From Candidatus Hermodarchaeota archaeon (lineage in GTDB: Archaea > Asgardarchaeota > Hermodarchaeia > Hermodarchaeales > Hermodarchaeaceae), in NCBI GenBank assembly GCA_016839805.1, contig JAEOTO010000031.1, positions 96,001 through 160,000 of the forward strand: a DNA stretch of 64,000 nt, read 5' to 3'. Shown in pieces: positions 1-64,000 of the stretch. The notes beneath the pieces were generated by a model that did not search any database, was not told the origin of the DNA, and saw only the letters and a program-made list of their open reading frames with translations. Every line of letters begins with the position of its first letter. Within the stretch, counting starts at the first letter, position 1. The position numbers and the translations under genes are program-made.

Positions 1-43
1 TAGTATCCTCTTTCCGGATTTTTTTTAGCGCAATGAGTCGATA

Positions 44-406
44 TTAGGTAGATTGGAAAAGCCTTGCAAGCTCCTTTGCAGCTTGCTTAACCAGTAATAT
101 CATAGCACCTAAATGCTGCTTCTTAAAAATCGCGACGAGTGACATATCATCATTCACGCCATGTAATACAAGACTTCCTGCCTCTGTATCTAGGATAACT
201 CGATCCGGAGTCAGCGTGAAGAGTTTATTTGAGAGGTCGAGGGCAATACCAAGTAAAGAAGCCAGGCTTGCTGAAAGAAAGGTTTCTTCTACAGGAGCGC
301 GAATCCGTGCTGTCACCGGAATACCCGTTTTCATTAACAATACAACAGCCACTAGTCCCCCAGCACGTTCATCAAAATTTTCTAGCACCTGTTCGATATC
401 CGTCAT
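44..406 (-). CDS. Roadblock/LC7 (MglB-like) domain protein
   Basis: About 120 aa from the ATG at 406 (MTDIEQVLENF...), with a roadblock pattern: helix, 'GLVAVVLLMKTGIPV', helix, 'VILDTEAGSLVLHGV..MSLVAIF', 'LGAMILLVKQAAKEL'. Confidence 0.8.
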   Translation of the reverse strand: MTDIEQVLENFDERAGGLVAVVLLMKTGIPVTARIRAPVEETFLSASLASLLGIALDLSNKLFTLTPDRVILDTEAGSLVLHGVNDDMSLVAIFKKQHLGAMILLVKQAAKELARLFQST

Positions 407-577
407 CAAACGTTCCGCAACAACCGTCACGCCAAAACCTCCAACAAGACTCACTAAAGAAAACTAGAATCCACCCTGTTTAAGAGTTTGGGCAACCCCT
501 CCATTGTGCAGGTTTAAGGGAAGAACAATAATCCAATCAAACACGGACTCGTTGCATAGCACGGAGATTCCTTGATG

Positions 578-895
578 TTACAGAAGTGCAGCCAGTTCAT
601 TCGTCATTGCTTCCTTTGGCCACACCCCAACATGCGTCTGCACCGGCTTACCATCCTTAAACATGATAAGCGTAGGGATTGCTGTAATCCGAAACTTTTG
701 CGAAGTCTGCGGAGCCTGATCCGCATCAATCTTCGCGATCGCGACACGTTTTGCATCCACTTCCTTTTCAAGGTCTTCTAGAATTTTCGCCTGCAATTTG
801 CAGGGTCCACACCAGACTGTAAAGACGTCGAGTATGACAATCTCGTTTTTTTGAATGAATTCGTCGATGGTATCATCGGTGAGTTCTTTTGCCAT
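578..895 (-). CDS. trxA: Thioredoxin
   Basis: WCGPC active site, cis-Pro motif IPTL, FKDG, 105 aa. Confidence 0.95.
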   Translation of the reverse strand: MAKELTDDTIDEFIQKNEIVILDVFTVWCGPCKLQAKILEDLEKEVDAKRVAIAKIDADQAPQTSQKFRITAIPTLIMFKDGKPVQTHVGVWPKEAMTNELAALL

Positions 896-1062
896 ATAGG
901 GTTCCTCCGTATACCGGATTCTTAATGGTTTGAATAGAAAAGGATTGTGTACTTTCCGAAAAGGTGTTAGATTTCCAAGGAACTATTCGGAGTAAAATTA
1001 CCATAATTGATGATCGGATAAATGGTTTATTCTCTACGAAAACCGAAATGAATGCCCATAGT

Positions 1063-1584
1063 TTACGCGTTTTCGAGGAGGGTACGAATATTTAGTCCTT
1101 TACCAATCTCTCCTAGGTATCGAATGAAACTTAGGAGCAATTGGTCAAGACCGATGCCCCGGTGAGCTTGAGTGGGAAATACTGGTGCAGGAGAATTGAG
1201 AAGAGTCTTGATATGTTTAGCTTGGATCGCGCCGGGTAAATCTTGCTTATTAGCCGCAACAACAACTGGGGGGGGATTAGCCCCGAAGAGATCACGGAGG
1301 TATTGTTCAGCCTGGATGATTGTATGCGGGTTGGTACTGTCAACTACGAGAATAACGCCGTCGGTTCCAGATGAGAGGGCTTTCCGCACAAGGCTGAAGT
1401 GTTGCATGCCGGGACTGCCGAAGAGGTGGGCTTTTATGCCATTGTATTCGATGGTGCCAAAATCAAGACAGACGGTACTACCGTTAACATCTGTGGAGAT
1501 AGTGTGAGGGGAGACTTGTCTGATAAGGGTAGTTTTACCTACTGCATGAGGTCCCAGAAGGAGAATTTTCAGGTGCCGCATCAC
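1063..1584 (-). CDS. Small GTPase, MglA/ATP_bind_1-like
   Basis: P-loop GPHAVGKTT, TVCLDFG, G3-like LFGSPG, G4 NKQD. Confidence 0.85.
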   Translation of the reverse strand: MMRHLKILLLGPHAVGKTTLIRQVSPHTISTDVNGSTVCLDFGTIEYNGIKAHLFGSPGMQHFSLVRKALSSGTDGVILVVDSTNPHTIIQAEQYLRDLFGANPPPVVVAANKQDLPGAIQAKHIKTLLNSPAPVFPTQAHRGIGLDQLLLSFIRYLGEIGKGLNIRTLLENA

Positions 1585-1960
1585 GCTAGCCCCGCTGATT
1601 AAGCTCGTGAATGAGCTGTCTTAAGCCTTAAGGTTTATGCTCTCAAAGCCTAAGCATCTCTTCCAGGCTATGCAAACAATTTGTATATTTACAGTATTCG
1701 CGCGAATTTGACCGATTGGAAAGACTTTGGAGGGATGCTGGGGTTGGAAAAATGAATCGTTTCATGCGAGGAGGAGGGGAGGGTAAATAACGGGATAGGA
1801 GGGAGTTCCAATTTCCCCAACATCCTATCTCTGTTGTTTTGATTAATCCGGGTTTTTGTCGGTTTTTTACTCTTAAGCTTTATGGCATGAAACTGAATCT
1901 ATTCTTTTCTTAGTAAATGCGTAGAGGAATAGGTGATATGAGATTATTTTCTAGAAAAGT

Positions 1961-2290
1961 TCACTCTTCCACATAAACAACGGTTACATATTCAATGATG
2001 GCAAACCGGTCTTTACTACGGGAGATGAGTTTTAGGTCCTCACGAAGCGCGTTAAGATGAAGGAACCGTTTCAGATACGTGCGGAGCTGGGTTTTTGAGG
2101 GATGATTCTTATCGTCGCTCCTAACATAGACCTCGTTCTCAGCTAACGATATCGCGATGTCTTTAGAGAGTTTTTCACCGAGGAAGTTAACGAGGCCATC
2201 TCCAAGCTCACTACCATGATTGATTAGATCTTTGACCTCGATAGTGATGAAGGTCTTTTCCGGTTCTGGTTGGGGCTCTGCTTCAGACAT
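1961..2290 (-). CDS. rpl22e: 60S ribosomal protein eL22 (L22e)-like
   Basis: C-terminal SKTQLRTYLKRFLHLNALREDLKLIS resembles the eL22 signature (SKRYLKYLTKKYLKK..LRDWLRVV); likely start is the ATG at 2290 (MSEAEP). Confidence 0.7.
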   Translation of the reverse strand: MSEAEPQPEPEKTFITIEVKDLINHGSELGDGLVNFLGEKLSKDIAISLAENEVYVRSDDKNHPSKTQLRTYLKRFLHLNALREDLKLISRSKDRFAIIEYVTVVYVEE

Positions 2291-2342
2291 GACGGGTGTA
2301 TCCCACCAAAAGGCGAGTGTTATCTTACGAAAAGAATGCTCC

Positions 2343-2906
2343 TTATAAAGCCTCCTCTTCGTCACGCTCTAAGTTATTATTCAAAGGCGAAGTTGAGTGA
2401 GGTGGTAATGGTTGTGGGAGATCTTCATTGGGTTGGCGACGTTGTTGACGCCACCGGATAATGCTGGGGGCAAAGGCACCAAAAATTAGTGTGTAACCAG
2501 CATATAAAACAACAACCAGAAGATAGTAGAGGATGTTGAAGAAGGCAAGAACAAAACCCACAGCATATCCTAGAAGAAAGCCGGTGAGTGCTCGCATGGG
2601 GTTCCGACTTTCACGAATTTCTAATGTTTGAGTTGACCAATCAACAACAGCAGGAAGACTAAGAAGAAACGCTCCGAAGAAGGTTATGGGAGTCACGGCG
2701 ATGGGGAGGATGAAAAGATGAATGAAAAGCGCTGAAATGATTCCAACGAGAAGCGCTGAGCATCGAGCACAGATATGAAGGGTGTGACCACGTAAAGAGA
2801 TATGCCAGCAGCGGTTCAAATAGGGAGGCTCATGATGGCTAATGAGCAAGTGAAGTGTATTAATCATTCTTCGTTTCCACGACTTATTGGGAATACCTTC
2901 AGTCAT
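2343..2906 (-). CDS. DUF2085-family membrane protein
   Basis: HH..P...R, ICARC, P.VVDWSTQ..RES.NPMR.LTG motifs; about 4 TM helices. Confidence 0.8.
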   Translation of the reverse strand: MTEGIPNKSWKRRMINTLHLLISHHEPPYLNRCWHISLRGHTLHICARCSALLVGIISALFIHLFILPIAVTPITFFGAFLLSLPAVVDWSTQTLEIRESRNPMRALTGFLLGYAVGFVLAFFNILYYLLVVVLYAGYTLIFGAFAPSIIRWRQQRRQPNEDLPQPLPPHSTSPLNNNLERDEEEAL

Positions 2907-3028
2907 TACAACACCCTTAGATTTTCCGGAGATACACAGTTCCAGTGCATTAAAAACCCATTACACATCCTAGTTGATGGTTCACAATAAACATTTGGAA
3001 AACACAAAACTGTTCCAGGCGATATTTA

Positions 3029-3412
3029 ATGCCAGACTCTTCACCTCTAGCAGCAGCAGTGGGAATTGTGCTGAATAATAAGAAGCTGCTGGTCCTGGAA
3101 AATTCGGAGAGGCAACTTGAGCTTCCAGGGTTCATTATAACAGATGAAGAGAAAGCAGCAAAGAGTATTCACGAATTCATCCAGAGATTTAATCTCGATG
3201 GGCAACCACAACAAACGTTGTATCTAACTGCTTTTCGTCCAACAAAATCAACAAAGAAAACAGTACCTGCTATAGTTCAATTTGTACACCTAACAACCAC
3301 GCAGGAATTTGATATATCAAATACTTGGTATGAGCCGCTCACAAAACTCTTGAAGGACAAGCGAATAGCACCACTAACGCGAATCGTCACACAATGGCTG
3401 ACGTCGTATTAG
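3029..3412 (+). CDS. Degenerate NUDIX-fold protein
   Basis: N-terminal AAVGIVLNNKKLLVL...LELPG matches the NUDIX start, but the REx2EE box is missing. Confidence 0.45.
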   Translation: MPDSSPLAAAVGIVLNNKKLLVLENSERQLELPGFIITDEEKAAKSIHEFIQRFNLDGQPQQTLYLTAFRPTKSTKKTVPAIVQFVHLTTTQEFDISNTWYEPLTKLLKDKRIAPLTRIVTQWLTSY

Positions 3413-3416
3413 CAGA

Positions 3417-3923
3417 TTATGCATCTATTAAGATTCTGAGGAATTCTATACTGAAATAACCCTTTCGACGGAGTTCCTCTAAGGGTGTGTGCAACTTAAT
3501 TGAAATATAGGAAGCTGCCCCCTTCACCCCAACCATCGATTTATATTCTTTTTTGAATTCAGGAAATGAAGTTGTCATTGCAAGTTGTCCTGCCGCCTGT
3601 TCAGAAATACGAATGAACACATCCGATTGTAGACTTCGTTCATAAGACATCACTAAGGGCTTGACACCTTCTTTACTTAGTAGGAGAGCTTCACCACCCA
3701 CAATCAATTGTAATCGCGTATCCTGAAGCGCCTTCGTTTTGGCTTCCATATCCGCGTCCGTAATGATACCCTCTAATCGCGTGATAAATGCATGAACAGG
3801 ATTTGTCATTGAAACCAAACTACTCTCAGGTATATCGAGTCTTTCAGGAGCGGAAGGCTTAGCATGTTGTTGCTCAACGGTGTTCTCAGTTTTTTCTTTC
3901 TTTTTTCGTTTAAACCAACGCAT
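3417..3923 (-). CDS. Hypothetical protein (weakly SCP2-like C-terminus)
   Basis: Clean ORF, likely start MRWFKRKK; no firm motif. Confidence 0.55.
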   Translation of the reverse strand: MRWFKRKKKEKTENTVEQQHAKPSAPERLDIPESSLVSMTNPVHAFITRLEGIITDADMEAKTKALQDTRLQLIVGGEALLLSKEGVKPLVMSYERSLQSDVFIRISEQAAGQLAMTTSFPEFKKEYKSMVGVKGAASYISIKLHTPLEELRRKGYFSIEFLRILIDA

Positions 3924-4122
3924 ATCTTCATTCTCCAATACTCTCTATGATACCCTTTCCTTCACGATCATAAAGCCGCCTGAAGAGAAGACGTATGTCG
4001 CAATAAAAGCGTGTCGAACCAGAAGTCTTGGAAGCGCTTGGAAACCGGAAAATTCAGTAGATATTCTAAAAGAGCGGGCTTTAAAGGCAATCTTGTCACA
4101 ATAGTGAGTCGGTGATTAAGCA

Positions 4123-4395
4123 ATGACAAAGGTGGCTGAAATTGTACACTTTTTCGAACAGAAGATATCCTCTGTACTTACAGTGGATGGATTTCTCCCT
4201 GAAACGAAAAAAGACCGATTCGTCAAAGAAGGTGGCTTTTTCATTCGGGTCGCCGATGGCGAAGGTAATGCTCAAACCATCAAGGTTTCGGACACCGAAA
4301 TGACCACCCTTATTTCAGATATTTCTATGGCCCTTGAGAACCATCGTCGAGCAAAACTTAATTTATTCAAAGAAATTGATGAGCGCCAACGTTAA
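4123..4395 (+). CDS. Hypothetical protein
   Basis: 90-aa ORF with a GGTGA SD-like sequence upstream; fills the intergenic gap. Confidence 0.65.
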   Translation: MTKVAEIVHFFEQKISSVLTVDGFLPETKKDRFVKEGGFFIRVADGEGNAQTIKVSDTEMTTLISDISMALENHRRAKLNLFKEIDERQR

Positions 4396-4423
4396 TCTTC
4401 ACAAAGATGCATTGTACCAAAAT

Positions 4424-5107
<684 letters not shown>

Positions 5108-5271
5108 TTATCACTAAATTCATTTTTCGCGTCAGTAGTGAGTAGTAGATGGGTATAATCCTTTTCATCCGTTCAACAGAAACCTATTACGCAGTTGTTT
5201 GAGTGTTTTGTTGAATTATTTTTAAGTTGCGCCAAACAATGGGTACCTACCTTAACTGAGGTTGGATAAAT

Positions 5272-5640
5272 ATGTCTAAAGAGGATCAAATGTTAGAAGA
5301 ATTAAAGCGGATAAGAGAAGCCGTCGAACCAGCGCCTCCAAAACCGCCCGAAAAGAAAAACCTATGGCAAGAGTTCAAAGACTTTCTTAAAGAATACAGA
5401 GTAATGGGTCTAGCTGTAGCGTTCATAATGGCTCTGTACCTAGGACGCCTCGTCTCGCAATTAGTTGCCAGTTTCATAACACCGATCACATCAATCATTT
5501 TCATTAGTATCGGATGGGAAGCGCCACCAGTAACACCCTTTACTCCAACGCTGTTCATCCAAGAGCTAATCACATTCATCATTGTAGCTTTGGTCATCTT
5601 CATACTAGTCAAAATTACATCGAGATTAGGCATCGAATAA
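5272..5640 (+). CDS. mscL: Large-conductance mechanosensitive channel
   Basis: EFKDFL..YRVMGLAVAFIM....LV..LV..FI.PI; F..ELITFIIVALVIF. Confidence 0.88.
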   Translation: MSKEDQMLEELKRIREAVEPAPPKPPEKKNLWQEFKDFLKEYRVMGLAVAFIMALYLGRLVSQLVASFITPITSIIFISIGWEAPPVTPFTPTLFIQELITFIIVALVIFILVKITSRLGIE

Positions 5641-5736
5641 ACACTAATAATCGTTGGCGAAAATTCCACTTCGGAAGCCAATAACTCGAAATAAATAGTT
5701 GCCATAATATTTGAAATAGAGTATACTACGTTTGAG

Positions 5737-6258
5737 TCATTCTTCAAGGATGAATTCCCAAGCACACCACCATTCATCTGGATGTGGATCTGGGGGACAA
5801 CCAATACAGCGTGTCTTAATTCGTGAATCAATGGTGCGGGCAAATTCAGCATACTCAACCAAACCCACAGATTTACAGGGAAAATCAGCTAGACCCTTGC
5901 GTTTCCGTGCATCCTGGACGCGACATTTCTCCATGCGGAAAATGAATCGGGTGCTATTAATCTCCTCAATTGATTGTTTGTTCAAACGGGCATATACACG
6001 ATATTGTAGGGCTTGTTTAAGTCCAGCTAAACCGGAGTTAGGTTTTATACCGATTTCTTTCATTATTCGCTTCGCTTCAATAGGAGAAAATCGCCGCCAA
6101 GAATCAGTATCCAACTCTATCGCTGTATCAATATCGAACTTCTGCTCTGCTGCTAAAAACCAAGTGCCATCTATGGCTAACCAATTCTTGGCAAACATAT
6201 CAATGATGGTTAACAGCTCATCTCGACTAAGTTCTTCAAAAACAACTTGCTTTACCAA
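5737..6258 (-). CDS. DUF6125-family (V4R-like) protein
   Basis: WLAIDGTWF, CRVQDARKRKGL.DFPC, CPPDPHP..WCAWEF. Confidence 0.75.
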   Translation of the reverse strand: MVKQVVFEELSRDELLTIIDMFAKNWLAIDGTWFLAAEQKFDIDTAIELDTDSWRRFSPIEAKRIMKEIGIKPNSGLAGLKQALQYRVYARLNKQSIEEINSTRFIFRMEKCRVQDARKRKGLADFPCKSVGLVEYAEFARTIDSRIKTRCIGCPPDPHPDEWWCAWEFILEE

Positions 6259-6324
6259 AAAAGTGAAGCCTCCATGAATTCTATTGCTATGTAGGGATTT
6301 TAAACATAGCTGAAGTTAGAGTGA

Positions 6325-7287
6325 CTAGAAATCAATAGCTAATTGGAGTTCACGGACTAATTCTTTGTAGCGGTTTCGGACAGTGACTTCGGTTACCCGG
6401 GCCACCGCTGCGATTTCGCGTTGGGTCCGGCGTTCACCCTCCATGATAGCTGCAATATAAAGAGCTGATGCAGCAAGACCTGTAGGATCTTTACCAGCAG
6501 TAATTCCCTTTGCTTTGGCAGCATCAAGGATTTGGATAGCATTTCGCTGTACGCGGCTACTTAATCCGAGAGATTGAGAAAACCGTGGAATGAAGTTTGT
6601 CGGTTGAGAGACTGGCATTCGAACATCTAATCGTCTAAGCAGGAGACGGTAACATCGACCCAATTCTTTACGGTTAATTCGACTATGATACGCAATTTCG
6701 TCCAAGGTACACGGAGCTTCTCGAAGTCGACAAGCAGCGTACATAGCAGCGGCTATCATTGCATCAATACTACGACCTCGAATAAGTCGCCTTTCCAAAG
6801 CTCGGCGATACATCACAGCAGCGGTATCCTTCACGGTTCGAGATACACCTAGCTGACTGCTAAGACGATCTAATTCACTCATTGCGCTCGCAAGGTTGCG
6901 CTCAATACTTGAATGAACACGTGATCGACGCTGCCACTTGCGAAGCCGGTAAATTTCTGCACGTCGATTAGAATTAATTTGACGACCAGATGCGTCACGG
7001 TTACGCCAGTCAATCATAGTACTGAGATCATGATCCTGAAGAGCATAATTAATAGGACTACCTGTTCGGGCGCGTTTATCCCGTTCCTCACTGGTGAAAG
7101 CTCGCCATTCGGGCCCAGAATCTATGGCGTTAGTATCTAGAACTAACCCACAATTCGCGCAGGCGACTTCCCCACGACTCTCATCACGAATAGCATTAGT
7201 CGCACCGCAATCCGGACAGCGCTGGTGCTGCTGCTCCTCAAGGAAGTCGAGCCGATTTTTTTCATGAATTGGAGAATTTTCTTCCAT
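6325..7287 (-). CDS. tfb: Transcription initiation factor IIB (TFB), copy 1
   Basis: Zn ribbon CPDC/CANC, B-reader GPEWRAF..E...R.R.G.P, cyclin repeats with GRS and GKDP, C-terminal RTQREIA..ARVTEVTVRNRYKE. Confidence 0.97.
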   Translation of the reverse strand: MEENSPIHEKNRLDFLEEQQHQRCPDCGATNAIRDESRGEVACANCGLVLDTNAIDSGPEWRAFTSEERDKRARTGSPINYALQDHDLSTMIDWRNRDASGRQINSNRRAEIYRLRKWQRRSRVHSSIERNLASAMSELDRLSSQLGVSRTVKDTAAVMYRRALERRLIRGRSIDAMIAAAMYAACRLREAPCTLDEIAYHSRINRKELGRCYRLLLRRLDVRMPVSQPTNFIPRFSQSLGLSSRVQRNAIQILDAAKAKGITAGKDPTGLAASALYIAAIMEGERRTQREIAAVARVTEVTVRNRYKELVRELQLAIDF

Positions 7288-7451
7288 AACACATTCTTCC
7301 TACTATTATATGGAAAGGACAGGTTAGGAGGTACGGTCCTTTGTATCAAGGTGTCAAAATGCTTCCGAGTTACCCTGACGGTCCAAATGGACGTAATGTG
7401 GTAAGGCATCTAGCGGTAGATAGCAAAGTTCGCCGCGATTCTCATTGATAA

Positions 7452-7465
7452 CCTTATAAACTTTC
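7452..7465 (-). promoter_or_regulatory. Candidate BRE-TATA promoter for tfb copy 1
   Basis: Minus strand reads GAAAGTTTATAAGG, a purine-rich BRE followed by TTTATAA. Confidence 0.5.
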
Positions 7466-7566
7466 CCATTTATTTACTAGTAAAACAAATATTTAAGTGT
7501 TTGCCTTTTCGTTTCCACCTCAAACTGCACTAGGTTCGCCTGAGAAGCCGTCGAGGGCCGCTTTTG

Positions 7567-8535
7567 TCAAATTTCGACTTCAAGCCCAAGGACGCGAACC
7601 ATTTCCTTGTAGCGGTTTCGGACAGTGACTTCGGTTACCCGGGCCACCGCTGCGATTTCGCGTTGGGTCCGGCGTTCCCCTTCTTGGATTGAGGCAATAT
7701 ACAGCGTAGAAGCTGCGAGTCCCGTGGGGTCCTTGCCCGCAGTGATGCCCCGTTTTTTAGCCAAACCAAGGATGCTGATAGCCCGACGTTGAACACGACT
7801 ACTGAGGCTGAGTGCCTGGGCAAATCGTGGAACGAAATCGGTAGGTTGAGAGATTGGTACACGCATATCGAGCTTTCGTAAGAGGAGTCGATAGCACCGA
7901 CCCAATTCTTTGCGGTTAATTCGACTATGATGGGCGATTTCATCAAGAGTTCGAGGAACTTGACGCAGACGGCAACCAGCATAGATGCATGCTGCAATCA
8001 TTGCTTCGATACTGCGTCCACGAATGAGATGACGTTCGACCGTGCGACGATATAAAATCGCAGAAGCTTCTTTAACGGGTCGCGGAGCGCTAAGCTGACT
8101 AGTAATACGGTCTAATTCACTCATAGCCCGAGCCAAATTCCGATCAATGCTTGAATGCACACGTGTTCGAATTTGCCATTTTCGGAGCCGATATATTTGC
8201 GCCCGAAGTCCCGGAGCTAATTTACGACCATTCGCATCTCGATCTCGCCAGTCAATGGTGGTACTCAAACCCTTATCATGACGTGTATAATCAATAGGAC
8301 CACCAGTTCGGGCACGCTTATCGCGTTCTTCACTCGTAAAGGCACGCCATTCAGGACCATGATCCATCATATGGGAATCAAGAACTAATCCACAATTGGT
8401 GCAAATGACTTCACCACGAACAGGATCACGAATCGTATCGGTACCCCCACAATCTGAGCAACCTACGATAATCTCCGTGGGTTCCCGAGATCGTTGGGTG
8501 CGTGCATATGAACCGGTTTGAGCAGGATTTGCCAT
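7567..8535 (-). CDS. tfb: Transcription initiation factor IIB (TFB), copy 2
   Basis: Same motif set: CSDC/CTNC, GPEWRAF, HDKGLSTTIDW, RLRKWQ.R, GKDP, TEVTVRNRYKE. Confidence 0.97.
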   Translation of the reverse strand: MANPAQTGSYARTQRSREPTEIIVGCSDCGGTDTIRDPVRGEVICTNCGLVLDSHMMDHGPEWRAFTSEERDKRARTGGPIDYTRHDKGLSTTIDWRDRDANGRKLAPGLRAQIYRLRKWQIRTRVHSSIDRNLARAMSELDRITSQLSAPRPVKEASAILYRRTVERHLIRGRSIEAMIAACIYAGCRLRQVPRTLDEIAHHSRINRKELGRCYRLLLRKLDMRVPISQPTDFVPRFAQALSLSSRVQRRAISILGLAKKRGITAGKDPTGLAASTLYIASIQEGERRTQREIAAVARVTEVTVRNRYKEMVRVLGLEVEI

Positions 8536-8734
8536 TTCTATTCTACCAATGAACGTGATATTTGCACGGAGGCGACATAGGCTCTCCTTTTGACAGATTC
8601 CTATCTTATGGGAGGAGTCCTTGCAGGGATTCGTAATAAGGGGATAACCTCTCCGAGCTCATGATAAGACACATATGGAGAGTGAGAGACGGTGTTATAT
8701 CTAAGCGAGTAACCCCGCGCGATCCTACGAAACG

Positions 8735-8748
8735 TTTTTAAGGTTTCG
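8735..8748 (-). promoter_or_regulatory. Candidate BRE-TATA promoter for tfb copy 2
   Basis: Minus strand reads CGAAACCTTAAAAA. Confidence 0.4.
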
Positions 8749-8858
8749 AGGTATCCTTCGGAGCTTTTCCTAGTATATAAATGTTTATTATAAACTCATA
8801 TTTTACGACTAAAAACGAAAACCAGTCCCGAATAATCCAAACCAGCCACAGTGACCTT

Positions 8859-9725
8859 TCAGATTTGCTTCTCACATGCATTGCAGAAACGCGATCCACG
8901 GATAACCGTAGCGTTACAGTGGGGGCATCGCGATTGACCAGCAGGAGCTTTCTGTCCAGTTCCCTTAAGATGTTTCTTTACTTTACCTTTAAGCCCAGAA
9001 ATGGCTTGGGCGCTAGGAGAACTCCCCTTCGACGGAGGGGGCGCTTCTTCGACGGCACGTGGTGCTGGCATAGGTGGTGGTGCTTCCATAGCCGTTGGAG
9101 GAGTAACGGGTGGGGCTGAGGTCTGAACAGCGGGAATCGCAGATTCGGCGTGTGGGGCTGGAACCGGCGTAAAAGCAGGCTCTGGAGCCGTCACTTCCGC
9201 TTCAGGAGCAGTGACAACATGGAGGGGAGGTGAACGAGTGAAAAAACCACTGATACCAGTTACTAACAAGCCAATAAAGCCGACAAAGGCAGATGCTACA
9301 GCGAATTCAAGGAATAGAGCAATTACTGATACCCCACCAGCGATAATACGTAGTGTTTCAGCAATCCCTGAAAGAGCTCCGAGAAATGGGATGTATGTGT
9401 TGACAAAACCTTGAAAGGCAGTCCAAGCAGCTTGAATTTGGTCCATAGATAGTGGGCCAAATTCTGTACCAGTCAATAGCGACGCGTTAGCCGCAAGGAA
9501 AATCATGAAACCCAGGTAAATCAGAAATGAAAAGAGAAGGAGATGTAGCACACGATAGCGTCCTCCAATCCCGATTACTAGACAGCATAAGATAAACCCA
9601 GTTAGCGGTAGCCACATTGCAATTTCTAGCGGGATGAATGTCAATCCCGTTAGGATGATAAAAACAATCAGCATGATTATACCGGAAAGGACTGCGAGAG
9701 GACTGCGGTCCATTGGAAGCACCAA
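8859..9725 (-). CDS. Membrane protein with Pro/Ala-rich linker and C-terminal zinc ribbon
   Basis: About 5 TM helices, a PA-rich linker, C-terminal CPHC-x10-CNAC. Confidence 0.8.
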   Translation of the reverse strand: MVLPMDRSPLAVLSGIIMLIVFIILTGLTFIPLEIAMWLPLTGFILCCLVIGIGGRYRVLHLLLFSFLIYLGFMIFLAANASLLTGTEFGPLSMDQIQAAWTAFQGFVNTYIPFLGALSGIAETLRIIAGGVSVIALFLEFAVASAFVGFIGLLVTGISGFFTRSPPLHVVTAPEAEVTAPEPAFTPVPAPHAESAIPAVQTSAPPVTPPTAMEAPPPMPAPRAVEEAPPPSKGSSPSAQAISGLKGKVKKHLKGTGQKAPAGQSRCPHCNATVIRGSRFCNACEKQI

Positions 9726-9847
9726 TACCTAGCATTCGTATAGACCGTTATTAAGTGCTTGGGCAACAACTTGGAATTGCATCGGAAAAAGATATAAACC
9801 GCAATTACTATTGCGTCCTCATCCTGATTCGATTTGAATGGAGGTGT

Positions 9848-10055
9848 AAGCTCTATGCCGGTGTTAATCTTTCTCACTCAATGGCCCTGCTTGTTCTGTG
9901 GAGTCGGCATTACTGCTACCTCCGGAGACAGGCCCTAGTATTACCCATTTTTGAGGGATTCCAGTTGCCCGCTCCCTTCCTCTGAATATTGAGCCTTCAG
10001 ACATTTCCTGCTCGAAGTCTGGGTATCTTGAGATTGTGGAGAGGCAAATAAACTC
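9848..10055 (-). ncRNA. Candidate structured non-coding RNA or leader (family not recognised)
   Basis: Nested complementary segments and two GNRA-capped hairpins (GCAA, GUAA) on the minus strand, in an intergenic gap. Confidence 0.4.
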
Positions 10056-10077
10056 GTAAGAAAGGGATAGAAGAAAA

Positions 10078-10893
10078 GTGCCGAATAATCCAGCTCCGTA
10101 CATTAGCAAGCGCAGTCTAGCGCAACGAGAAATGAGTAAAGGTGATGGCCAACGGGGACGGTTAACAGATCTTCCCGAAATCACGCTCGCATCAGTGCAA
10201 ACGGACGCTATCGATTCCAAACTGGCAACAGACGTCACAGGAATAATAAGCGCCGGAAAAGAAGCCACCGTATTCTACGCGTTATGGCGAGATTTTCCCC
10301 TAGCCCTCAAGGTTTACCGGCTACATGCAACCCCACACGCGAAGAGTGGCAAGCGTAAGAAAATGGGCGGTGGAAAAAGAGGTTTTTCACAAGACATCAT
10401 GAGCTATTGGGCCTCACGAGAATTCTGGATACTTGACCGGGCATTTCGTGCTGGCATTGATGTTCCTACCCCAGCCCAACACGCAGATAATATGTTCACA
10501 GCACGATTCCTTGGAGACAATGGGACCCCAGCCCCTCTTCTAAAGGACGCAACTATTGAGCATCCGAACCGTCTCTTTGGTGCAATCATCGACCAAATCT
10601 TTGCCTTATACCGGACATTCATCATTCACGGCGATCTCTCAAGCTTTAACATCCTATACTTCCAAAAAGAACCATGGATCATAGACTTTCCACAGGCGAT
10701 TGATTTTGCTTCACGACCTGGACGTCACCGCGTGTTGGAACAAGGACGGCAAATTCTTCTTCGTGACATCACTAATATCGTCAAGTTTTTTGAACGGTAC
10801 GGAATCACTGCTGAAGCTGAAGCCCTATGTGTGGAATGTATGGAACAGGTCGATCTCCATGACTCCTTTAACCCGAAAACCCTCATACGCTAG
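10078..10893 (+). CDS. rio1: RIO1-family atypical Ser/Thr kinase
   Basis: ISAGKEATVF, ALKVYR, W..REF..L, IHGDLSSFNIL, IIDFPQA. Confidence 0.9.
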   Translation: MPNNPAPYISKRSLAQREMSKGDGQRGRLTDLPEITLASVQTDAIDSKLATDVTGIISAGKEATVFYALWRDFPLALKVYRLHATPHAKSGKRKKMGGGKRGFSQDIMSYWASREFWILDRAFRAGIDVPTPAQHADNMFTARFLGDNGTPAPLLKDATIEHPNRLFGAIIDQIFALYRTFIIHGDLSSFNILYFQKEPWIIDFPQAIDFASRPGRHRVLEQGRQILLRDITNIVKFFERYGITAEAEALCVECMEQVDLHDSFNPKTLIR

Positions 10894-11702
10894 GCTGTAG
10901 GAAGAGCGAGCCGATCAGGGTGCGTGTAAACATTCATACGCCCACCCCGTACAAACCCAATCAACGTAATCCCAGCGGCATCCGCTAATTCAATACCCGA
11001 ATCCACGGCTGCACTAATCGATGCCAAAATTGGTATTTGGGCTACAGCCACCTTCAAAACCAAATCCGCAGTGAGACGTCCCGAACACACCATCATAAGT
11101 GAATTAAGATCTTCAGCCTGTTCCAGCCCTTTGCCTATTACTCGGTCTACAGCATTATGCCGACCTACATCCTCCGCAAGAATCACAAGGTCCCCATTTT
11201 GATCCGCTAACGCTGCACCATGAGTTCCTCCCGTTTCACGATATATTTCCATTTCAGCATTCAAGCTCTGCACTGCCTTACGAATTGAGTTTAGCTGCAC
11301 GGAATAAGGTGCTTCAACAGGGGGAAGATCACAAGCTTGCCATGTCCCAATGGCACTTTCCTCTGGGCCACACACCCCCGTTACTAGTCGTGCAGTAGGT
11401 CGAAGAGCTGCTAACTTTTCGCGAATGTTACAAGTCTCTGAAACCCGAACCTTAGCTAGCTGGCTACGAACTGTTATCTGAATAAGATCCAAGGGTGTTG
11501 ATACTAGACGCGATGTAAATAATAATCCCAATATCAGTAATTTCGGCTCATAAGGGATAGTCCGAATAAGGGCAAAGTTTTCCTCTCCCTGTGAATCCAT
11601 TAGGATGATTCGGAGCCCTGTTTCTCGTACAACTGGATCATGGATCTCTGTGCATTGATCTTCTTCACAGCGAAGGATTGGAAATTTTCGCGTTATTACC
11701 AT
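10890..11702 (-). CDS. fdhD: Formate dehydrogenase accessory sulfurtransferase FdhD
   Basis: CG motif, TGGTHGAAL, EDVGRHNAVD, SGR, GITLIGFVRG..MNVY; likely start is the ATG at 11702. Confidence 0.92.
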   Translation of the reverse strand: MVITRKFPILRCEEDQCTEIHDPVVRETGLRIILMDSQGEENFALIRTIPYEPKLLILGLLFTSRLVSTPLDLIQITVRSQLAKVRVSETCNIREKLAALRPTARLVTGVCGPEESAIGTWQACDLPPVEAPYSVQLNSIRKAVQSLNAEMEIYRETGGTHGAALADQNGDLVILAEDVGRHNAVDRVIGKGLEQAEDLNSLMMVCSGRLTADLVLKVAVAQIPILASISAAVDSGIELADAAGITLIGFVRGGRMNVYTHPDRLALPTA

Positions 11703-11853
11703 CGGAATCAACTCATCCAGTACAACTTGGTATCTTAAGCTACTAGAAATAAATACTCGATTATTCGAGCACTCTCTTTTACGCGCTGCGCATGAACAAG
11801 GAAAGAATGAAGCTCTGATATTGTAAAAGCTCTGGATTATTACCGAAATTACG

Positions 11854-12339
11854 ATGAGACAACACGGTCTCATCTACTCACGAATTGGTAAAACCTTGTC
11901 AATAGTGCTAATCTCTGCTATCTGCGTTGTCATACTCCTCATTCTCATTTCCGTTATGTATCAAGTGACGTTTCCCTCAATCTTGAGCTTTGGCTGCTTC
12001 TGGTTTGTATTTCTGTGTTTGGCCTTTCCATTCAGCTTACTAGGTATATCTTATGAACTGAAGGTCGGAGATTTTCGTGTGGTTCCCGTTCCCGCAATCC
12101 TGATCAGTCTCACCCTCTGGGTCGTCTCTGGCGCCATCAATCCGTTGGAGTGTTCCGTTGGAGCTGAAATCTTCAAGTACTTGCCTACTGCTGCAGGATT
12201 TCGAATACTGACTGCAGTCATTTTCAACCGGGGTCTCCAGTACTTCAATGAAGCCCTATTCATCATTGGTGGCTGGTTGATAATCGGACTGATTGCTCTT
12301 GCGATCATTGTCACCAAGAATGTACGTGAAGGTCTCTAG
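11854..12339 (+). CDS. Membrane protein (ABC-2 permease-like C-terminus)
   Basis: 4-5 hydrophobic helices; SGAINPLE..IFKYLP. Confidence 0.55.
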   Translation: MRQHGLIYSRIGKTLSIVLISAICVVILLILISVMYQVTFPSILSFGCFWFVFLCLAFPFSLLGISYELKVGDFRVVPVPAILISLTLWVVSGAINPLECSVGAEIFKYLPTAAGFRILTAVIFNRGLQYFNEALFIIGGWLIIGLIALAIIVTKNVREGL

Positions 12340-12771
12340 CTAACCTGTCATTTCTTTCCATGTAAAGAGCAAGGGAATGAGCACCAGGATCAAGATCGTA
12401 GTATTGAGCATCACATTGATGATGACTCCAAACCACCACGAAATCCCTGTATCTAACAGGTACCATAGGAGTACGCTTACGAGTACACAGTACCAGGCCC
12501 ATCCTTCTTGACTCCTGAAAGGAAAGTAGGCAATGAAGAACATGGTAATCCCCCACCCCATCACGGTTGCACCCCATGCACCATACACCCAGGCTTGAAA
12601 TGCTTGAGCGGGCGATGGGACAGGATTAGCTCCCCAGAACACCGGATTAATCTGAACATTGAAGAAGGCGAACACAATTGTCGAATTCAGTAATGCCATA
12701 ATTGTACCAAAGGCGATAATGAAGATACTCACGACTAGCAGCCAGTAACGCCACAATCGGAAATATGACAT
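12340..12771 (-). CDS. Four-TM membrane protein
   Basis: GAWGATVMGWG, WAW...S...WY..DT..S pattern of a conserved small membrane family. Confidence 0.7.
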   Translation of the reverse strand: MSYFRLWRYWLLVVSIFIIAFGTIMALLNSTIVFAFFNVQINPVFWGANPVPSPAQAFQAWVYGAWGATVMGWGITMFFIAYFPFRSQEGWAWYCVLVSVLLWYLLDTGISWWFGVIINVMLNTTILILVLIPLLFTWKEMTG

Positions 12772-12843
12772 AAGGTAAACCTCAATTACTCTCTATGAGG
12801 TGCTAGGGATTATAAGCGTGAACTATGCAGACTATTCTCACAG

Positions 12844-13575
12844 GTGAAAAGACAAATGAAGATTCTGGCCCTCAATAGTAGTCCTCGAAAAGCGCGGGGT
12901 GGTACATCCCTTTTACTCAAGACATTCCTTGAAGGTGCTAAGGAGGCTGGAGCCGAGATTGCCCTCTTGTATGTCCATGACCTTAAAATCAAGCCCTGTC
13001 AAGGCTGTTTTGCTTGCTGGGTTAAAACCCCAGGTATTTGTGTCCAAAAAGATGACATGCAAGACCTGTTAGCAAAATGGCAAAAGGCAGATGTATTGGT
13101 ACTTGCCACACCAGTGTTTGTGGATGGAATGACAAGCACGATGAAAGCAGTGCTGGACAGGTCGATTCCGTTGGTGCAGCCTTTCTTTGAAATCCGCGAC
13201 GACCATTGCCGTCATCCTCTCTTACATGACCGGAAACCCATCAAGGTGGTTTTGGTCTCGGTTTCTGGTTTTACCGAATTGGATAATTTCGATCCATTGC
13301 TAGCTCACATTAAGGGATTCTGCAAGAATTTGAGCGGGGAATTTGTTGGTGCGATTCTTCGTCCGCTAGGAGCTCAACTCGAGGGGTTCAAACGCATGGG
13401 ATTACCTGTCGATGATATCTTTGACACCATCAAACAAGCCGGCAAAGAACTTATCCAAAAGGGGAGAATTAATTCTAAGATGCAAGAGAATATTAGTCGG
13501 GAGATTGTCCCCCGGGTGGAATACATAAAACGTCTGAATGCCGGTTTTCAACAGCAAATTGATGCCAACAAATAA
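12844..13575 (+). CDS. Iron-sulfur flavoprotein / NADPH-dependent FMN reductase (flavodoxin family)
   Basis: NSSPRK..G.T, CQGCFACW...G.C..KDDM, ATPVF....MKAVLDR. Confidence 0.9.
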   Translation: MKRQMKILALNSSPRKARGGTSLLLKTFLEGAKEAGAEIALLYVHDLKIKPCQGCFACWVKTPGICVQKDDMQDLLAKWQKADVLVLATPVFVDGMTSTMKAVLDRSIPLVQPFFEIRDDHCRHPLLHDRKPIKVVLVSVSGFTELDNFDPLLAHIKGFCKNLSGEFVGAILRPLGAQLEGFKRMGLPVDDIFDTIKQAGKELIQKGRINSKMQENISREIVPRVEYIKRLNAGFQQQIDANK

Positions 13576-13592
13576 GCCGTATATAGACTAGC

Positions 13593-14252
13593 CTACGTTC
13601 TGGTTTTATTGTGAGTCTTTTTCTTTCGTCTTAACGGAGGGAAGAGACGGCCTGTGCGTTCCATATAGTCTCGATATTCATCGCCAAATTGTTCAATCAT
13701 CATCTCTTCCTCAACGCGCATACGAGATGTAACCACAATCAGACCAAGAAGAATAATGACTAAGAGAATAATGTTGAGGCAAATGAGGAACAATCCGAGG
13801 TTAAAGATGAAGTAGACCAGGTACATGGGATGGCGGATGTATTTGTATGGACCACTTGTGATTAGCGTATGACCTTCTTTGATTTCCAATGTTCCGGAGA
13901 CTTGTCGACCTAGATGGATGCCCACGCACGTAATCCCAAATATCATTGCTATACAGATTACCACACCTATCCATTGAATCCAAGCTAAATTTACTAAAAT
14001 CAGTTGAGTGACCGGAGGTATCAGGAAGGGAAACAGACTCCAGATTACAATAAACACAATCATAGCATAGACTACTACTATTCGTAAAATCACCAACCAC
14101 TTACTCTCGTATTTTACCTGATCAGTCCACCGTTCTTTTCGAGTTCGTTTCTGCCCAGGGGGTCGAGCTTTACGACCATAATATCCGCGAATCACCATGA
14201 ATACGATGAAGAGCATAAGCACCGCGAATTGAAAGAAAAGCGGTTCAAACAT
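13593..14252 (-). CDS. Isoprenylcysteine carboxyl methyltransferase (ICMT/PEMT) family protein
   Basis: H.LITSGPYKYIRHPMY, R...EE..M..QFG.EY..YM..T.R..P. Confidence 0.9.
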   Translation of the reverse strand: MFEPLFFQFAVLMLFIVFMVIRGYYGRKARPPGQKRTRKERWTDQVKYESKWLVILRIVVVYAMIVFIVIWSLFPFLIPPVTQLILVNLAWIQWIGVVICIAMIFGITCVGIHLGRQVSGTLEIKEGHTLITSGPYKYIRHPMYLVYFIFNLGLFLICLNIILLVIILLGLIVVTSRMRVEEEMMIEQFGDEYRDYMERTGRLFPPLRRKKKTHNKTRT

Positions 14253-14418
14253 GATAACAACAGCCTCCAAGTTAAGAAGTCTATCCTAAAAACAAGCATA
14301 TAAGCGGTTACACAAGTGCTATCGGAGCTTAGATATTAATGTTAACTGCGTTACAGAAAATCACTTAAGAACTTCAACGATAAAGCTCAGTTGCATTTGT
14401 GGATCAGGATGGAGTCTA

Positions 14419-16083
14419 ATGAAACGTGAACCGATTCGAGCCTACCGTGGTACCAAATTACATTGTAAGAATTGGCAGATCGAAGCCATTATTCGTATGC
14501 TCCAAAACAATTTGGATCCTGATGTGGCGAAGGATTGGGAGAATCTCATCGTGTATGGTGGCATCGGTCAAGCGGCTAGGAACTGGGATTGTTTCGATAA
14601 GATTGTGGAAACGCTGCTTGAGCTAGAGCCCGATGAAACGATGTTGGTTCAGTCTGGTAAGCCTGTCGCAGTTTTTAAGACCCACTCGGATGCGCCGCGT
14701 GCCCTCATCGCGAATTCTTTAATCGTTCCGTTCTGGGCTACTGAAGAGAACTTCCATAAGCTGTACAAGCAGGGCTTGACCATGTTCGGACAAATGACCG
14801 CAGGGTCCTGGATTTACATCGCGACTCAAGGAATCCTTCAAGGAACCTTTGAAACCTTTGCCGCAGTCGCAGACCGTCATTTTGGGGGTACTCTGAGAGG
14901 GAAACTGACACTCACTGGTGGCGTTGGAGCAATGGGTGGTGCACAACCATTGGCAGTTACATTCAATGAGGGCGTGGTCATTGCTGTTGATGTTGATGAA
15001 GCTGCCATCGATAAGAGGATGCGCGCCGGTTATTGTGAATTGAAAACTGATAGCCTTGACGAAGCGATATCCCTTGCTGAAGAAGCATTAGAAAAGCAAA
15101 TTCCCCGATCAATCGGGTTGGTCGGTAACACTGCTGAAACACACCCTGAAATCGTCAAACGTGGAATCAAAATAGATGTAGTAACCGACCAAACCGCCGC
15201 ACATGACCCATTAACAGGGTATTATCCAACAAGATATAGCAAGGAAGAAGCAGACCAGTTGCGAGAAAAGGACCCTGAGGACTATATTCGCCATTCGAAA
15301 GAGTCAATGCTCCACCATGTCAAGGCAATACTTCAACTCCAAGAACAAGGAACGATAGCGTTTGATTACGGGAATAACCTTCGGCAGCATGCAAGGAAAA
15401 TTGCTTGGGATGAGAAAAAGAACCGATGGAAGTATCCAGGTTTTGTCGAAGCGTATATTCGTCCGTTGTTCTGTGAAGGGAGGGGCCCCTTCCGATGGGT
15501 TGCTTTGTCCGGTGAACCTGCTGATATTTACAGAACGGATGATTTGATTCTCGAACTCTTCCCTGACAATAACATTTTGAAACGCTGGATTAAACTAGCA
15601 CATGAAAAGGTGCAGTTCGAAGGACTTCCTGCCCGGGTGTGTTGGCTTGGATATGGTGAACGGGCTAAGTTTGGCAAAGCTCTCAACGACTTGGTAGCAA
15701 GTGGAGAACTGAAAGCACCAATCGTTATCGGTCGTGACCATCTTGATGCCGGTTCTGTAGCTTCCCCGAATCGTGAAACAGAAAGCATGCGTGATGGTAG
15801 CGATGCGATTGCTGATTGGCCTGTATTGAATGTCCTTATCAATGCGGTCGCAGGGGCTACCTGGGTATCGCTGCATCAAGGTGGAGGTGTGGGCATTCCC
15901 TATGCTATCTCTGCTGGGCAAGTTTCAGTTGCAGATGGCACCAAAGAAGCTGAAAGAAGGTTACTTCGGGTGTTGACTACAGATCCTGGGATGGGTGTTG
16001 TTCGCCATGTTGATGCTGGGTATCCAGAAGCGATTAGTTTTGCCAAAAAACTGGGAATGAAAATCCCCTTTCTTAATCCATAG
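14419..16083 (+). CDS. hutU: Urocanate hydratase
   Basis: [53 protein letters not shown]. Confidence 0.98.
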
Positions 16084-16085
16084 AG

Positions 16086-17045
16086 ATGGTGAGATATACG
16101 ATGGAACGAATTGTTGAATGTGTACCGAATTTCAGTATTGGTGATGATGCAAAAACCATTGAGATGATTGTGAATGTTATTCGTCAAACTGAAGGCGTCT
16201 ATTTGCTTGATTATGAACACGATACTGCCTATAACCGATTAGTGGTAACTTATTTCGGTGAACCGGAAGCCACCAAAAAGGCTATGCTTAATGCAGGACG
16301 AGTCGCCGTCGAACGCATTGATATGCGGAAACACCAGGGTCAACACCCTCGTATCGGAGCTTTGGATGTTGCTCCATTTGTGCCTATTAAAAACATCACT
16401 GTCGAAGAATGTATCAACCTGTCCAAGGAATTTGCTAAGGCTTTTGCAGAAGAGCACAAAGTTCCCGTGTATTTGTATGGTGAAGCAGCTGAAACTCCGG
16501 AGAAAGGGGATGTGGATTGGATTCGTAAGGGTGAATGGGAAGCTCTTGCGGAGAATATGAAAGACCCGGAGCGAAAACCAGCTTTTGGCCCAGTAAAACC
16601 ACATCCTACTGCTGGAGCTACGATGACTGGTGCCCGAGAAGTCATGGTCGGGTTAAATATCAACCTAGGGACTACGGATCTCCGTATCGCAAAAGCTGTG
16701 GCAAAAGCGATTCACCGGAAGAAGGGAGGATTAGTACGAATCAAGGCAATGGGCTGTCTATGGGAAGACCGAGGAATTACCCAAATAGGGATTACGAACA
16801 CCGATTTTCGTAAATCACCGTTATATCGACAGATGGAATTAGTTAAAATCGAAGCCGCCCGATATGGAGTTCAGGTTGTTGGTGCTGAGTTTTGTGGACT
16901 CGTACCAATTGACGCACTAGTTGATGTAACCAATTACTATCTTCGACTTGAAGGATTCTCAAAATCGGATTTGCTAGAAGTCGCCATTGACCGAAAACTT
17001 GCAGAACTCAACCCAAAACACGCTAGCACCATCTCATGTAAATAA
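16086..17045 (+). CDS. ftcD: Glutamate formimidoyltransferase (formiminotransferase domain only)
   Basis: ECVPNFS, IDMRKHQGQHPRIGALDVAPFVP, HPTAGA..GAR; the plus strand reads ATG GTG AGA TAT at 16086, so the track's minus label is wrong. Confidence 0.95.
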   Translation: MVRYTMERIVECVPNFSIGDDAKTIEMIVNVIRQTEGVYLLDYEHDTAYNRLVVTYFGEPEATKKAMLNAGRVAVERIDMRKHQGQHPRIGALDVAPFVPIKNITVEECINLSKEFAKAFAEEHKVPVYLYGEAAETPEKGDVDWIRKGEWEALAENMKDPERKPAFGPVKPHPTAGATMTGAREVMVGLNINLGTTDLRIAKAVAKAIHRKKGGLVRIKAMGCLWEDRGITQIGITNTDFRKSPLYRQMELVKIEAARYGVQVVGAEFCGLVPIDALVDVTNYYLRLEGFSKSDLLEVAIDRKLAELNPKHASTISCK

Positions 17046-17076
17046 AGTGGCTATTTAATAGGCTCAAATACCTTGT

Positions 17077-18354
17077 TTGGTAACAATGACACGTTTACAA
17101 TTAGACATGGTCATTTTAAACGCTGCAGAACTTCTCACGCTTGCAGGAGCAAGCCATACTCCTAAACTAGGCAAGGAAATGAATGAGTTGGGGATTATCG
17201 AAGATGGTGGTGTAGCGATCCGTGGGAACCAGATCGTAGCCGTGGATACCACGAAGAACATCAAACGTCTCGTCAAACCAGGAAGTCATCCACAGATTAT
17301 TGATGCGACAAATAAAACCGTTTTACCTGGCTTAATTGACCCTCACGCTCATCTAGCCTTCGCTGGGAGCCGAGAACGGGAATTTGTACAAAGACTTCAA
17401 GGCGCAACGTATATGGAAATCCTCGAAGCGGGTGGAGGAATCAACGTCACGGTCAAAGCTACCCATAAAGCTAGACGAAGCACCTTGGTTCGACTAAGTC
17501 AACAAATTTTGAATCGAATGCTCGAATATGGCACAACTACAGTTGAAGGAAAATCAGGTTATGGCTTAGATCCAAAACACGAATACAAACAATTGCTAGC
17601 TATCCGTGATTTGAACCTAATTCACCCTATTGATGTGGTACCCACGTTTATGGGAGCTCATGTCGTCCCACCGAAGTACAAGTATTGCTCCGAGGAGTAT
17701 GTCAAACTTGTTATGGAAAAGATGATTCCTACCGTGGCAAAAAAAGGGCTTGCGGAATTTTGTGATGTTTTTGCTGAACAAGACGTTTTCACAATCGATC
17801 AAGCACGGCGCATCCTCAATCAGGGTAAAAAATATGGGCTCATTCCAAAAGTGCATGCCGACGAGATGACTACACTTGGAGGAGCGGAATTAGCCGCAGA
17901 AGTCGGTGCAATATCCGCGGATCATCTCTTAAAAGTCTCGAATAAAGGGATCCAAGCCCTCGCAAAGGCACAAATTGTCGCGGTATTATTGCCCGCAACG
18001 GCGTTTGTACTCATGGAGAAGGAATATGCCCCCGCAAGGAAACTAATAGATGCAGGGGTTCCAATTGCTTTGGCCACCGATTTTAATCCTAATTGTATGA
18101 CAGAGTCAATGCAATTAGTAATGACCCTCGCTTGTTTGAATATGCGTATGACCCCGGCTGAAGCCATCTCAGCTGCAACGATTAATGCAGCCCATGCGAT
18201 AAATCGAACACATATTGTAGGAAGTTTGGAACCCAATAAACAAGCAGATATCCTAGTGGTGGATGCACCGAATCACGCTTATATTCCATACCATTTTGGT
18301 GTTAATCTGGTCAATACGGTCATTAAAAGTGGAAAAATCGCTTTTTCTTGTTAA
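17077..18354 (+). CDS. hutI: Imidazolonepropionase
   Basis: PGLIDPHAH..FAGSR..EF, GTTTVE.KSGYGL, KVHADE, SADHL, ALATDFNP. Confidence 0.97.
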   Translation: MVTMTRLQLDMVILNAAELLTLAGASHTPKLGKEMNELGIIEDGGVAIRGNQIVAVDTTKNIKRLVKPGSHPQIIDATNKTVLPGLIDPHAHLAFAGSREREFVQRLQGATYMEILEAGGGINVTVKATHKARRSTLVRLSQQILNRMLEYGTTTVEGKSGYGLDPKHEYKQLLAIRDLNLIHPIDVVPTFMGAHVVPPKYKYCSEEYVKLVMEKMIPTVAKKGLAEFCDVFAEQDVFTIDQARRILNQGKKYGLIPKVHADEMTTLGGAELAAEVGAISADHLLKVSNKGIQALAKAQIVAVLLPATAFVLMEKEYAPARKLIDAGVPIALATDFNPNCMTESMQLVMTLACLNMRMTPAEAISAATINAAHAINRTHIVGSLEPNKQADILVVDAPNHAYIPYHFGVNLVNTVIKSGKIAFSC

Positions 18355-18635
18355 TTAGCTGTTTTATGGTTTTTGTCGGTTTTTTCTTAACTATTTAGAA
18401 GAAACGAAGTATGATAATACAAAAACCTACGTTTTTCTATGCCAAGAACAATCCATTACACTTTATATCAAGTACTAGCCTATACACCCGCGAGGTACCT
18501 GGTTTCCAACGGATTCTAGGATTGAACAGAACTAGCGGGATATTACGAGATACCTACCTCCATAAGGAGTAGGGAGCAGGCTTAATACCATGCATAATCT
18601 CCACAAAAAACCAAACCTCAAAACGAGGAAAAGAA

Positions 18636-19118
18636 ATGGATAAATCAAAGGCAACAAGAGTACTAATGATTACAGCGATCACCGTCGCGTTCATAGCAAT
18701 CGCACTTGCCCTCACCCCAAATACCACTTCAGTTAAAGGAACTGCCCCATCTTTATCCGGTATAGAACTTTGCAAGCACTTTGAATACACATACTTACTT
18801 GAAAGTGAAGGCTGGAAGGAAACCGATATTTACATTGAAGGTCTTGAAGTCTGGCTGTATAAGGCAGATTGCGGAAACCTAATTTGGGTTGGTACTACCG
18901 ATGAGATGGGTAACATCTGCTGGGATGGTTTAACTGAGGGCGGATATTACATCGAATATTGGTGGAATGGCGATTATTACAAGGAAAGCATTTACTTGTG
19001 CTGCAATGCAAGATATTGGGAGTTTGAAGACAACTATCTCCCGCCGAAAGGTAAAGACGGGGCCTTTTCTTCCTTTTCCTCTGAAGTGGCATCTCCAACT
19101 CGATTTTTACTGAGTTGA
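18636..19118 (+). CDS. Secreted/exported Cys-containing protein (prealbumin/Ig-like fold)
   Basis: N-terminal signal-like hydrophobic stretch; GLEVWLY..G.TDEMG...W.GL.EG.Y resembles carboxypeptidase-regulatory-like domains. Confidence 0.6.
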   Translation: MDKSKATRVLMITAITVAFIAIALALTPNTTSVKGTAPSLSGIELCKHFEYTYLLESEGWKETDIYIEGLEVWLYKADCGNLIWVGTTDEMGNICWDGLTEGGYYIEYWWNGDYYKESIYLCCNARYWEFEDNYLPPKGKDGAFSSFSSEVASPTRFLLS

Positions 19119-19186
19119 GAGATGCTTTATTCTTTTTTTAAAAAAAATTCATCTTGAGATAATTTTTCAGGAGTATTTTTTGATTA

Positions 19187-19636
19187 TCATTTCGTTTCAA
19201 CTGGAATAGTCAAATGATGTGGACCTGAACGCAGTATCTCCTGACCCTTCTTATTGGACCCGATAATTAAAAATTCGATTTGCAGGTGGGGTGTTCTCGA
19301 TAGAGCGAGGTGTGGGCGATAGTGGAATGGGAAAGTTAGCTTCGTTGTAACATGGCTGCCGATTCCCTTTCCGACCGCCTTCTGAAGAGTTTCTTTTGTG
19401 TGTTTTATTCGGCTCTTCCCAATCATTTGCGAGCTTATTGATTTGAATTGGAGCAACTTTGATGATGATCTAACCTTAACTTGAATATGAAGAAAGGATT
19501 CAGAAATATTTTTTATCGTAAATTGAATTTGGGAACGGATAATTCGTCGTCTGGGCCATTTTTTTAGCCTTGGCATTGAAATTGCCCAACTAATCATACC
19601 TTCACATGTACCTTGTTTGTAGAAGATAGGGTTCAC
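19187..19636 (-). CDS. Basic hypothetical protein
   Basis: 149-aa ORF, K/R-rich, no motif recognised. Confidence 0.45.
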   Translation of the reverse strand: MNPIFYKQGTCEGMISWAISMPRLKKWPRRRIIRSQIQFTIKNISESFLHIQVKVRSSSKLLQFKSISSQMIGKSRIKHTKETLQKAVGKGIGSHVTTKLTFPFHYRPHLALSRTPHLQIEFLIIGSNKKGQEILRSGPHHLTIPVETK

Positions 19637-19927
19637 CCCGATTTTCCCAAAGGTATATTCTGCCTAATTTAACTATAAATAGATTAATTTGTGTTAGCAA
19701 TGGGCGTTAGATGCGATTCTGGTATTATATGCCATCAAAGGGGGAAAGCTCTCTAAAAAATCCTGAAATATTATTGGTTTTAAAATATTTTATCGAATAA
19801 CCGCATTTATTTGGAAAATATTATCGTTTCACTTCAATACAGTGGAAAATAAGGTTAAAATCAAACGCAAAGCCTTTTACCCTGTAAGCGTGCATAATTC
19901 GGAACAAGGTTTCCGAGGGATTTCACG

Positions 19928-22900
19928 ATGCGGGTCTCTAACTCGTGCAAGTACGCGATAATATTAGCCATCATTATATTCCTTACAATTCCATTAACAT
20001 CGTTTAATGGCACCATGTTCTTAAACAACACTACTGATTTGGCTTCAACAAATTTAAACATGAGAAGAGCGCCGATTCTACCAGGACCCGATTTAGGCAT
20101 ATCCAATTGGACCTCCAATCGATTTCAGAACCCAGAGTTCGAAGATTGGACTACTCCAACTGAATGTGACGGATGGGATAAGGTTACTAGTCCGGATCGC
20201 TTCCACTGGGCGGCACAAACCCCATATCCGGTAAATGAAGGAACCTACTCAGGTGGAGTGCAGATCAGAGATACAACTGCCACAGCAGACCTAAAACTGA
20301 TGCAAAACTCCATTGGTGCAGATATGTCAAATCTTAGCCTCTCCTTTGATTGGTACTTAGATCAGGTTAGCGATCCCTCTGTGGATTTCCTAAGACTTGA
20401 AATTATAATCGTGGATACTGGACCAGGTCCTGATTACAATATCTATTATTACCTAAATGATACCGCCGTTGGATTTTTCAATCAGACCCTCGTCGCTCAT
20501 TATATCATTAATGATCCACCCCATCAATGGAACCTCTTCAGTCGTAATATTACAGACGATTTTGTACAGGTTCCATCATTTCCTGGGTCAGTTTGGTCAT
20601 CGCTTGAAGTGGATGAAGTTAATATCTGGATGAGGGCCGCAGACCAGTCCACACAGTATGTTCGTGTTTTTATTGACGATATGCGATTGATCAATGCGAC
20701 CAATAACCATGGATGGGTTAACCAGACAATACGCAACGGTAACTTTGAGACCGGCGATCTAACTGATTGGAGTTTTGAATCGCCTAATACGAATCAAGGG
20801 TTTATAGAAAGTAGCACAACTGCGATTTCAGGAACTTTAAGTGCTAACGTCACAGCGAACTCGTTAGGGAATGAGAGCTTCGTTTATTTCCTCGATGCTC
20901 CAGAAGCTCGATTAACTAGTTTGAACCCAGGCATTATAAAGTTTCAATGGCATCTTGAACTTCAAAATCCCAACGAAAACACTCTGGCTTTAATTCATTT
21001 AAGGTGTCATGACGGAATTAGCAGTGTTCACATATATTATCTTCTGACATATTATATGGAAGTTAGTCCCTACCAAAATACGACAAATCAACTTGCTATT
21101 CACGTCGATAATTTCAACACCACAGGTAGCTGGAACTCCTTTGCACGTAACATATGGAACGACGCTATAGGGTCCTTTTCCGGAAACGAAGTTCACGTCG
21201 ATTTCTTTGAAATAGAAGTTCATGCCGAAGGGTACAATTCACAAACAGAACTCTTAATTGACCAATCCTCTCTCCGAGCGGCAGCAATTAATGGAGCTGG
21301 TTTCGAAGACCAACCCGCTGTAGGTTCACGCGTTCGGGGCTGGTATCGAACGTATTCAACTTTTCTTGTTACTGATGAAACACAAGCTGATGGTGGGCTT
21401 AAAGCAGCCAACTTGACGTTAGAAAGCGGATCCTTTAATCTCTATCAGACCATGCAATGGAGACCATTGAATGCTACACGGGAAACCTACTTAGATGTAA
21501 TGTGGAACATCAACGATACTGTAGCAGCGAATCAAGTTTGGTTCCGCCTTTCATTAAATGATGGAACCGAACTTAATTACTACATGAATGGACCAGCAGA
21601 GGGCTCCAACTCAAGTACGGAAGCCCACTTCAATGTCACCAGTTTTGGCACCACTGGTTCGTGGATTCAAATGCACCGTGATCTCAATCACGATTATGAA
21701 TCCGTTTTCGGTTCATTGCCCAATACCAGGATGGAAAGACTTTCCCTTCGAGCCGATACTGCAGGAGGTGGTCGACTAGAAATCCTTTTCGATGACTTAT
21801 ACATGTATGATGATCCTGCACCACGCATTACCAATGTTGCCCATGATCCTGTTAACCCTGGTATACTTCAAGATGTGAACGTGACCGCCGAAGTTGTGGA
21901 TCAAGACCTTACTCTTGTCGAACTGGATTATCGCGTCTATATTGGCAGTTGGAGTGGTTGGACGAATATCGAGATGGACTACTTAGCTGGTGATACATAT
22001 AATGCCACCATTCCGGGACAAGTATCAGGTGCAGTTGTCCAATATAATATCTCAGCGACGGATGCATGGGGATTGACAATTGTCTCCTTGGATAATGGCA
22101 ACCCGTGGAGTTATACAGTTGAAGATGTAGACCCACCAAGTATCAATAGTGTTGAGCAAGATCCTACAACAGTAAGGTACACCAATACAGTTGATGTCAC
22201 GGCAAATGTGACGGATGGGGGACTTGTTTCTAGTGTCAAGTTATTCTATACCACAAATGGATGGACAACCTCCGATAATTTCACAATGACTCATACTACC
22301 GGAGACCTTTTTGAAGCTACGATACCAATGCAGAGCTATGGGACCACAGTCCAATATTATATCAATGCCACTGATTCAGCAGATAATTGGACTGTTGATG
22401 ATAATGGGGGCAGTTATTACAGCTATACCGTCATTGATGACATAGATCCGGTTATAAGCGATGTAAGTCATTCTCCGGACCCTGTGGAATATGATGATTC
22501 ACCAATTACCATTACCTGCACTGTTTCCGATCCAGGAAGTGGAGTTGTCACAGTTACATTATATTACAGCACCGATGGATGGGCTTCCTCGAATCCCGTT
22601 ATCATGACAGGTACAGACACCTATACTGGAAATATTCCGGGTCCATATGCCACGGGAACAACTGTCTTGTATAACATCTCAGCCACTGATGGAGCAGGTA
22701 ATTCATTTCTCGATGACAATGGCGGGATTTCATACAGCTTCGCTGTTGAAGATAATACAGACCCACAAATTACTAATGTGGGTCATTCTCCAGATCCTGT
22801 GGAAGCTGATGATGTAGACGTGACCGTGAGTTGTGATGTTATAGACCCAGGTAGCGGAGTCAACACTGTCACTCTGTGGTACCGACTTGATGGGGGTACT

Positions 22901-25021
22901 TGGACCTTATTAGTAATGACACACACCACTGGTGACCAATATCAGGTTGATATTCCTGCCCAATCATTTGGAACTTTTGTCGAATATTATATTGTGGCAA
23001 CAGATAATGCAGCCAATAGTGCAACAGAGGACAATGGCGGCAGCTATTACAGTTATACTGTTACAGATGCGACACCACCATTGATTTCTAGTGTCAGTCA
23101 TACACCGACACCTGTTGAATACTCTGACAGCCCAGTAGTCGGGTGTGATGTCACGGACACTGGTAGTGGTGTCAACACAGTTATCCTCTACTACCGGGTG
23201 AACGGCGGTAGTTGGTTTCAAGTGATAATGGGCTACACCACAGGCGACCGCTATGAGGGGACTATCCCCATGCAGTCTTGGAATGACATCGTGCAGTTTT
23301 ATATCAATGCCACCGATAACATGGACAACTGGACTGTGGATGACGATGGCGGCAGCTATTATAGTTATACGGTTCAGGACAATACCGAACCCATTATCAA
23401 TAATATAGACCGAACTCCTAACAATGTTGAATACACCGATACTCCAGTAGTGAGTTGTGATGCTTCCGATGTGGGAAGTGACATCAATCAAGTCCGATTA
23501 CGATATCGAATCAATGGTGGTGCGTGGACATGGGTAACCATGACTCACACAACAGGTGACACCTATGAATACACGCTTTCCCTCTATGGCTATGACACGC
23601 TGGTTGAGTACTATTTTGAAGCCCGGGATAATGCCTTGAATGTCGCAATCGATGACAACGGTGGAAGTTACTACAGCTATCGTGTTGGTGACTACACCGA
23701 TCCAGGTATTAGCAATGTTGATCAGACACCCACCATTGTCGAGTACGATGATAGCCCTGTAGCAGGTTGTGATGTCACCGATGCAGGAAGCGGTATTAGC
23801 ACCGTCGTCTTATACTACCGCGTTGATGGCGCTGGATGGCTCCAAGTAGTGATGAGTCACACTGGAGGTGATCACTATGAAGCCTCGATACCCATCCAGA
23901 GTTGGAACAGCGATGTCGATTATTACGTGAACGCAACCGATGTCGCAGGGAACTGGGTAGTCGATGATGACGGGGGAGCTTACTACAGCTACACTGTCGT
24001 GGACAACACCGACCCCATAATCAGTGGCGTAAGTCACACTCCACTGGTCGTCACTCCCTTTGATCCTGCAGTGGTTGGGTGTGATGTATCCGAACTAGGT
24101 AGCGGAGTTAGTTCAGTCCAATTACATTATCGTGTCGACGGAGGCACTTGGATTATTGTTGTTATGAGTCATACCACTGGCGACCACTATGAAGGTACTA
24201 TTCCGGCGCAGGTATTGGACAGTTTCGTTGAATATTATGTCAATGCAACGGACAATGCTGCAAATAACGCTGTTGACGATAATGGTGGTACCTACTATAC
24301 CTATACGGTGGGTGATACAGTCTCGCCTGAAATTTCCAATGTAGGTCATTCTCCTTCACCTGTTGAGTATGATGATAGTCCAGTTGTAAGCTGTGATGTC
24401 GTTGATATCGGGAGTTCCATTGCAAGTGTAGTGTTAGCCTACAGGCTAGATGGAGGAGCATGGGCTTATGTCTCGATGACACACACCACTGGTGACCGCT
24501 ACGAATACACGCTTCCAATACTATCCCTGGGAACTTTGGTTGAGTATTTCATTAACGCGACCGACATCATGGATAATTGGATTGTGGATGACAATGGCGG
24601 CAGCTATTACAGTTATAGTGTGATTGATACCACGGACCCATCAGTGAGCATTACTTCACCTGATGCGGATGCCATTGTAGCTGGGTTAATCACTATTGCA
24701 ATGAGTGCCACGGATCCTGGTAGTGGAATCGCTCGAATCGAAATATTCGTAGATGGCACCGAAGTTGCTGAGCTCACAAGTCAACCGTTTAATTATTCGT
24801 GGAATACAATGCTGGTGCTGGATGGGGAGCATACTATTACAGTGACTGCGTATGACTATGCGGATAATCAAGCCACAGATTCGATTGATATTGTCGTTCT
24901 TAATTTCCCAACTTTTCCGTCACCCGTCCTAGTTTTTGCCTTCGTGGCAATAGTTCTCACTCTTGTGATTGCCCTCGTTGGTGTTCTCGTGTACAGGCGT
25001 CGAAGAAAAAAAACTAGCTGA
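19928..25021 (+). CDS. Large cell-surface glycoprotein: signal peptide, 3 jelly-roll/CBM-like domains, 9 Ig-like repeats, Big domain, C-terminal TM anchor
   Basis: N-terminal hydrophobic signal; repeated N.xFE ... W..F.RNI ... IDD motifs; nine ~104-aa repeats ending DDNGGSYYSY.V; DGEHTITVTAYD; TM followed by RRRRKK; many NxT/S sequons. Confidence 0.9.
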   Translation: MRVSNSCKYAIILAIIIFLTIPLTSFNGTMFLNNTTDLASTNLNMRRAPILPGPDLGISNWTSNRFQNPEFEDWTTPTECDGWDKVTSPDRFHWAAQTPYPVNEGTYSGGVQIRDTTATADLKLMQNSIGADMSNLSLSFDWYLDQVSDPSVDFLRLEIIIVDTGPGPDYNIYYYLNDTAVGFFNQTLVAHYIINDPPHQWNLFSRNITDDFVQVPSFPGSVWSSLEVDEVNIWMRAADQSTQYVRVFIDDMRLINATNNHGWVNQTIRNGNFETGDLTDWSFESPNTNQGFIESSTTAISGTLSANVTANSLGNESFVYFLDAPEARLTSLNPGIIKFQWHLELQNPNENTLALIHLRCHDGISSVHIYYLLTYYMEVSPYQNTTNQLAIHVDNFNTTGSWNSFARNIWNDAIGSFSGNEVHVDFFEIEVHAEGYNSQTELLIDQSSLRAAAINGAGFEDQPAVGSRVRGWYRTYSTFLVTDETQADGGLKAANLTLESGSFNLYQTMQWRPLNATRETYLDVMWNINDTVAANQVWFRLSLNDGTELNYYMNGPAEGSNSSTEAHFNVTSFGTTGSWIQMHRDLNHDYESVFGSLPNTRMERLSLRADTAGGGRLEILFDDLYMYDDPAPRITNVAHDPVNPGILQDVNVTAEVVDQDLTLVELDYRVYIGSWSGWTNIEMDYLAGDTYNATIPGQVSGAVVQYNISATDAWGLTIVSLDNGNPWSYTVEDVDPPSINSVEQDPTTVRYTNTVDVTANVTDGGLVSSVKLFYTTNGWTTSDNFTMTHTTGDLFEATIPMQSYGTTVQYYINATDSADNWTVDDNGGSYYSYTVIDDIDPVISDVSHSPDPVEYDDSPITITCTVSDPGSGVVTVTLYYSTDGWASSNPVIMTGTDTYTGNIPGPYATGTTVLYNISATDGAGNSFLDDNGGISYSFAVEDNTDPQITNVGHSPDPVEADDVDVTVSCDVIDPGSGVNTVTLWYRLDGGTWTLLVMTHTTGDQYQVDIPAQSFGTFVEYYIVATDNAANSATEDNGGSYYSYTVTDATPPLISSVSHTPTPVEYSDSPVVGCDVTDTGSGVNTVILYYRVNGGSWFQVIMGYTTGDRYEGTIPMQSWNDIVQFYINATDNMDNWTVDDDGGSYYSYTVQDNTEPIINNIDRTPNNVEYTDTPVVSCDASDVGSDINQVRLRYRINGGAWTWVTMTHTTGDTYEYTLSLYGYDTLVEYYFEARDNALNVAIDDNGGSYYSYRVGDYTDPGISNVDQTPTIVEYDDSPVAGCDVTDAGSGISTVVLYYRVDGAGWLQVVMSHTGGDHYEASIPIQSWNSDVDYYVNATDVAGNWVVDDDGGAYYSYTVVDNTDPIISGVSHTPLVVTPFDPAVVGCDVSELGSGVSSVQLHYRVDGGTWIIVVMSHTTGDHYEGTIPAQVLDSFVEYYVNATDNAANNAVDDNGGTYYTYTVGDTVSPEISNVGHSPSPVEYDDSPVVSCDVVDIGSSIASVVLAYRLDGGAWAYVSMTHTTGDRYEYTLPILSLGTLVEYFINATDIMDNWIVDDNGGSYYSYSVIDTTDPSVSITSPDADAIVAGLITIAMSATDPGSGIARIEIFVDGTEVAELTSQPFNYSWNTMLVLDGEHTITVTAYDYADNQATDSIDIVVLNFPTFPSPVLVFAFVAIVLTLVIALVGVLVYRRRRKKTS
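21809..24625 (+). repeat. Nine tandem intragenic Ig-like repeats (~313 nt unit)
   Basis: Recurring D..P.I..V.H.P..VEY.D...V.CDV.D.GSG ... MTHTTGD.Y ... YYINATD...N..VDDNGG. Confidence 0.85.
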
Positions 25022-25024
25022 AAA

Positions 25025-25058
25025 GCCTAGCTCACGCTGGGCGCCTATTCCTTTTTAA
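25025..25058 (+). terminator. Hairpin plus T-tract between convergent genes
   Basis: GCCTAGC-TCAC-GCTGGGC followed by ...CCTTTTT. Confidence 0.4.
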
Positions 25059-25079
25059 TGGCTACGGGTAGGTCATCTG

Positions 25080-26945
25080 CTAAAACTTGAAGCCTTTCAC
25101 TTGTGTACGAGTCGATTCAATTATTTGACGTGTGTGTACAAGCTGCCAAATCCGGTTGATATCTTGATGCACTAAGAAGTCGTGGGATAACCGATCCTTG
25201 CTTGTTTTATTCCGTTCGGTGTATCGGGGAACGACTTTTCTAATAACGTCATATGTAATTTGTGAACCAAGCCCGAGGGTTATGGGTTTTCCTAATCTGC
25301 GGATATCGATTCCTTGGATGGCACAGAGCAATTCGATGGCAATGATATGTTCCACATTGGATACGATTTCACGTGCTTGTCTGGCGGAGATTGTGCCCAT
25401 GCTGACATGATCTTCCTGGTTGGCTGCCGTGGGAATAGAGGTAATACTTGCCGGTGTGCAGAGGGTCTGACATTCAGCCAAGAGAGCCGCCGCAGTGATG
25501 TGAGCAAGACCTAGACCAAAATAGACTCCTTGATCTGCAAGTGTTGGATGCACTAGAAGAAGGGGAAGCCCATTACTCAGTTTATTATCGATTAATCTTG
25601 CGATGCGGCGTTCAGCAATGCTTGCAATACTAGTTATGGCGATACCAAGAAAGTCCATAGCCAAGGCAATTGGTTGACCGTGAAAGTTTCCTCCAGAAAG
25701 AAATGTCTTTGAGGTAGGAAAAATCAGTGGATTATCAGTTGCTGAATTCATCTCAATAGTAATGGTTTGTTCGGCAAATAAGATAGCATCTCGGACTGCA
25801 CCTAACACCTGGGGTGTACATCGGATTGAGTAGGCATCCTGTACACGCCGAGTTTTTTGAGCCATCTCGATAGCCGCATCAATCGCTTGAGGAGAAACAC
25901 CCAGTGTCTTAAGGTGTTTTATGACGCGATTTCGTTTTGCCTTCAAGAGATTTGCCGACTTTGGTGGTTCAACTGGTATTTGTTGATCGATTGCGAGAAT
26001 TGTGTGGATGGTTTCGCTCAGGATTGATTCTAAAGCTTCATGTTCTTCTTGGGAGTCCTGGGGAAGTGTGTCATGAAAGTGACTTGTTGCTTTTTCTGCT
26101 TCATCTGCACGTTGTTGAGAGGTTAGCACTTGTGTGCTTCCCGTGAGGAGCGAGGTGAGGTTTTGTGCTGTTTGTAGTTGTCCAGAATGTGGTCGTAATT
26201 GATTTATGCGCGGATCAAAGGCATCAAGAACTCCTTCGAGAGCTTCAATTGATAGGGCCGCAGCGATTTCCGCCGTTCCGAGAAGAGCTTTGGCATCGGA
26301 TATAGCTAGCGCGGCAAGTGCAGTCATAATTTGGGTGCCATTGATGAGTGCAATTCCCTCTTTGGCTTCTAATTGAATTGGTTTAAGACCCGCTCGTTTC
26401 AAAGCCTCTGCTCCAGGGAGGATTTCCCCATTATATTCGGCTTCTCCTTCACCAAGAAGAACTAGAACCATATGAGAGAGCGGGGCCAAGTCACCACTTG
26501 CACCCACAGAGCCCTTTTCGGGTATTATGGGGTGCACTCCGTTGTTAAGAAGGTCAACGAGGAGCTGTAATGTTGAGAGTTGAATTCCCGAATGTCCTTT
26601 TACCAGCGTATTAGCTCGAAGTAGCATGGCAGCGCGAACCACTTCTATGGGAAGTGGTGCCCCAACTCCAGCTGAGTGACTGATGATGAGGTTGTGTTGC
26701 AATTTTCGGGCTTTATCACTAGAGACAATAACTTCACTGAAGGGTCCAAAACCGGTTGTTACACCGTAAATAACCTCTCCAGATTCCATCCATTGTTGAA
26801 CTAGTTTTGCTGCTCTTTCAACTTTAACCTTAGCTTTGGGCGATATAGACACATTTCCTCCATTACGTGCTATGGTAACTAATTGCTCAATCGTAAGAGT
26901 TTCACCATCAAGTTCGATTTTTTTTCTGCTCATCTTCTTCACCAT
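25080..26945 (-). CDS. hutH: Histidine ammonia-lyase with an ~85-aa internal insertion
   Basis: YGVTTGFG, MIO-forming GASGDLAPL, KEGIALING, RVQDAYSIRC.PQV.G, DNP, GGNFHG, NQEDHVSMG. Confidence 0.95.
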   Translation of the reverse strand: MVKKMSRKKIELDGETLTIEQLVTIARNGGNVSISPKAKVKVERAAKLVQQWMESGEVIYGVTTGFGPFSEVIVSSDKARKLQHNLIISHSAGVGAPLPIEVVRAAMLLRANTLVKGHSGIQLSTLQLLVDLLNNGVHPIIPEKGSVGASGDLAPLSHMVLVLLGEGEAEYNGEILPGAEALKRAGLKPIQLEAKEGIALINGTQIMTALAALAISDAKALLGTAEIAAALSIEALEGVLDAFDPRINQLRPHSGQLQTAQNLTSLLTGSTQVLTSQQRADEAEKATSHFHDTLPQDSQEEHEALESILSETIHTILAIDQQIPVEPPKSANLLKAKRNRVIKHLKTLGVSPQAIDAAIEMAQKTRRVQDAYSIRCTPQVLGAVRDAILFAEQTITIEMNSATDNPLIFPTSKTFLSGGNFHGQPIALAMDFLGIAITSIASIAERRIARLIDNKLSNGLPLLLVHPTLADQGVYFGLGLAHITAAALLAECQTLCTPASITSIPTAANQEDHVSMGTISARQAREIVSNVEHIIAIELLCAIQGIDIRRLGKPITLGLGSQITYDVIRKVVPRYTERNKTSKDRLSHDFLVHQDINRIWQLVHTRQIIESTRTQVKGFKF

Positions 26946-27063
26946 TTTGATACTGCTTGCCTTACATCACTAGGTAAAAAGGTTTCATCCTACAAGATTA
27001 TGGTCTTTTTAGTGATTAATTCTTCTTGAAGTAAAAAATAAGCGTTCCCTAGAAATAGGAGTA

Positions 27064-28680
27064 TTAGTTTTTCTTTTGGAGAGTGATCTCTATTTCGCTT
27101 ATTCCTCCCCATTTAGATTTTTTTCCTGTGGGGTAGTAAGTATCAATTTGTATAGCTTCTTCGTCCATTGTAAGATCGGGTTCATATTTAGTTCTCAGGA
27201 GTTCAGCAACATCCACAGCGCGGTAAATCAGTCGACCTCGGGCCTTAATTGTTACTGATTGATTTTTCTTTATTTGACTAATGCACGCCCAAACGTAGTC
27301 CATCAATCGTTTTTTCCCAACGAATATGACGTCTTTCAACCAAAATCGTTCGAGGAGTTGCTGATCACGAAGAGCTTCTTCTGTAGGAGTGGGTACTTTT
27401 TCTGAGACAGCCTTTGTGACAAGAGTTGGTTTTTCCTCTGGAAAAGGTTCTTGTGTTGGTATAGGGACTTTTCGTTCGATCTTTTCGATTCTAGGTAATG
27501 TTGAAAATCCAAGAATTTGTGGACTTACCATTTCCCCAATATCCATTGGAACAGCTTCATCTTCTTCTTGTTCGGGAATTGAAGGCGGCTTTTCAGGTTC
27601 TTTACTTTGGTATACATCGAGTTTCTTAATTTCTTGCTCAAGAGCTTCTAAAGTGAAGCGTTTCCTGGGCTGCCAACTGTCGATACGCTCAAGAATGGCT
27701 TGAATTAAATCTGGATTCTTTGTGAAAATTCCTGCCTCATCCCTAGAATTCCAACTCTCGGTTGTAAGATTTTGCGAGGAGATAATTGCTGCCTCTTTAT
27801 CGACAATTAGACAATTTGCATGTAAATTAGGACAAGATTCGATAAGTATCCGATTGGACAATAACATTTCAAGCGCTTCAGGATCTGATTGTTCATTCAC
27901 CCAGTGTTGCCAATCAACCCAAGTAATAAAACGAGCTTGAACTTCATCAGAGATTGTTTGTAAAATGACTTCCGCAACATCATTTGTAATATAGGGAGAT
28001 ACTAATAACACGAATTGCCGAGCGGAAGATAACAGGTCTATGACTAAATCATTTAGACCATTCGAGGTATTGATGAAGACACTTTTGCTATTTCGGGGTA
28101 AAACGGAGGAAAGAGAATACCTTTGTTTATCTTGAGGATAATCTGAATATTCATCAGTAAATGCCAGAAAATACGCCCTTGCCTCCTTCACGAGCTTTCT
28201 TTGCTTTGATACGATTACAAGATCACGGAGAGTTTTTAGATCCCTTGTTATGAAATTTGCTGAACCCACCGCAACTGCTTTCTCTGTTAACATCAATTTG
28301 AAATGAATCCTGGGTCGATTGGCAATCTCAACCTCTAAATTCTGAACTCCGGAAATACCTTTAACCTGCTCAGCATCTATTTTGCTTCCGAGAATTATCC
28401 GAAATCGAAGGTAGTCAGCAGCGTCATTAAGAAGGGCTGATACTAGCTTTTTCTCGATACGGGGAAAGGCGAGCCACAAATCTTTTTCTGCTAAGTCAAC
28501 CATTGAAGAATACTCAGGTCCAATAGCGTGCTCTGCTAAATATACCAGGGATTTTCGTTCCAACTCCTCAGGAACAGAAAGTATCATTTGTATAAATGGA
28601 ATGATTTCCTCCTTGAACTCCATAAATATCATGAGAATTACAGAACCAATGATTAGCGTCATGAAGATCGCGGGAAACAT
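27064..28680 (-). CDS. Tandem phospholipase D-like (HKD) nuclease domains fused to a C-terminal Alba domain
   Basis: IHFKLMLTE...GSANF; SARQFVLLVSPYIT; LHANCLIVD...SSQNLT....DEAGI; C-terminal IFVGKK.LMDYV..VTIKARGR.I.RAVDVAE...IS.IEI.L (Alba). Confidence 0.82.
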   Translation of the reverse strand: MFPAIFMTLIIGSVILMIFMEFKEEIIPFIQMILSVPEELERKSLVYLAEHAIGPEYSSMVDLAEKDLWLAFPRIEKKLVSALLNDAADYLRFRIILGSKIDAEQVKGISGVQNLEVEIANRPRIHFKLMLTEKAVAVGSANFITRDLKTLRDLVIVSKQRKLVKEARAYFLAFTDEYSDYPQDKQRYSLSSVLPRNSKSVFINTSNGLNDLVIDLLSSARQFVLLVSPYITNDVAEVILQTISDEVQARFITWVDWQHWVNEQSDPEALEMLLSNRILIESCPNLHANCLIVDKEAAIISSQNLTTESWNSRDEAGIFTKNPDLIQAILERIDSWQPRKRFTLEALEQEIKKLDVYQSKEPEKPPSIPEQEEDEAVPMDIGEMVSPQILGFSTLPRIEKIERKVPIPTQEPFPEEKPTLVTKAVSEKVPTPTEEALRDQQLLERFWLKDVIFVGKKRLMDYVWACISQIKKNQSVTIKARGRLIYRAVDVAELLRTKYEPDLTMDEEAIQIDTYYPTGKKSKWGGISEIEITLQKKN

Positions 28681-28830
28681 ATTTCGTAAGGTCTCCCAGT
28701 GGCTGGAAATTCAGACCCCATAAGGAAACATGTCATTTATTTATTTTTGGCAAAAATGTGACATTTGACCCACTTTTTCACTTCTTTCCATTTTTTGCTG
28801 TTTTTCGGAAAAAACGCCCAATGTCTTGCA

Positions 28831-30543
28831 TCATTCTTGGCGGAGGTAAGAATGGGCTGACCATCGAATGAGTATGAGGAGTAGCCCGAGAGTGTAAGGT
28901 ACAACAAGGAGAGAGCTAAGAAGCATAAACCCTACTCCTGCGGGAAGAAAGCCCGATTGAAAAATTAGGACAGGCATAATGGCAATCCATGACAGGATTG
29001 GGTAAGTGATCATGAGTGCGACAGGAATTTCATTTTTGGCTCGGCTACTGTGTGGATACCGACTACCAAGTGAAATCCCTATGGCTGTTGATATGAGAAT
29101 GGCGTGGGGGAGAATCGCAATGGCAACCGGGAATAGTTCCAGACTCCCTAAAACGACAGCAACGTAGATGGCAAACGGGATTGCAAGAAAAATGGGCGTA
29201 ACGAGAAGTTGAAGATATTTAGAAAAAGTAAACCAAAAAGGTGACAGTTCTGATAACCGGAGAAGATACAAAGTCCCACGTTCACCTTGGAACGGATCCG
29301 AGGCGTTGATCGCAAGAAGTGGAATAATTATAACGAGTAACAAAGCATACAACGTTTCCATTACAGGTAGAAACGAGGGAGGTAACGGAACCACGATATT
29401 CAAAGTGGGAAGCAAACTCGTCAAAGTCAATGCAGCGATGATATTTACAACAATTCCAAAAAGGTAGAACAGTTTCCCGGGTTTTCGCAACCCTGTGATG
29501 AGATCCTTTTTGAACACAGAACGCAAGGGGCTCTTGGCCTGTTCAAACGTGATGGGCAGTCCACTTAATGCTCCACGAGCAGTTCCACGGTGGCGCGTAA
29601 TGGCAGCAATTTCCTCATACATGTCAACAGTAATTCTATTAGTTAACCATCGTGTGATTAGCAGTATCAACAAATAAGCAATAAATAACCCTAAAAATAG
29701 CCAGGGAAGTGCAGGGACATGAAGGTAAGTGAAAGGTTCTATTGGGCCCCACCATGCAGGCAACAATCCCCTTAAAGGGAGACCACTAAATGCCAGAGCA
29801 ACGAATAAGTAAGCAAGATTGTACATCGGTGAAGGAATGACTATTCCACTCACCACCCAAAAAGGAGATATTATTAGGATAATACCAATTACCAAGACTA
29901 CATAAAACACAATCCGGTATATTCGTCGATAAGGTCGGGATTGTGATACAAATTTCCGTAATGCATACAAACCTTGGGCAGCGACAGCGCCAATCTCTGC
30001 AAGTAAAAAGCCAAGCAGAATCATGAGGGCGATAAAGGCAATGGATAACCCATAATCACGCATAAAGAACCAGACGATAGGTTGAATGGCTACAAATATG
30101 TAGATAAAGAAAATCAACCTACGAGAGATAGATCGCAAGTATTTAGCTGTATAAAATACCTGACCAGGCATGGGTGCGGGAAAAAGAAAATCAGCATCAG
30201 CTGATTCTGATTCTGAACCTAAAGGAACCCCAAGAATTGCTTTAACTATTTGTTGGGCAACTAGAAGGGTGAGAATTGCATAGATGAACCATATAGCTGA
30301 AGGTCCGATGATTCCAGTTTCTCTAGTGAGTAGATATAATGCGTTGCGAAGTTCATATGACAGTCCATAAGGGTCGAGCATCAAAAACCATAGGAGCCAC
30401 ATAATGAGTAGGACAATGACTACTGAGATGATTTGTACTGTAATATAAATGGGACGTGAAATCAAGGTACGAAAATGATTCCAGACACGTCGATACTCCC
30501 ACCGAGTGACTATATAAGTGCTAACGGATTCCATGACCCTCAT
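28831..30543 (-). CDS. ABC exporter permease
   Basis: About 12 TM helices; ADADFLF.APM and ERG..LLR motifs; overlaps the stop of the adjacent ATPase gene. Confidence 0.8.
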   Translation of the reverse strand: MRVMESVSTYIVTRWEYRRVWNHFRTLISRPIYITVQIISVVIVLLIMWLLWFLMLDPYGLSYELRNALYLLTRETGIIGPSAIWFIYAILTLLVAQQIVKAILGVPLGSESESADADFLFPAPMPGQVFYTAKYLRSISRRLIFFIYIFVAIQPIVWFFMRDYGLSIAFIALMILLGFLLAEIGAVAAQGLYALRKFVSQSRPYRRIYRIVFYVVLVIGIILIISPFWVVSGIVIPSPMYNLAYLFVALAFSGLPLRGLLPAWWGPIEPFTYLHVPALPWLFLGLFIAYLLILLITRWLTNRITVDMYEEIAAITRHRGTARGALSGLPITFEQAKSPLRSVFKKDLITGLRKPGKLFYLFGIVVNIIAALTLTSLLPTLNIVVPLPPSFLPVMETLYALLLVIIIPLLAINASDPFQGERGTLYLLRLSELSPFWFTFSKYLQLLVTPIFLAIPFAIYVAVVLGSLELFPVAIAILPHAILISTAIGISLGSRYPHSSRAKNEIPVALMITYPILSWIAIMPVLIFQSGFLPAGVGFMLLSSLLVVPYTLGLLLILIRWSAHSYLRQE

Positions 30544-31304
30544 TTCCCCCGAAGTGTCTTGATATAGTATTTTTCTAAGTTAGCGCGACCTCCGATTTCA
30601 GTGCGGAGCTCTTCAACGGAACCGGCTGCCACCTTCACGCCTTCTGAAATAATGGTAAATTCATCACTAACCTCTTCTGCCACACTTAGATTATGAGTCG
30701 ATAATAGAATGGTGCTCCCATTTTGTGCAAGTTCACGGAAAACCTGTTTGAGCACAAATCCACCTTCTGGGTCGAGTCCATAGATTGGTTCATCCATCAA
30801 CAGGACTTTGGGGTTGCGTATCAGGAGAGCACATAGAAGGGTTCGTTGGAGCATTCCCCGAGAAAGATCGCCAAGGTACTTATTCAAGTATCCTAAGATG
30901 TCGAATCGTGTGACATAATGTTGTTTTCGTTTTTTAAACAAATCTCGAGGTACTTGGTAAAGGCTTCCAATGAAATGAAGAAACTCGTCGACTCGGAGAG
31001 CATCATAAGCAGTGGGCGTGTCAGGAAGAAATCCAAGTTGGGCTTTTGCTTGGCTGGATTCACGGAGCATATCATGCCCCATTATGAAGATAGATCCTCG
31101 GTTAGGTCGACTCAAACCAGCAAGTAAGCGAAGTGTTGTAGTTTTCCCAGCTCCATTGGGCCCAACGAGGGCGTGCACTTTTCCTTGCTCGATTTTAAGA
31201 TTAAGCCGATTTACAGCCAGAACTCCAGGGGGGAAAATTTTGCTCAACTTGAAAGTTTCAATCGCAGGTGTGTCTAGCTCGGAATCGTTTTTAGTTCTTG
31301 GCAT
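30540..31304 (-). CDS. ABC transporter ATP-binding protein
   Basis: GPNGAGKTT, LSRGM, LLMDEP..GLDP, STH. Confidence 0.95.
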   Translation of the reverse strand: MPRTKNDSELDTPAIETFKLSKIFPPGVLAVNRLNLKIEQGKVHALVGPNGAGKTTTLRLLAGLSRPNRGSIFIMGHDMLRESSQAKAQLGFLPDTPTAYDALRVDEFLHFIGSLYQVPRDLFKKRKQHYVTRFDILGYLNKYLGDLSRGMLQRTLLCALLIRNPKVLLMDEPIYGLDPEGGFVLKQVFRELAQNGSTILLSTHNLSVAEEVSDEFTIISEGVKVAAGSVEELRTEIGGRANLEKYYIKTLRGK

Positions 31305-31350
31305 CTAGCTTACCTCGGAATACTTGGTTGGTGTCCTCCTTATCTGGGCA

Positions 31351-31833
31351 TTAGATTTGTGTCCATTGTAGTGGGAGTGGCATAAAGACGATAACGACGA
31401 TAATGATGAGAACAGCTCCGATGATTAGAGCGGCTCGAACAACGGGAGTAATGCTCCGATATCCTGTTTTCAAAGCAAGGGAGAACAACGCTGCTGCAAT
31501 CAAAAATCCTCCGAGCCCCCGAAATACAACATAAATTGGAGCTAATAGCCACGTGAATTGATTCGTGAAAGTTGGTTGAAATTGAAAGAGGGTTTCAAGT
31601 GCTAAAATAAAAGTTGCTATTAAAACGAATAGTAGCCCCACGAGAATGAATCGTTGTTCGGAGAATGAGTGGATTTCTCCAAAGTCTTGGAGGGCATATT
31701 GCTTTTCAATTTGGGTGATGAGTTCGGCCCGACTCATCGATTTGGTTACTTTGATTCCAAGTTTGTCTGCTTCTTGTTCTAGCCCCTCCCGATCTAAAGT
31801 CAAGAGCTTATCTCGTAAATCAGTCATTTCCAT
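31351..31833 (-). CDS. Membrane protein with N-terminal Rho_N/HeH-like helix-extension-helix domain
   Basis: LDREGLEQEADKLGIKVTKSMSRAELITQI followed by 3 TM helices. Confidence 0.6.
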   Translation of the reverse strand: MEMTDLRDKLLTLDREGLEQEADKLGIKVTKSMSRAELITQIEKQYALQDFGEIHSFSEQRFILVGLLFVLIATFILALETLFQFQPTFTNQFTWLLAPIYVVFRGLGGFLIAAALFSLALKTGYRSITPVVRAALIIGAVLIIIVVIVFMPLPLQWTQI

Positions 31834-31973
31834 CGACCTCCTAGAAGCCAGATTATGGTTGTTTCTATTTGTTTTAAGAATAAGGTTTCTTGCAGGTCAC
31901 TATACTATTATACGTTTTTATCTTGGCAAAATCCACTCCAAATAGAAAATATGTAGAAGCCAAGTCACTCGGT

Positions 31974-32252
31974 TTACGTTTTATGATAGGGTTCTGTTGG
32001 GGGTGGAGAAGTTCGAGATAAAATGAGAAGACTATACAAAAGGAGAGCTATGAAAATAAGCGCCGAAATCAAAGGAAAGACTATTTTCATAAAAGGGAGG
32101 TTCCAGATTGGAAAATTAGGAGGCCAAAATGGGGCGGTCCAACCTAATACAAAAAGGATTGATCCAATCACAAGCAGAATAGTCGCAAAAGCCCATGCGG
32201 TTCGATTTGATAAATCAGAGAGCATTAGTAAGTCACTCAGCCCGAGTAACAA
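31974..32252 (-). CDS. Small two-TM membrane protein
   Basis: Two hydrophobic helices; start codon uncertain. Confidence 0.55.
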   Translation of the reverse strand: MLLGLSDLLMLSDLSNRTAWAFATILLVIGSILFVLGWTAPFWPPNFPIWNLPFMKIVFPLISALIFIALLLYSLLILSRTSPPPTEPYHKT

Positions 32253-32296
32253 TTGATGATTTATGTTAGTATTAATCCCTTCATAGGCTTTATGCC

Positions 32297-35161
32297 TTAA
32301 CTCTGATTCTTTGTTACTTTTGCTGGATTTTCTACCTCTGGAGTTTCTATTGATGCTTGATGAGATTGATAACGCAAAACGAGTTTAAACACCTCCACGA
32401 CGACAAAAACCGATAGCGAAAGTAGAATCACAATTAGCCAATCTTGTGGGAGCAATGGTACAGTAGCGAAAACGGTTGATAAGGGTGGAAAGTAAAGAAT
32501 GAATAGATGAAGACTAATGGAAATGCATATCGCAAGGAGGAGCAATCGGTTTTTCAGGAAACCAACTTGGAAAAGAGATAGATGCCCAGACCGTGAATTG
32601 AGAGCATTCACCATTTGAGTCATGACGAGCACCGTAAAAGCGAGAGTCCCAGCTCGAAGCCATGCAACTTCTACGGGTAAGCCAGGACCCCCGAGTGCAA
32701 TGGGTGTTGTTAGCCAAGTCATTTCATATGTATAGATGCCAAGTGTCACTAACCCGATGGTTATTCCGACGATCAATATCAGAATCCAGACACGTTGCGT
32801 TATCACTCCTTCCTTGGGATCTCTAGGTCCCCGTTCCATCACATCGGGTTCCATGGGATCCATCCCAAGGGCTAAAGCTGGTAAACCATCCGTGACCAAA
32901 TTGACGAATAAGATTTGAATTGCAAGAAGTGGGAGAGGCCAACGAAAAATAACTGAGAGCGTGATGCTAGCTAAAAAGATGACCAGAATTTCACCCGCAT
33001 TACATGAGAGAAGATAGGAAATAAACTTCCGAGTGTTATCTCCAATACCCCGCCCCTCTTCAATCGCATTAACGATAGAAGCATAATTATCATCGACCAG
33101 AATCATATCTGCTGCTTCTTTGGCAACATCTGTCCCAGTAACACCCATCGCGATACCGATATCAGCATACTTGAGGGCAGGAGCATCATTAACACCATCA
33201 CCGGTCATTGCAGTGACGTGTCCTCTATTCTTTAAGGCTTGGACAATCCGTAATTTGTGTTCGGGTGAGACCCTCGCATACACTCGGACTTGTGGAGCTG
33301 CATCTGTGAGATCCTCATCAGATAGGGCATCGAGAGCCTTACCAGTTAAGACCGCATCATCTGGTTCTAACATACCTAGCTCATTGGCGATAGCGACAGC
33401 AGTATATTGGTTATCTCCTGTTATCATGACCGATTTGATACCCGCTTTACGGGCAGTCTTTATTGCATCAAACACTTCGGGTCGTGGGGGATCCATCATT
33501 CCCACTAATCCGACAAAGACCAGTTCTTCTTCTACTCCTTCAGGAGAAATATCACAAAGTTCTTCAGGGCAAATTCGGTAAGCCATGCCTAACACACGAA
33601 GTGCTTTATTAGCCATTTTATCATTACTGCCCAGAATGAGGGCTCGATCCTCTTGACTCAGTGGACGTATCCCATTGCCAGTGTAAATGTGAGTACTCTT
33701 TTCAAGCACAACCTCTGGAGCACCCTTGATATATGCAATCGTTTCTTGTTCAGGTGAGTCATGCAATGTGGACATCCGTTTTCGCTCAGGATCAAAAGGC
33801 AGTTCAGCAATTCGCTCATAATTTCGTAGAACTTGATCCGACAGACCTGCTTTGTGTGCAGCAACTATTAAAGCGCCTTCAGTTGGATCACCCACAACTT
33901 CCCAAACGTTATTTTGTTGGCGAACAGTTGCATTGTTACATAGCCTTCCAATTCGCAAAAGCAGAGTCAGTTGTTGATTTTGTAAAGGATTAATCTTTGT
34001 GCCATTATGGAAAAATTCACCATTAGGAGAATACCCTGCACCTGTGACCAGAAAGCTTTGACTTGGCACGAAAAGTTCGCGAACCGTCATTTCATCCTTT
34101 GTGAGAGTTCCGGTTTTATCAGAGCAAATGACATCCGCAGATCCCAGTGTTTCCACAGCAGGCAGGCGTCGGATGATGGCATTTCGTTTTACCATGCGTT
34201 GAACACCTAATGCCAAAGTGATTGTAATAACTGCAGGTAGACCCTCGGGGATAGCTGCCACAGCAAGTGCTACAGCAATCACGAAAAGGTCTAGAAATGT
34301 TTCCAGTGTGAAGGGGGGGATAAGAAGATTTTCAACAACTTGGACGGTAAGGATTATCAAACAGATGATAAGAATTGCGATGCCCAATTGTTTGCCGAGG
34401 CGATGCATTCGTTTTTGTTGAGGTGTTTCTTTTTCGCCTGCTGTTTGGATCATTCCGGCGATGCGACCAATTTCAGTTTTCATGCCAGTTTGTGTTACAA
34501 CAGCTTGCCCTCGACCAGACGTAATGATTGTACCAGAATGCACCATGTTAGAACGGTCAGCTAAAGGGATATTGCGATCAAGAATAGCCTTGACTTCTTT
34601 TTTCACCGGCAAGGATTCGCCAGTGAGGGAGGCTTCATCTGTGTAGATGTTATGTGATTCAATGAGTCGAGCATCTGCAGGAAGCCTGTCACCCGTCTCT
34701 AGACGCAGAATATCACCAGGGACGATGTTAGAGGCGGGTTCGTCTACGGGTTCACCGTTGCGGAGTAGGTGTGCTCTTGGTGCCGCCATTTCTTTTAGTG
34801 CTTCAATAGATTTCTCGGCACGATATTCTTGAGTGAAACCCATTATTGCATTGATGATAACAATAACCATAATCACAATAGCATCGATAGCAGGTTCCAT
34901 AAACCAGAATGCAATTAACCCGGAAATGACTGCAGCAAAAATGAGTATAATCACAAGAATATCTTTGAATTGAGAAAGAAACATGGTCAAGGGTCCTGGT
35001 CCCTTCACCGTTTCAAGCTCGTTAAGCCCAAATTCGATTAAGCGCCGCTCAACCTCATCTTGACTTAACCCTTGGTCAGTAACCTGTAGCTGCTCCATGA
35101 CCACAGATGCATCCTGAGTATGAGGGAGGGGCGATTCCGTCGTCAAAGACACGTCCGTCAC
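32297..35161 (-). CDS. P-type ATPase, P2A (Ca2+-transporting) class
   Basis: TGES, AIPEGLP, CSDKTGTLT, KGAPE, MTGDGVNDAPALK, NLVTDGLPA. Confidence 0.95.
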   Translation of the reverse strand: MTDVSLTTESPLPHTQDASVVMEQLQVTDQGLSQDEVERRLIEFGLNELETVKGPGPLTMFLSQFKDILVIILIFAAVISGLIAFWFMEPAIDAIVIMVIVIINAIMGFTQEYRAEKSIEALKEMAAPRAHLLRNGEPVDEPASNIVPGDILRLETGDRLPADARLIESHNIYTDEASLTGESLPVKKEVKAILDRNIPLADRSNMVHSGTIITSGRGQAVVTQTGMKTEIGRIAGMIQTAGEKETPQQKRMHRLGKQLGIAILIICLIILTVQVVENLLIPPFTLETFLDLFVIAVALAVAAIPEGLPAVITITLALGVQRMVKRNAIIRRLPAVETLGSADVICSDKTGTLTKDEMTVRELFVPSQSFLVTGAGYSPNGEFFHNGTKINPLQNQQLTLLLRIGRLCNNATVRQQNNVWEVVGDPTEGALIVAAHKAGLSDQVLRNYERIAELPFDPERKRMSTLHDSPEQETIAYIKGAPEVVLEKSTHIYTGNGIRPLSQEDRALILGSNDKMANKALRVLGMAYRICPEELCDISPEGVEEELVFVGLVGMMDPPRPEVFDAIKTARKAGIKSVMITGDNQYTAVAIANELGMLEPDDAVLTGKALDALSDEDLTDAAPQVRVYARVSPEHKLRIVQALKNRGHVTAMTGDGVNDAPALKYADIGIAMGVTGTDVAKEAADMILVDDNYASIVNAIEEGRGIGDNTRKFISYLLSCNAGEILVIFLASITLSVIFRWPLPLLAIQILFVNLVTDGLPALALGMDPMEPDVMERGPRDPKEGVITQRVWILILIVGITIGLVTLGIYTYEMTWLTTPIALGGPGLPVEVAWLRAGTLAFTVLVMTQMVNALNSRSGHLSLFQVGFLKNRLLLLAICISISLHLFILYFPPLSTVFATVPLLPQDWLIVILLSLSVFVVVEVFKLVLRYQSHQASIETPEVENPAKVTKNQS

Positions 35162-35269
35162 TTAATATGCCATCAAAGATTTAACGCTTTTATATGAGGT
35201 TTTCAACGCGTCTCGTTTATTTATAATTGTGTGTTATACGCTACTATTGGTCAGTTTGTTGAACTGTGA

Positions 35270-35926
35270 CTATTCTTTGCCCGTCTCAGTTTTTTCTATC
35301 TTTGGAAAAAGTGTCTTAGCAATCTCGTTACGCTTCTGTTGTTCCACTTGGGCTAGAAGTGTTTCAACTCGATAATCCACAGTGATGTTCCCCTCTTTAT
35401 TTTGAATAAAAACTCCTCCAATCATTTCAAGGGGCTTCTTCCCAATCGAGACTTTAGCACTTTCCCCTGCAACTTTAGAGATAGCCGTAGCGAGCCCGGT
35501 GATTTTTGAGATTATCGCCTGATCCTCTTTACGAGCACTCACCACGACATCGCCACCACCAATTTGAATACTTGCACTGATAATTAAGTTCTTGAGGAAG
35601 ACTTTATACTGGGCTGTTCCTCGCTCCTTTTCGAAGCGTTTCCGGGCTTGTTCAATGGCGTCATTAATAATTCGAGCTTTAGCAGTAAGAATCTTCATGT
35701 GTGCATCATTGCGAGCTTTACCAATTATACGGTCACCGGAGGCTTGAGCCATTTGGCGACGTCGGTCCGCCCAGCCAGTAAGGTTAGTCTTTGCATTTTC
35801 TGTTGCCTCTTCAGTGAGTTGGCGTGCCGAAACCTCTGCTTCGGCAATCATTCGTTTTGCCTCAGCCTTGGCTTCATCCACGATGGTTTTTTGGATCACA
35901 TCTGCTGCTGTGGATGACGCACTCAC
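35270..35926 (-). CDS. atpE: A/V-type ATP synthase subunit E
   Basis: N-terminal coiled coil (EAK.EA..MI.EAE), C-terminal IGGVFI.N.EG.ITVD.R.E..L....R.EIA..LF. Confidence 0.85.
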   Translation of the reverse strand: MSASSTAADVIQKTIVDEAKAEAKRMIAEAEVSARQLTEEATENAKTNLTGWADRRRQMAQASGDRIIGKARNDAHMKILTAKARIINDAIEQARKRFEKERGTAQYKVFLKNLIISASIQIGGGDVVVSARKEDQAIISKITGLATAISKVAGESAKVSIGKKPLEMIGGVFIQNKEGNITVDYRVETLLAQVEQQKRNEIAKTLFPKIEKTETGKE

Positions 35927-36258
35927 TTTCCTCCACCTCCAAAGGCATAGACACCCTTGATTATGATGTCGACTGTTTTTTTAATATTCTTTGTCCCTTG
36001 TTCTTCTAAAGATACAGCTTCTTCGTCAGCTTTTAAGAGAATCCGCTGGGATTTGTTTTTAGCTTTGCTTTCAACACTTTTTTGCAGCGCTTCAATCTCT
36101 TTAGTAAGCTGGGTGCGAACAATCTGTTCAATACCTCGAGCTTTCCGTTCAGCGTCCCGTTGAATTTCCTCAACCTGACTTTGGGCTTTTTCACGAATTT
36201 GTACCGCTTCAGCTTCAGCTTTTTCTACGCCTTCTAGAACCTCACTCATCGTATACAC
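35923..36258 (-). CDS. A/V-type ATP synthase peripheral stalk subunit H/G
   Basis: EVLE.VEKAEAEA..I...A coiled coil, about 110 aa, coupled to subunit E. Confidence 0.75.
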   Translation of the reverse strand: MYTMSEVLEGVEKAEAEAVQIREKAQSQVEEIQRDAERKARGIEQIVRTQLTKEIEALQKSVESKAKNKSQRILLKADEEAVSLEEQGTKNIKKTVDIIIKGVYAFGGGGK

Positions 36259-36361
36259 CGAGAGGATTATATCGGTATTTGGTCGTTACTCGCTTCTGAA
36301 CATTGACCTTTCTTAATAAGCCTTATTATCAGTTGAATTTCGTAAGTAATAACAAATATTC

Positions 36362-36374
36362 CGAAACCTTAAGA
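36362..36374 (+). promoter_or_regulatory. Candidate BRE-TATA promoter
   Basis: CGAAACCTTAAGA upstream of the small membrane gene and subunit C. Confidence 0.4.
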
Positions 36375-36438
36375 ATGAGCTCTATGCTACTATCGACTTC
36401 GAGCAGAGAAATATTTTCAATGCCATTTGGTGATTGTA

Positions 36439-36666
36439 ATGAGCGATGAACCACCGGTCTCAATGGGAAAAGCCTTCCGTTACACTACCATCGCTTGTGA
36501 AATCCTTATCTTCGCCCTTGTTGGCTGGATCATTGGACCGTATATTTGGGGACCGGGTGGCGAATATATTGGGGCCCTGATTGGTGCATTAATCGGGACG
36601 TTTATGATGTTTATCACTCTGTTTTACATAGCAGGGCTCTTTGGTCGAAGTAAAAAAATGGAGTAA
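36439..36666 (+). CDS. Small two-TM protein, AtpZ/AtpI-like (possible c-ring assembly factor)
   Basis: Helical hairpin G..IG ... G.LIGALIG; lies directly before ATP synthase subunit C. Confidence 0.55.
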   Translation: MSDEPPVSMGKAFRYTTIACEILIFALVGWIIGPYIWGPGGEYIGALIGALIGTFMMFITLFYIAGLFGRSKKME

Positions 36667-36709
36667 TAAGAAGAAGGCTTATCATGGAGAAAGAAAAAGG
36701 TAAGGAATA

Positions 36710-37759
36710 ATGTCTGTCGCACGGTACAGTTTCATCAATGCGAAAATACGAGGATACAAAGCTGATATGCTCACAACAGAGCATTGGGATGCCCTTCTTG
36801 GCGCCCGAGACATGTATGCGGCACTCCGAGTACTAGATGCCACTAGTTACTCTGAAATTACACAAGACTTTGATGAAACCGCCTCCCCCCTAGAAGTCGA
36901 ACAAAGCCTAAAACTAGACTTCAACCGTGTACTTACAGAAATCACAAATGACGTCCCCAAAGCCATGCAAACCATAATGAATTGGATAACCCGCAAATTC
37001 CAACGCGAAGTTGTCAAACCCTTACTCCGCCTTTATGAAACAGAAAAAGATCCGAGTTTGATTGAACGCCTCATTGTCCCCATTGCCCCCTTTACCACTG
37101 AAGTTCTTCTCAACCTGATAAATGCTAAGGATATCAACGACCTTGTAGCAAATTTACCTGACCCATATTTCAAACGTCTAATCGAAGAGCTCTTACCACA
37201 ATATGAGGAAACCGGACGCCTAGTGATAGTTGAACAGGCCATTGACGCCGCGATTCTCGAAAACCTCTACAAAGAAGCCAATAAACTGAAAGGGCTAGAT
37301 AAGGAAGTAACATCGAAACTGGCCGGCGTAGAAATCGATCTCATTAACTTCATGACCACCCTTCGCACACATTTTCTAGGCATAGAATCACCAAAAGCAG
37401 AGCAACTACTACTCCAAGTCGAATACCGACTCCCCCTTACACTCTGCCGAGAAGCCCTTCACGCTCGAACCTTTGAGGAGCGGGTTCGAAAACTCCAAGA
37501 AAGTTCATATGGTCCCCTGATTTCACAAAGTTGGGAAGCCTACGAACTTTATCAAAACGTATACACCTTCGAGAAGGTCTTTCATGAACAAATCCGCCGA
37601 GACAGCGTGGATGCCTTATTAGGATATCCATTTCACTTTGGCATTGTCTTAGGATACCTTAATCTGAAATGGTATGAAATCCTCAATCTCAAAGCTCTCA
37701 TGAATGGCAAAGCGGATCAACTAGACCCTAATCTCATTCGTCGTGTTCTAATTTTATAA
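36710..37759 (+). CDS. atpC: A/V-type ATP synthase subunit C (V0 d homolog)
   Basis: Y.FINAKIRG....L, EIDLIN....LR, PF.FG..LGYL..K..EI.NLK....GK. Confidence 0.9.
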   Translation: MSVARYSFINAKIRGYKADMLTTEHWDALLGARDMYAALRVLDATSYSEITQDFDETASPLEVEQSLKLDFNRVLTEITNDVPKAMQTIMNWITRKFQREVVKPLLRLYETEKDPSLIERLIVPIAPFTTEVLLNLINAKDINDLVANLPDPYFKRLIEELLPQYEETGRLVIVEQAIDAAILENLYKEANKLKGLDKEVTSKLAGVEIDLINFMTTLRTHFLGIESPKAEQLLLQVEYRLPLTLCREALHARTFEERVRKLQESSYGPLISQSWEAYELYQNVYTFEKVFHEQIRRDSVDALLGYPFHFGIVLGYLNLKWYEILNLKALMNGKADQLDPNLIRRVLIL

Positions 37760-37779
37760 TATTTGATAGCAGGTGCTTA

Positions 37780-38154
37780 GTGTTGAAACAAAAGATCATT
37801 CTATTTGATGAAAATCTAAGTATCTCTTCGAAAACCTTGAGTGGACAACTTTATCAGCTCCTCGAATCCGAAGGATGGACTTGTCACTCCGTTCACGAGT
37901 TCCCTGATCTCGTAGGCCATCCCGACGAGGAAATCATTGCGTATGCTAAGAAGCAAAGATGGGCTCTCTTAACCCTTGATAAACGCATGGCTTATCTTGC
38001 CGTGAAAGAAGGCATCAGCATCTATTTGATTCTTCATGAAAAACGTGGTGACGAGGAAGAAGAAGTCGAAGAATACACCGTCGTCCACCTCGAACCCTTT
38101 GCAACCGTCGAAGCCCGAAAAAGCTTCGATGCACGGATAGCCAAAGATAATTAA
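37780..38154 (+). CDS. DUF5615/Mut7-C-type PIN-like protein
   Basis: LFDENL, G.PDEEII.YA.K...LLTLDK. Confidence 0.75.
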   Translation: MLKQKIILFDENLSISSKTLSGQLYQLLESEGWTCHSVHEFPDLVGHPDEEIIAYAKKQRWALLTLDKRMAYLAVKEGISIYLILHEKRGDEEEEVEEYTVVHLEPFATVEARKSFDARIAKDN

Positions 38155-38173
38155 TAAGAAACCAGCAAAAATC

Positions 38174-38536
38174 CTAGATAAGTCTCCGTCCCTTGACTTT
38201 TCCGATGAACTTCTCGTAATCCCGTTTACTACAGATATAGAGATAATTTTTCCTATCGCCTGTTTCATTTTCTAAGGTCAAATAGAGAGACGTATCCCCT
38301 CCATCCCATCTTTCATAACTATAACCCATGAGGTGATCCACGGAAAATGCATGCAATCGCTTTTTTTCTTTCCTAATCATCCCCTTGACTTCCAGAAACA
38401 CAAATTCTTTCTCCGTCAGAACTAGTTCTCCAGGAGTTTGCTCTATCGGGATTAACCCGCTTTCGTCACGAACCTCATAAGTAACCTTAATGGAAATGAT
38501 GACACTTGCCCCAGCAAATAATTCATTCTTCGTCAT
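38174..38536 (-). CDS. PH/GRAM-like fold hypothetical protein
   Basis: GELVLTEKEFVF pattern, beta-rich body and a C-terminal helix. Confidence 0.5.
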   Translation of the reverse strand: MTKNELFAGASVIISIKVTYEVRDESGLIPIEQTPGELVLTEKEFVFLEVKGMIRKEKKRLHAFSVDHLMGYSYERWDGGDTSLYLTLENETGDRKNYLYICSKRDYEKFIGKVKGRRLI

Positions 38537-38660
38537 CAGTGTTCACCCAAAAGTAACATTACCATACTAAGATATTGTTCTTAAGGATTCGCACCGACAA
38601 ACCAACCAGAAGATCTTATAGAAAGGGTACACGGATATCTGCATTCATGCTTGGTCGTCA

Positions 38661-39707
38661 TTACACGATAAGAGCATCCTTGATAGCGTATAGGATTTGG
38701 TGATAAATCGCTTCAGCGTTTTCCGACGATTTCACCCCTTTAATCAAGATATTGCCTTCCCCGACGATGCTCACATCCACACCCGTCCCATATTGGATCT
38801 GAACACCTAGCTCACTCTGAGCGATAATCGGATAATGATCATGAAGAAGTTCGGACGCCCGAATGAGATCAATGGGAACGGGATTGTTCGAATGCACCAG
38901 AAACGTCTCCTCGGTGCACAACTCAGTGATTTCTATTGCTGAATCAATAACAGGTTTGCTGATTTGTGCATCGCGACCACACACGGAGCAGGCATCATGT
39001 GCCTGAATCGGTATCTGATCCAACTGAAATCGACTGATATCAAACATGAGTAGTTGATTAGCCAGCAGTGGAGAGCGCCCCAGAATAATTCGGATGGCTT
39101 CTTGCACTTGAAAATTCGCAATCACACCCAAGACCGTTGGGTAAATGCCCACTGTAGCACACGTTGGTTGATCCACGGTTACTCCACTAAAAATACATTC
39201 CAAGCACGCGGTTTTTCCTGGTAGAATAGTGGTCATATTTCCAATAGCAGAAAGCGCCCCCGCAAACACATATGGAACTTTCTGACGTACACAGGCTCGA
39301 TTAATGGCAAATCGGGGTTTAAAGCTGTCCAACCCATCAATCACAACTGTTATTCCTGCCACCACCCGGTCAGCAGTTGCTTCAGTTACAGAAAGTGCCA
39401 ACGGTTCGACGACGACATCATCATTAATCTGATGCAACCGGTTCATTGCCACCTCAACTTTCGGCATTCCAATATCTTTGTCTGTGTACAACAATTGCCG
39501 CTGAAGATTCGATAACTCCACAACATCACGATCCACAATCCGCAACGACCCCACGCCTAACGACGCAAGCTGCCTCGCAGAGACACTCCCTAACCCACCA
39601 ATCCCCACCACTGCAACCCTCGCTTCACGCAAACGACGCAACCCAGACTCGCCGATACCCTCTAACACTCGAAACCGACTATACCGATCTTCAGTCATTC
39701 TGGGCAC
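38661..39707 (-). CDS. ThiF/MoeB/E1-like adenylyltransferase
   Basis: RYSR, VVGIGGLG, VDRD.VELSNLQRQ, CLEC, catalytic TC...G, CSVC. Confidence 0.93.
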   Translation of the reverse strand: MPRMTEDRYSRFRVLEGIGESGLRRLREARVAVVGIGGLGSVSARQLASLGVGSLRIVDRDVVELSNLQRQLLYTDKDIGMPKVEVAMNRLHQINDDVVVEPLALSVTEATADRVVAGITVVIDGLDSFKPRFAINRACVRQKVPYVFAGALSAIGNMTTILPGKTACLECIFSGVTVDQPTCATVGIYPTVLGVIANFQVQEAIRIILGRSPLLANQLLMFDISRFQLDQIPIQAHDACSVCGRDAQISKPVIDSAIEITELCTEETFLVHSNNPVPIDLIRASELLHDHYPIIAQSELGVQIQYGTGVDVSIVGEGNILIKGVKSSENAEAIYHQILYAIKDALIV

Positions 39708-39844
39708 CTCTTAGACTCTCTTCAATACTTAATTGGACGATTCTTTGGTCTTTCGAAAAAACTAGCAAACGTTAAGTTATTCTGATTTTAGAAATCGCGT
39801 GAAAGCGCAGAACCCAAAAACCCTGGAAACATATAACCCATAGA

Positions 39845-40888
39845 ATGAAATGTCCACTCAAGACCCAAGGGCTTGAACGCGGAGCCTGCCAGACAAAAAC
39901 CCACGATGGCAAGTTACTACCTGCTTGTCAGGTAACCCTCCGAAAGAACAAAAACGGTATATTTGAACGACTCATACGATCTATGCATCTCAGTCGACCA
40001 GAGGATTATTTTTCAGTATACCAGAGCGGATGCAACCACACTTGTTTGAAATGCCATTCCGCTGAGTTCAGTAAAACAACGAATGGCCAGTGGATATCCA
40101 CATCCGAGCTAGCCCTCATTGCTAAAGACTATCGACAAGAGGTTACCCTTTGGGAACCACGGCATCGGGCGACCATGTGGCACGCTGGAACCCTTTGCAA
40201 GCATTGCGGATCCTGCCGTCTTACCGGTCTCCAATCACCGCGATGTCCACAGAAACTCGACCCAACGCAAGTCGCATTATCAGTTCAAGGTTACGGTCCC
40301 GCTCGCAACATCATTGCCTTTACCGGTGGCGACCTAGGTTGCCGTCCTGAATACTACGCTGAAGCTGCCCACGCCATCAAAGAAACAGCAGGACAAAACA
40401 TGTGGGTGCTCTTTGAAACCAACGGATACGCCCTAACTAAAGACAATTTGGACATCCTCAAAGAAGGTAGCGTGGATGCCTTCTGGCTCGACATCAAAGC
40501 CCACGACCCCAAGATCTACAAGCAACTCTGTGGAACCTCAAACCAAACCGTCTTAGAATCCGTATCACTCAGCCACGACGCAGGATTCGTGCTAGAAATC
40601 CTCACCCTCTACATCCCCGGATGGGTGGAAACCGACCAACACACCGCCATAGCCCAACTCATCGCCGAAACCGACCCAACCATACCAACGACTCTACTCG
40701 CCTTCTTCCCCACCTACAAACTCTCCCAAACACGACCACCCACCCTACAAGAAATGATCCAAAGCGCCCAAGCCATGCAACAACAAGGCCTCACCAATCT
40801 ACGTCTAGGCAATATCGGCGTATTTGTGCACCGTCAACAAGACTATGACACATTATGCTCAGAGCTAAACGATATCAACATCGGATAA
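39845..40888 (+). CDS. Radical SAM protein (PFL-activase-like)
   Basis: GCNHTCLKCH (CX3CX2C), extra CKHCGSC, FTGGD, ETNG, LDIKA. Confidence 0.9.
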   Translation: MKCPLKTQGLERGACQTKTHDGKLLPACQVTLRKNKNGIFERLIRSMHLSRPEDYFSVYQSGCNHTCLKCHSAEFSKTTNGQWISTSELALIAKDYRQEVTLWEPRHRATMWHAGTLCKHCGSCRLTGLQSPRCPQKLDPTQVALSVQGYGPARNIIAFTGGDLGCRPEYYAEAAHAIKETAGQNMWVLFETNGYALTKDNLDILKEGSVDAFWLDIKAHDPKIYKQLCGTSNQTVLESVSLSHDAGFVLEILTLYIPGWVETDQHTAIAQLIAETDPTIPTTLLAFFPTYKLSQTRPPTLQEMIQSAQAMQQQGLTNLRLGNIGVFVHRQQDYDTLCSELNDINIG

Positions 40889-40934
40889 AGAGACTGCAGC
40901 TGAAAACAACGAAACTACCATAGATAGACAGCTA

Positions 40935-41426
40935 TCATGATTGGAGATCAGCGTACATCTTCCGTGCATAGAAAATTTGACCAATATGTAAGGAAGAATG
41001 TTCAATGACATGAAAAAGGCACCAATACACGGAGGCCTGCTTTTCGCACTGACTGAGTTGTGACCAATAACTTCTCATCTCATCCAATTCAGTATCTGTC
41101 AGCCTTTCCAAAATCAGGTTAGTCAGTTTTCTCACTTGAGATAGTTCCTTTCGAAGGTCGGATGTATCAAAATCCTTAACTTCAAATTCAGCACTTCTCA
41201 CGCGGTCAGTCACCTTGCCACCCACAACATGATGAATCCAAAAGGCTTGAGAACCGATAATATGCTTGAGAAGATTACCGATAGAATTACTGCTATGCGA
41301 AGGCCGCCAATTCAGCTCCACATTCTCCAAACCATCAATTGCACGTTCCAACCCAGTATGTACTTCCTCAAGAAACTGGGAAAACCGCTTAACTTCCCTT
41401 CTTATTGCTGAAGCTGACCTAGGCAT
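40935..41426 (-). CDS. DinB/DUF664-family metalloprotein
   Basis: NSIGNLLKH, H..EH...H.GQI. Confidence 0.85.
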   Translation of the reverse strand: MPRSASAIRREVKRFSQFLEEVHTGLERAIDGLENVELNWRPSHSSNSIGNLLKHIIGSQAFWIHHVVGGKVTDRVRSAEFEVKDFDTSDLRKELSQVRKLTNLILERLTDTELDEMRSYWSQLSQCEKQASVYWCLFHVIEHSSLHIGQIFYARKMYADLQS

Positions 41427-41988
41427 GACACATCCTCCTCTGACCCTTATCCAATCACTCCTCTTAAAAAGAATCAGAATCCGATGAAATTCCCTGGAAT
41501 GTACAAAAGACAGCTAAGTACTTGATAATTCGTACTAATACTCGGGTTTCTACCTTGCCAGTTCCCTTCACCAGACCGTTGGAGGTAGCGAACAGCCAGC
41601 GCGGCGCTTAAGAGATCCATCGTCTCTAATGAGTCGAGACCAGCCCGCTGTGCAGCTTCTCCAACTGCTCGGGTGATGCGGACATCGTTCCTTTGGAGGC
41701 TAATATCCTGCCATATCGTATCGGGTTTACATGTGTGCGCTGCGACGAATGTTTCGAAGGACTCGGTTATCACATGCTGTTCGTACAGTTTAATTTTGAC
41801 ACTTGCTTTACCGGACTGTAATCCCATGTTGCGACTAGCTTTGATGTTGAATCGGTCGTAATTTCCAGATATAAAAAAATCCATCCGGACGAACCTTACA
41901 CCGTATTCCTACATGTAAATGAATACACCAAAAAACTCGTGGACTTTTGGTGCGAAAAAAATGGAAGCTGGGACCCTAACCGGATCCC

Positions 41989-42129
41989 TTACACAATTTT
42001 TTGTCGAATCTGCTTTACTTCATCAAGGATTTGTCCAAGAACTTTCGAGAGATCGCCCAAACTGGTTATGGTATCGAAAGCGAAATTCTTGATGATCTCA
42101 ACTAACTCTGATTCTTTTTCTAATGTCAT
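41989..42129 (-). CDS. Small helical protein (46 aa), not in the ORF track
   Basis: MTLEKESELVEIIKNFAFDTITSLGDLSKVLGQILDEVKQIRQKIV*, preceded by AAGGAGTGA (SD-like). Confidence 0.4.
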   Translation of the reverse strand: MTLEKESELVEIIKNFAFDTITSLGDLSKVLGQILDEVKQIRQKIV

Positions 42130-42455
42130 TCACTCCTTCTCCGTAATGGTTAATCCGCTGTACAATCATATCAATTTCATTGTATTAATTTCTTGTGAAA
42201 CTTGGATCCTTAATAAAAAAGGTTGGAGTGCTTAAAGCCCGTATATCGGCTGTCATTTTTACATTATGGTCCTTTAACAGCTCAGAATATTCATTTGGAA
42301 AGGGCAAACGTCCAACTCGAACGAATTGTATTGAAAGATGTGAGCATCTCTTTGAGTTCTTGCCAGACATCGGGGCCTGGTTTGTTAAGGAATTATTTAA
42401 ACTCCGTAGACACGGTGCAAGAAGAAAGAAAGCTTAAGGCAGAGTAAGGGAAGTT

Positions 42456-42841
42456 GTGCGCAGGGTGAATGGCACCATGCACAAACGAAGAGGAGGGAAG
42501 TCGAAAAAATACATTCTTGCGGAATGGACGAAGGATGGACGGATCCGAAGATGGCGATTCTACGTCAAGACCCAAAGATTCCCCGCGCAGTATAATGAAT
42601 CCCAATCAATCTTAAACCATGGCAGGACACGGTTCGAGATGGATACGTTACGGGTGCGTCTCCCCATCACGCGGGATGGACGGCTCCAAGATTTTGAGCC
42701 CGAGATTTACACCTTATTGCATAACTATGTGGTTCTCACCGGTGGGGACGGTGCCAGTCTTCGAATCTGGTTATTCAATTCAGGTTGAGGACTGTGTTGA
42801 TTCTACGGTTTGTGTCGATGCTTACAGCTCATAATGTGAAA
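42456..42841 (+). pseudogene. Possible degenerate IS transposase C-terminal remnant
   Basis: RTRFEMDTLRVRLPITR...IYTLLHNYVVL loosely resembles the ends of ISH3/IS4-type transposases (R.RW.IET...R.RT.S....Y..A.LL.N.WVL); its 3' part is duplicated 3051 nt downstream. Confidence 0.35.
42675..42841 (+). repeat. Direct repeat copy 1 (167 bp, ~91% identical to copy 2)
   Basis: Ungapped match to 45726..45892 with 15 mismatches by eye and a 78-bp identical core at 42724..42801. Confidence 0.92.
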
Positions 42842-42938
42842 ACTACCCTGCCTGTGGAAACGGAAAAGATTATTTAAACTTCCACCCTTCTGTGCAAGAA
42901 AACCGAACGCTTATGGCGAATGCCGTTCTCTCAAGCGA

Positions 42939-43283
42939 TTACGCCTTTTCTTCAGGTGCAAGGGCACCGCCGAGTAGCGCTAATAGTCCGCCAATTGTTC
43001 CGCCGAATACCAGCCCTATAATGCCGGTGGCGATGAGGGCTGATTTGTGGTCGCTCGGTTCATGACGCCATTTGAACCAATAGATCGCGAGTATCAGCAA
43101 ACCGATGCCCCAGATGAGAAAAATTCCAGGGAAAATCATGAACAAAAAGAATGGAAGCCAAAAGAAGGACGGCCACATAATGAAGACAAAGAATATGCCC
43201 ACAGATAATAGAGCAATTGCGGCAATAAGTTGAAAGACTGCGCCAATTAAGACAAGAATTCTTGAGGTTTCGTCATCTGCCAT
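42939..43283 (-). CDS. Small membrane protein (paralog A)
   Basis: MADDETSRILVLIG...WFKWRHEP..H...IATG..GL.FGG; SD GGAGG upstream. Confidence 0.75.
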   Translation of the reverse strand: MADDETSRILVLIGAVFQLIAAIALLSVGIFFVFIMWPSFFWLPFFLFMIFPGIFLIWGIGLLILAIYWFKWRHEPSDHKSALIATGIIGLVFGGTIGGLLALLGGALAPEEKA

Positions 43284-43668
43284 TGTTCTGCCTCCTCCAG
43301 AAGATTTGATAGGTTGACCGTAACAGGGATCCACTAGAGCTTCCTAAATTTCTCCTTATAACTTTGATGTTACCTTTTTCCAGAAGAATGGATTAACGTA
43401 TATTGTTAACACTTTTTGTTAAAACGCAGCCTAAAAGTGTCAAAACAGAGTGATTCCTCTTCTGTCATAGAAATTTTAGCTGCTGCACAGGTGCTGCGTT
43501 CCCTTGACACTTTCGGAATTTTAACATCTCAAGCCAGAAAAATTCCACTTTTTCTGGCCAACATGAATAGACGCTTATGAAATGCTTGTATAGAATTCTT
43601 TAAAATGCTCTTTAGCATTAATTAAGATCATCCTTGGAGGATAATAGCTGAGGGAGGTAACGCAGCCT

Positions 43669-44049
43669 GTGTCAAAAGAAGATACGATTCGAACGCTAGT
43701 TCTTGTAGGAATAATTCTCCAAATCATATTTATTGTAAACGCCTTCATCGGCGTCCTGTTTCTACCAGCAATCTTAGCAACTGTAATAACAGGGTTACCA
43801 ACACCTCCAGCAAGTGAGGCGTTAGCCTTTGTCACCATGTTCAACCAATTTCTCATCGGCTTGTATATGGTTCATGGAATCCTTGGAATCATGTATACAA
43901 TTCTCTGGTTCCAATGGCGACGTGACCCCAATGCCCATAGGACTGGTTTCATCGCCACAGGCGCCCTTGGGTTAATCTTTGGAGGCATGGTACCCGGGTT
44001 GATAGTGCTTATTGCAGGTTTTATGATACCAAAAGTAGAGAAAGTATAA
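43669..44049 (+). CDS. Small membrane protein (paralog B)
   Basis: MSKEDTIRTLVLVG...WFQWRRDP..H...IATG..GL.FGG; SD GGAGG upstream. Confidence 0.75.
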   Translation: MSKEDTIRTLVLVGIILQIIFIVNAFIGVLFLPAILATVITGLPTPPASEALAFVTMFNQFLIGLYMVHGILGIMYTILWFQWRRDPNAHRTGFIATGALGLIFGGMVPGLIVLIAGFMIPKVEKV

Positions 44050-44338
44050 CTAGCCTTGAAACACCGAACTCCTTAGTAAACTGAGTTGTTTTAGATTCAG
44101 TGGATAATAGAGGTATATTGGATCCTCATGCTATGAGGCAGTAAGGAAATCCGAGCCGCTCTCATTTAAGGAATCATTAACTTTGTGTTCTCAAGTTACT
44201 TTGTGTTCACTTTGAGTACTGCAATCTGATTCTAGTCCATCAGACTAGAAATACTCGGTCAAACAATGACAATGGAACTCACACTGATATACTTCTGCTA
44301 ACAAATGAAATTGAAGATGTTTATGAAGTGTAGGAACG

Positions 44339-44470
44339 ATGGTGAAGAAGGTAAAAATTAAACGAATTAGAGAGAAACCAGAACGTCCACCGCAAAAGAA
44401 AGCAAAGAAGTGGAGAAAATCACAAAAGAAACAAAATCTTCGTGGATATCCAAAAAGAGCTGGGGTGTAA
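44339..44470 (+). CDS. Very basic 43-aa peptide, not in the ORF track
   Basis: MVKKVKIKRIREKPERPPQKKAKKWRKSQKKQNLRGYPKRAGV*. Confidence 0.3.
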   Translation: MVKKVKIKRIREKPERPPQKKAKKWRKSQKKQNLRGYPKRAGV

Positions 44471-44537
44471 ATAATTGGTGAAAACTGGTTTTCTGAATAG
44501 TTGAAGTAATCGTGTCTTTTTCACGCTTCTGGCAATA

Positions 44538-44849
44538 TTGCTGGTGCCGCTGTTAAGTGTCGCAGTCCTCGCGGTCCTGATTGGCGGATTCGGGACAATT
44601 GCAGCTGGAATGGTCTGCGCGCTTAGTTTAGCACTAGTCTACTACGTTCACCGTCGTACAAGAAGGAGAGACTGGCAACGTGGGGTTAGATGGATTTCCC
44701 TCTTCTCCTGTGCATGTGCAGCTATTTATACTGGAGCCCAGTTGAACTACTCTATTATCGCATTATCCTTAGCAAGCGTGTTCTTGGTTTTGGCTATGCT
44801 TGAGGTTGGTCTTCTTTGTGGAAGGTTCTTGAAACCAAAACTGGAGTAA
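44538..44849 (+). CDS. Hypothetical membrane protein
   Basis: Several hydrophobic helices; start codon uncertain. Confidence 0.45.
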   Translation: MLVPLLSVAVLAVLIGGFGTIAAGMVCALSLALVYYVHRRTRRRDWQRGVRWISLFSCACAAIYTGAQLNYSIIALSLASVFLVLAMLEVGLLCGRFLKPKLE

Positions 44850-44868
44850 AAGAACCCATTGAAAAGAC

Positions 44869-45360
44869 TTGGTTGAGGTATGGTTTTTGCAGAGTAATGG
44901 GAGTCAAAAGGTTGACATAAAGTGGTTTGATAAAGCTCGGAATCGCTTACTAGTGGTGACCCTGACTATTTGGATGGCGTTGGCAGCCCTTGTGGGCCGT
45001 ACGTGGTTCCTAGCAATAAAGTATCTTCCAATTTATGGGCCTCCTCCTGAGATTCTGGCGGCAGTAGAGTTCTTTTTCTTCTTTCGGATAGGTTACGGGT
45101 GGCTCTTCGTCGCTGTCTGCACGAGTCTTGTCATTCTCCTTCAGGTCTTTATGACGCGGGCTCAATTGCGGCATATCGGCACGACCACAGCAGGGAATAG
45201 CATCCTCCTGCTAGCTATTGTCATCGGAGGGATAATCAGAATAATGTGGTATCCCATGGTGGATGGATACATGGTCAGTATCCTGCCTTATTTCCTGTTA
45301 CTACTTGTAGGGCTGGGGCTTCCAGGATTCCTACCTACCTATGTTCTCTATGGACGGTGA
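44869..45360 (+). CDS. Hypothetical membrane protein
   Basis: About 4 TM helices. Confidence 0.55.
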   Translation: MVEVWFLQSNGSQKVDIKWFDKARNRLLVVTLTIWMALAALVGRTWFLAIKYLPIYGPPPEILAAVEFFFFFRIGYGWLFVAVCTSLVILLQVFMTRAQLRHIGTTTAGNSILLLAIVIGGIIRIMWYPMVDGYMVSILPYFLLLLVGLGLPGFLPTYVLYGR

Positions 45361-45539
45361 GAAACCCAACATCAGAGGATGCTGATCTTGTTGGGCTGGC
45401 GTCTTCAAGTCAGCAAATGAAAAGGTAATTGTTTACCTGCACACCTAGCTGATGCCAACGACTAGTCGATTTGTCTTGTCCCTACCTCGAGTATTACCTC
45501 TGCTATTTTCTTCGAGATTTCTATACGGTAAATTGGCAT

Positions 45540-45725
45540 ACGCTCATCAAAGGCTACACGAAATCAAGCACAATCCTAGAAGATCGGTATACTCACCTAG
45601 TCGATGGTGATCGGGTCGCGGCGTTCCTGGAATCCGAAGGACTCGAAACACCTACGGTACCAGAACCGGAGCAACTCGAAGACGCTCCTGAACCAATCGT
45701 TTGTCCCCGTTGCGAATTTGAGAAC
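45540..45725 (+). pseudogene. C-terminal remnant of an archaeal tyrosine recombinase/integrase
   Basis: GYTKSSTILEDRYTHL....CPRCEFEN resembles the G.W..GS.M..RY.HL....CPRCG..N tail of archaeal integrases; truncated where repeat copy 2 begins. Confidence 0.5.
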
Positions 45726-45892
45726 GATGGACGGCTCTAGGATTTTGAGTCTGAGATTTACGCGTTGTTGCAGGACTATGTGGTTCTCACCGGTGGGGAC
45801 GGTGCCAGTCTTCGAATCTGGTTATTCAATTCAGGTTGAGGACTGTGTTGATCCTACGTTTTGTGTAGATGCCCACAGCTCATAATGAGAAA
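45726..45892 (+). repeat. Direct repeat copy 2
   Basis: Matches 42675..42841. Confidence 0.92.
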
Positions 45893-47106
45893 CCCACCCG
45901 GGCTTTTCATCTTTGCGAGTTAATTTAAACTCAACAGAGAGAGCGTAAGAAGACAGAAGTTTTTTCAAGTTTCTACAACGGGTTGTTCCTCCGTTAGTGA
46001 ATGTGTTCTCGAAATTCCCGCAACAAAACACGATCACTGAAGGAATGAAAAAGGCTGCCGATACAATTAAACTTGACTAGGCTCCGTATGTGACAATCAG
46101 TTGAACCATGTAGGAAATCATAGTGTTTATTTGTTGCAATCTTACTGTAGTGGTGGAGTCTTCGCGGCATGTTTAAGTTCACTTAAAAGTTTGATATCCG
46201 AAATAAGTACCATTGAGAACCCAGCATCTTATCGGTCTTGGAATCTGACAAGGATGAATTCGGTTGTCCGTGAGGGCACAGCGGTCCATATTACCTCAAA
46301 TTGCTGGCTAATCCGGTCGATATCGGATACACGCAGTGAAGTCAACTGATTGGTGTAGAAGGTGACATAGGTACTACCCGAGAGTTCTTCACGCACGGTC
46401 ACCTGTCGAACCCAGTGTTGAAACTCCGGACTTTTCAAGACTGTGGCTAACCGTTCTGCATCACTCCGCTTCAAGCCGACCACCTCGCGTTCACAGGGAT
46501 ATAGCAGTCAAGAGGTCAAAAGTCCTAGCCAAGATTCACTTCAACCCGAAATACAGAGTACTGGACTTAATAGAGTGATACTGATAATCGCTAATTTCTA
46601 TTAACGCAAACGGTATGTCGCTTACAGAGAGTACTCTGAGACGTCCCTCAGTTAGAGTAACCCTTCTCGCCGTGTTGACCGGGCAAAAGAAGATCAATTG
46701 CTTTCACAGCTACTGATCGAGGTTATTCTACTAAAGTAACAAAAGAGTATCTCCTTATCGATCGAGAATGGGTTCTGGGGCACTGAGTAATCAAACAATA
46801 TACAAAAAGTTGTCTGATATCAGAAGTGGCGAGTGTTTGCATAACTATTAAGACTGCTTAAAAGTGAATTATGATGTTTGTTTGAGCAAGCGAGCCGTGC
46901 GGTTTCATGAGGATTAAGAATTCGTGATTTTTATTACGAGATAATTAAGAGCCAAATCCTCTCTCCATTCCAACTACCCACTTCGTAATAACATATCAAT
47001 TCATTGAATTCTTATGAGTGTTGAGTCAGCATTTTCTGCAGGTAAGCTTGGTACAGAATCACGGCTAACCGAGACCTGCTCATACTGCTTACGAAAGACG
47101 CCCAAC

Positions 47107-48999
47107 TCAAATCTGCATAATCAGCATAAACGCCACCAACAACGTATAAATCGCCAGCGCCTCCGCCAACACTACCGGCACCATCGACTTGCTAAACACT
47201 TCCGGCTTGTTCACTAAGGCTCCAACCATCGATGCACCAGCCCAACCAATTGCCACACCAGCGACTAATCCACCAAGGCCAACAGTGAGTGCAGCAGACA
47301 ACCCCGTGAATGCTGTCGCCATGGTGACTGCATCCATCCGCATCACCAACATAAATGCGGCAAGTAGACCATAGATCCCAAGTGCCTCTGCCAACACCAC
47401 GCTAACAAGTCCTTTACTAAAGGTCTCAGGTGCAAAGCGAAGACTCGCACACAACGCAGCACCCCCAAGCCCAATACCAATACCTCCACCTAACGCAGCC
47501 AGTGAAATTGACGATCCCGCTGAAATCGCTAACACACCCTGGGCCATCGCTTGTGCAACATCCGGTGCAGCCGCAACCGAGTCAATCCGCATCACGACCA
47601 TAAACCCAATTAACAAACCATAAATGCCCAAAGCTTCGGCTAACACGACGCTCACGAGTCCCTTGCTAAACGCCTCAGGGCGTTCTGCAATCGTTTGACT
47701 CAACGATTCCCCGGCATAAGCGATTCCAAATCCCGCACCAATACACGCCACACCAATCGCGATACCCGCTCCTATACCCATGAATCCTTGCGCCACAGCA
47801 AAACCTGGATCTGCACTCAATCCGTCGATACGCATAATCAACATGAAACTCAACAAAAGCCCATAGATTCCAAGTGCCTCTGCTAACACTACGCTGACAA
47901 GGCTCTTTGAAAAGGCATCTGGTGCGCGTACCAGGCTTCGACTCAACGCACCACCGGCTTTGGCAATACCATAGCCGGCACCGATAGCCGCCATCCCTAT
48001 CGCCATCCCAGCCGCTAGACCCACTAATCCCTCGCCGAAGAGGGTGACTTGTTCTATCCGCATAAGCAACATGAAACTAGCTAAAAGTCCATAGATTCCG
48101 AGTGCTTCCGCTAACACCACGGCGACCAAGCCTTTGCTGAATATCTCCGGTCGCTCAACCAGACTATCCGAAAGCGCTTCGCCTGCTGAGGCAATACCTA
48201 CTCCTGCCCCAAGGGCAGCGAGTCCTATCGCCAACCCTGCAGCTAAGGCAATAGTTCCAGCTGCAAGTTGTTGTTCAAGGGGTCCGGTGATGGTTTCAAT
48301 TCGCATTAAAAGCATGAAACTGGCGAGGAGACCATAAATCCCCAAAGCTTCTGCCAAGACCACGCTGACTAGCCCCTTACTAAAGGTTTCAGGAGCGCGG
48401 ACAAGGCTCTTGCACAGCGATGAGCCCGATTTGGCGATACCGACACCAGCACCAACCGCAGCAATTCCGATAGCGAGGCCAGCCGCAATTGCGATGAGGC
48501 CAGCACCAGGGTTGGTGACAACGGCACCTTCGATACGCATCAGGAGCATAAAGCTCGCAAGCAAACCATAAATTCCAAGTGCCTCCGCTAAGACCACAGA
48601 GACGAGTGCTTTGCTGAAGGTTTCAGGTGCTTCCGCTAAGCTGGTACACATGCTGCTCCCCGCATAGGCGATACCAATACCCGCACCGATGGCAGCGATT
48701 CCTATGCTGAGACCGGCACCGAGGGCAATCATGCCTTGGACCATATTGGTGATGCTAGGTAATCGCATCAAAATCATAAACGATGCCAAAAGTCCATAGA
48801 TCCCGAGTGCTTCGGCTAATACGACGGCGATCATGCTTTTACTGAAGGTTTCGGGTTTTTCGGCGATGGTGCCGATCATGGCGCTGCCGCTGAAGCCGAT
48901 GCCGATGGCTGCGCCTGCTGCGCCGAGGCCGGCGGCGAGGAGGGCGCCGAAGGTGGCGAGAACCTGTCCCATGGCTTCAGGGGGAATCAGCTGCAGCAT
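47107..48999 (-). CDS. atpK: A/V-type ATP synthase proteolipid (subunit K/c) with eight fused hairpins
   Basis: Eight copies of the G-rich inner helix plus P(E/D).FSK...VVLAEAL(G/A)IY; 630 aa, 16 TM helices. Confidence 0.95.
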   Translation of the reverse strand: MLQLIPPEAMGQVLATFGALLAAGLGAAGAAIGIGFSGSAMIGTIAEKPETFSKSMIAVVLAEALGIYGLLASFMILMRLPSITNMVQGMIALGAGLSIGIAAIGAGIGIAYAGSSMCTSLAEAPETFSKALVSVVLAEALGIYGLLASFMLLMRIEGAVVTNPGAGLIAIAAGLAIGIAAVGAGVGIAKSGSSLCKSLVRAPETFSKGLVSVVLAEALGIYGLLASFMLLMRIETITGPLEQQLAAGTIALAAGLAIGLAALGAGVGIASAGEALSDSLVERPEIFSKGLVAVVLAEALGIYGLLASFMLLMRIEQVTLFGEGLVGLAAGMAIGMAAIGAGYGIAKAGGALSRSLVRAPDAFSKSLVSVVLAEALGIYGLLLSFMLIMRIDGLSADPGFAVAQGFMGIGAGIAIGVACIGAGFGIAYAGESLSQTIAERPEAFSKGLVSVVLAEALGIYGLLIGFMVVMRIDSVAAAPDVAQAMAQGVLAISAGSSISLAALGGGIGIGLGGAALCASLRFAPETFSKGLVSVVLAEALGIYGLLAAFMLVMRMDAVTMATAFTGLSAALTVGLGGLVAGVAIGWAGASMVGALVNKPEVFSKSMVPVVLAEALAIYTLLVAFMLIMQI

Positions 49000-49005
49000 T
49001 GTCTA

Positions 49006-50967
49006 TCACTTCGTTGGCGTAGCTAGAATAGTGGTTGTCCATTGATCAGGGAGACTGAGAGGTTTGTATTCATATCCGGTTCCTGCGTAGAATTTCAGGT
49101 AGGCTTCCACCCAATGCAAACGAAGGGTGTGGATAAAGGAGAGGAGACCTTCCATGAGGAGGACGAAGACGGTGCCGAGGAGGAGCATGCCAATGAGGGA
49201 GACGAGGAACATGAGGCCTTCTGCACCGAGTTGGGCGAGGATGCCGTTGATTTCGGCTGCGGCGACGCCTCCAATAAAGAGGAATGTCTTGGCGAATCCG
49301 GCGTGGGCCATGTTTAGGGCAAGAATTCGGGAGTAGCTGATGGTGTTGCTGATGCTTTCGATGAGTTTTTCGATGCCTTCCATGAAGCCTTCCATCATCC
49401 CGAAGACGACGATGCCACCGACGAACATGACTACAGCGGGTAATATAAGAAAGAGGACCATGTCGACGATTGGCCAGCTCATGAAGTTGATGCCATAGTT
49501 AAAAATCATATAGGCAAGACCCCAGAGGAAGAGGAGCCAGATAATTGGACCGAAGATGGCGTGTTTCCAGTCGCGGTGGCGGATTTTGTTGATAGCATCA
49601 ATCCCGATGGCAATGCTAAGGTGGATGAAGCCGATCATGATACTCATAACGAAGAGGAGCCAGGTGGGGCTCGCGATGGTTGGGGGAAGGTGTTCAGGCA
49701 TTTCAAAGGCGCTAAACCAGATAGGAGTGGTGTGGCCATGAGCGGGGTCCAGGATCCAGGCGTTGAAGGGACTATGCGGATCAATGAACCAGTTGATGCC
49801 GCCTTCAAAGTCGAAGAACCGGAAAAGACCTAGTAACAGATTCTTCATCGTCTCACCAAAAGGCGAATACTTGAGCTGCTGGTACACAAGGACCCCATTG
49901 ATTTGCAACCCAGTGATGTCAATGCCAAGAAATTCGCCATACAAGATGCCAAAAAAGACGGATGCAATCGCAATAACCATGATAAAGCCAGAGCCTTGGA
50001 TGAAGTAGTTGACCATTTCGCCCGCATCAACTTTGCGGCGTTTAGCTATGAACCCAAGCAGGGCAAAGAAAAAGAGGAGTATTCCGTGACCGATATCGCC
50101 AAACATGAGGCCAAAGATAATTGGGAAGCCGAGCATCATGAACCAGGTGGGGTCGATTTCTCTGTGGCTGGGATTGCCGAAGGCGTTGGTGAGTTTTTCG
50201 GCGCTGCGTGCCCAGCGTGAGTTTTTCTGTTGAGTGGGTGGAGCGGTTGGTTCTTCGGATTCGACGGCGCCTTCAAGTGGTCCGGTATCGGCGGGGTAGT
50301 GTCCGTGGGTGGGATGGTCGATATGTTTGTGGATTTCGATGGCGATGAGGTCGCTGTTATGTTGATCGATGGTTTTGGTGAATTGTTTAACTTTCTTTGA
50401 GGGTATCCACCCATACATGATGTAAGTGCGATGAGTTTTACCGAAGAGGGTTTTAGTTTCTTCAAGATCGTGTTCGCGTTTGACGATTTCTTCCCAGCCG
50501 AGGAGTTCACGGCGTTTCTCGTTGGCATAGGCTTCGATTTTCTTTTTGGTTGCTTTTTTTGCCTTCTTTTCTCCTGCGGTTTCAGCGGTTTCGAGCTCTT
50601 GGGTGAGGTCTTGAAAGTCATCTTCAATGTTTTTGAGGTGTTTTTCAACTGATTCAAAATAGGTTTGGTCAGGAACAGGGGGTACTTCTAATTTGTTTTT
50701 GATCTTTCCTCCACGGTATACTTTCATGTCACTGATGAGTGTACTGATACGTGTGAGAAGGTTGGAGAGGTAGTAGTAGCGTTCGGAGGGTTCTACTGGT
50801 TTGAGGGCTTTGAGATGCTTCTTTTTACTTTCTTTGACATCTGAAAAGTGTATGAGTTCTGTACTGGCAATAAGGCGTAGAGCTGTGTCTAGATTCGTGT
50901 CGAGGACTACGGCTGTGAAGTTACTCATTTTCGCTGGGAGCATCGGAGCCAATTTTTCCACCATCAA
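49006..50967 (-). CDS. atpI: A/V-type ATP synthase subunit I (a)
   Basis: GWIP, EIDPT....FP.IFGLMFGD.GHG, NTISYSRILAL (essential Arg), LRLHWVE..KFY.G.G..Y.P. Confidence 0.95.
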   Translation of the reverse strand: MMVEKLAPMLPAKMSNFTAVVLDTNLDTALRLIASTELIHFSDVKESKKKHLKALKPVEPSERYYYLSNLLTRISTLISDMKVYRGGKIKNKLEVPPVPDQTYFESVEKHLKNIEDDFQDLTQELETAETAGEKKAKKATKKKIEAYANEKRRELLGWEEIVKREHDLEETKTLFGKTHRTYIMYGWIPSKKVKQFTKTIDQHNSDLIAIEIHKHIDHPTHGHYPADTGPLEGAVESEEPTAPPTQQKNSRWARSAEKLTNAFGNPSHREIDPTWFMMLGFPIIFGLMFGDIGHGILLFFFALLGFIAKRRKVDAGEMVNYFIQGSGFIMVIAIASVFFGILYGEFLGIDITGLQINGVLVYQQLKYSPFGETMKNLLLGLFRFFDFEGGINWFIDPHSPFNAWILDPAHGHTTPIWFSAFEMPEHLPPTIASPTWLLFVMSIMIGFIHLSIAIGIDAINKIRHRDWKHAIFGPIIWLLFLWGLAYMIFNYGINFMSWPIVDMVLFLILPAVVMFVGGIVVFGMMEGFMEGIEKLIESISNTISYSRILALNMAHAGFAKTFLFIGGVAAAEINGILAQLGAEGLMFLVSLIGMLLLGTVFVLLMEGLLSFIHTLRLHWVEAYLKFYAGTGYEYKPLSLPDQWTTTILATPTK

Positions 50968-51246
50968 CGCTGAATTGCTTGTTTAGGAAATGAGGTACAC
51001 CAGTAACTGTGTGGGTAAAAAAGGCTTCCTCTTATTTGGGCTCTGCCGCTTGCCTTGCCCATAACATTTATGTGGAATACTGTAATCATCGAGCATTGGT
51101 GAAAGCCAATGGGGTATTTAGTTTGCAGTTAGCAGCACACTAGTAACAGGATACTCCATTTCGTTTTCGAAAATTTTTGTTAATCCCTTACAATCCTTTC
51201 TGAGTCAATGGAAGGGTTACAGAAAACCAAATGGAGGATTTCTGTC

Positions 51247-52746
51247 ATGACACAGTTGGCTCGTCGAACAAATTCGCATCAACAGGGTAAGAGCTCTGAT
51301 AAACAGCTTAGAATTTTTAATTCACTGACGAAGCGAAAGGAACAATTCGTTCCACTTGAGTCCGGTAAGGTTCGGATGTATACCTGTGGGTTGACTGTAA
51401 ATTATTTGATGCATATCGGTCATGCACGCACGTATATCTTCTGGGATATTGTTGAACGATTCTTGCGATACCTCAATTACGAGGTGAGCCACGTTTCAAA
51501 TGTAACAGATATCAGTGTCGATGATAACATCCTGAAACGGGTGAGCACGAATGATCAAACCTTCCAACAACTAGTGACCCGTTACACGCAAGACTACTAT
51601 CATGACCGTCATCTCCTGGGTATCGCAGATCCCTATACTTATGCCATTGCGACACAGCACATCCAAGAAATGATTGAACTCATACAACGACTCCTTGACA
51701 GAGGCTTTGCTTATGAAGCAGATGATGGAGTATACTTCCGAATCGATGTCTTTCCCAAATATGGGCAGCTATCAGGGATCGACCCTAATACCCTTCAAGC
51801 AGGAGCAGGAGGTCGCATCGACAAGGATGAATATGATAAGGAGACTGTTGGTGATTTTGTCCTCTGGAAACGTACCAAACCCAGTGAGCCATTTTGGTAC
51901 AGTCCCTGGGGACCTGGTCGACCAGGCTGGCACATTGAATGCAGCGCTATGTCAGCTAAGTACCTGGGTCAAACTATCGATGTCTCCGGTGGAGGTGAGG
52001 ATAATATCTTTCCTCACCACGAAAATTCGATTGCCCAAAGCGAAGCAGCCAATGGAACTCCCTATGTGCGTTATTGGATGCACGTTCGACATCTCCAACT
52101 AGATGGTGAAAAAATGTCCAAGTCGACAGGGAATTTTTTGACCGTCCGAGAAACTTTGAATCAATACAGTGCTGCTACTCTCCGTCTTTTCCTCCTCAGT
52201 ACTCACTATCGGAAACCGCTAAGATTCAAAGACACGACCATTCATCGAAGCCAAAGACGAATCGATCGACTTCGCCAGGTTCTATCTCGACTTCAAGCCA
52301 TTAATGAAGGAAAAGCAAAACCGAGTCACGCTGAGAAGCAGATACTTAGTTCCCTACAAGAGGCTAAGCAATCTTTTGAATCAGCTCTTCTAGATGACTT
52401 CAATACCGGACGAGCTATCAATCATCTTTTTCGGTTTGTTAACTTAGTCCATTCCTTCCTTGATACACGAAATAACATTGCCAATAATACTGTACGAGAT
52501 TTGTTGACATTCTTTGAAAGCGTAGGTTCTGTATTATTTGGGGACCTTTATACTCGTGAGATAGATGTGAAACCGGATCCAGTTGTATCAAGGCTAGTTG
52601 GATTGTTGTTACAAGAGCGGGAACAGTATCGGCATCAACACCAATATCAGCAGGCGGATAGGATTCGCACTGTCCTGTCTGAGTTAGGGTTTGAAATTAC
52701 TGACACGAAATCGGGAATTCGATGGTGGATAAAGTCGAAAGCCTGA
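51247..52746 (+). CDS. cysS: Cysteine--tRNA ligase
   Basis: [48 protein letters not shown]. Confidence 0.97.
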
Positions 52747-52763
52747 AAATAAAAAAGATATGA

Positions 52764-52789
52764 TGCGTCCACCTTCCTTGGTGGGCGCA
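52764..52789. terminator. Hairpin between the convergent cysS and nuoN-like genes
   Basis: TGCGTCCACC-TTCCTT-GGTGGGCGCA. Confidence 0.5.
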
Positions 52790-52798
52790 CTATTACCA

Positions 52799-54424
52799 TT
52801 ATGGAATCAATCCTAGAACGCTTTGGGCTGCTAAGGTTGCCGCGTTCAGGAAGAATGTGGGGAAGAGTCCTATGCCTATGATGAAGATCATTAGAACGCC
52901 AATGGCAAAGAGTAAGAGTGGATGAGCTTCCTTTGCAGTAGCTGCTTCTGGGCTGGGTTCTGAGAAGACAAGGATTTGTATCATGCGCAAGTAATAGACG
53001 ACGCTGAAGGCGCTCATGAGTACTAGGAAAATTGTTGCGATGTAGGTTCCTGCAACGATGGAACCCCAGATGATGTAGAATTTGCTGTAGAATCCAATGA
53101 GTGGTGGGACGCCAGCTAATGAGAGGGCGGCGATTGTGAAGCAGAACATAGTGAACGGCATGCGCCGACCGGCTCCACGGAGTTTGTCTAGGTCCCGGGT
53201 GTGTAGGGTATGCAAGAATATGCCAGAGATCAAGAAGAGCATGCCTTTAGCAAGCATATGACTGGTGATGTGGAATAAACTGCCAGTGACAGAATATATC
53301 AGGGCATTTTCGTAGGTTCCGGCTGGATAGGGTGGACTGGGGAAGAAGAAGGGTATCAAGGCAATGCTGAAGCCAAAGATGATGTATCCAACGTTTACAA
53401 TTGTCGAGTATGCAAGTAACCGTTTAAGGTCTTTTTGAGTGAGTGCCATTAGGTTCCCGTAGATCATGGTGAAGAGGGCAAACCAGTTAAGTATCGTCCC
53501 ATAGTAAACGAAGGTATAGGGATTATAGAAGAGGACGAGAAGACGAATGATGGCATAGCTTCCAGTCATGATGACAACGCCACTAAGCATAGCACTAATC
53601 CCACTGGGGGCAGCAGGATGGGCATCTGGGAGCCAAGTGGCGAGTGGTGCAATTGCCGCTTTGACACCAAAACCGATGACTAAACCTACAATTGTGAATA
53701 CAAGTAGTCCGTAAAGCGGGGATGTGACGGTTGGGGCGAGTGTAACGAGAATGCTTCCGATTTCATAGAGGTTAATTGTACCAGTTATGCCATAGAGGAT
53801 AGACATGGTGAAGAGGATTAACGTCGATCCGACGGCACTTAGTAATAGGTATTTGATGCCTGCTTCCAGTGGTTCGGCTTCGTCTCTGCGGAATGCAACT
53901 AATACATAGCTGCTTATCGACATGGTTTCCCAGAAGATAAAGAGGGTGAAGAAGTCGCCAGCCATGACGACACCAATCATTCCGCCCACAAGTGTAAGGA
54001 GAAGTCCATAGTACAGGGAGAGTCGGGTGTCATGTTCCATGTACTTAATCGAGTAGAGGGAAACAAAGAACGCTAGGAACGAAAAGATTACTGCCATGAA
54101 AACCGTAAATAGATCTATTCGAAAGAAGGTGGCTCCTGTCGTGGCATCATATGCACCTGGAGGCCAATACCAGATGTTAATGGGGTTAAATCCATTATTG
54201 ACAATTTGATACCAAAGCCCATAGGTGGTTCCCCAAGGGGTTACGATGGGAAAGGGTAGAACTAGAAACAGTATACCAATGAAAAAGAAAAGGGCTGAAA
54301 GTGCTCCCATAGCCACTTTTGCTCGTTCCTTTGTGAATCTACCGAGCAAGGCGATGATAAGTCCTCCAACGAAGAGTATCCACAGGGGGATTAGTTGAAT
54401 CCATTCTAAAGGTCCGATAGCCAT
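52799..54424 (-). CDS. nuoN: Antiporter-like membrane subunit (NuoN/MrpD-like)
   Basis: FIFWE, EAGIKY, GFGVKA..P...WLPDAHP.APS.ISA.LSG, KRLLAYS, L.GVPPL.GF.SK. Confidence 0.8.
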   Translation of the reverse strand: MAIGPLEWIQLIPLWILFVGGLIIALLGRFTKERAKVAMGALSALFFFIGILFLVLPFPIVTPWGTTYGLWYQIVNNGFNPINIWYWPPGAYDATTGATFFRIDLFTVFMAVIFSFLAFFVSLYSIKYMEHDTRLSLYYGLLLTLVGGMIGVVMAGDFFTLFIFWETMSISSYVLVAFRRDEAEPLEAGIKYLLLSAVGSTLILFTMSILYGITGTINLYEIGSILVTLAPTVTSPLYGLLVFTIVGLVIGFGVKAAIAPLATWLPDAHPAAPSGISAMLSGVVIMTGSYAIIRLLVLFYNPYTFVYYGTILNWFALFTMIYGNLMALTQKDLKRLLAYSTIVNVGYIIFGFSIALIPFFFPSPPYPAGTYENALIYSVTGSLFHITSHMLAKGMLFLISGIFLHTLHTRDLDKLRGAGRRMPFTMFCFTIAALSLAGVPPLIGFYSKFYIIWGSIVAGTYIATIFLVLMSAFSVVYYLRMIQILVFSEPSPEAATAKEAHPLLLFAIGVLMIFIIGIGLFPTFFLNAATLAAQSVLGLIP

Positions 54425-54440
54425 CTTTTTTCAACCTCCA

Positions 54441-55967
54441 TTATGGGGGAACCATGGGTAGAAGTGGTGGTAGCGCAGTGAATAGCGGATTGAGTACGAT
54501 TGCAGGCCAAATTCCTAGTACGATGATGAGGGCAGCCAGTATAATCATAGGAATGCGCATAGTCCAGGGGCTGTCCGTAGTGTTTTCTAACTCGGTGGGA
54601 GTGGTACCGAAGAAAACGCGTTTGAAAAACCAGAGGATGTAAGCTGCTGTAATGGCAGTGGATGCCACAGCAAACATCACTAAGAGAACAGTATAGCCAA
54701 GGGCACCGCCAGCGAATATTATCCATTCAGAGGCAAATCCTGCTAATGGCGGTGTTCCTGCGATGCTTAGTCCAGCGATCAGGGCGATTGTAGCTGTCCA
54801 AGGCATCTTCTTAGCAAGGCCACCCATGGCATTGGCATCACGACCGCGAGTATGGCCAATTTGAAGAATTAGGACACCAGCGACCATAAACAAGAGACCC
54901 TTGCCGAGGGCATGAGTGAAGATATGGAAGGTGGCACCGATTACACCCAGAAGGACTGCTGTTCCTAAGCCAAAGAAGATGTAACCCATCTGAGAAACCG
55001 AAGAATAGGCGAAGAGACGTTTCGTGTCCTTTTGAGCTAAGGCCATAATACCACCATATAGCATGGTAATTAGCCCAAAGATCATTAGGATGAGGGTAAA
55101 AGCTCCATAGGCTGGGAGCATGAATGTCATTAGAACCCGAACCATTGCATAGGCTGCGGTTTCAATCATTACACCTGACAAGATGACGCTAATTGGTGTG
55201 GGAGCTTCGGCGTGGGCGTCGGGTAGCCAGGTGTGCAGTGGGAAAATTGCCATTTTCACAGCAAAGCCAATTGTAAGCAAGATGACAATGACTTTTGTAA
55301 TTTCAAAGGCAAGGAGTTGAGCGGAATTAGCTAAAGGCCAGATCCAGGAGAGGTCAATGGTTGATCCGAGAAGTGATGACATGTTCAGAGTGGGATTGCC
55401 ACCAAGGTTTGAAAGAGACCACATGCCAGCGATGCCAACGATAATTAGGACAGCCCCAATGTGCGTGAAGATGAAGTACTTGAGAGCAATGCTTGTTGAT
55501 TGGGGTTTCGTTCCCCATTCTGCGATAAGGAAGTAGCTGGGTATGAGCATGAGCTCCCAGAGAATGTAAAACTGGAAGAGGTTTGTCGCCATGACTACAC
55601 CAAGTATGCCAGCGTTGTATAGGAGCAGGAGGGCGAAGTATCGGCTTTTTCCGTGTTCCTTTTTCATGTAGGCGATTGAGTAGCTGGTAGCAGCAGTGGT
55701 TAGAATTAAAACGATTCCTGCAACGGTTACGCTAAGTCCATCAAGAAGCCAGCCAAAGGCGAATGGTCCCCAGAAGAAGCCTTCAACGTAATAACCAACG
55801 GTTATAACTTCCCACCAGGCTAAGCCGAAGGTGACTACGCAAGCGAGCATGATGAGGAGGGAGAAGTAACCAGAATATTGGCCATTGCGTCGACCAATAA
55901 TCCAAGCGATTGGTGCGCCGATAATCATAAGCAACATGGTGAATGTTAGATACCAGAAGAAAGCCAT
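54441..55967 (-). CDS. nuoM: Antiporter-like membrane subunit NuoM
   Basis: LDGLS, FYILWELMLIPSY, GFAVK..FPLHTWLPDAHAEAPT, G.P.LAGF.SE. Confidence 0.88.
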   Translation of the reverse strand: MAFFWYLTFTMLLMIIGAPIAWIIGRRNGQYSGYFSLLIMLACVVTFGLAWWEVITVGYYVEGFFWGPFAFGWLLDGLSVTVAGIVLILTTAATSYSIAYMKKEHGKSRYFALLLLYNAGILGVVMATNLFQFYILWELMLIPSYFLIAEWGTKPQSTSIALKYFIFTHIGAVLIIVGIAGMWSLSNLGGNPTLNMSSLLGSTIDLSWIWPLANSAQLLAFEITKVIVILLTIGFAVKMAIFPLHTWLPDAHAEAPTPISVILSGVMIETAAYAMVRVLMTFMLPAYGAFTLILMIFGLITMLYGGIMALAQKDTKRLFAYSSVSQMGYIFFGLGTAVLLGVIGATFHIFTHALGKGLLFMVAGVLILQIGHTRGRDANAMGGLAKKMPWTATIALIAGLSIAGTPPLAGFASEWIIFAGGALGYTVLLVMFAVASTAITAAYILWFFKRVFFGTTPTELENTTDSPWTMRIPMIILAALIIVLGIWPAIVLNPLFTALPPLLPMVPP

Positions 55968-55978
55968 TTTTGTTCACC

Positions 55979-58135
55979 TCATGGGAAGAAGGGAAGAGGA
56001 ATTAGCAGTACGCCTCCTAGGAACTGAAACAGGAGGATTAAGACGAGGAACATTACTGCACCGATGAGCAGCAGAATCATGTTCCAGCTGTGGACACCGG
56101 TTTGTATTCGACGCCAGCGGCGGCTCAGACCCATCGCGCCATCCGCTAGGACATAATTGAATTTGTCAATGCCTTTAGCTTCGATGTTACTGAACATGCC
56201 CCGGGTGAATGCAAGTCCACCTGAGACGAAGATCTTGTACATGGCGGCGTTCCAGTACCAGCGGTTATACAGGAAGGTGTGGATACGGCCCAGAAAACCA
56301 CGACCCACGAAGTCTGGACTCCAGCTCCGCCGGATATAGAACATGTACCCCAGGAACCCACCAACGAAGAGTACACCAAGGGTAATAAGAAAGGTTGGGG
56401 ATGCGAACACTTCCTGGAAGTAGTGAATGTACATAGTAAGAAGATCAGACAAGTGTGGCGCATGTGGGATTGATGGATATGTATTTTGCCAGAAGGCAAA
56501 GAAGAACTGTTTCAGGAAAGGTTCAAGGAAACCAATAACGACTGTTGCAGCAGCTAGGATCGCTAATGGCACCCACATAACGGCTGGGGCCTCATGAACG
56601 GGTTTTCCTTCTGCTGTAAGGTCTTTGACATTTTTACTGGGTTCACCCAGGAAAGTCATTCCAATCATTCGGAGACTGTAGAAGAACGTGAGAATACCTG
56701 TGAGGGCTCCGAAGAACAGGAAGATCCAGCCCCATAAACTGCCTAAATTAAAGCCAAGGAACCAGGCCGATGCAAAGATCGCTTCTTTACTCCAGAATCC
56801 GCTGAATGGTGGAAATCCACTGAGAGCAAGAGCTCCAATAACCATAACTACAAAGGTTATGGGCATGGCTTTACGGATTCCACCCATATCATCCATGTAT
56901 TTACTGTGAACCGCGTGAAGCACAGCACCAGCAGAGAGGAAGAGCAGAGCTTTGAAGACAGCATGCGCGGCAAGATGGAAGACACCAGCTGTGTATCCGA
57001 GGGCTCCTTCAGCTGTAAAGGCGAAGATGCCGATTGCCATGAACATATAGCCAAGTTGACTTATAGTGCTGAATGCAAGGACTTTCTTTAATTCCCTGGA
57101 AACAAGAGCCATCGTGGCGGCCATAAAGGCTGTAAATGTACCGATAACAGCTATGATTAGGAAGAAGTTCACGAGAACCAACTGGGCAATTGGAACAGCA
57201 ACTTGGTAGAAGCCTTCAACTAAGATTGGCGCCATACGAGCAATCAGATACACTCCAGCTTTCACCATAGCCGCAGCGTGAATAAGCGCAGATACTGTAG
57301 TGGGACCAGCCATTGCCTCTGGAAGCCAGAATTGTAAGGGGAATTGAGCACTTTTTCCGATAGGACCAAGGAAAAAGAGGAGTAAGACAACAAACATCAA
57401 AACGCCATTCAAAAACAGGGCCATGTTACCAAGCCAAGCAAAATCGGAGAGTAGGACTTGGTAGTTGAAGGTAGGATTCCCAACAGAGACTGTAAAGAAG
57501 AAGATAAAGATGATAGAAATGAGAAGCCCTACATCCCCAACGCGTGTGACAACAAAGGCTTTCATACCACTATGAGAGTTAAGCTTGCCTTCAGTGACTT
57601 CGCCTAGTTGGTCATCATAGACCATGTTGGGTCTGTTATACCAGAAGCCAATTAGGGCATAGGAACAGAGCCCGACAATTTCCCAGCCAATAAAAGTTTG
57701 GAGCAGGTTATTAGCCATGACGAGGAGGACCATGCCACCGACGAAGAGCTGCATGAAAAACCAGTACCGAGTCAGAGAGGGGTCTCCATGCATATAACCC
57801 AGACTGTACACAAGGATGAGAAAGCTAACACCAGTAGCAACACAGGCCATGAAAACTGATAACGGATCGACCAAGACTCCCCATTCAAGAGTTGTGAAAC
57901 CCGGGATAGAGATCCATGGTATAGCCTCTTCATACCAAAGCATTGGTGGAGCGTTTATCCAAGCAGCTCCTGACAAGATATCGGGGATCATGGAGAATGC
58001 CATGACCATACCGAGGAAGCCAAAAAGGATGGCTCCATAGTCACGAAGTTTAGGATGGAATTTCGCAAAGATCGGCGTAAGCAATGCCCCAATCAAGGGG
58101 AACAACCAGCAAAGCCATGCAGCGTATGGTAGCAT
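55979..58135 (-). CDS. nuoL: Antiporter-like membrane subunit NuoL
   Basis: DPLS, YS.GYM.GD, GWE.VGLCSY.LIGFW, KSAQFPL..WLP.AMAGPT.VSALIHAA.MV.AG, C-terminal lateral helix. Confidence 0.92.
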   Translation of the reverse strand: MLPYAAWLCWLFPLIGALLTPIFAKFHPKLRDYGAILFGFLGMVMAFSMIPDILSGAAWINAPPMLWYEEAIPWISIPGFTTLEWGVLVDPLSVFMACVATGVSFLILVYSLGYMHGDPSLTRYWFFMQLFVGGMVLLVMANNLLQTFIGWEIVGLCSYALIGFWYNRPNMVYDDQLGEVTEGKLNSHSGMKAFVVTRVGDVGLLISIIFIFFFTVSVGNPTFNYQVLLSDFAWLGNMALFLNGVLMFVVLLLFFLGPIGKSAQFPLQFWLPEAMAGPTTVSALIHAAAMVKAGVYLIARMAPILVEGFYQVAVPIAQLVLVNFFLIIAVIGTFTAFMAATMALVSRELKKVLAFSTISQLGYMFMAIGIFAFTAEGALGYTAGVFHLAAHAVFKALLFLSAGAVLHAVHSKYMDDMGGIRKAMPITFVVMVIGALALSGFPPFSGFWSKEAIFASAWFLGFNLGSLWGWIFLFFGALTGILTFFYSLRMIGMTFLGEPSKNVKDLTAEGKPVHEAPAVMWVPLAILAAATVVIGFLEPFLKQFFFAFWQNTYPSIPHAPHLSDLLTMYIHYFQEVFASPTFLITLGVLFVGGFLGYMFYIRRSWSPDFVGRGFLGRIHTFLYNRWYWNAAMYKIFVSGGLAFTRGMFSNIEAKGIDKFNYVLADGAMGLSRRWRRIQTGVHSWNMILLLIGAVMFLVLILLFQFLGGVLLIPLPFFP

Positions 58136-58155
58136 TTTTCTCTTTCACCCCAGCG

Positions 58156-58491
58156 TTAATGACGTAATTTGTTGAGTTTCCGGATATCCAATGTTCCGAA
58201 TTTATTGTAGGCTCGAATAATGAACGCGAGCCCAATAGCAATCACACCACCACCAATACAGATACTGATGATGACGATTGCTTGAGCCATCAAATCGATA
58301 TAGAACCCAGACCAGGCAATAGCAAACGTGACGAAGTTGAGATGAGCCCCGTCGAGTAATAATTCTAAAGCAATGATGAACTTAATCATGTTACGTTTTG
58401 TTGCCATCCCGTAGATACCAATCGCATACAGAATTACAGCAACTATCAGAAAGACTTGAATGGGAACTCCTAAGAGATCTAGGTACGACAA
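58156..58491 (-). CDS. nuoK: NuoK-like subunit
   Basis: LYAIGIYG...KRN.IK....ELLL....LNF; IGLA.II..Y...GT.DI..L..L. Confidence 0.88.
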   Translation of the reverse strand: MSYLDLLGVPIQVFLIVAVILYAIGIYGMATKRNMIKFIIALELLLDGAHLNFVTFAIAWSGFYIDLMAQAIVIISICIGGGVIAIGLAFIIRAYNKFGTLDIRKLNKLRH

Positions 58492-58497
58492 TTCGAT

Positions 58498-58797
58498 TTA
58501 CTCCTTCTCCTTCTTTTCGCTTGCTTCACTTGGCACCTCATGGAAGAAAGCCGAGGCAGCTAAAGCGGCGACGAATAAGAATACGGCTTGTAACACCATA
58601 TCGATGCCACGATAATGCCACAACATATCGCCAAGTCTATGAATCATTTCGTAAACAATATCAGGCTGGACGAATCGATTAAGTGGAATTGGGGCTGGCG
58701 GTACAAGCACAACTCCAGGAAGTCCCATACTAATCACGTATGCCATGATAATTCCAAAAAACAATGTAAGAATAAATCCAGCCACTTTAATTCTCAT
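58498..58797 (-). CDS. NuoJ C-terminal-half-like (split) subunit
   Basis: LG.MLW.YRG.D...QA..LFVA...A; lies between the NuoJ N-terminal part and NuoK. Confidence 0.65.
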   Translation of the reverse strand: MRIKVAGFILTLFFGIIMAYVISMGLPGVVLVPPAPIPLNRFVQPDIVYEMIHRLGDMLWHYRGIDMVLQAVFLFVAALAASAFFHEVPSEASEKKEKE

Positions 58798-59150
58798 TAG
58801 ACATCCTCCTCTTCGACTTCACCAGTCCCACGACGCGTTGTAAGCGACACCGCTGCAACCAGTAAAATACTCACAGCACCAGCATACACCGCTAGCTGGA
58901 AGAAGGCGACCCATGGTGCGAAAAGTGCCAGGTAGATTAGGGCTAAAGCGATGGCCGAGCCAGCGAGGTAGAGGGCAGCGTGTAAGAGGTCTTTATCTTC
59001 GATTGCCAGCACTGCAAAGATTACAACCATTATTAGGAGACCATAAATTGAATATCCGGCGAATCCCGGAATTAGCATAATTAAGAATAATACAATGGCT
59101 ACTGCTATGATAGCAAGTAAACCAACGAAGATTGTTCGGGACATAGACAT
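58797..59150 (-). CDS. nuoJ: NuoJ N-terminal-half-like subunit
   Basis: KDLLHAALYL.....LA.IY..L.AP.VA.FQL.VY.GAV..L; likely start is the ATG at 59150. Confidence 0.8.
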   Translation of the reverse strand: MSMSRTIFVGLLAIIAVAIVLFLIMLIPGFAGYSIYGLLIMVVIFAVLAIEDKDLLHAALYLAGSAIALALIYLALFAPWVAFFQLAVYAGAVSILLVAAVSLTTRRGTGEVEEEDV

Positions 59151-59342
59151 CGTTGGACGCTCCGTCTGGGTGACTGGAGTAGTTAGACTCGCTTTTTCCT
59201 TGCTTCTGCTTAAAAGTGTAGCTACAAGTTTGACTTTTTTTGCTTCGAGGGATATTTTGGAATAAATTTGGGCTGAGTATTGAGAAAGGTAAATACGTGA
59301 AGACCCACCTGATGGCAAGTAGAATTAATTCGTTAGGAAGGA

Positions 59343-59906
59343 TTGCCTATCGTTCAGTTACCACCAGTGATTTCTGTATTCGGATACAAAGATTCAGGGA
59401 AAACCACAGTTACCACAGGGATCATTAATCATCTTCACGAGCAGCGTCATCGGATTTTGAGCGCGAAACATGTCGGCGAACCGCATTTTTCTCTCGATAG
59501 CCCAGGGACTGACTCCTATCGACATTTAGAAGCTGGTGCTGTGGCAACGGTTCTGCAAAGTGAATCTTCAGCGTCACTTTTATTCAAAGAGCCGATAACC
59601 GACATTAGAGAATTATTACATCGAGGTGTAAAAGCGGTTTCAGCTGATGTGATTGTTCTCGAAGGGTTTCGGTTCTGGACCCAGAAGCATGCCCAAATTG
59701 CAAAAATCATCTGTATCCGAACCCTTGATGAAATAACTGAGTTTCAAGCAGAGACTGTTGGACCCATTCTTGGGCAATGCACATTAAATCCTGAGATTAC
59801 TACGGTGATTCAAATCCCTGATGAATTTCCTTTCCTCCTCGAAGCTACTGATAATTGGCTTCTAACAGCACCCAAAATTACCCTTGGTGAAAAAAATGGC
59901 TTCTGA
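59343..59906 (+). CDS. mobB: Molybdopterin-guanine dinucleotide biosynthesis protein B
   Basis: GYKDSGKTT, KH.....D.PGTDSYRH..AGA, D..VLEGF. Confidence 0.88.
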   Translation: MPIVQLPPVISVFGYKDSGKTTVTTGIINHLHEQRHRILSAKHVGEPHFSLDSPGTDSYRHLEAGAVATVLQSESSASLLFKEPITDIRELLHRGVKAVSADVIVLEGFRFWTQKHAQIAKIICIRTLDEITEFQAETVGPILGQCTLNPEITTVIQIPDEFPFLLEATDNWLLTAPKITLGEKNGF

Positions 59907-60063
59907 AAAAAAGAAAACTACTCTCGTAATCTTCGAACGCGAAATTGGGCTAAATGAGTACACAACGAATTTACTTCACAAAATCGTTTTAGCAGTTGTA
60001 TCCACACTCCGGACACCAGAACTCAAAGGCTCGGAGAACATCCGCATCGAAATTAGTAAATAA
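59896..60063 (+). CDS. MobB C-terminal-domain-like small protein (55 aa), not in the ORF track
   Basis: MASEKKKTTLVIFEREIGLNEYTTNLLHKIVLAVVSTLRTPELKGSENIRIEISK*; resembles the I.LN.FV...I...V...V.SLK...I.I.I tail of long MobB proteins; GGTGA SD upstream. Confidence 0.6.
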   Translation: MASEKKKTTLVIFEREIGLNEYTTNLLHKIVLAVVSTLRTPELKGSENIRIEISK

Positions 60064-60089
60064 CCTTTGATGCTTCGGTTGCAATAGTC

Positions 60090-60590
60090 ATGAAAAATTT
60101 ACTTCCAGTAAAAGTAGTAAAGTTACACAGTGTTCCTAAACAACCAGGTATCTATGCGCTACTCATCCATATCGTAATGAATATCAGAATTCAGCCCCGG
60201 AAACAGCCGGAATTTGAGCTTCCTCCAGCTATCTACGTAAATGGGGGACCAGCCTTAGGTATAACATCAACAAACCTAAGACAGCGAATTCACCGCCATT
60301 TTCAAACCACATCACAGAACCCCTTGTTTTGGCATATTGATTTTCTTCTCCAGGAAACAGGCCCGCCAATCCTCTGCGTTTTCGCTGAAACACAACAACC
60401 CTTGGAATGCTTACTCATACAAACCCTCCAAGCCAAGGGGGGTCGACCCATTCTCGGATTTGGTTCCTCCGATTGTAAGGTCAACTGTGGGGGTCACCTC
60501 CTTTCCTATCCAAACAACTTAGAAAAGACTAGTTCAAAATTAGTGCAAGCATTTCATACTCTTGAACTAGAGCCAATTATTACTAGTTAA
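60090..60590 (+). CDS. DUF123 / Uri (GIY-YIG) superfamily endonuclease
   Basis: GIYALLI, LRQRIHRH, WHIDFLL, EC, GFGSSDC..C..HL. Confidence 0.85.
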   Translation: MKNLLPVKVVKLHSVPKQPGIYALLIHIVMNIRIQPRKQPEFELPPAIYVNGGPALGITSTNLRQRIHRHFQTTSQNPLFWHIDFLLQETGPPILCVFAETQQPLECLLIQTLQAKGGRPILGFGSSDCKVNCGGHLLSYPNNLEKTSSKLVQAFHTLELEPIITS

Positions 60591-60725
60591 AATAACAAAT
60601 TAACCTGGGCGATTGTATTTGATAGGAGCCGAAACGGGGAAAAAAAAATCCCGTGGGAGCAAGCCTTTTATACATAGCCAAACCCTTTGACTGCTAACGA
60701 GCCAAACCAGTGGTGAACCCGGAGA

Positions 60726-61058
60726 ATGCAGTTCGATTGGTTAGCAAATATCCAAGGAGTCGGCTGGTTCTTGGCCGCCTTTGGCGTGATTCTCCTAATT
60801 GTCCTTCTGTTGTATTGGATTGGTAAGCGAATTGCTCCAAGTAATCCAACAAAGGAGAAGACCACCACCTATGCTTGTGGTGAGGATCTGCCTGCAGTCA
60901 AAACACAATTCCATACCCAACTTCTCCGATACGCCGTCTACTTCACAATTTTTGACATTGTCGCCTTTATCCTGGCAACTTCAATGGGTGTTCTCGGATG
61001 GGTACCTCTTATCTACCTTCTTGTCGCCTTTGTAGCAATCCTCATCCTGAAGAAATAG
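60726..61058 (+). CDS. nuoA: NuoA-like subunit
   Basis: K...YACGE, YAVYF.IFDI; 3 TM helices. Confidence 0.85.
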   Translation: MQFDWLANIQGVGWFLAAFGVILLIVLLLYWIGKRIAPSNPTKEKTTTYACGEDLPAVKTQFHTQLLRYAVYFTIFDIVAFILATSMGVLGWVPLIYLLVAFVAILILKK

Positions 61059-61070
61059 GAGACTAAGAAA

Positions 61071-61505
61071 ATGGGTATCGTTGACAAACTCGTAACATGG
61101 GCACGCATCAAATCCCCCTGGGTCCTACACCTTAATAGTGGTGGATGTAATGGTTGCGATATCGAAATTCTTGATGCATTAACACCCCGATATGACCTAG
61201 AACGGTTTGGTGTTCTGCTAAAAGGCAGTCCACGACATGCAGATGTGCTTCTTTGTTCTGGTCCAATTACAAAACAGGTAGCCAAGCGATTCCTACGCAT
61301 CTACAACCAAACACCGGATCCGAAATTCGTTGTGGGTATCGGGGCTTGTACCATGTCAGGCGGCGTCTTCCGAGAATGTTACAATGTTACTGGTGGTCTT
61401 GAGGGCGTTATCCCTGTGGACGCCTGGATTCCTGGTTGTCCACCCAAACCAGAAGCGATCATTTATGGTGTTGCGGCACTTCTTGGTAAATTACAGGGCG
61501 GATAA
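61071..61505 (+). CDS. nuoB: NuoB / group-4 hydrogenase small-subunit-like protein
   Basis: GGCNGCDIE, YDLERFG, SPRHAD, IGAC..SGG.F, IPGCPPKPE. Confidence 0.9.
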   Translation: MGIVDKLVTWARIKSPWVLHLNSGGCNGCDIEILDALTPRYDLERFGVLLKGSPRHADVLLCSGPITKQVAKRFLRIYNQTPDPKFVVGIGACTMSGGVFRECYNVTGGLEGVIPVDAWIPGCPPKPEAIIYGVAALLGKLQGG

Positions 61506-61518
61506 AAATTCCTTGTGA

Positions 61519-62034
61519 TTGATGGAGGAACACAATATGGCTAAAGAAGAAAAACCCCCAAAGAAGCCCACGAAGAAAGAAGGCAAAATGATGGCTGAAA
61601 TTGAGAAGGCTATGGGTGATGATTTCATCTCCTCAGAATTCCTACGAGAACATAGTATCTATGTGACCGTTAAAGCAGAAGCCGTACGTAAAGCCGTTGA
61701 CTGGATGAAGCAAGAATGGGGCCTTACCCACTTATCGACCATCACGGGCATGGATTTACGCGGAGAACTTGCGGTCATTTACCATTTTGAAGTCAAATCC
61801 GTCTCAGTGAGTTTGCGTATTCAAGTCCCAACATCACATGCCGAAGTGGATTCGATTACACCCCTCATTCCTGGTGCGACCCTCTATGAACGCGAGGTTC
61901 ATGATCTCCTTGGCGTCAAATTCAAGGGACACCCCAATCTCAAGCGACTGATTCTCCCTGAGGACTTTCCAAAGGATACTTATCCTCTGCGCAAAGATTG
62001 GGAATCGCCACGGTTAGATAAACCTGACAAATAG
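61519..62034 (+). CDS. nuoC: NuoC-like subunit
   Basis: HLSTITG.D, YEREVHDL.G..F.GHP.L.RL.LPED....PLRKD. Confidence 0.9.
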   Translation: MMEEHNMAKEEKPPKKPTKKEGKMMAEIEKAMGDDFISSEFLREHSIYVTVKAEAVRKAVDWMKQEWGLTHLSTITGMDLRGELAVIYHFEVKSVSVSLRIQVPTSHAEVDSITPLIPGATLYEREVHDLLGVKFKGHPNLKRLILPEDFPKDTYPLRKDWESPRLDKPDK

Positions 62035-62120
62035 TCAAGACTCCGAATTTCTTCACTTTCAGAATCTTGAAAAGAACTGCATAGTGAGAAAGGGAACTCT
62101 ATTTGGTTGAGTTGGACTAT

Positions 62121-62969
62121 CTACTTTGGTTGTTTTGGTTTATCAGCGAGCTTTGTTTTCGTACCGATAGTGCCGTCATCAAAGTGTGGTGTCCGGTAGA
62201 GACTATCGCCATATTTTTCGATTTCACGGGCTTCGTCAGCTAAAAGGGCTGCTGTACGCATCATCTCATGGGCACTCGCCACAGTTGGGATGTATTTTGC
62301 ATGTTCTTTTTGTTTGAAGCAGCCTTTGACTGCAATTGGTGCCACAGCTTTAGCCATTTCATATGCCGCCATTGCCTTAACCAGGGCATAGGGGTTGGTG
62401 AAATTTCCTGCATCAATTGCTTTTGTAGCGTTAATCACAAGAGTAGGCAGTATTGGTGTTTTTCCTGCAATGATGGTTGCCACAACTTCATCTAATGCGA
62501 GTTGGACAGCTCTGAGGGCTCCTGTTGCAGCTAATACGCGTATAACATCCGCGTTAAATAACGCCATTTCTGTCGGATCAAGGAATTCTCTACGAGCTCC
62601 AATCATAGAATCAGCAGGAATTAAGATGTAACCATACCCTTCACCTGCCAAGGCTTCGCGTTGGTCTTTTGGTAACAGATCTGACAATAGGATAACAGGA
62701 ATTCCTGCGTCTTTGATTAGTTCTCTGGCTTTTGCTGGTCCTTTGAGTGCGGCATTAGGACTCGGAATAAGTACAAGATGTGGTTTTTGTTCGATGAGAA
62801 GTTGTGCGCTTCGTGAGGCTACTTCTTCATTCATTTTAGCCCCAGCGCCGATCAACACAACATCGAAGTTTTCGCGTTCAGCCCGTTCGTCAAAGAGAAG
62901 CTCGATTAGGGGTGATGTTCCAATATTACCTAATTTTAATACGCCAAGAAGGAAGGTTGTTGAACTCAT
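62121..62969 (-). CDS. mtd: F420-dependent methylenetetrahydromethanopterin dehydrogenase
   Basis: KLGNIGTS, DERA.R, G.GAKM, SPN...GP..ARE, DSMIGARREFLDPTEMALFN.D, F.NPYA..KA, AHEMMR.AA.LADEAREIEK..D..R.PH. Confidence 0.95.
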   Translation of the reverse strand: MSSTTFLLGVLKLGNIGTSPLIELLFDERAERENFDVVLIGAGAKMNEEVASRSAQLLIEQKPHLVLIPSPNAALKGPAKARELIKDAGIPVILLSDLLPKDQREALAGEGYGYILIPADSMIGARREFLDPTEMALFNADVIRVLAATGALRAVQLALDEVVATIIAGKTPILPTLVINATKAIDAGNFTNPYALVKAMAAYEMAKAVAPIAVKGCFKQKEHAKYIPTVASAHEMMRTAALLADEAREIEKYGDSLYRTPHFDDGTIGTKTKLADKPKQPK

Positions 62970-63082
62970 ATTAAGAACACCATTGAGTATCAATTCGCTA
63001 ATGGAAGTGGCTGGTTCTGGCGTGGTTTACCGACAAAAATGTTTACTTTCAGGTGAGTAAAGTGCAAATTATGATGGCTGGG

Positions 63083-64000
63083 TCATTTCGGATTGATTTT
63101 TGGTGCTGCAATTCGACGCAAACGTTCGAGACTTTCACTATCAATTTCTTCATGTAGAAACTGACCTGCCTTAATCAGATTCTCAATGATTATCTGCCCT
63201 TGCTCACTTCGGGCAAGCACTGTCGACCATTTCCCAGGTGTTCCTGCACCTCCAACAGAGATATCAGCAAAGTCAGACGCGAAATCTCTGCAAGGATGGC
63301 AACCAGGATCGACCCAGGCTTGAGCTTCTTTGAGGGGTATTTTTAAGGACTCTTTGGCTCCGCGTGGATAAACGAGAAGTTTACCCTTGATGTCGAGTTT
63401 TCGAAGGTTTTCCAATGGAATACCAAGTTCGTCTACGATTTTTTGTTGCATCAACTCTTCAAATTTGAAAGTTTCACTACAGAAGAGCCCAATAGTAAAC
63501 ACAACTGTTCGATCGATTTTCTTCAGTGGTGCTAATCGCATTAGTTGTATACCCTGAATATGACAAGGCGTGCCAACAACAGCCACTTGTTTAAGTTTTC
63601 GCTCCTTCAAGGCTTCTCTTAGTGCCACAAGATTAGGTGAACGAGTGTAACGGGATTTGGAGGCTGCAAGAATTTCCTTTCGTGATGTAGCCACTTGGGG
63701 CATGGGCTTCCATGGCTCATCACAATTGACACCAGAAATGATTGCACCCTCAATCTTGCCCTCCTCTAAAAGATGAATAAGAATCCCTGTCACAACTCCC
63801 CCATCTTGGGATCGTTTGCGTACAGATTCATCAGCATTCCGGAGAGCATAGGCTTGTCGGTACACCCCCAAGAAAGGATCCCTCCTCGCGTCTTCCCCAA
63901 AGACATGTTCATAAATTGGTCCATAATCATCGATCATGCGTGGACACGCTTTCCAACAAAACTCGCACTTGGTACAGTCTTTCACTAACGTTGGATGGAG
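63083..64000 (-). CDS. Coenzyme F420 hydrogenase/dehydrogenase beta subunit (FrhB/FpoF family), 5'-truncated by the window edge
   Basis: CTKCEFCWKACP ferredoxin motif, QDGGVVT, VGTPC, IGLFC.E.F, GC..C.DF....ADISVG; the frame is open to position 64000. Confidence 0.88.
   Translation of the reverse strand, partial: LHPTLVKDCTKCEFCWKACPRMIDDYGPIYEHVFGEDARRDPFLGVYRQAYALRNADESVRKRSQDGGVVTGILIHLLEEGKIEGAIISGVNCDEPWKPMPQVATSRKEILAASKSRYTRSPNLVALREALKERKLKQVAVVGTPCHIQGIQLMRLAPLKKIDRTVVFTIGLFCSETFKFEELMQQKIVDELGIPLENLRKLDIKGKLLVYPRGAKESLKIPLKEAQAWVDPGCHPCRDFASDFADISVGGAGTPGKWSTVLARSEQGQIIIENLIKAGQFLHEEIDSESLERLRRIAAPKINPK

Follow-up and report, generated by a model that had tools for sequence, protein, structure and literature searches.

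In the window, as the 64,000-nucleotide stretch of archaeal DNA analysed here will be called, a complete open reading frame on the reverse strand lies between genes for an ABC transporter (ABC ATPase and permease) and a histidine ammonia-lyase. It encodes a 538-residue protein in which an N-terminal hydrophobic helix is followed by two lobes of the phospholipase D (PLD) fold, an acidic, proline-rich linker and a complete Alba domain (Table 1). The initial annotation had read these parts off the sequence together with two variant motifs, HxKxxxxE...GSAN and HxNxxxxD...SSQN, had known of no description of their fusion, and had left the start open between positions 28680 and 28587. Every one of these parts was recovered, both motifs included, and the start can be placed at 28680, the first in an open frame that runs just 10 codons further upstream, because all orthologues share the hydrophobic N-terminus; in those called from a later Met, it is still encoded in the DNA before that codon. 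The alternative at 28587 (Met32) is ruled out by the conservation of the hydrophobic helix upstream of that residue. The fusion itself was likewise confirmed: full-length orthologues with identical architecture and identical chromosomal position form 22 further sequence clusters, at 45–78% identity, drawn from NCBI, JGI, ENA and Logan assemblies with contigs of up to 213 kb. Its recurrence across independent assemblies from four sources rules out an assembly chimera, and the gene is thus real and conserved in a small group of Asgard archaea. An alignment of the upstream regions of 7 orthologous loci recovered two conserved promoter-like elements ahead of the start codon, which leaves an operon shared with the transporter or with the hut gene unsupported.

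Table 1. Features of the fusion gene and its upstream region (window coordinates)
Feature	Residues	Position	Strand	Basis or remark
A/T-rich BRE/TATA-like element		28734..28750	-	Conserved, about 55-70 nt upstream of ATG
GAATTTCCAG motif		28703..28712	-	Conserved, 23-32 nt upstream of ATG, near the expected transcription start
Complete open reading frame	1-538	27064..28680	-	538 aa and stop; anchor, tandem PLD fold, linker, Alba
N-terminal hydrophobic helix and second helix	1-34	28579..28680	-	Hydropathy, model, conservation
PLD lobe 1	42-185	28126..28557	-	PLDc_2 stretch; less constrained lobe
HKD-like motif 1 (R-P-R-I-H-F-K...E...G-S-A-N)	122-142	28255..28317	-	Family alignment
PLD lobe 2	196-360	27601..28095	-	PLDc_2 at 213-334; highly conserved, acidic
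Degenerate HKD motif 2 (N-L-H-A-N...D...S-S-Q-N-L-T)	285-306	27763..27828	-	Family alignment
Disordered acidic Pro-rich linker	364-446	27343..27591	-	pLDDT <50, charge
Conserved short motif in linker (E..SPxLLGF)	383-392	27505..27534	-	Family alignment
Complete Alba (GKKR, IKARGR, AVDVAE, KWGGIS)	447-538	27067..27342	-	Pfam, profile, dN, dimer model

The family is found in a single Asgard (Promethearchaeota-type) genus, and in a database of 5.8 billion proteins the architecture is confined to 23 clusters that have generic names or none. The 15 species genomes of this genus include 6 with the gene intact, 3 from which it is cleanly absent and 2 with stop-ridden remnants, and in sister species without the gene the permease and lyase genes are immediate neighbors. 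With loss or decay in at least 5 of these 15 species, the gene is dispensable, and it could be in the course of disappearing. Where present, it keeps a fixed chromosomal position. Gene order at the orthologous loci is conserved far beyond the flanking genes; the constancy of the neighbors therefore reflects this broader conservation and does not define a regulon.

The region between the N-terminal helix and the linker has the fold of the PLD superfamily, with two alpha/beta lobes forming an intra-chain pseudo-dimer. Pfam PLDc_2 matches it in two stretches (E 3.8e-23, above the gathering cut-off), and an AF2 model (mean pLDDT 70.7) resolves the two lobes at residues 45-360 and the Alba domain at 450-538. 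A Foldseek search matched the PLD fold at E 2.6e-16, and VIA superposed model residues 43-360 on the bacterial phospholipase D 7e0m (Z 27.6, 3.1 A rmsd over 303 residues), with vaccinia F13 (Z 27.0) and PLD3 (Z 26.6) close behind, the alignments spanning about 290-300 residues with an rmsd of 3.0-3.1 A. Constraint is unevenly spread along the protein: dN is 0.06-0.36 in Alba, 0.21-0.32 in lobe 2 and 0.42-0.73 in lobe 1, with the linker higher still and all values far below dS; as dS is saturated (>1.5) in every available pair, only this rank order is usable. Because lobe 2 is acidic (pI about 5), the PLD module offers no obvious nucleic-acid-binding surface.

The catalytic residues of this module have not shared in the constraint. 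An HKD enzyme would carry two complete HxKxxxxD(x6)G/S-S/T-x-N motifs whose histidines are conserved among its orthologues, and neither holds here: none of the 23 orthologues has a complete HKD pair, and the match to the Pfam PLDc active-site motif reaches 17.7 bits, short of its cut-off of 21.9. In the window protein, motif 1 reads H126-x-K128-x4-E133-x6-S-A-N142, with Glu in place of Asp; across the family its R122 and R124 never vary, H126 is present in 20 of 23 members (with three independent losses on the tree), K128 is kept in 18 and replaced by Asn in the other 5, and the Asp position is occupied by Glu, Gly (in 7) or Asp. Motif 2, which reads H287-x-N289-x4-D294-x6-S-S-Q-N304, has Asn at the Lys position in all 23, while H287 survives in 13 and has given way to Glu, Tyr, Asn, Cys or Met in 10, with at least six state changes on the tree. 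Around this former active site N289, D294, S302 and Q303 are invariant. The initial annotation had read the Lys-to-Asn change as suggesting an asymmetric or attenuated site; the change is fixed throughout the family, and since the HKD catalytic residues are not conserved among the orthologues it is to be read, on the alignment, as the opening of a broader erosion and not as mere attenuation.

These losses bear directly on whether the protein might be a working HKD nuclease, perhaps attenuated or asymmetric, anchored in the membrane and directed to its substrate by Alba, acting in defence or RNA processing, as had first been proposed. In its favor, the window protein's own clade of 12 has H287 in all members and H126 in 11, and K128 is retained along with the GSAN and SSQN stretches; because both histidines and K128 persist there, residual or altered catalysis is possible in that clade. 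The nearest sequence families (DrmC, DpdK, NucT and MkoB) are also nuclease-type PLDs. More distant relatives, whose PLD modules are 24–28% identical, retain the two HxKxxxxD motifs in full, and their genes adjoin those for TraG, a DNA methyltransferase, HerA-NurA, DpdA and Prim-Pol, surroundings that resemble mobile elements or defence loci; several of them match RE_NgoFVII. Two uncharacterised metagenomic relatives, P0024 and P0028, combine an intact tandem HKD module with Alba in the same PLD-linker-Alba order. Both are without a membrane helix, P0024 having a weak winged helix-turn-helix (wHTH) match instead and sitting near a DpdA-like gene. Membrane-anchored PLD nucleases do exist, PLD3 being a type II transmembrane 5' exonuclease (PMC10783504). 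Against all this, catalysis in the superfamily proceeds through a phosphohistidine intermediate with the use of HxKxxxxD/E motifs (PMC10690185), and the motif-2 Lys is gone from every member. In the closest orthologue, at 78% identity, Asn stands in place of H126, and H287 is missing from ten others, yet the rest of the protein is still constrained. Moreover, the scores to DrmC, DpdK and NucT all fall far below the curated cut-offs, and the gene holds its fixed place between the transporter and the histidine ammonia-lyase with no defence genes adjoining it, in the window or at the orthologous loci. A nuclease role thus fares poorly, and we regard it as unlikely. With the PLD catalytic residues eroded, the window protein is more likely to keep DNA or RNA bound at the membrane than to cut it.

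Its Alba domain is the candidate for such binding. Pfam Alba (PF01918) is matched at residues 451-503 with E 4.4e-13 (49.2 bits against a cut-off of 25), the family profile aligns with solved Alba structures over about 88 residues (1nfh at E 5e-16, the range extending to 1e-9), and the model shows the whole beta-alpha-beta-alpha-beta-beta fold at residues 451-536. The domain scores below the equivalog cut-offs (TIGR00285, 67.1 against 88.25 bits; PRK04015, 66.6 against 90 bits). It is the most constrained part of the protein and is basic in every orthologue (pI 9.3-10.1), and the GKK, KARG and AVDVAE elements are conserved. A homodimer model of the fused Alba reached a median ipSAE of 0.60 over three runs, where the best of 3 controls scored 0.00. 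It thereby passed a mark that 20 of 30 solved homo-pairs and 1 of 23 single chains had attained, a pass that may reflect likeness to known structures since Alba dimers have been solved. All contacts (100%) are common to the three runs, the partner pLDDT being 81-82, and the modeled interface (482-493, 507-514 and 528-532) comprises the family's invariant residues on the canonical Alba face, for which helix alpha2 and strands beta3 and beta4 are the expected elements. A stand-alone Alba of 150 residues, 44% identical to the fused one, is also encoded in the same genome, and its presence makes co-assembly of the fused domain with the host Alba possible. In a 91-column tree the fused domains form a long-branched clade of their own, apart from the host's stand-alone Alba; this tree does not separate the host Alba from a P0024-type fused ancestor as their source.

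At the other end of the protein, the hydrophobic segment (residues 2-21) averages 2.46 on the Kyte-Doolittle scale over 19 residues, and the model places helices at residues 3-21 and 23-34. These residues form a putative single-pass membrane anchor, which is without a positively charged n-region. The linker, about 85 residues long, carries 14 Glu and 13 Pro and a net charge of -7. It is acidic in most orthologues, and within it the short motif holds P387, L390 and F392 invariant.

Taken together, these features can be seen as those of a lineage-specific accessory protein of one Asgard genus, in which a single N-terminal transmembrane helix would anchor the chain in the cytoplasmic membrane and leave most of it on the cytoplasmic side. 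The bilobed module, probably of HKD-nuclease descent, would have lost the canonical set of two histidines and two lysines and would most likely serve as a non-catalytic scaffold or as a phosphate or ligand binder, i.e., as a pseudo-enzyme; the flexible linker would carry the basic Alba domain. Alba proteins bind nucleic acids without sequence specificity, and the fused domain may dimerise by the canonical face and bind DNA or RNA in this way, the net effect being a dimeric Alba held at the membrane by a long tether. We put at about even the chances of this reading, in which the protein is dispensable, binds nucleic acid as a dimer while tethered to the membrane, and has a pseudo-PLD module derived from an HKD nuclease. 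A more specific version, in which a mobile-element HKD-Alba nuclease was inactivated and domesticated into a protein dedicated to tethering nucleic acid to the membrane, with dimeric Alba kept at the cytoplasmic face by two transmembrane anchors and a pseudo-PLD scaffold, is more tentative and perhaps somewhat doubtful; were it true, the protein would capture chromosomal DNA or RNA at the membrane, for example in chromosome anchoring, localised RNA handling or the sequestering of incoming foreign DNA.

The invariance of Arg, Asn, Ser and Gln in the pocket despite the loss of the catalytic histidines might also be understood if the remodeled pocket bound a small phosphorylated ligand or lipid head group and thereby controlled Alba, possibly masked by the linker, on DNA or RNA. 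TrmB-type regulators join a DNA-binding domain to a non-catalytic PLD-like sensor, and distant relatives have weak TrmB wHTH, Regulator_TrmB or FilR1 matches beside the same PLD module, the TrmB-family ones being in P0024 and P0027. The tandem-PLD clusters of the ESM Atlas often co-match Regulator_TrmB as well, and the acidic linker does adjoin the basic Alba. However, the window protein itself has no match to PF01978 or PF11495 (TrmB wHTH and Regulator_TrmB) at E values of 1 or below, no ligand can be named, the sequence-nonspecific Alba is a poor fit for a gene-specific regulator, and the conserved neighbors, as noted above, are a matter of broad gene order. Such a ligand-sensing regulator is hence improbable.

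A lipid-directed enzyme or binder, resembling cardiolipin synthase, phosphatidylserine synthase or F13, with Alba in a secondary part, would suit the putative anchor and the top structural neighbors, which include bacterial phospholipase D, vaccinia F13 and PssA (Z 26-27.6). Yet these Z values are tied with those of the nucleases PLD3 and PLD4 and therefore reflect the shared tandem fold only; the sequence matches favor nuclease-type families, the loss of catalytic residues speaks against transphosphatidylation, and Alba is the most conserved part, so that we consider this reading very improbable. That the gene is the decaying relic of a captured mobile-element nuclease, its function gone, would accord with the progressive erosion and the absences and remnants in the genus, but is scarcely credible beside intact reading frames of 500-560 residues in 23 clusters diverged to 45% identity, strongly conserved Alba and lobe 2 with many invariant residues, dN far below saturated dS and conserved promoter-like elements. 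In the membrane-tethered binder favored here, the same intact frames, low dN, invariant residues around the former active site and promoter-like elements are signs of a protein that probably still functions.

The protein joins known domains, a membrane anchor, PLD and Alba, into a new architecture whose description is absent from the searched literature: a search for Alba with PLD, HKD or phospholipase D found no paper on the fusion, in line with the initial annotation. A word-index search seeded with P0024 returned P0024 alone, and the ESM Atlas, queried by features and shape, returned generic tandem-PLD clusters and no PLD-Alba cluster. The family offers a natural example of a nuclease fold on its way to a pseudo-enzyme, in which the order of erosion can be followed: Lys to Asn came first and is fixed in all, both histidines were later lost independently, and the rest remained constrained. 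A membrane-tethered Alba, if true, would be a simple prokaryotic way to keep DNA or RNA at a membrane, and this among the archaea nearest to eukaryotes. Alba-type chromatin proteins are reported to be largely absent from the Asgard Loki and Hod groups (2026 preprint, 10.64898/2026.07.02.735847). The general importance of the fusion is limited by its one-genus range and repeated loss.

Among known systems, the best sequence neighbors of both PLD lobes are the Nuc-type HKD proteins of defence and DNA modification, DrmC, DpdK, NucT and MkoB, with weak DpdK and NucT matches at residues 115-171 of lobe 1. These are single-lobed, whereas the window protein is tandem, has eroded Lys and His positions and carries an anchor and Alba. 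It belongs neither to DISARM DrmC (30.9 against 133 bits, with no drmA, drmB or methyltransferase beside the gene) nor to Dpd DpdK (25.1 against 100 bits, with no dpd gene adjoining in the window), and its NucT score is far below the curated cut-off. Zucchini/MitoPLD differs in joining its anchor to a single, homodimerising HKD lobe, as against two lobes per chain and a degenerate motif. Closer in layout are PLD3 and PLD4, in which an N-terminal anchor likewise precedes a two-lobe intra-chain pseudo-dimer (Z 26-26.6, at 11–14% sequence identity); however, these eukaryotic luminal glycoproteins keep both HxKxxxxD/E motifs, whereas the window protein has HxN in motif 2, with a His that varies among its orthologues, and a C-terminal Alba. 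Vaccinia F13 parallels it as a protein of tandem PLD fold whose HKD motif is non-canonical and which acts at membranes (Z 27.0 over 290 residues), but at 15% identity it is without a nucleic-acid-binding domain, serves viral envelope wrapping and attaches to the membrane by lipid modification, not by a transmembrane helix. The archaeal Alba proteins of chromatin and RNA binding, Sso10b/Alba1 and AF1956, are matched over the full domain, with conserved GKK, KARG and AVDVAE, basic character and a predicted canonical dimer, the differences being the position of the window Alba at the C-terminus of a 538-residue putative membrane protein and its family-specific KWGGIS loop. P0024 and P0028, which share its order of domains, differ in keeping both HKD motifs, in being without a membrane helix and in their mobile or defence-like contexts. 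A similar logic is shared with BfiI and NgoFVII/NgoAVII, in which a PLD-fold nuclease module is joined to a separate DNA-binding domain.

The gene under study encodes a PLD–Alba fusion with a putative membrane anchor, a new domain architecture assembled from known parts and restricted to one Asgard genus. Its 538 codons form one ORF without interruption, in whose product Pfam recognizes PLDc_2 in two stretches (E 3.8e-23) and a C-terminal Alba domain (E 4.4e-13), both above the gathering cut-offs. An AlphaFold2 model (mean pLDDT 70.7) was built on an alignment of 23 orthologues, i.e., the window protein and 22 further sequence clusters. The hydrophobic N-terminal segment, two PLD domains, linker and Alba domain of the initial annotation are all found at the positions it assigned to them. 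Two points that it had raised can also be settled. The ATG at 28680 has no earlier start in the open frame, which reaches just 10 codons further 5', and the hydrophobic N-terminus is kept throughout the orthologue alignment; even where five database entries start at a later Met, their upstream DNA still encodes it. Therefore, the start is 28680, and the alternative at 28587 is ruled out. A chimera had been named as an outcome that would undo the proposal. Among 5.8 billion proteins searched, the 22 clusters (502–559 aa, 45–78% identity, 95–100% coverage) were recovered, every one with PLDc_2 and Alba; they derive from assemblies of NCBI, JGI, ENA and Logan, with contigs as long as 213 kb. Because these separate assembly sources share it, the fusion is real and no assembly artefact. 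Their source names are generic ('phospholipase D-like domain-containing protein [Promethearchaeota archaeon]', 'DNA-binding protein Alba').

Features of the PLD–Alba gene, its product and related loci (window nucleotides or protein residues unless a contig is named)
Feature	Position	Basis or state
PLD–Alba gene	27064..28680 (-)	538 aa
N-terminal helices	residues 3-21, 23-34	AlphaFold2 model
Bilobed alpha/beta module	residues 45-360	AlphaFold2 model
Disordered stretch	residues 364-449	pLDDT < 50, AlphaFold2 model
Alba fold, beta-alpha-beta-alpha-beta-beta	residues 451-536	AlphaFold2 model
Motif 1, His	H126	kept 20/23; N, Q or R in 3
Motif 1, Lys	K128	kept 18/23; N in 5
Motif 1, Asp position	E133	E 13, G 7, D 3 (23 orthologues)
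Motif 2, His	H287	kept 13/23; E 4, Y 2, N 2, C 1, M 1
Motif 2, Lys position	N289	Asn 23/23
BRE/TATA-like box, A/T-rich	about 55-70 nt 5' of ATG	conserved among orthologous loci
GAATTTCCAG motif	28703..28712 (-), -23 to -32 from ATG	conserved, 7/7 aligned loci
Surface protein, predicted	19928..25021 (+)	1697 aa
Ammonia-lyase	25080..26945 (-)	621 aa
Permease	28831..30543 (-)	570 aa, multi-pass, no Pfam family
ABC ATPase	30540..31304 (-)	
Alba-only remnant, genome G099	L034:4663-5126 (-)	residues 447-538, 43% identity, several in-frame stops
Alba-only remnant, genome G094	L033:4492-4765 (-)	residues 502-538, stop-ridden
Stand-alone Alba, own genome	L004 1423..1875 (-) = C21:198936-199388	outside window

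The bilobed module matches solved tandem PLDs both in Foldseek (E 2.6e-16) and in VIA comparisons, with Z-scores of 27.6 for the bacterial PLD 7e0m, 27.0 for vaccinia F13, 26.6 for PLD3 and 26.1 for PssA, all four over ~290–310 residues at ~3 Å. Mutagenesis of Nuc and PLD is among the foundations of the HxKxxxxD/E phosphohistidine mechanism. The superfamily cleaves phosphodiesters via a phosphohistidine intermediate using these motifs, as described in PMC10690185. The window protein has the PLD fold and lacks the defining catalytic motif: motif 1 reads H126-F-K128-x4-E133-x6-S-A-N142 and motif 2 H287-A-N289-x4-D294-x6-S-S-Q-N304, and a complete HKD pair occurs in none of the 23 orthologues. 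When the orthologue tree is rooted on two distant relatives, the replacement of Lys by Asn in motif 2 proves older than the whole family, H287 underwent at least 6 state changes, and H126 disappeared in three independent events, one of them in the closest orthologue (78% identity). Given this erosion, the function preserved by selection across the family cannot, judging from sequence, be canonical HKD catalysis, and the protein is most likely a pseudo-enzyme. Thus, from the initial interpretation of a nuclease for defence or RNA processing, the architecture survives, no paper on a PLD/HKD–Alba fusion having been found in the literature searched, and the canonical HKD nuclease is not supported, given the motif 2 asparagine and the patchy H287. 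An attenuated but real nuclease might be sought in the window's own clade of 12, which keeps H287 and K128 in 12/12 and H126 in 11/12 and may have residual or altered activity; nevertheless, with N289 fixed and the HKD pair incomplete there as elsewhere, we regard it as doubtful.

Other parts of the module are strictly conserved: invariant in the family alignment are R122 and R124 directly before motif 1, N289, D294, S302 and Q303, the N-T-S-N-G-L strand at 204–209 and the S-D-P-E-A-x-E segment at 265–271. With synonymous sites saturated in every available orthologue pair, dN is 0.06–0.36 in Alba, 0.21–0.32 in lobe 2, 0.24–0.53 in the anchor, 0.42–0.73 in lobe 1 and 0.33–1.10 in the linker, and this rank order is consistent. 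With a pI of about 5, lobe 2 is acidic.

All orthologues have a basic Alba domain (pI 9.3–10.1), and the family profile matches solved Alba proteins over the full length of the domain (e.g., 1nfh, E 5e-16). It classifies as a true Alba by Pfam and, scoring 67 against a cut-off of 88 bits for the NCBIfam Alba equivalog, not as a stand-alone chromatin Alba. The host genome also encodes a separate 150-aa Alba, whose canonical Alba domain follows a Lys-, Ala-, Glu- and Pro-rich N-terminal tail of ~57 residues with KAEKPK-like repeats; open frames of 137–165 aa in sister genomes suggest that the tail is conserved. Two copies of residues 443–538 of the fusion protein, modelled with the family alignment in three runs, gave an ipSAE of 0.60 (0.60, 0.62, 0.60) versus 0.00 for the best of three controls. 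Among solved structures, 20 of 30 homo-pairs attained the ipSAE mark, as did 1 of 23 single chains. All three runs show 100% contact agreement (partner pLDDT 81–82), and the modelled interface (residues 482–493, 507–514 and 528–532), formed by helix alpha2 and the beta3/beta4 face, coincides with the family's invariant residues. Since Alba dimers are already solved, this pass may reflect likeness to known structures, and the model speaks for retention of the dimer face rather than for actual binding.

At the other end, residues 1–19/20 are uncharged and strongly hydrophobic (mean Kyte-Doolittle 2.46), and the helix would insert in the membrane. Its lack of a positively charged n-region speaks against a Sec signal peptide, so the bulk of the protein would be cytoplasmic. 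The linker has a net charge of -7 with 14 Glu and 13 Pro, is acidic in most orthologues, and contains a nearly invariant E..SPxLLGF motif (383–392). The best reading, at about even confidence, is a membrane-held dimeric Alba with a non-catalytic PLD module. The erosion pattern and conserved pocket suggest that this module would be a non-catalytic scaffold or a phosphate/ligand-binding unit, while the flexible acidic linker would carry the basic Alba domain; the latter, going by family membership, conservation and the dimer model, would dimerize and bind DNA or RNA, so that a dimeric Alba would be held at the membrane. A TrmB-like ligand-gated nucleic-acid binder is improbable; a TrmB-type wHTH match is found, weakly, at the N-terminus of P0024, a distant metagenomic PLD relative. 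Still less probable is a lipid-directed PLD protein, for which the F13 and PssA matches have to be set beside the eroded motifs, and a functionless relic, with decayed catalytic residues on one side and invariant segments on the other, is the least probable of all.

Across the 400 genomes of the phylum that were searched with a profile, full-length matches occur in the window's own genus only. The gene is intact in six species genomes (G000, G106, G095, G103, G102 and G101) and cut by contig ends, in unchanged syntenic position, in G098 and G093; the remaining matches are stand-alone Albas, but for an intact-HKD relative without Alba in G309, a genome of another family. At every locus examined it lies between a 550–570-aa permease of no Pfam family, preceded by an ABC ATPase, and a 617–621-aa aromatic/histidine ammonia-lyase. 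In G104, G100 and G105 of the same genus these neighbours are 35–55 nt apart, and in G107 of the sister genus 80 nt, with nothing in between; in G108, also of the sister genus, another ORF of 275 aa, on the opposite strand, lies between them. The remnants in G099 and G094 sit between the same two genes and record deletion of the PLD part and then decay; the fragmented genomes G096 and G097 did not yield the locus. Such clean absences and stop-ridden remnants within the genus point to an accessory gene, repeatedly lost, and its importance is limited by its confinement to one Asgard genus in which it is dispensable.

Nothing was seen that ties the gene functionally to histidine catabolism or the transporter, and it has its own conserved upstream elements. 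Some database entries translate GAATTTCCAG as part of an N-terminal extension ('EFPA.G'); in the window the motif is out of frame. Among the neighbours, ATPase and permease overlap by 4 nt, and the pair, with an upstream 134–164-aa membrane protein, is conserved across the genus and sister genus. The lyase (orthologues 617–623 aa) matches Pfam Lyase_aromatic in two stretches; the first stops close to residue 276 (position 260 of the 466 in the profile), a pattern suggestive of a roughly 90–100-residue insertion. In the predicted surface protein, about eight ~95-residue repeats are arrayed in tandem; it also has a Big_7 domain and, at the C-terminus, a membrane anchor with RRRRKK after it. A 1896-aa counterpart lies at the matching position in contigs L002 and L003.

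When 1.84 billion cluster representatives were searched exhaustively with HMMER, about a dozen proteins proved to share the whole tandem-PLD module at 22–31% identity, and both HxKxxxxD motifs are complete in all five that were read (P0024, P0025, P0028, P0029 and P0030). P0024 and P0028 end in an Alba domain, the other relatives in a different one. On a metagenomic contig (L013:1023-11093), P0024 is flanked by genes for a TraG-like coupling protein, N6/N4 DNA methyltransferase, HerA(DUF87)-NurA and a DpdA-like transglycosylase, and the region has the look of a conjugative element that bears a DNA-modification or defence island; P0028 adjoins a PAPS-reductase-family gene and P0029 a Prim-Pol gene. 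The likeliest origin would be a captured mobile-element or defence-type HKD nuclease with a DNA-binding domain, in which the N-terminus was then replaced by a membrane helix and the active site inactivated. The Alba domain of the window protein shares 44% identity with the host's stand-alone Alba and 33–34% with those of P0024 and P0028; in a short Alba tree the fusion family forms a long branch by itself, a placement with which either a single or a two-fold origin of the fusion may be compatible.

Among known systems, the protein is not to be filed under DrmC (30.9 versus a cut-off of 133 bits), DpdK (25.1 versus 100) or NucT (far below cut-off), and its PADLOC matches are weak. Its features recur separately in other proteins: like PLD3 and PLD4, it joins an anchor to a tandem fold; like vaccinia F13, it would be a PLD fold at the membrane whose motif has degenerated; and like the BfiI/NgoFVII-type enzymes, it pairs a PLD module with a DNA-binding domain.
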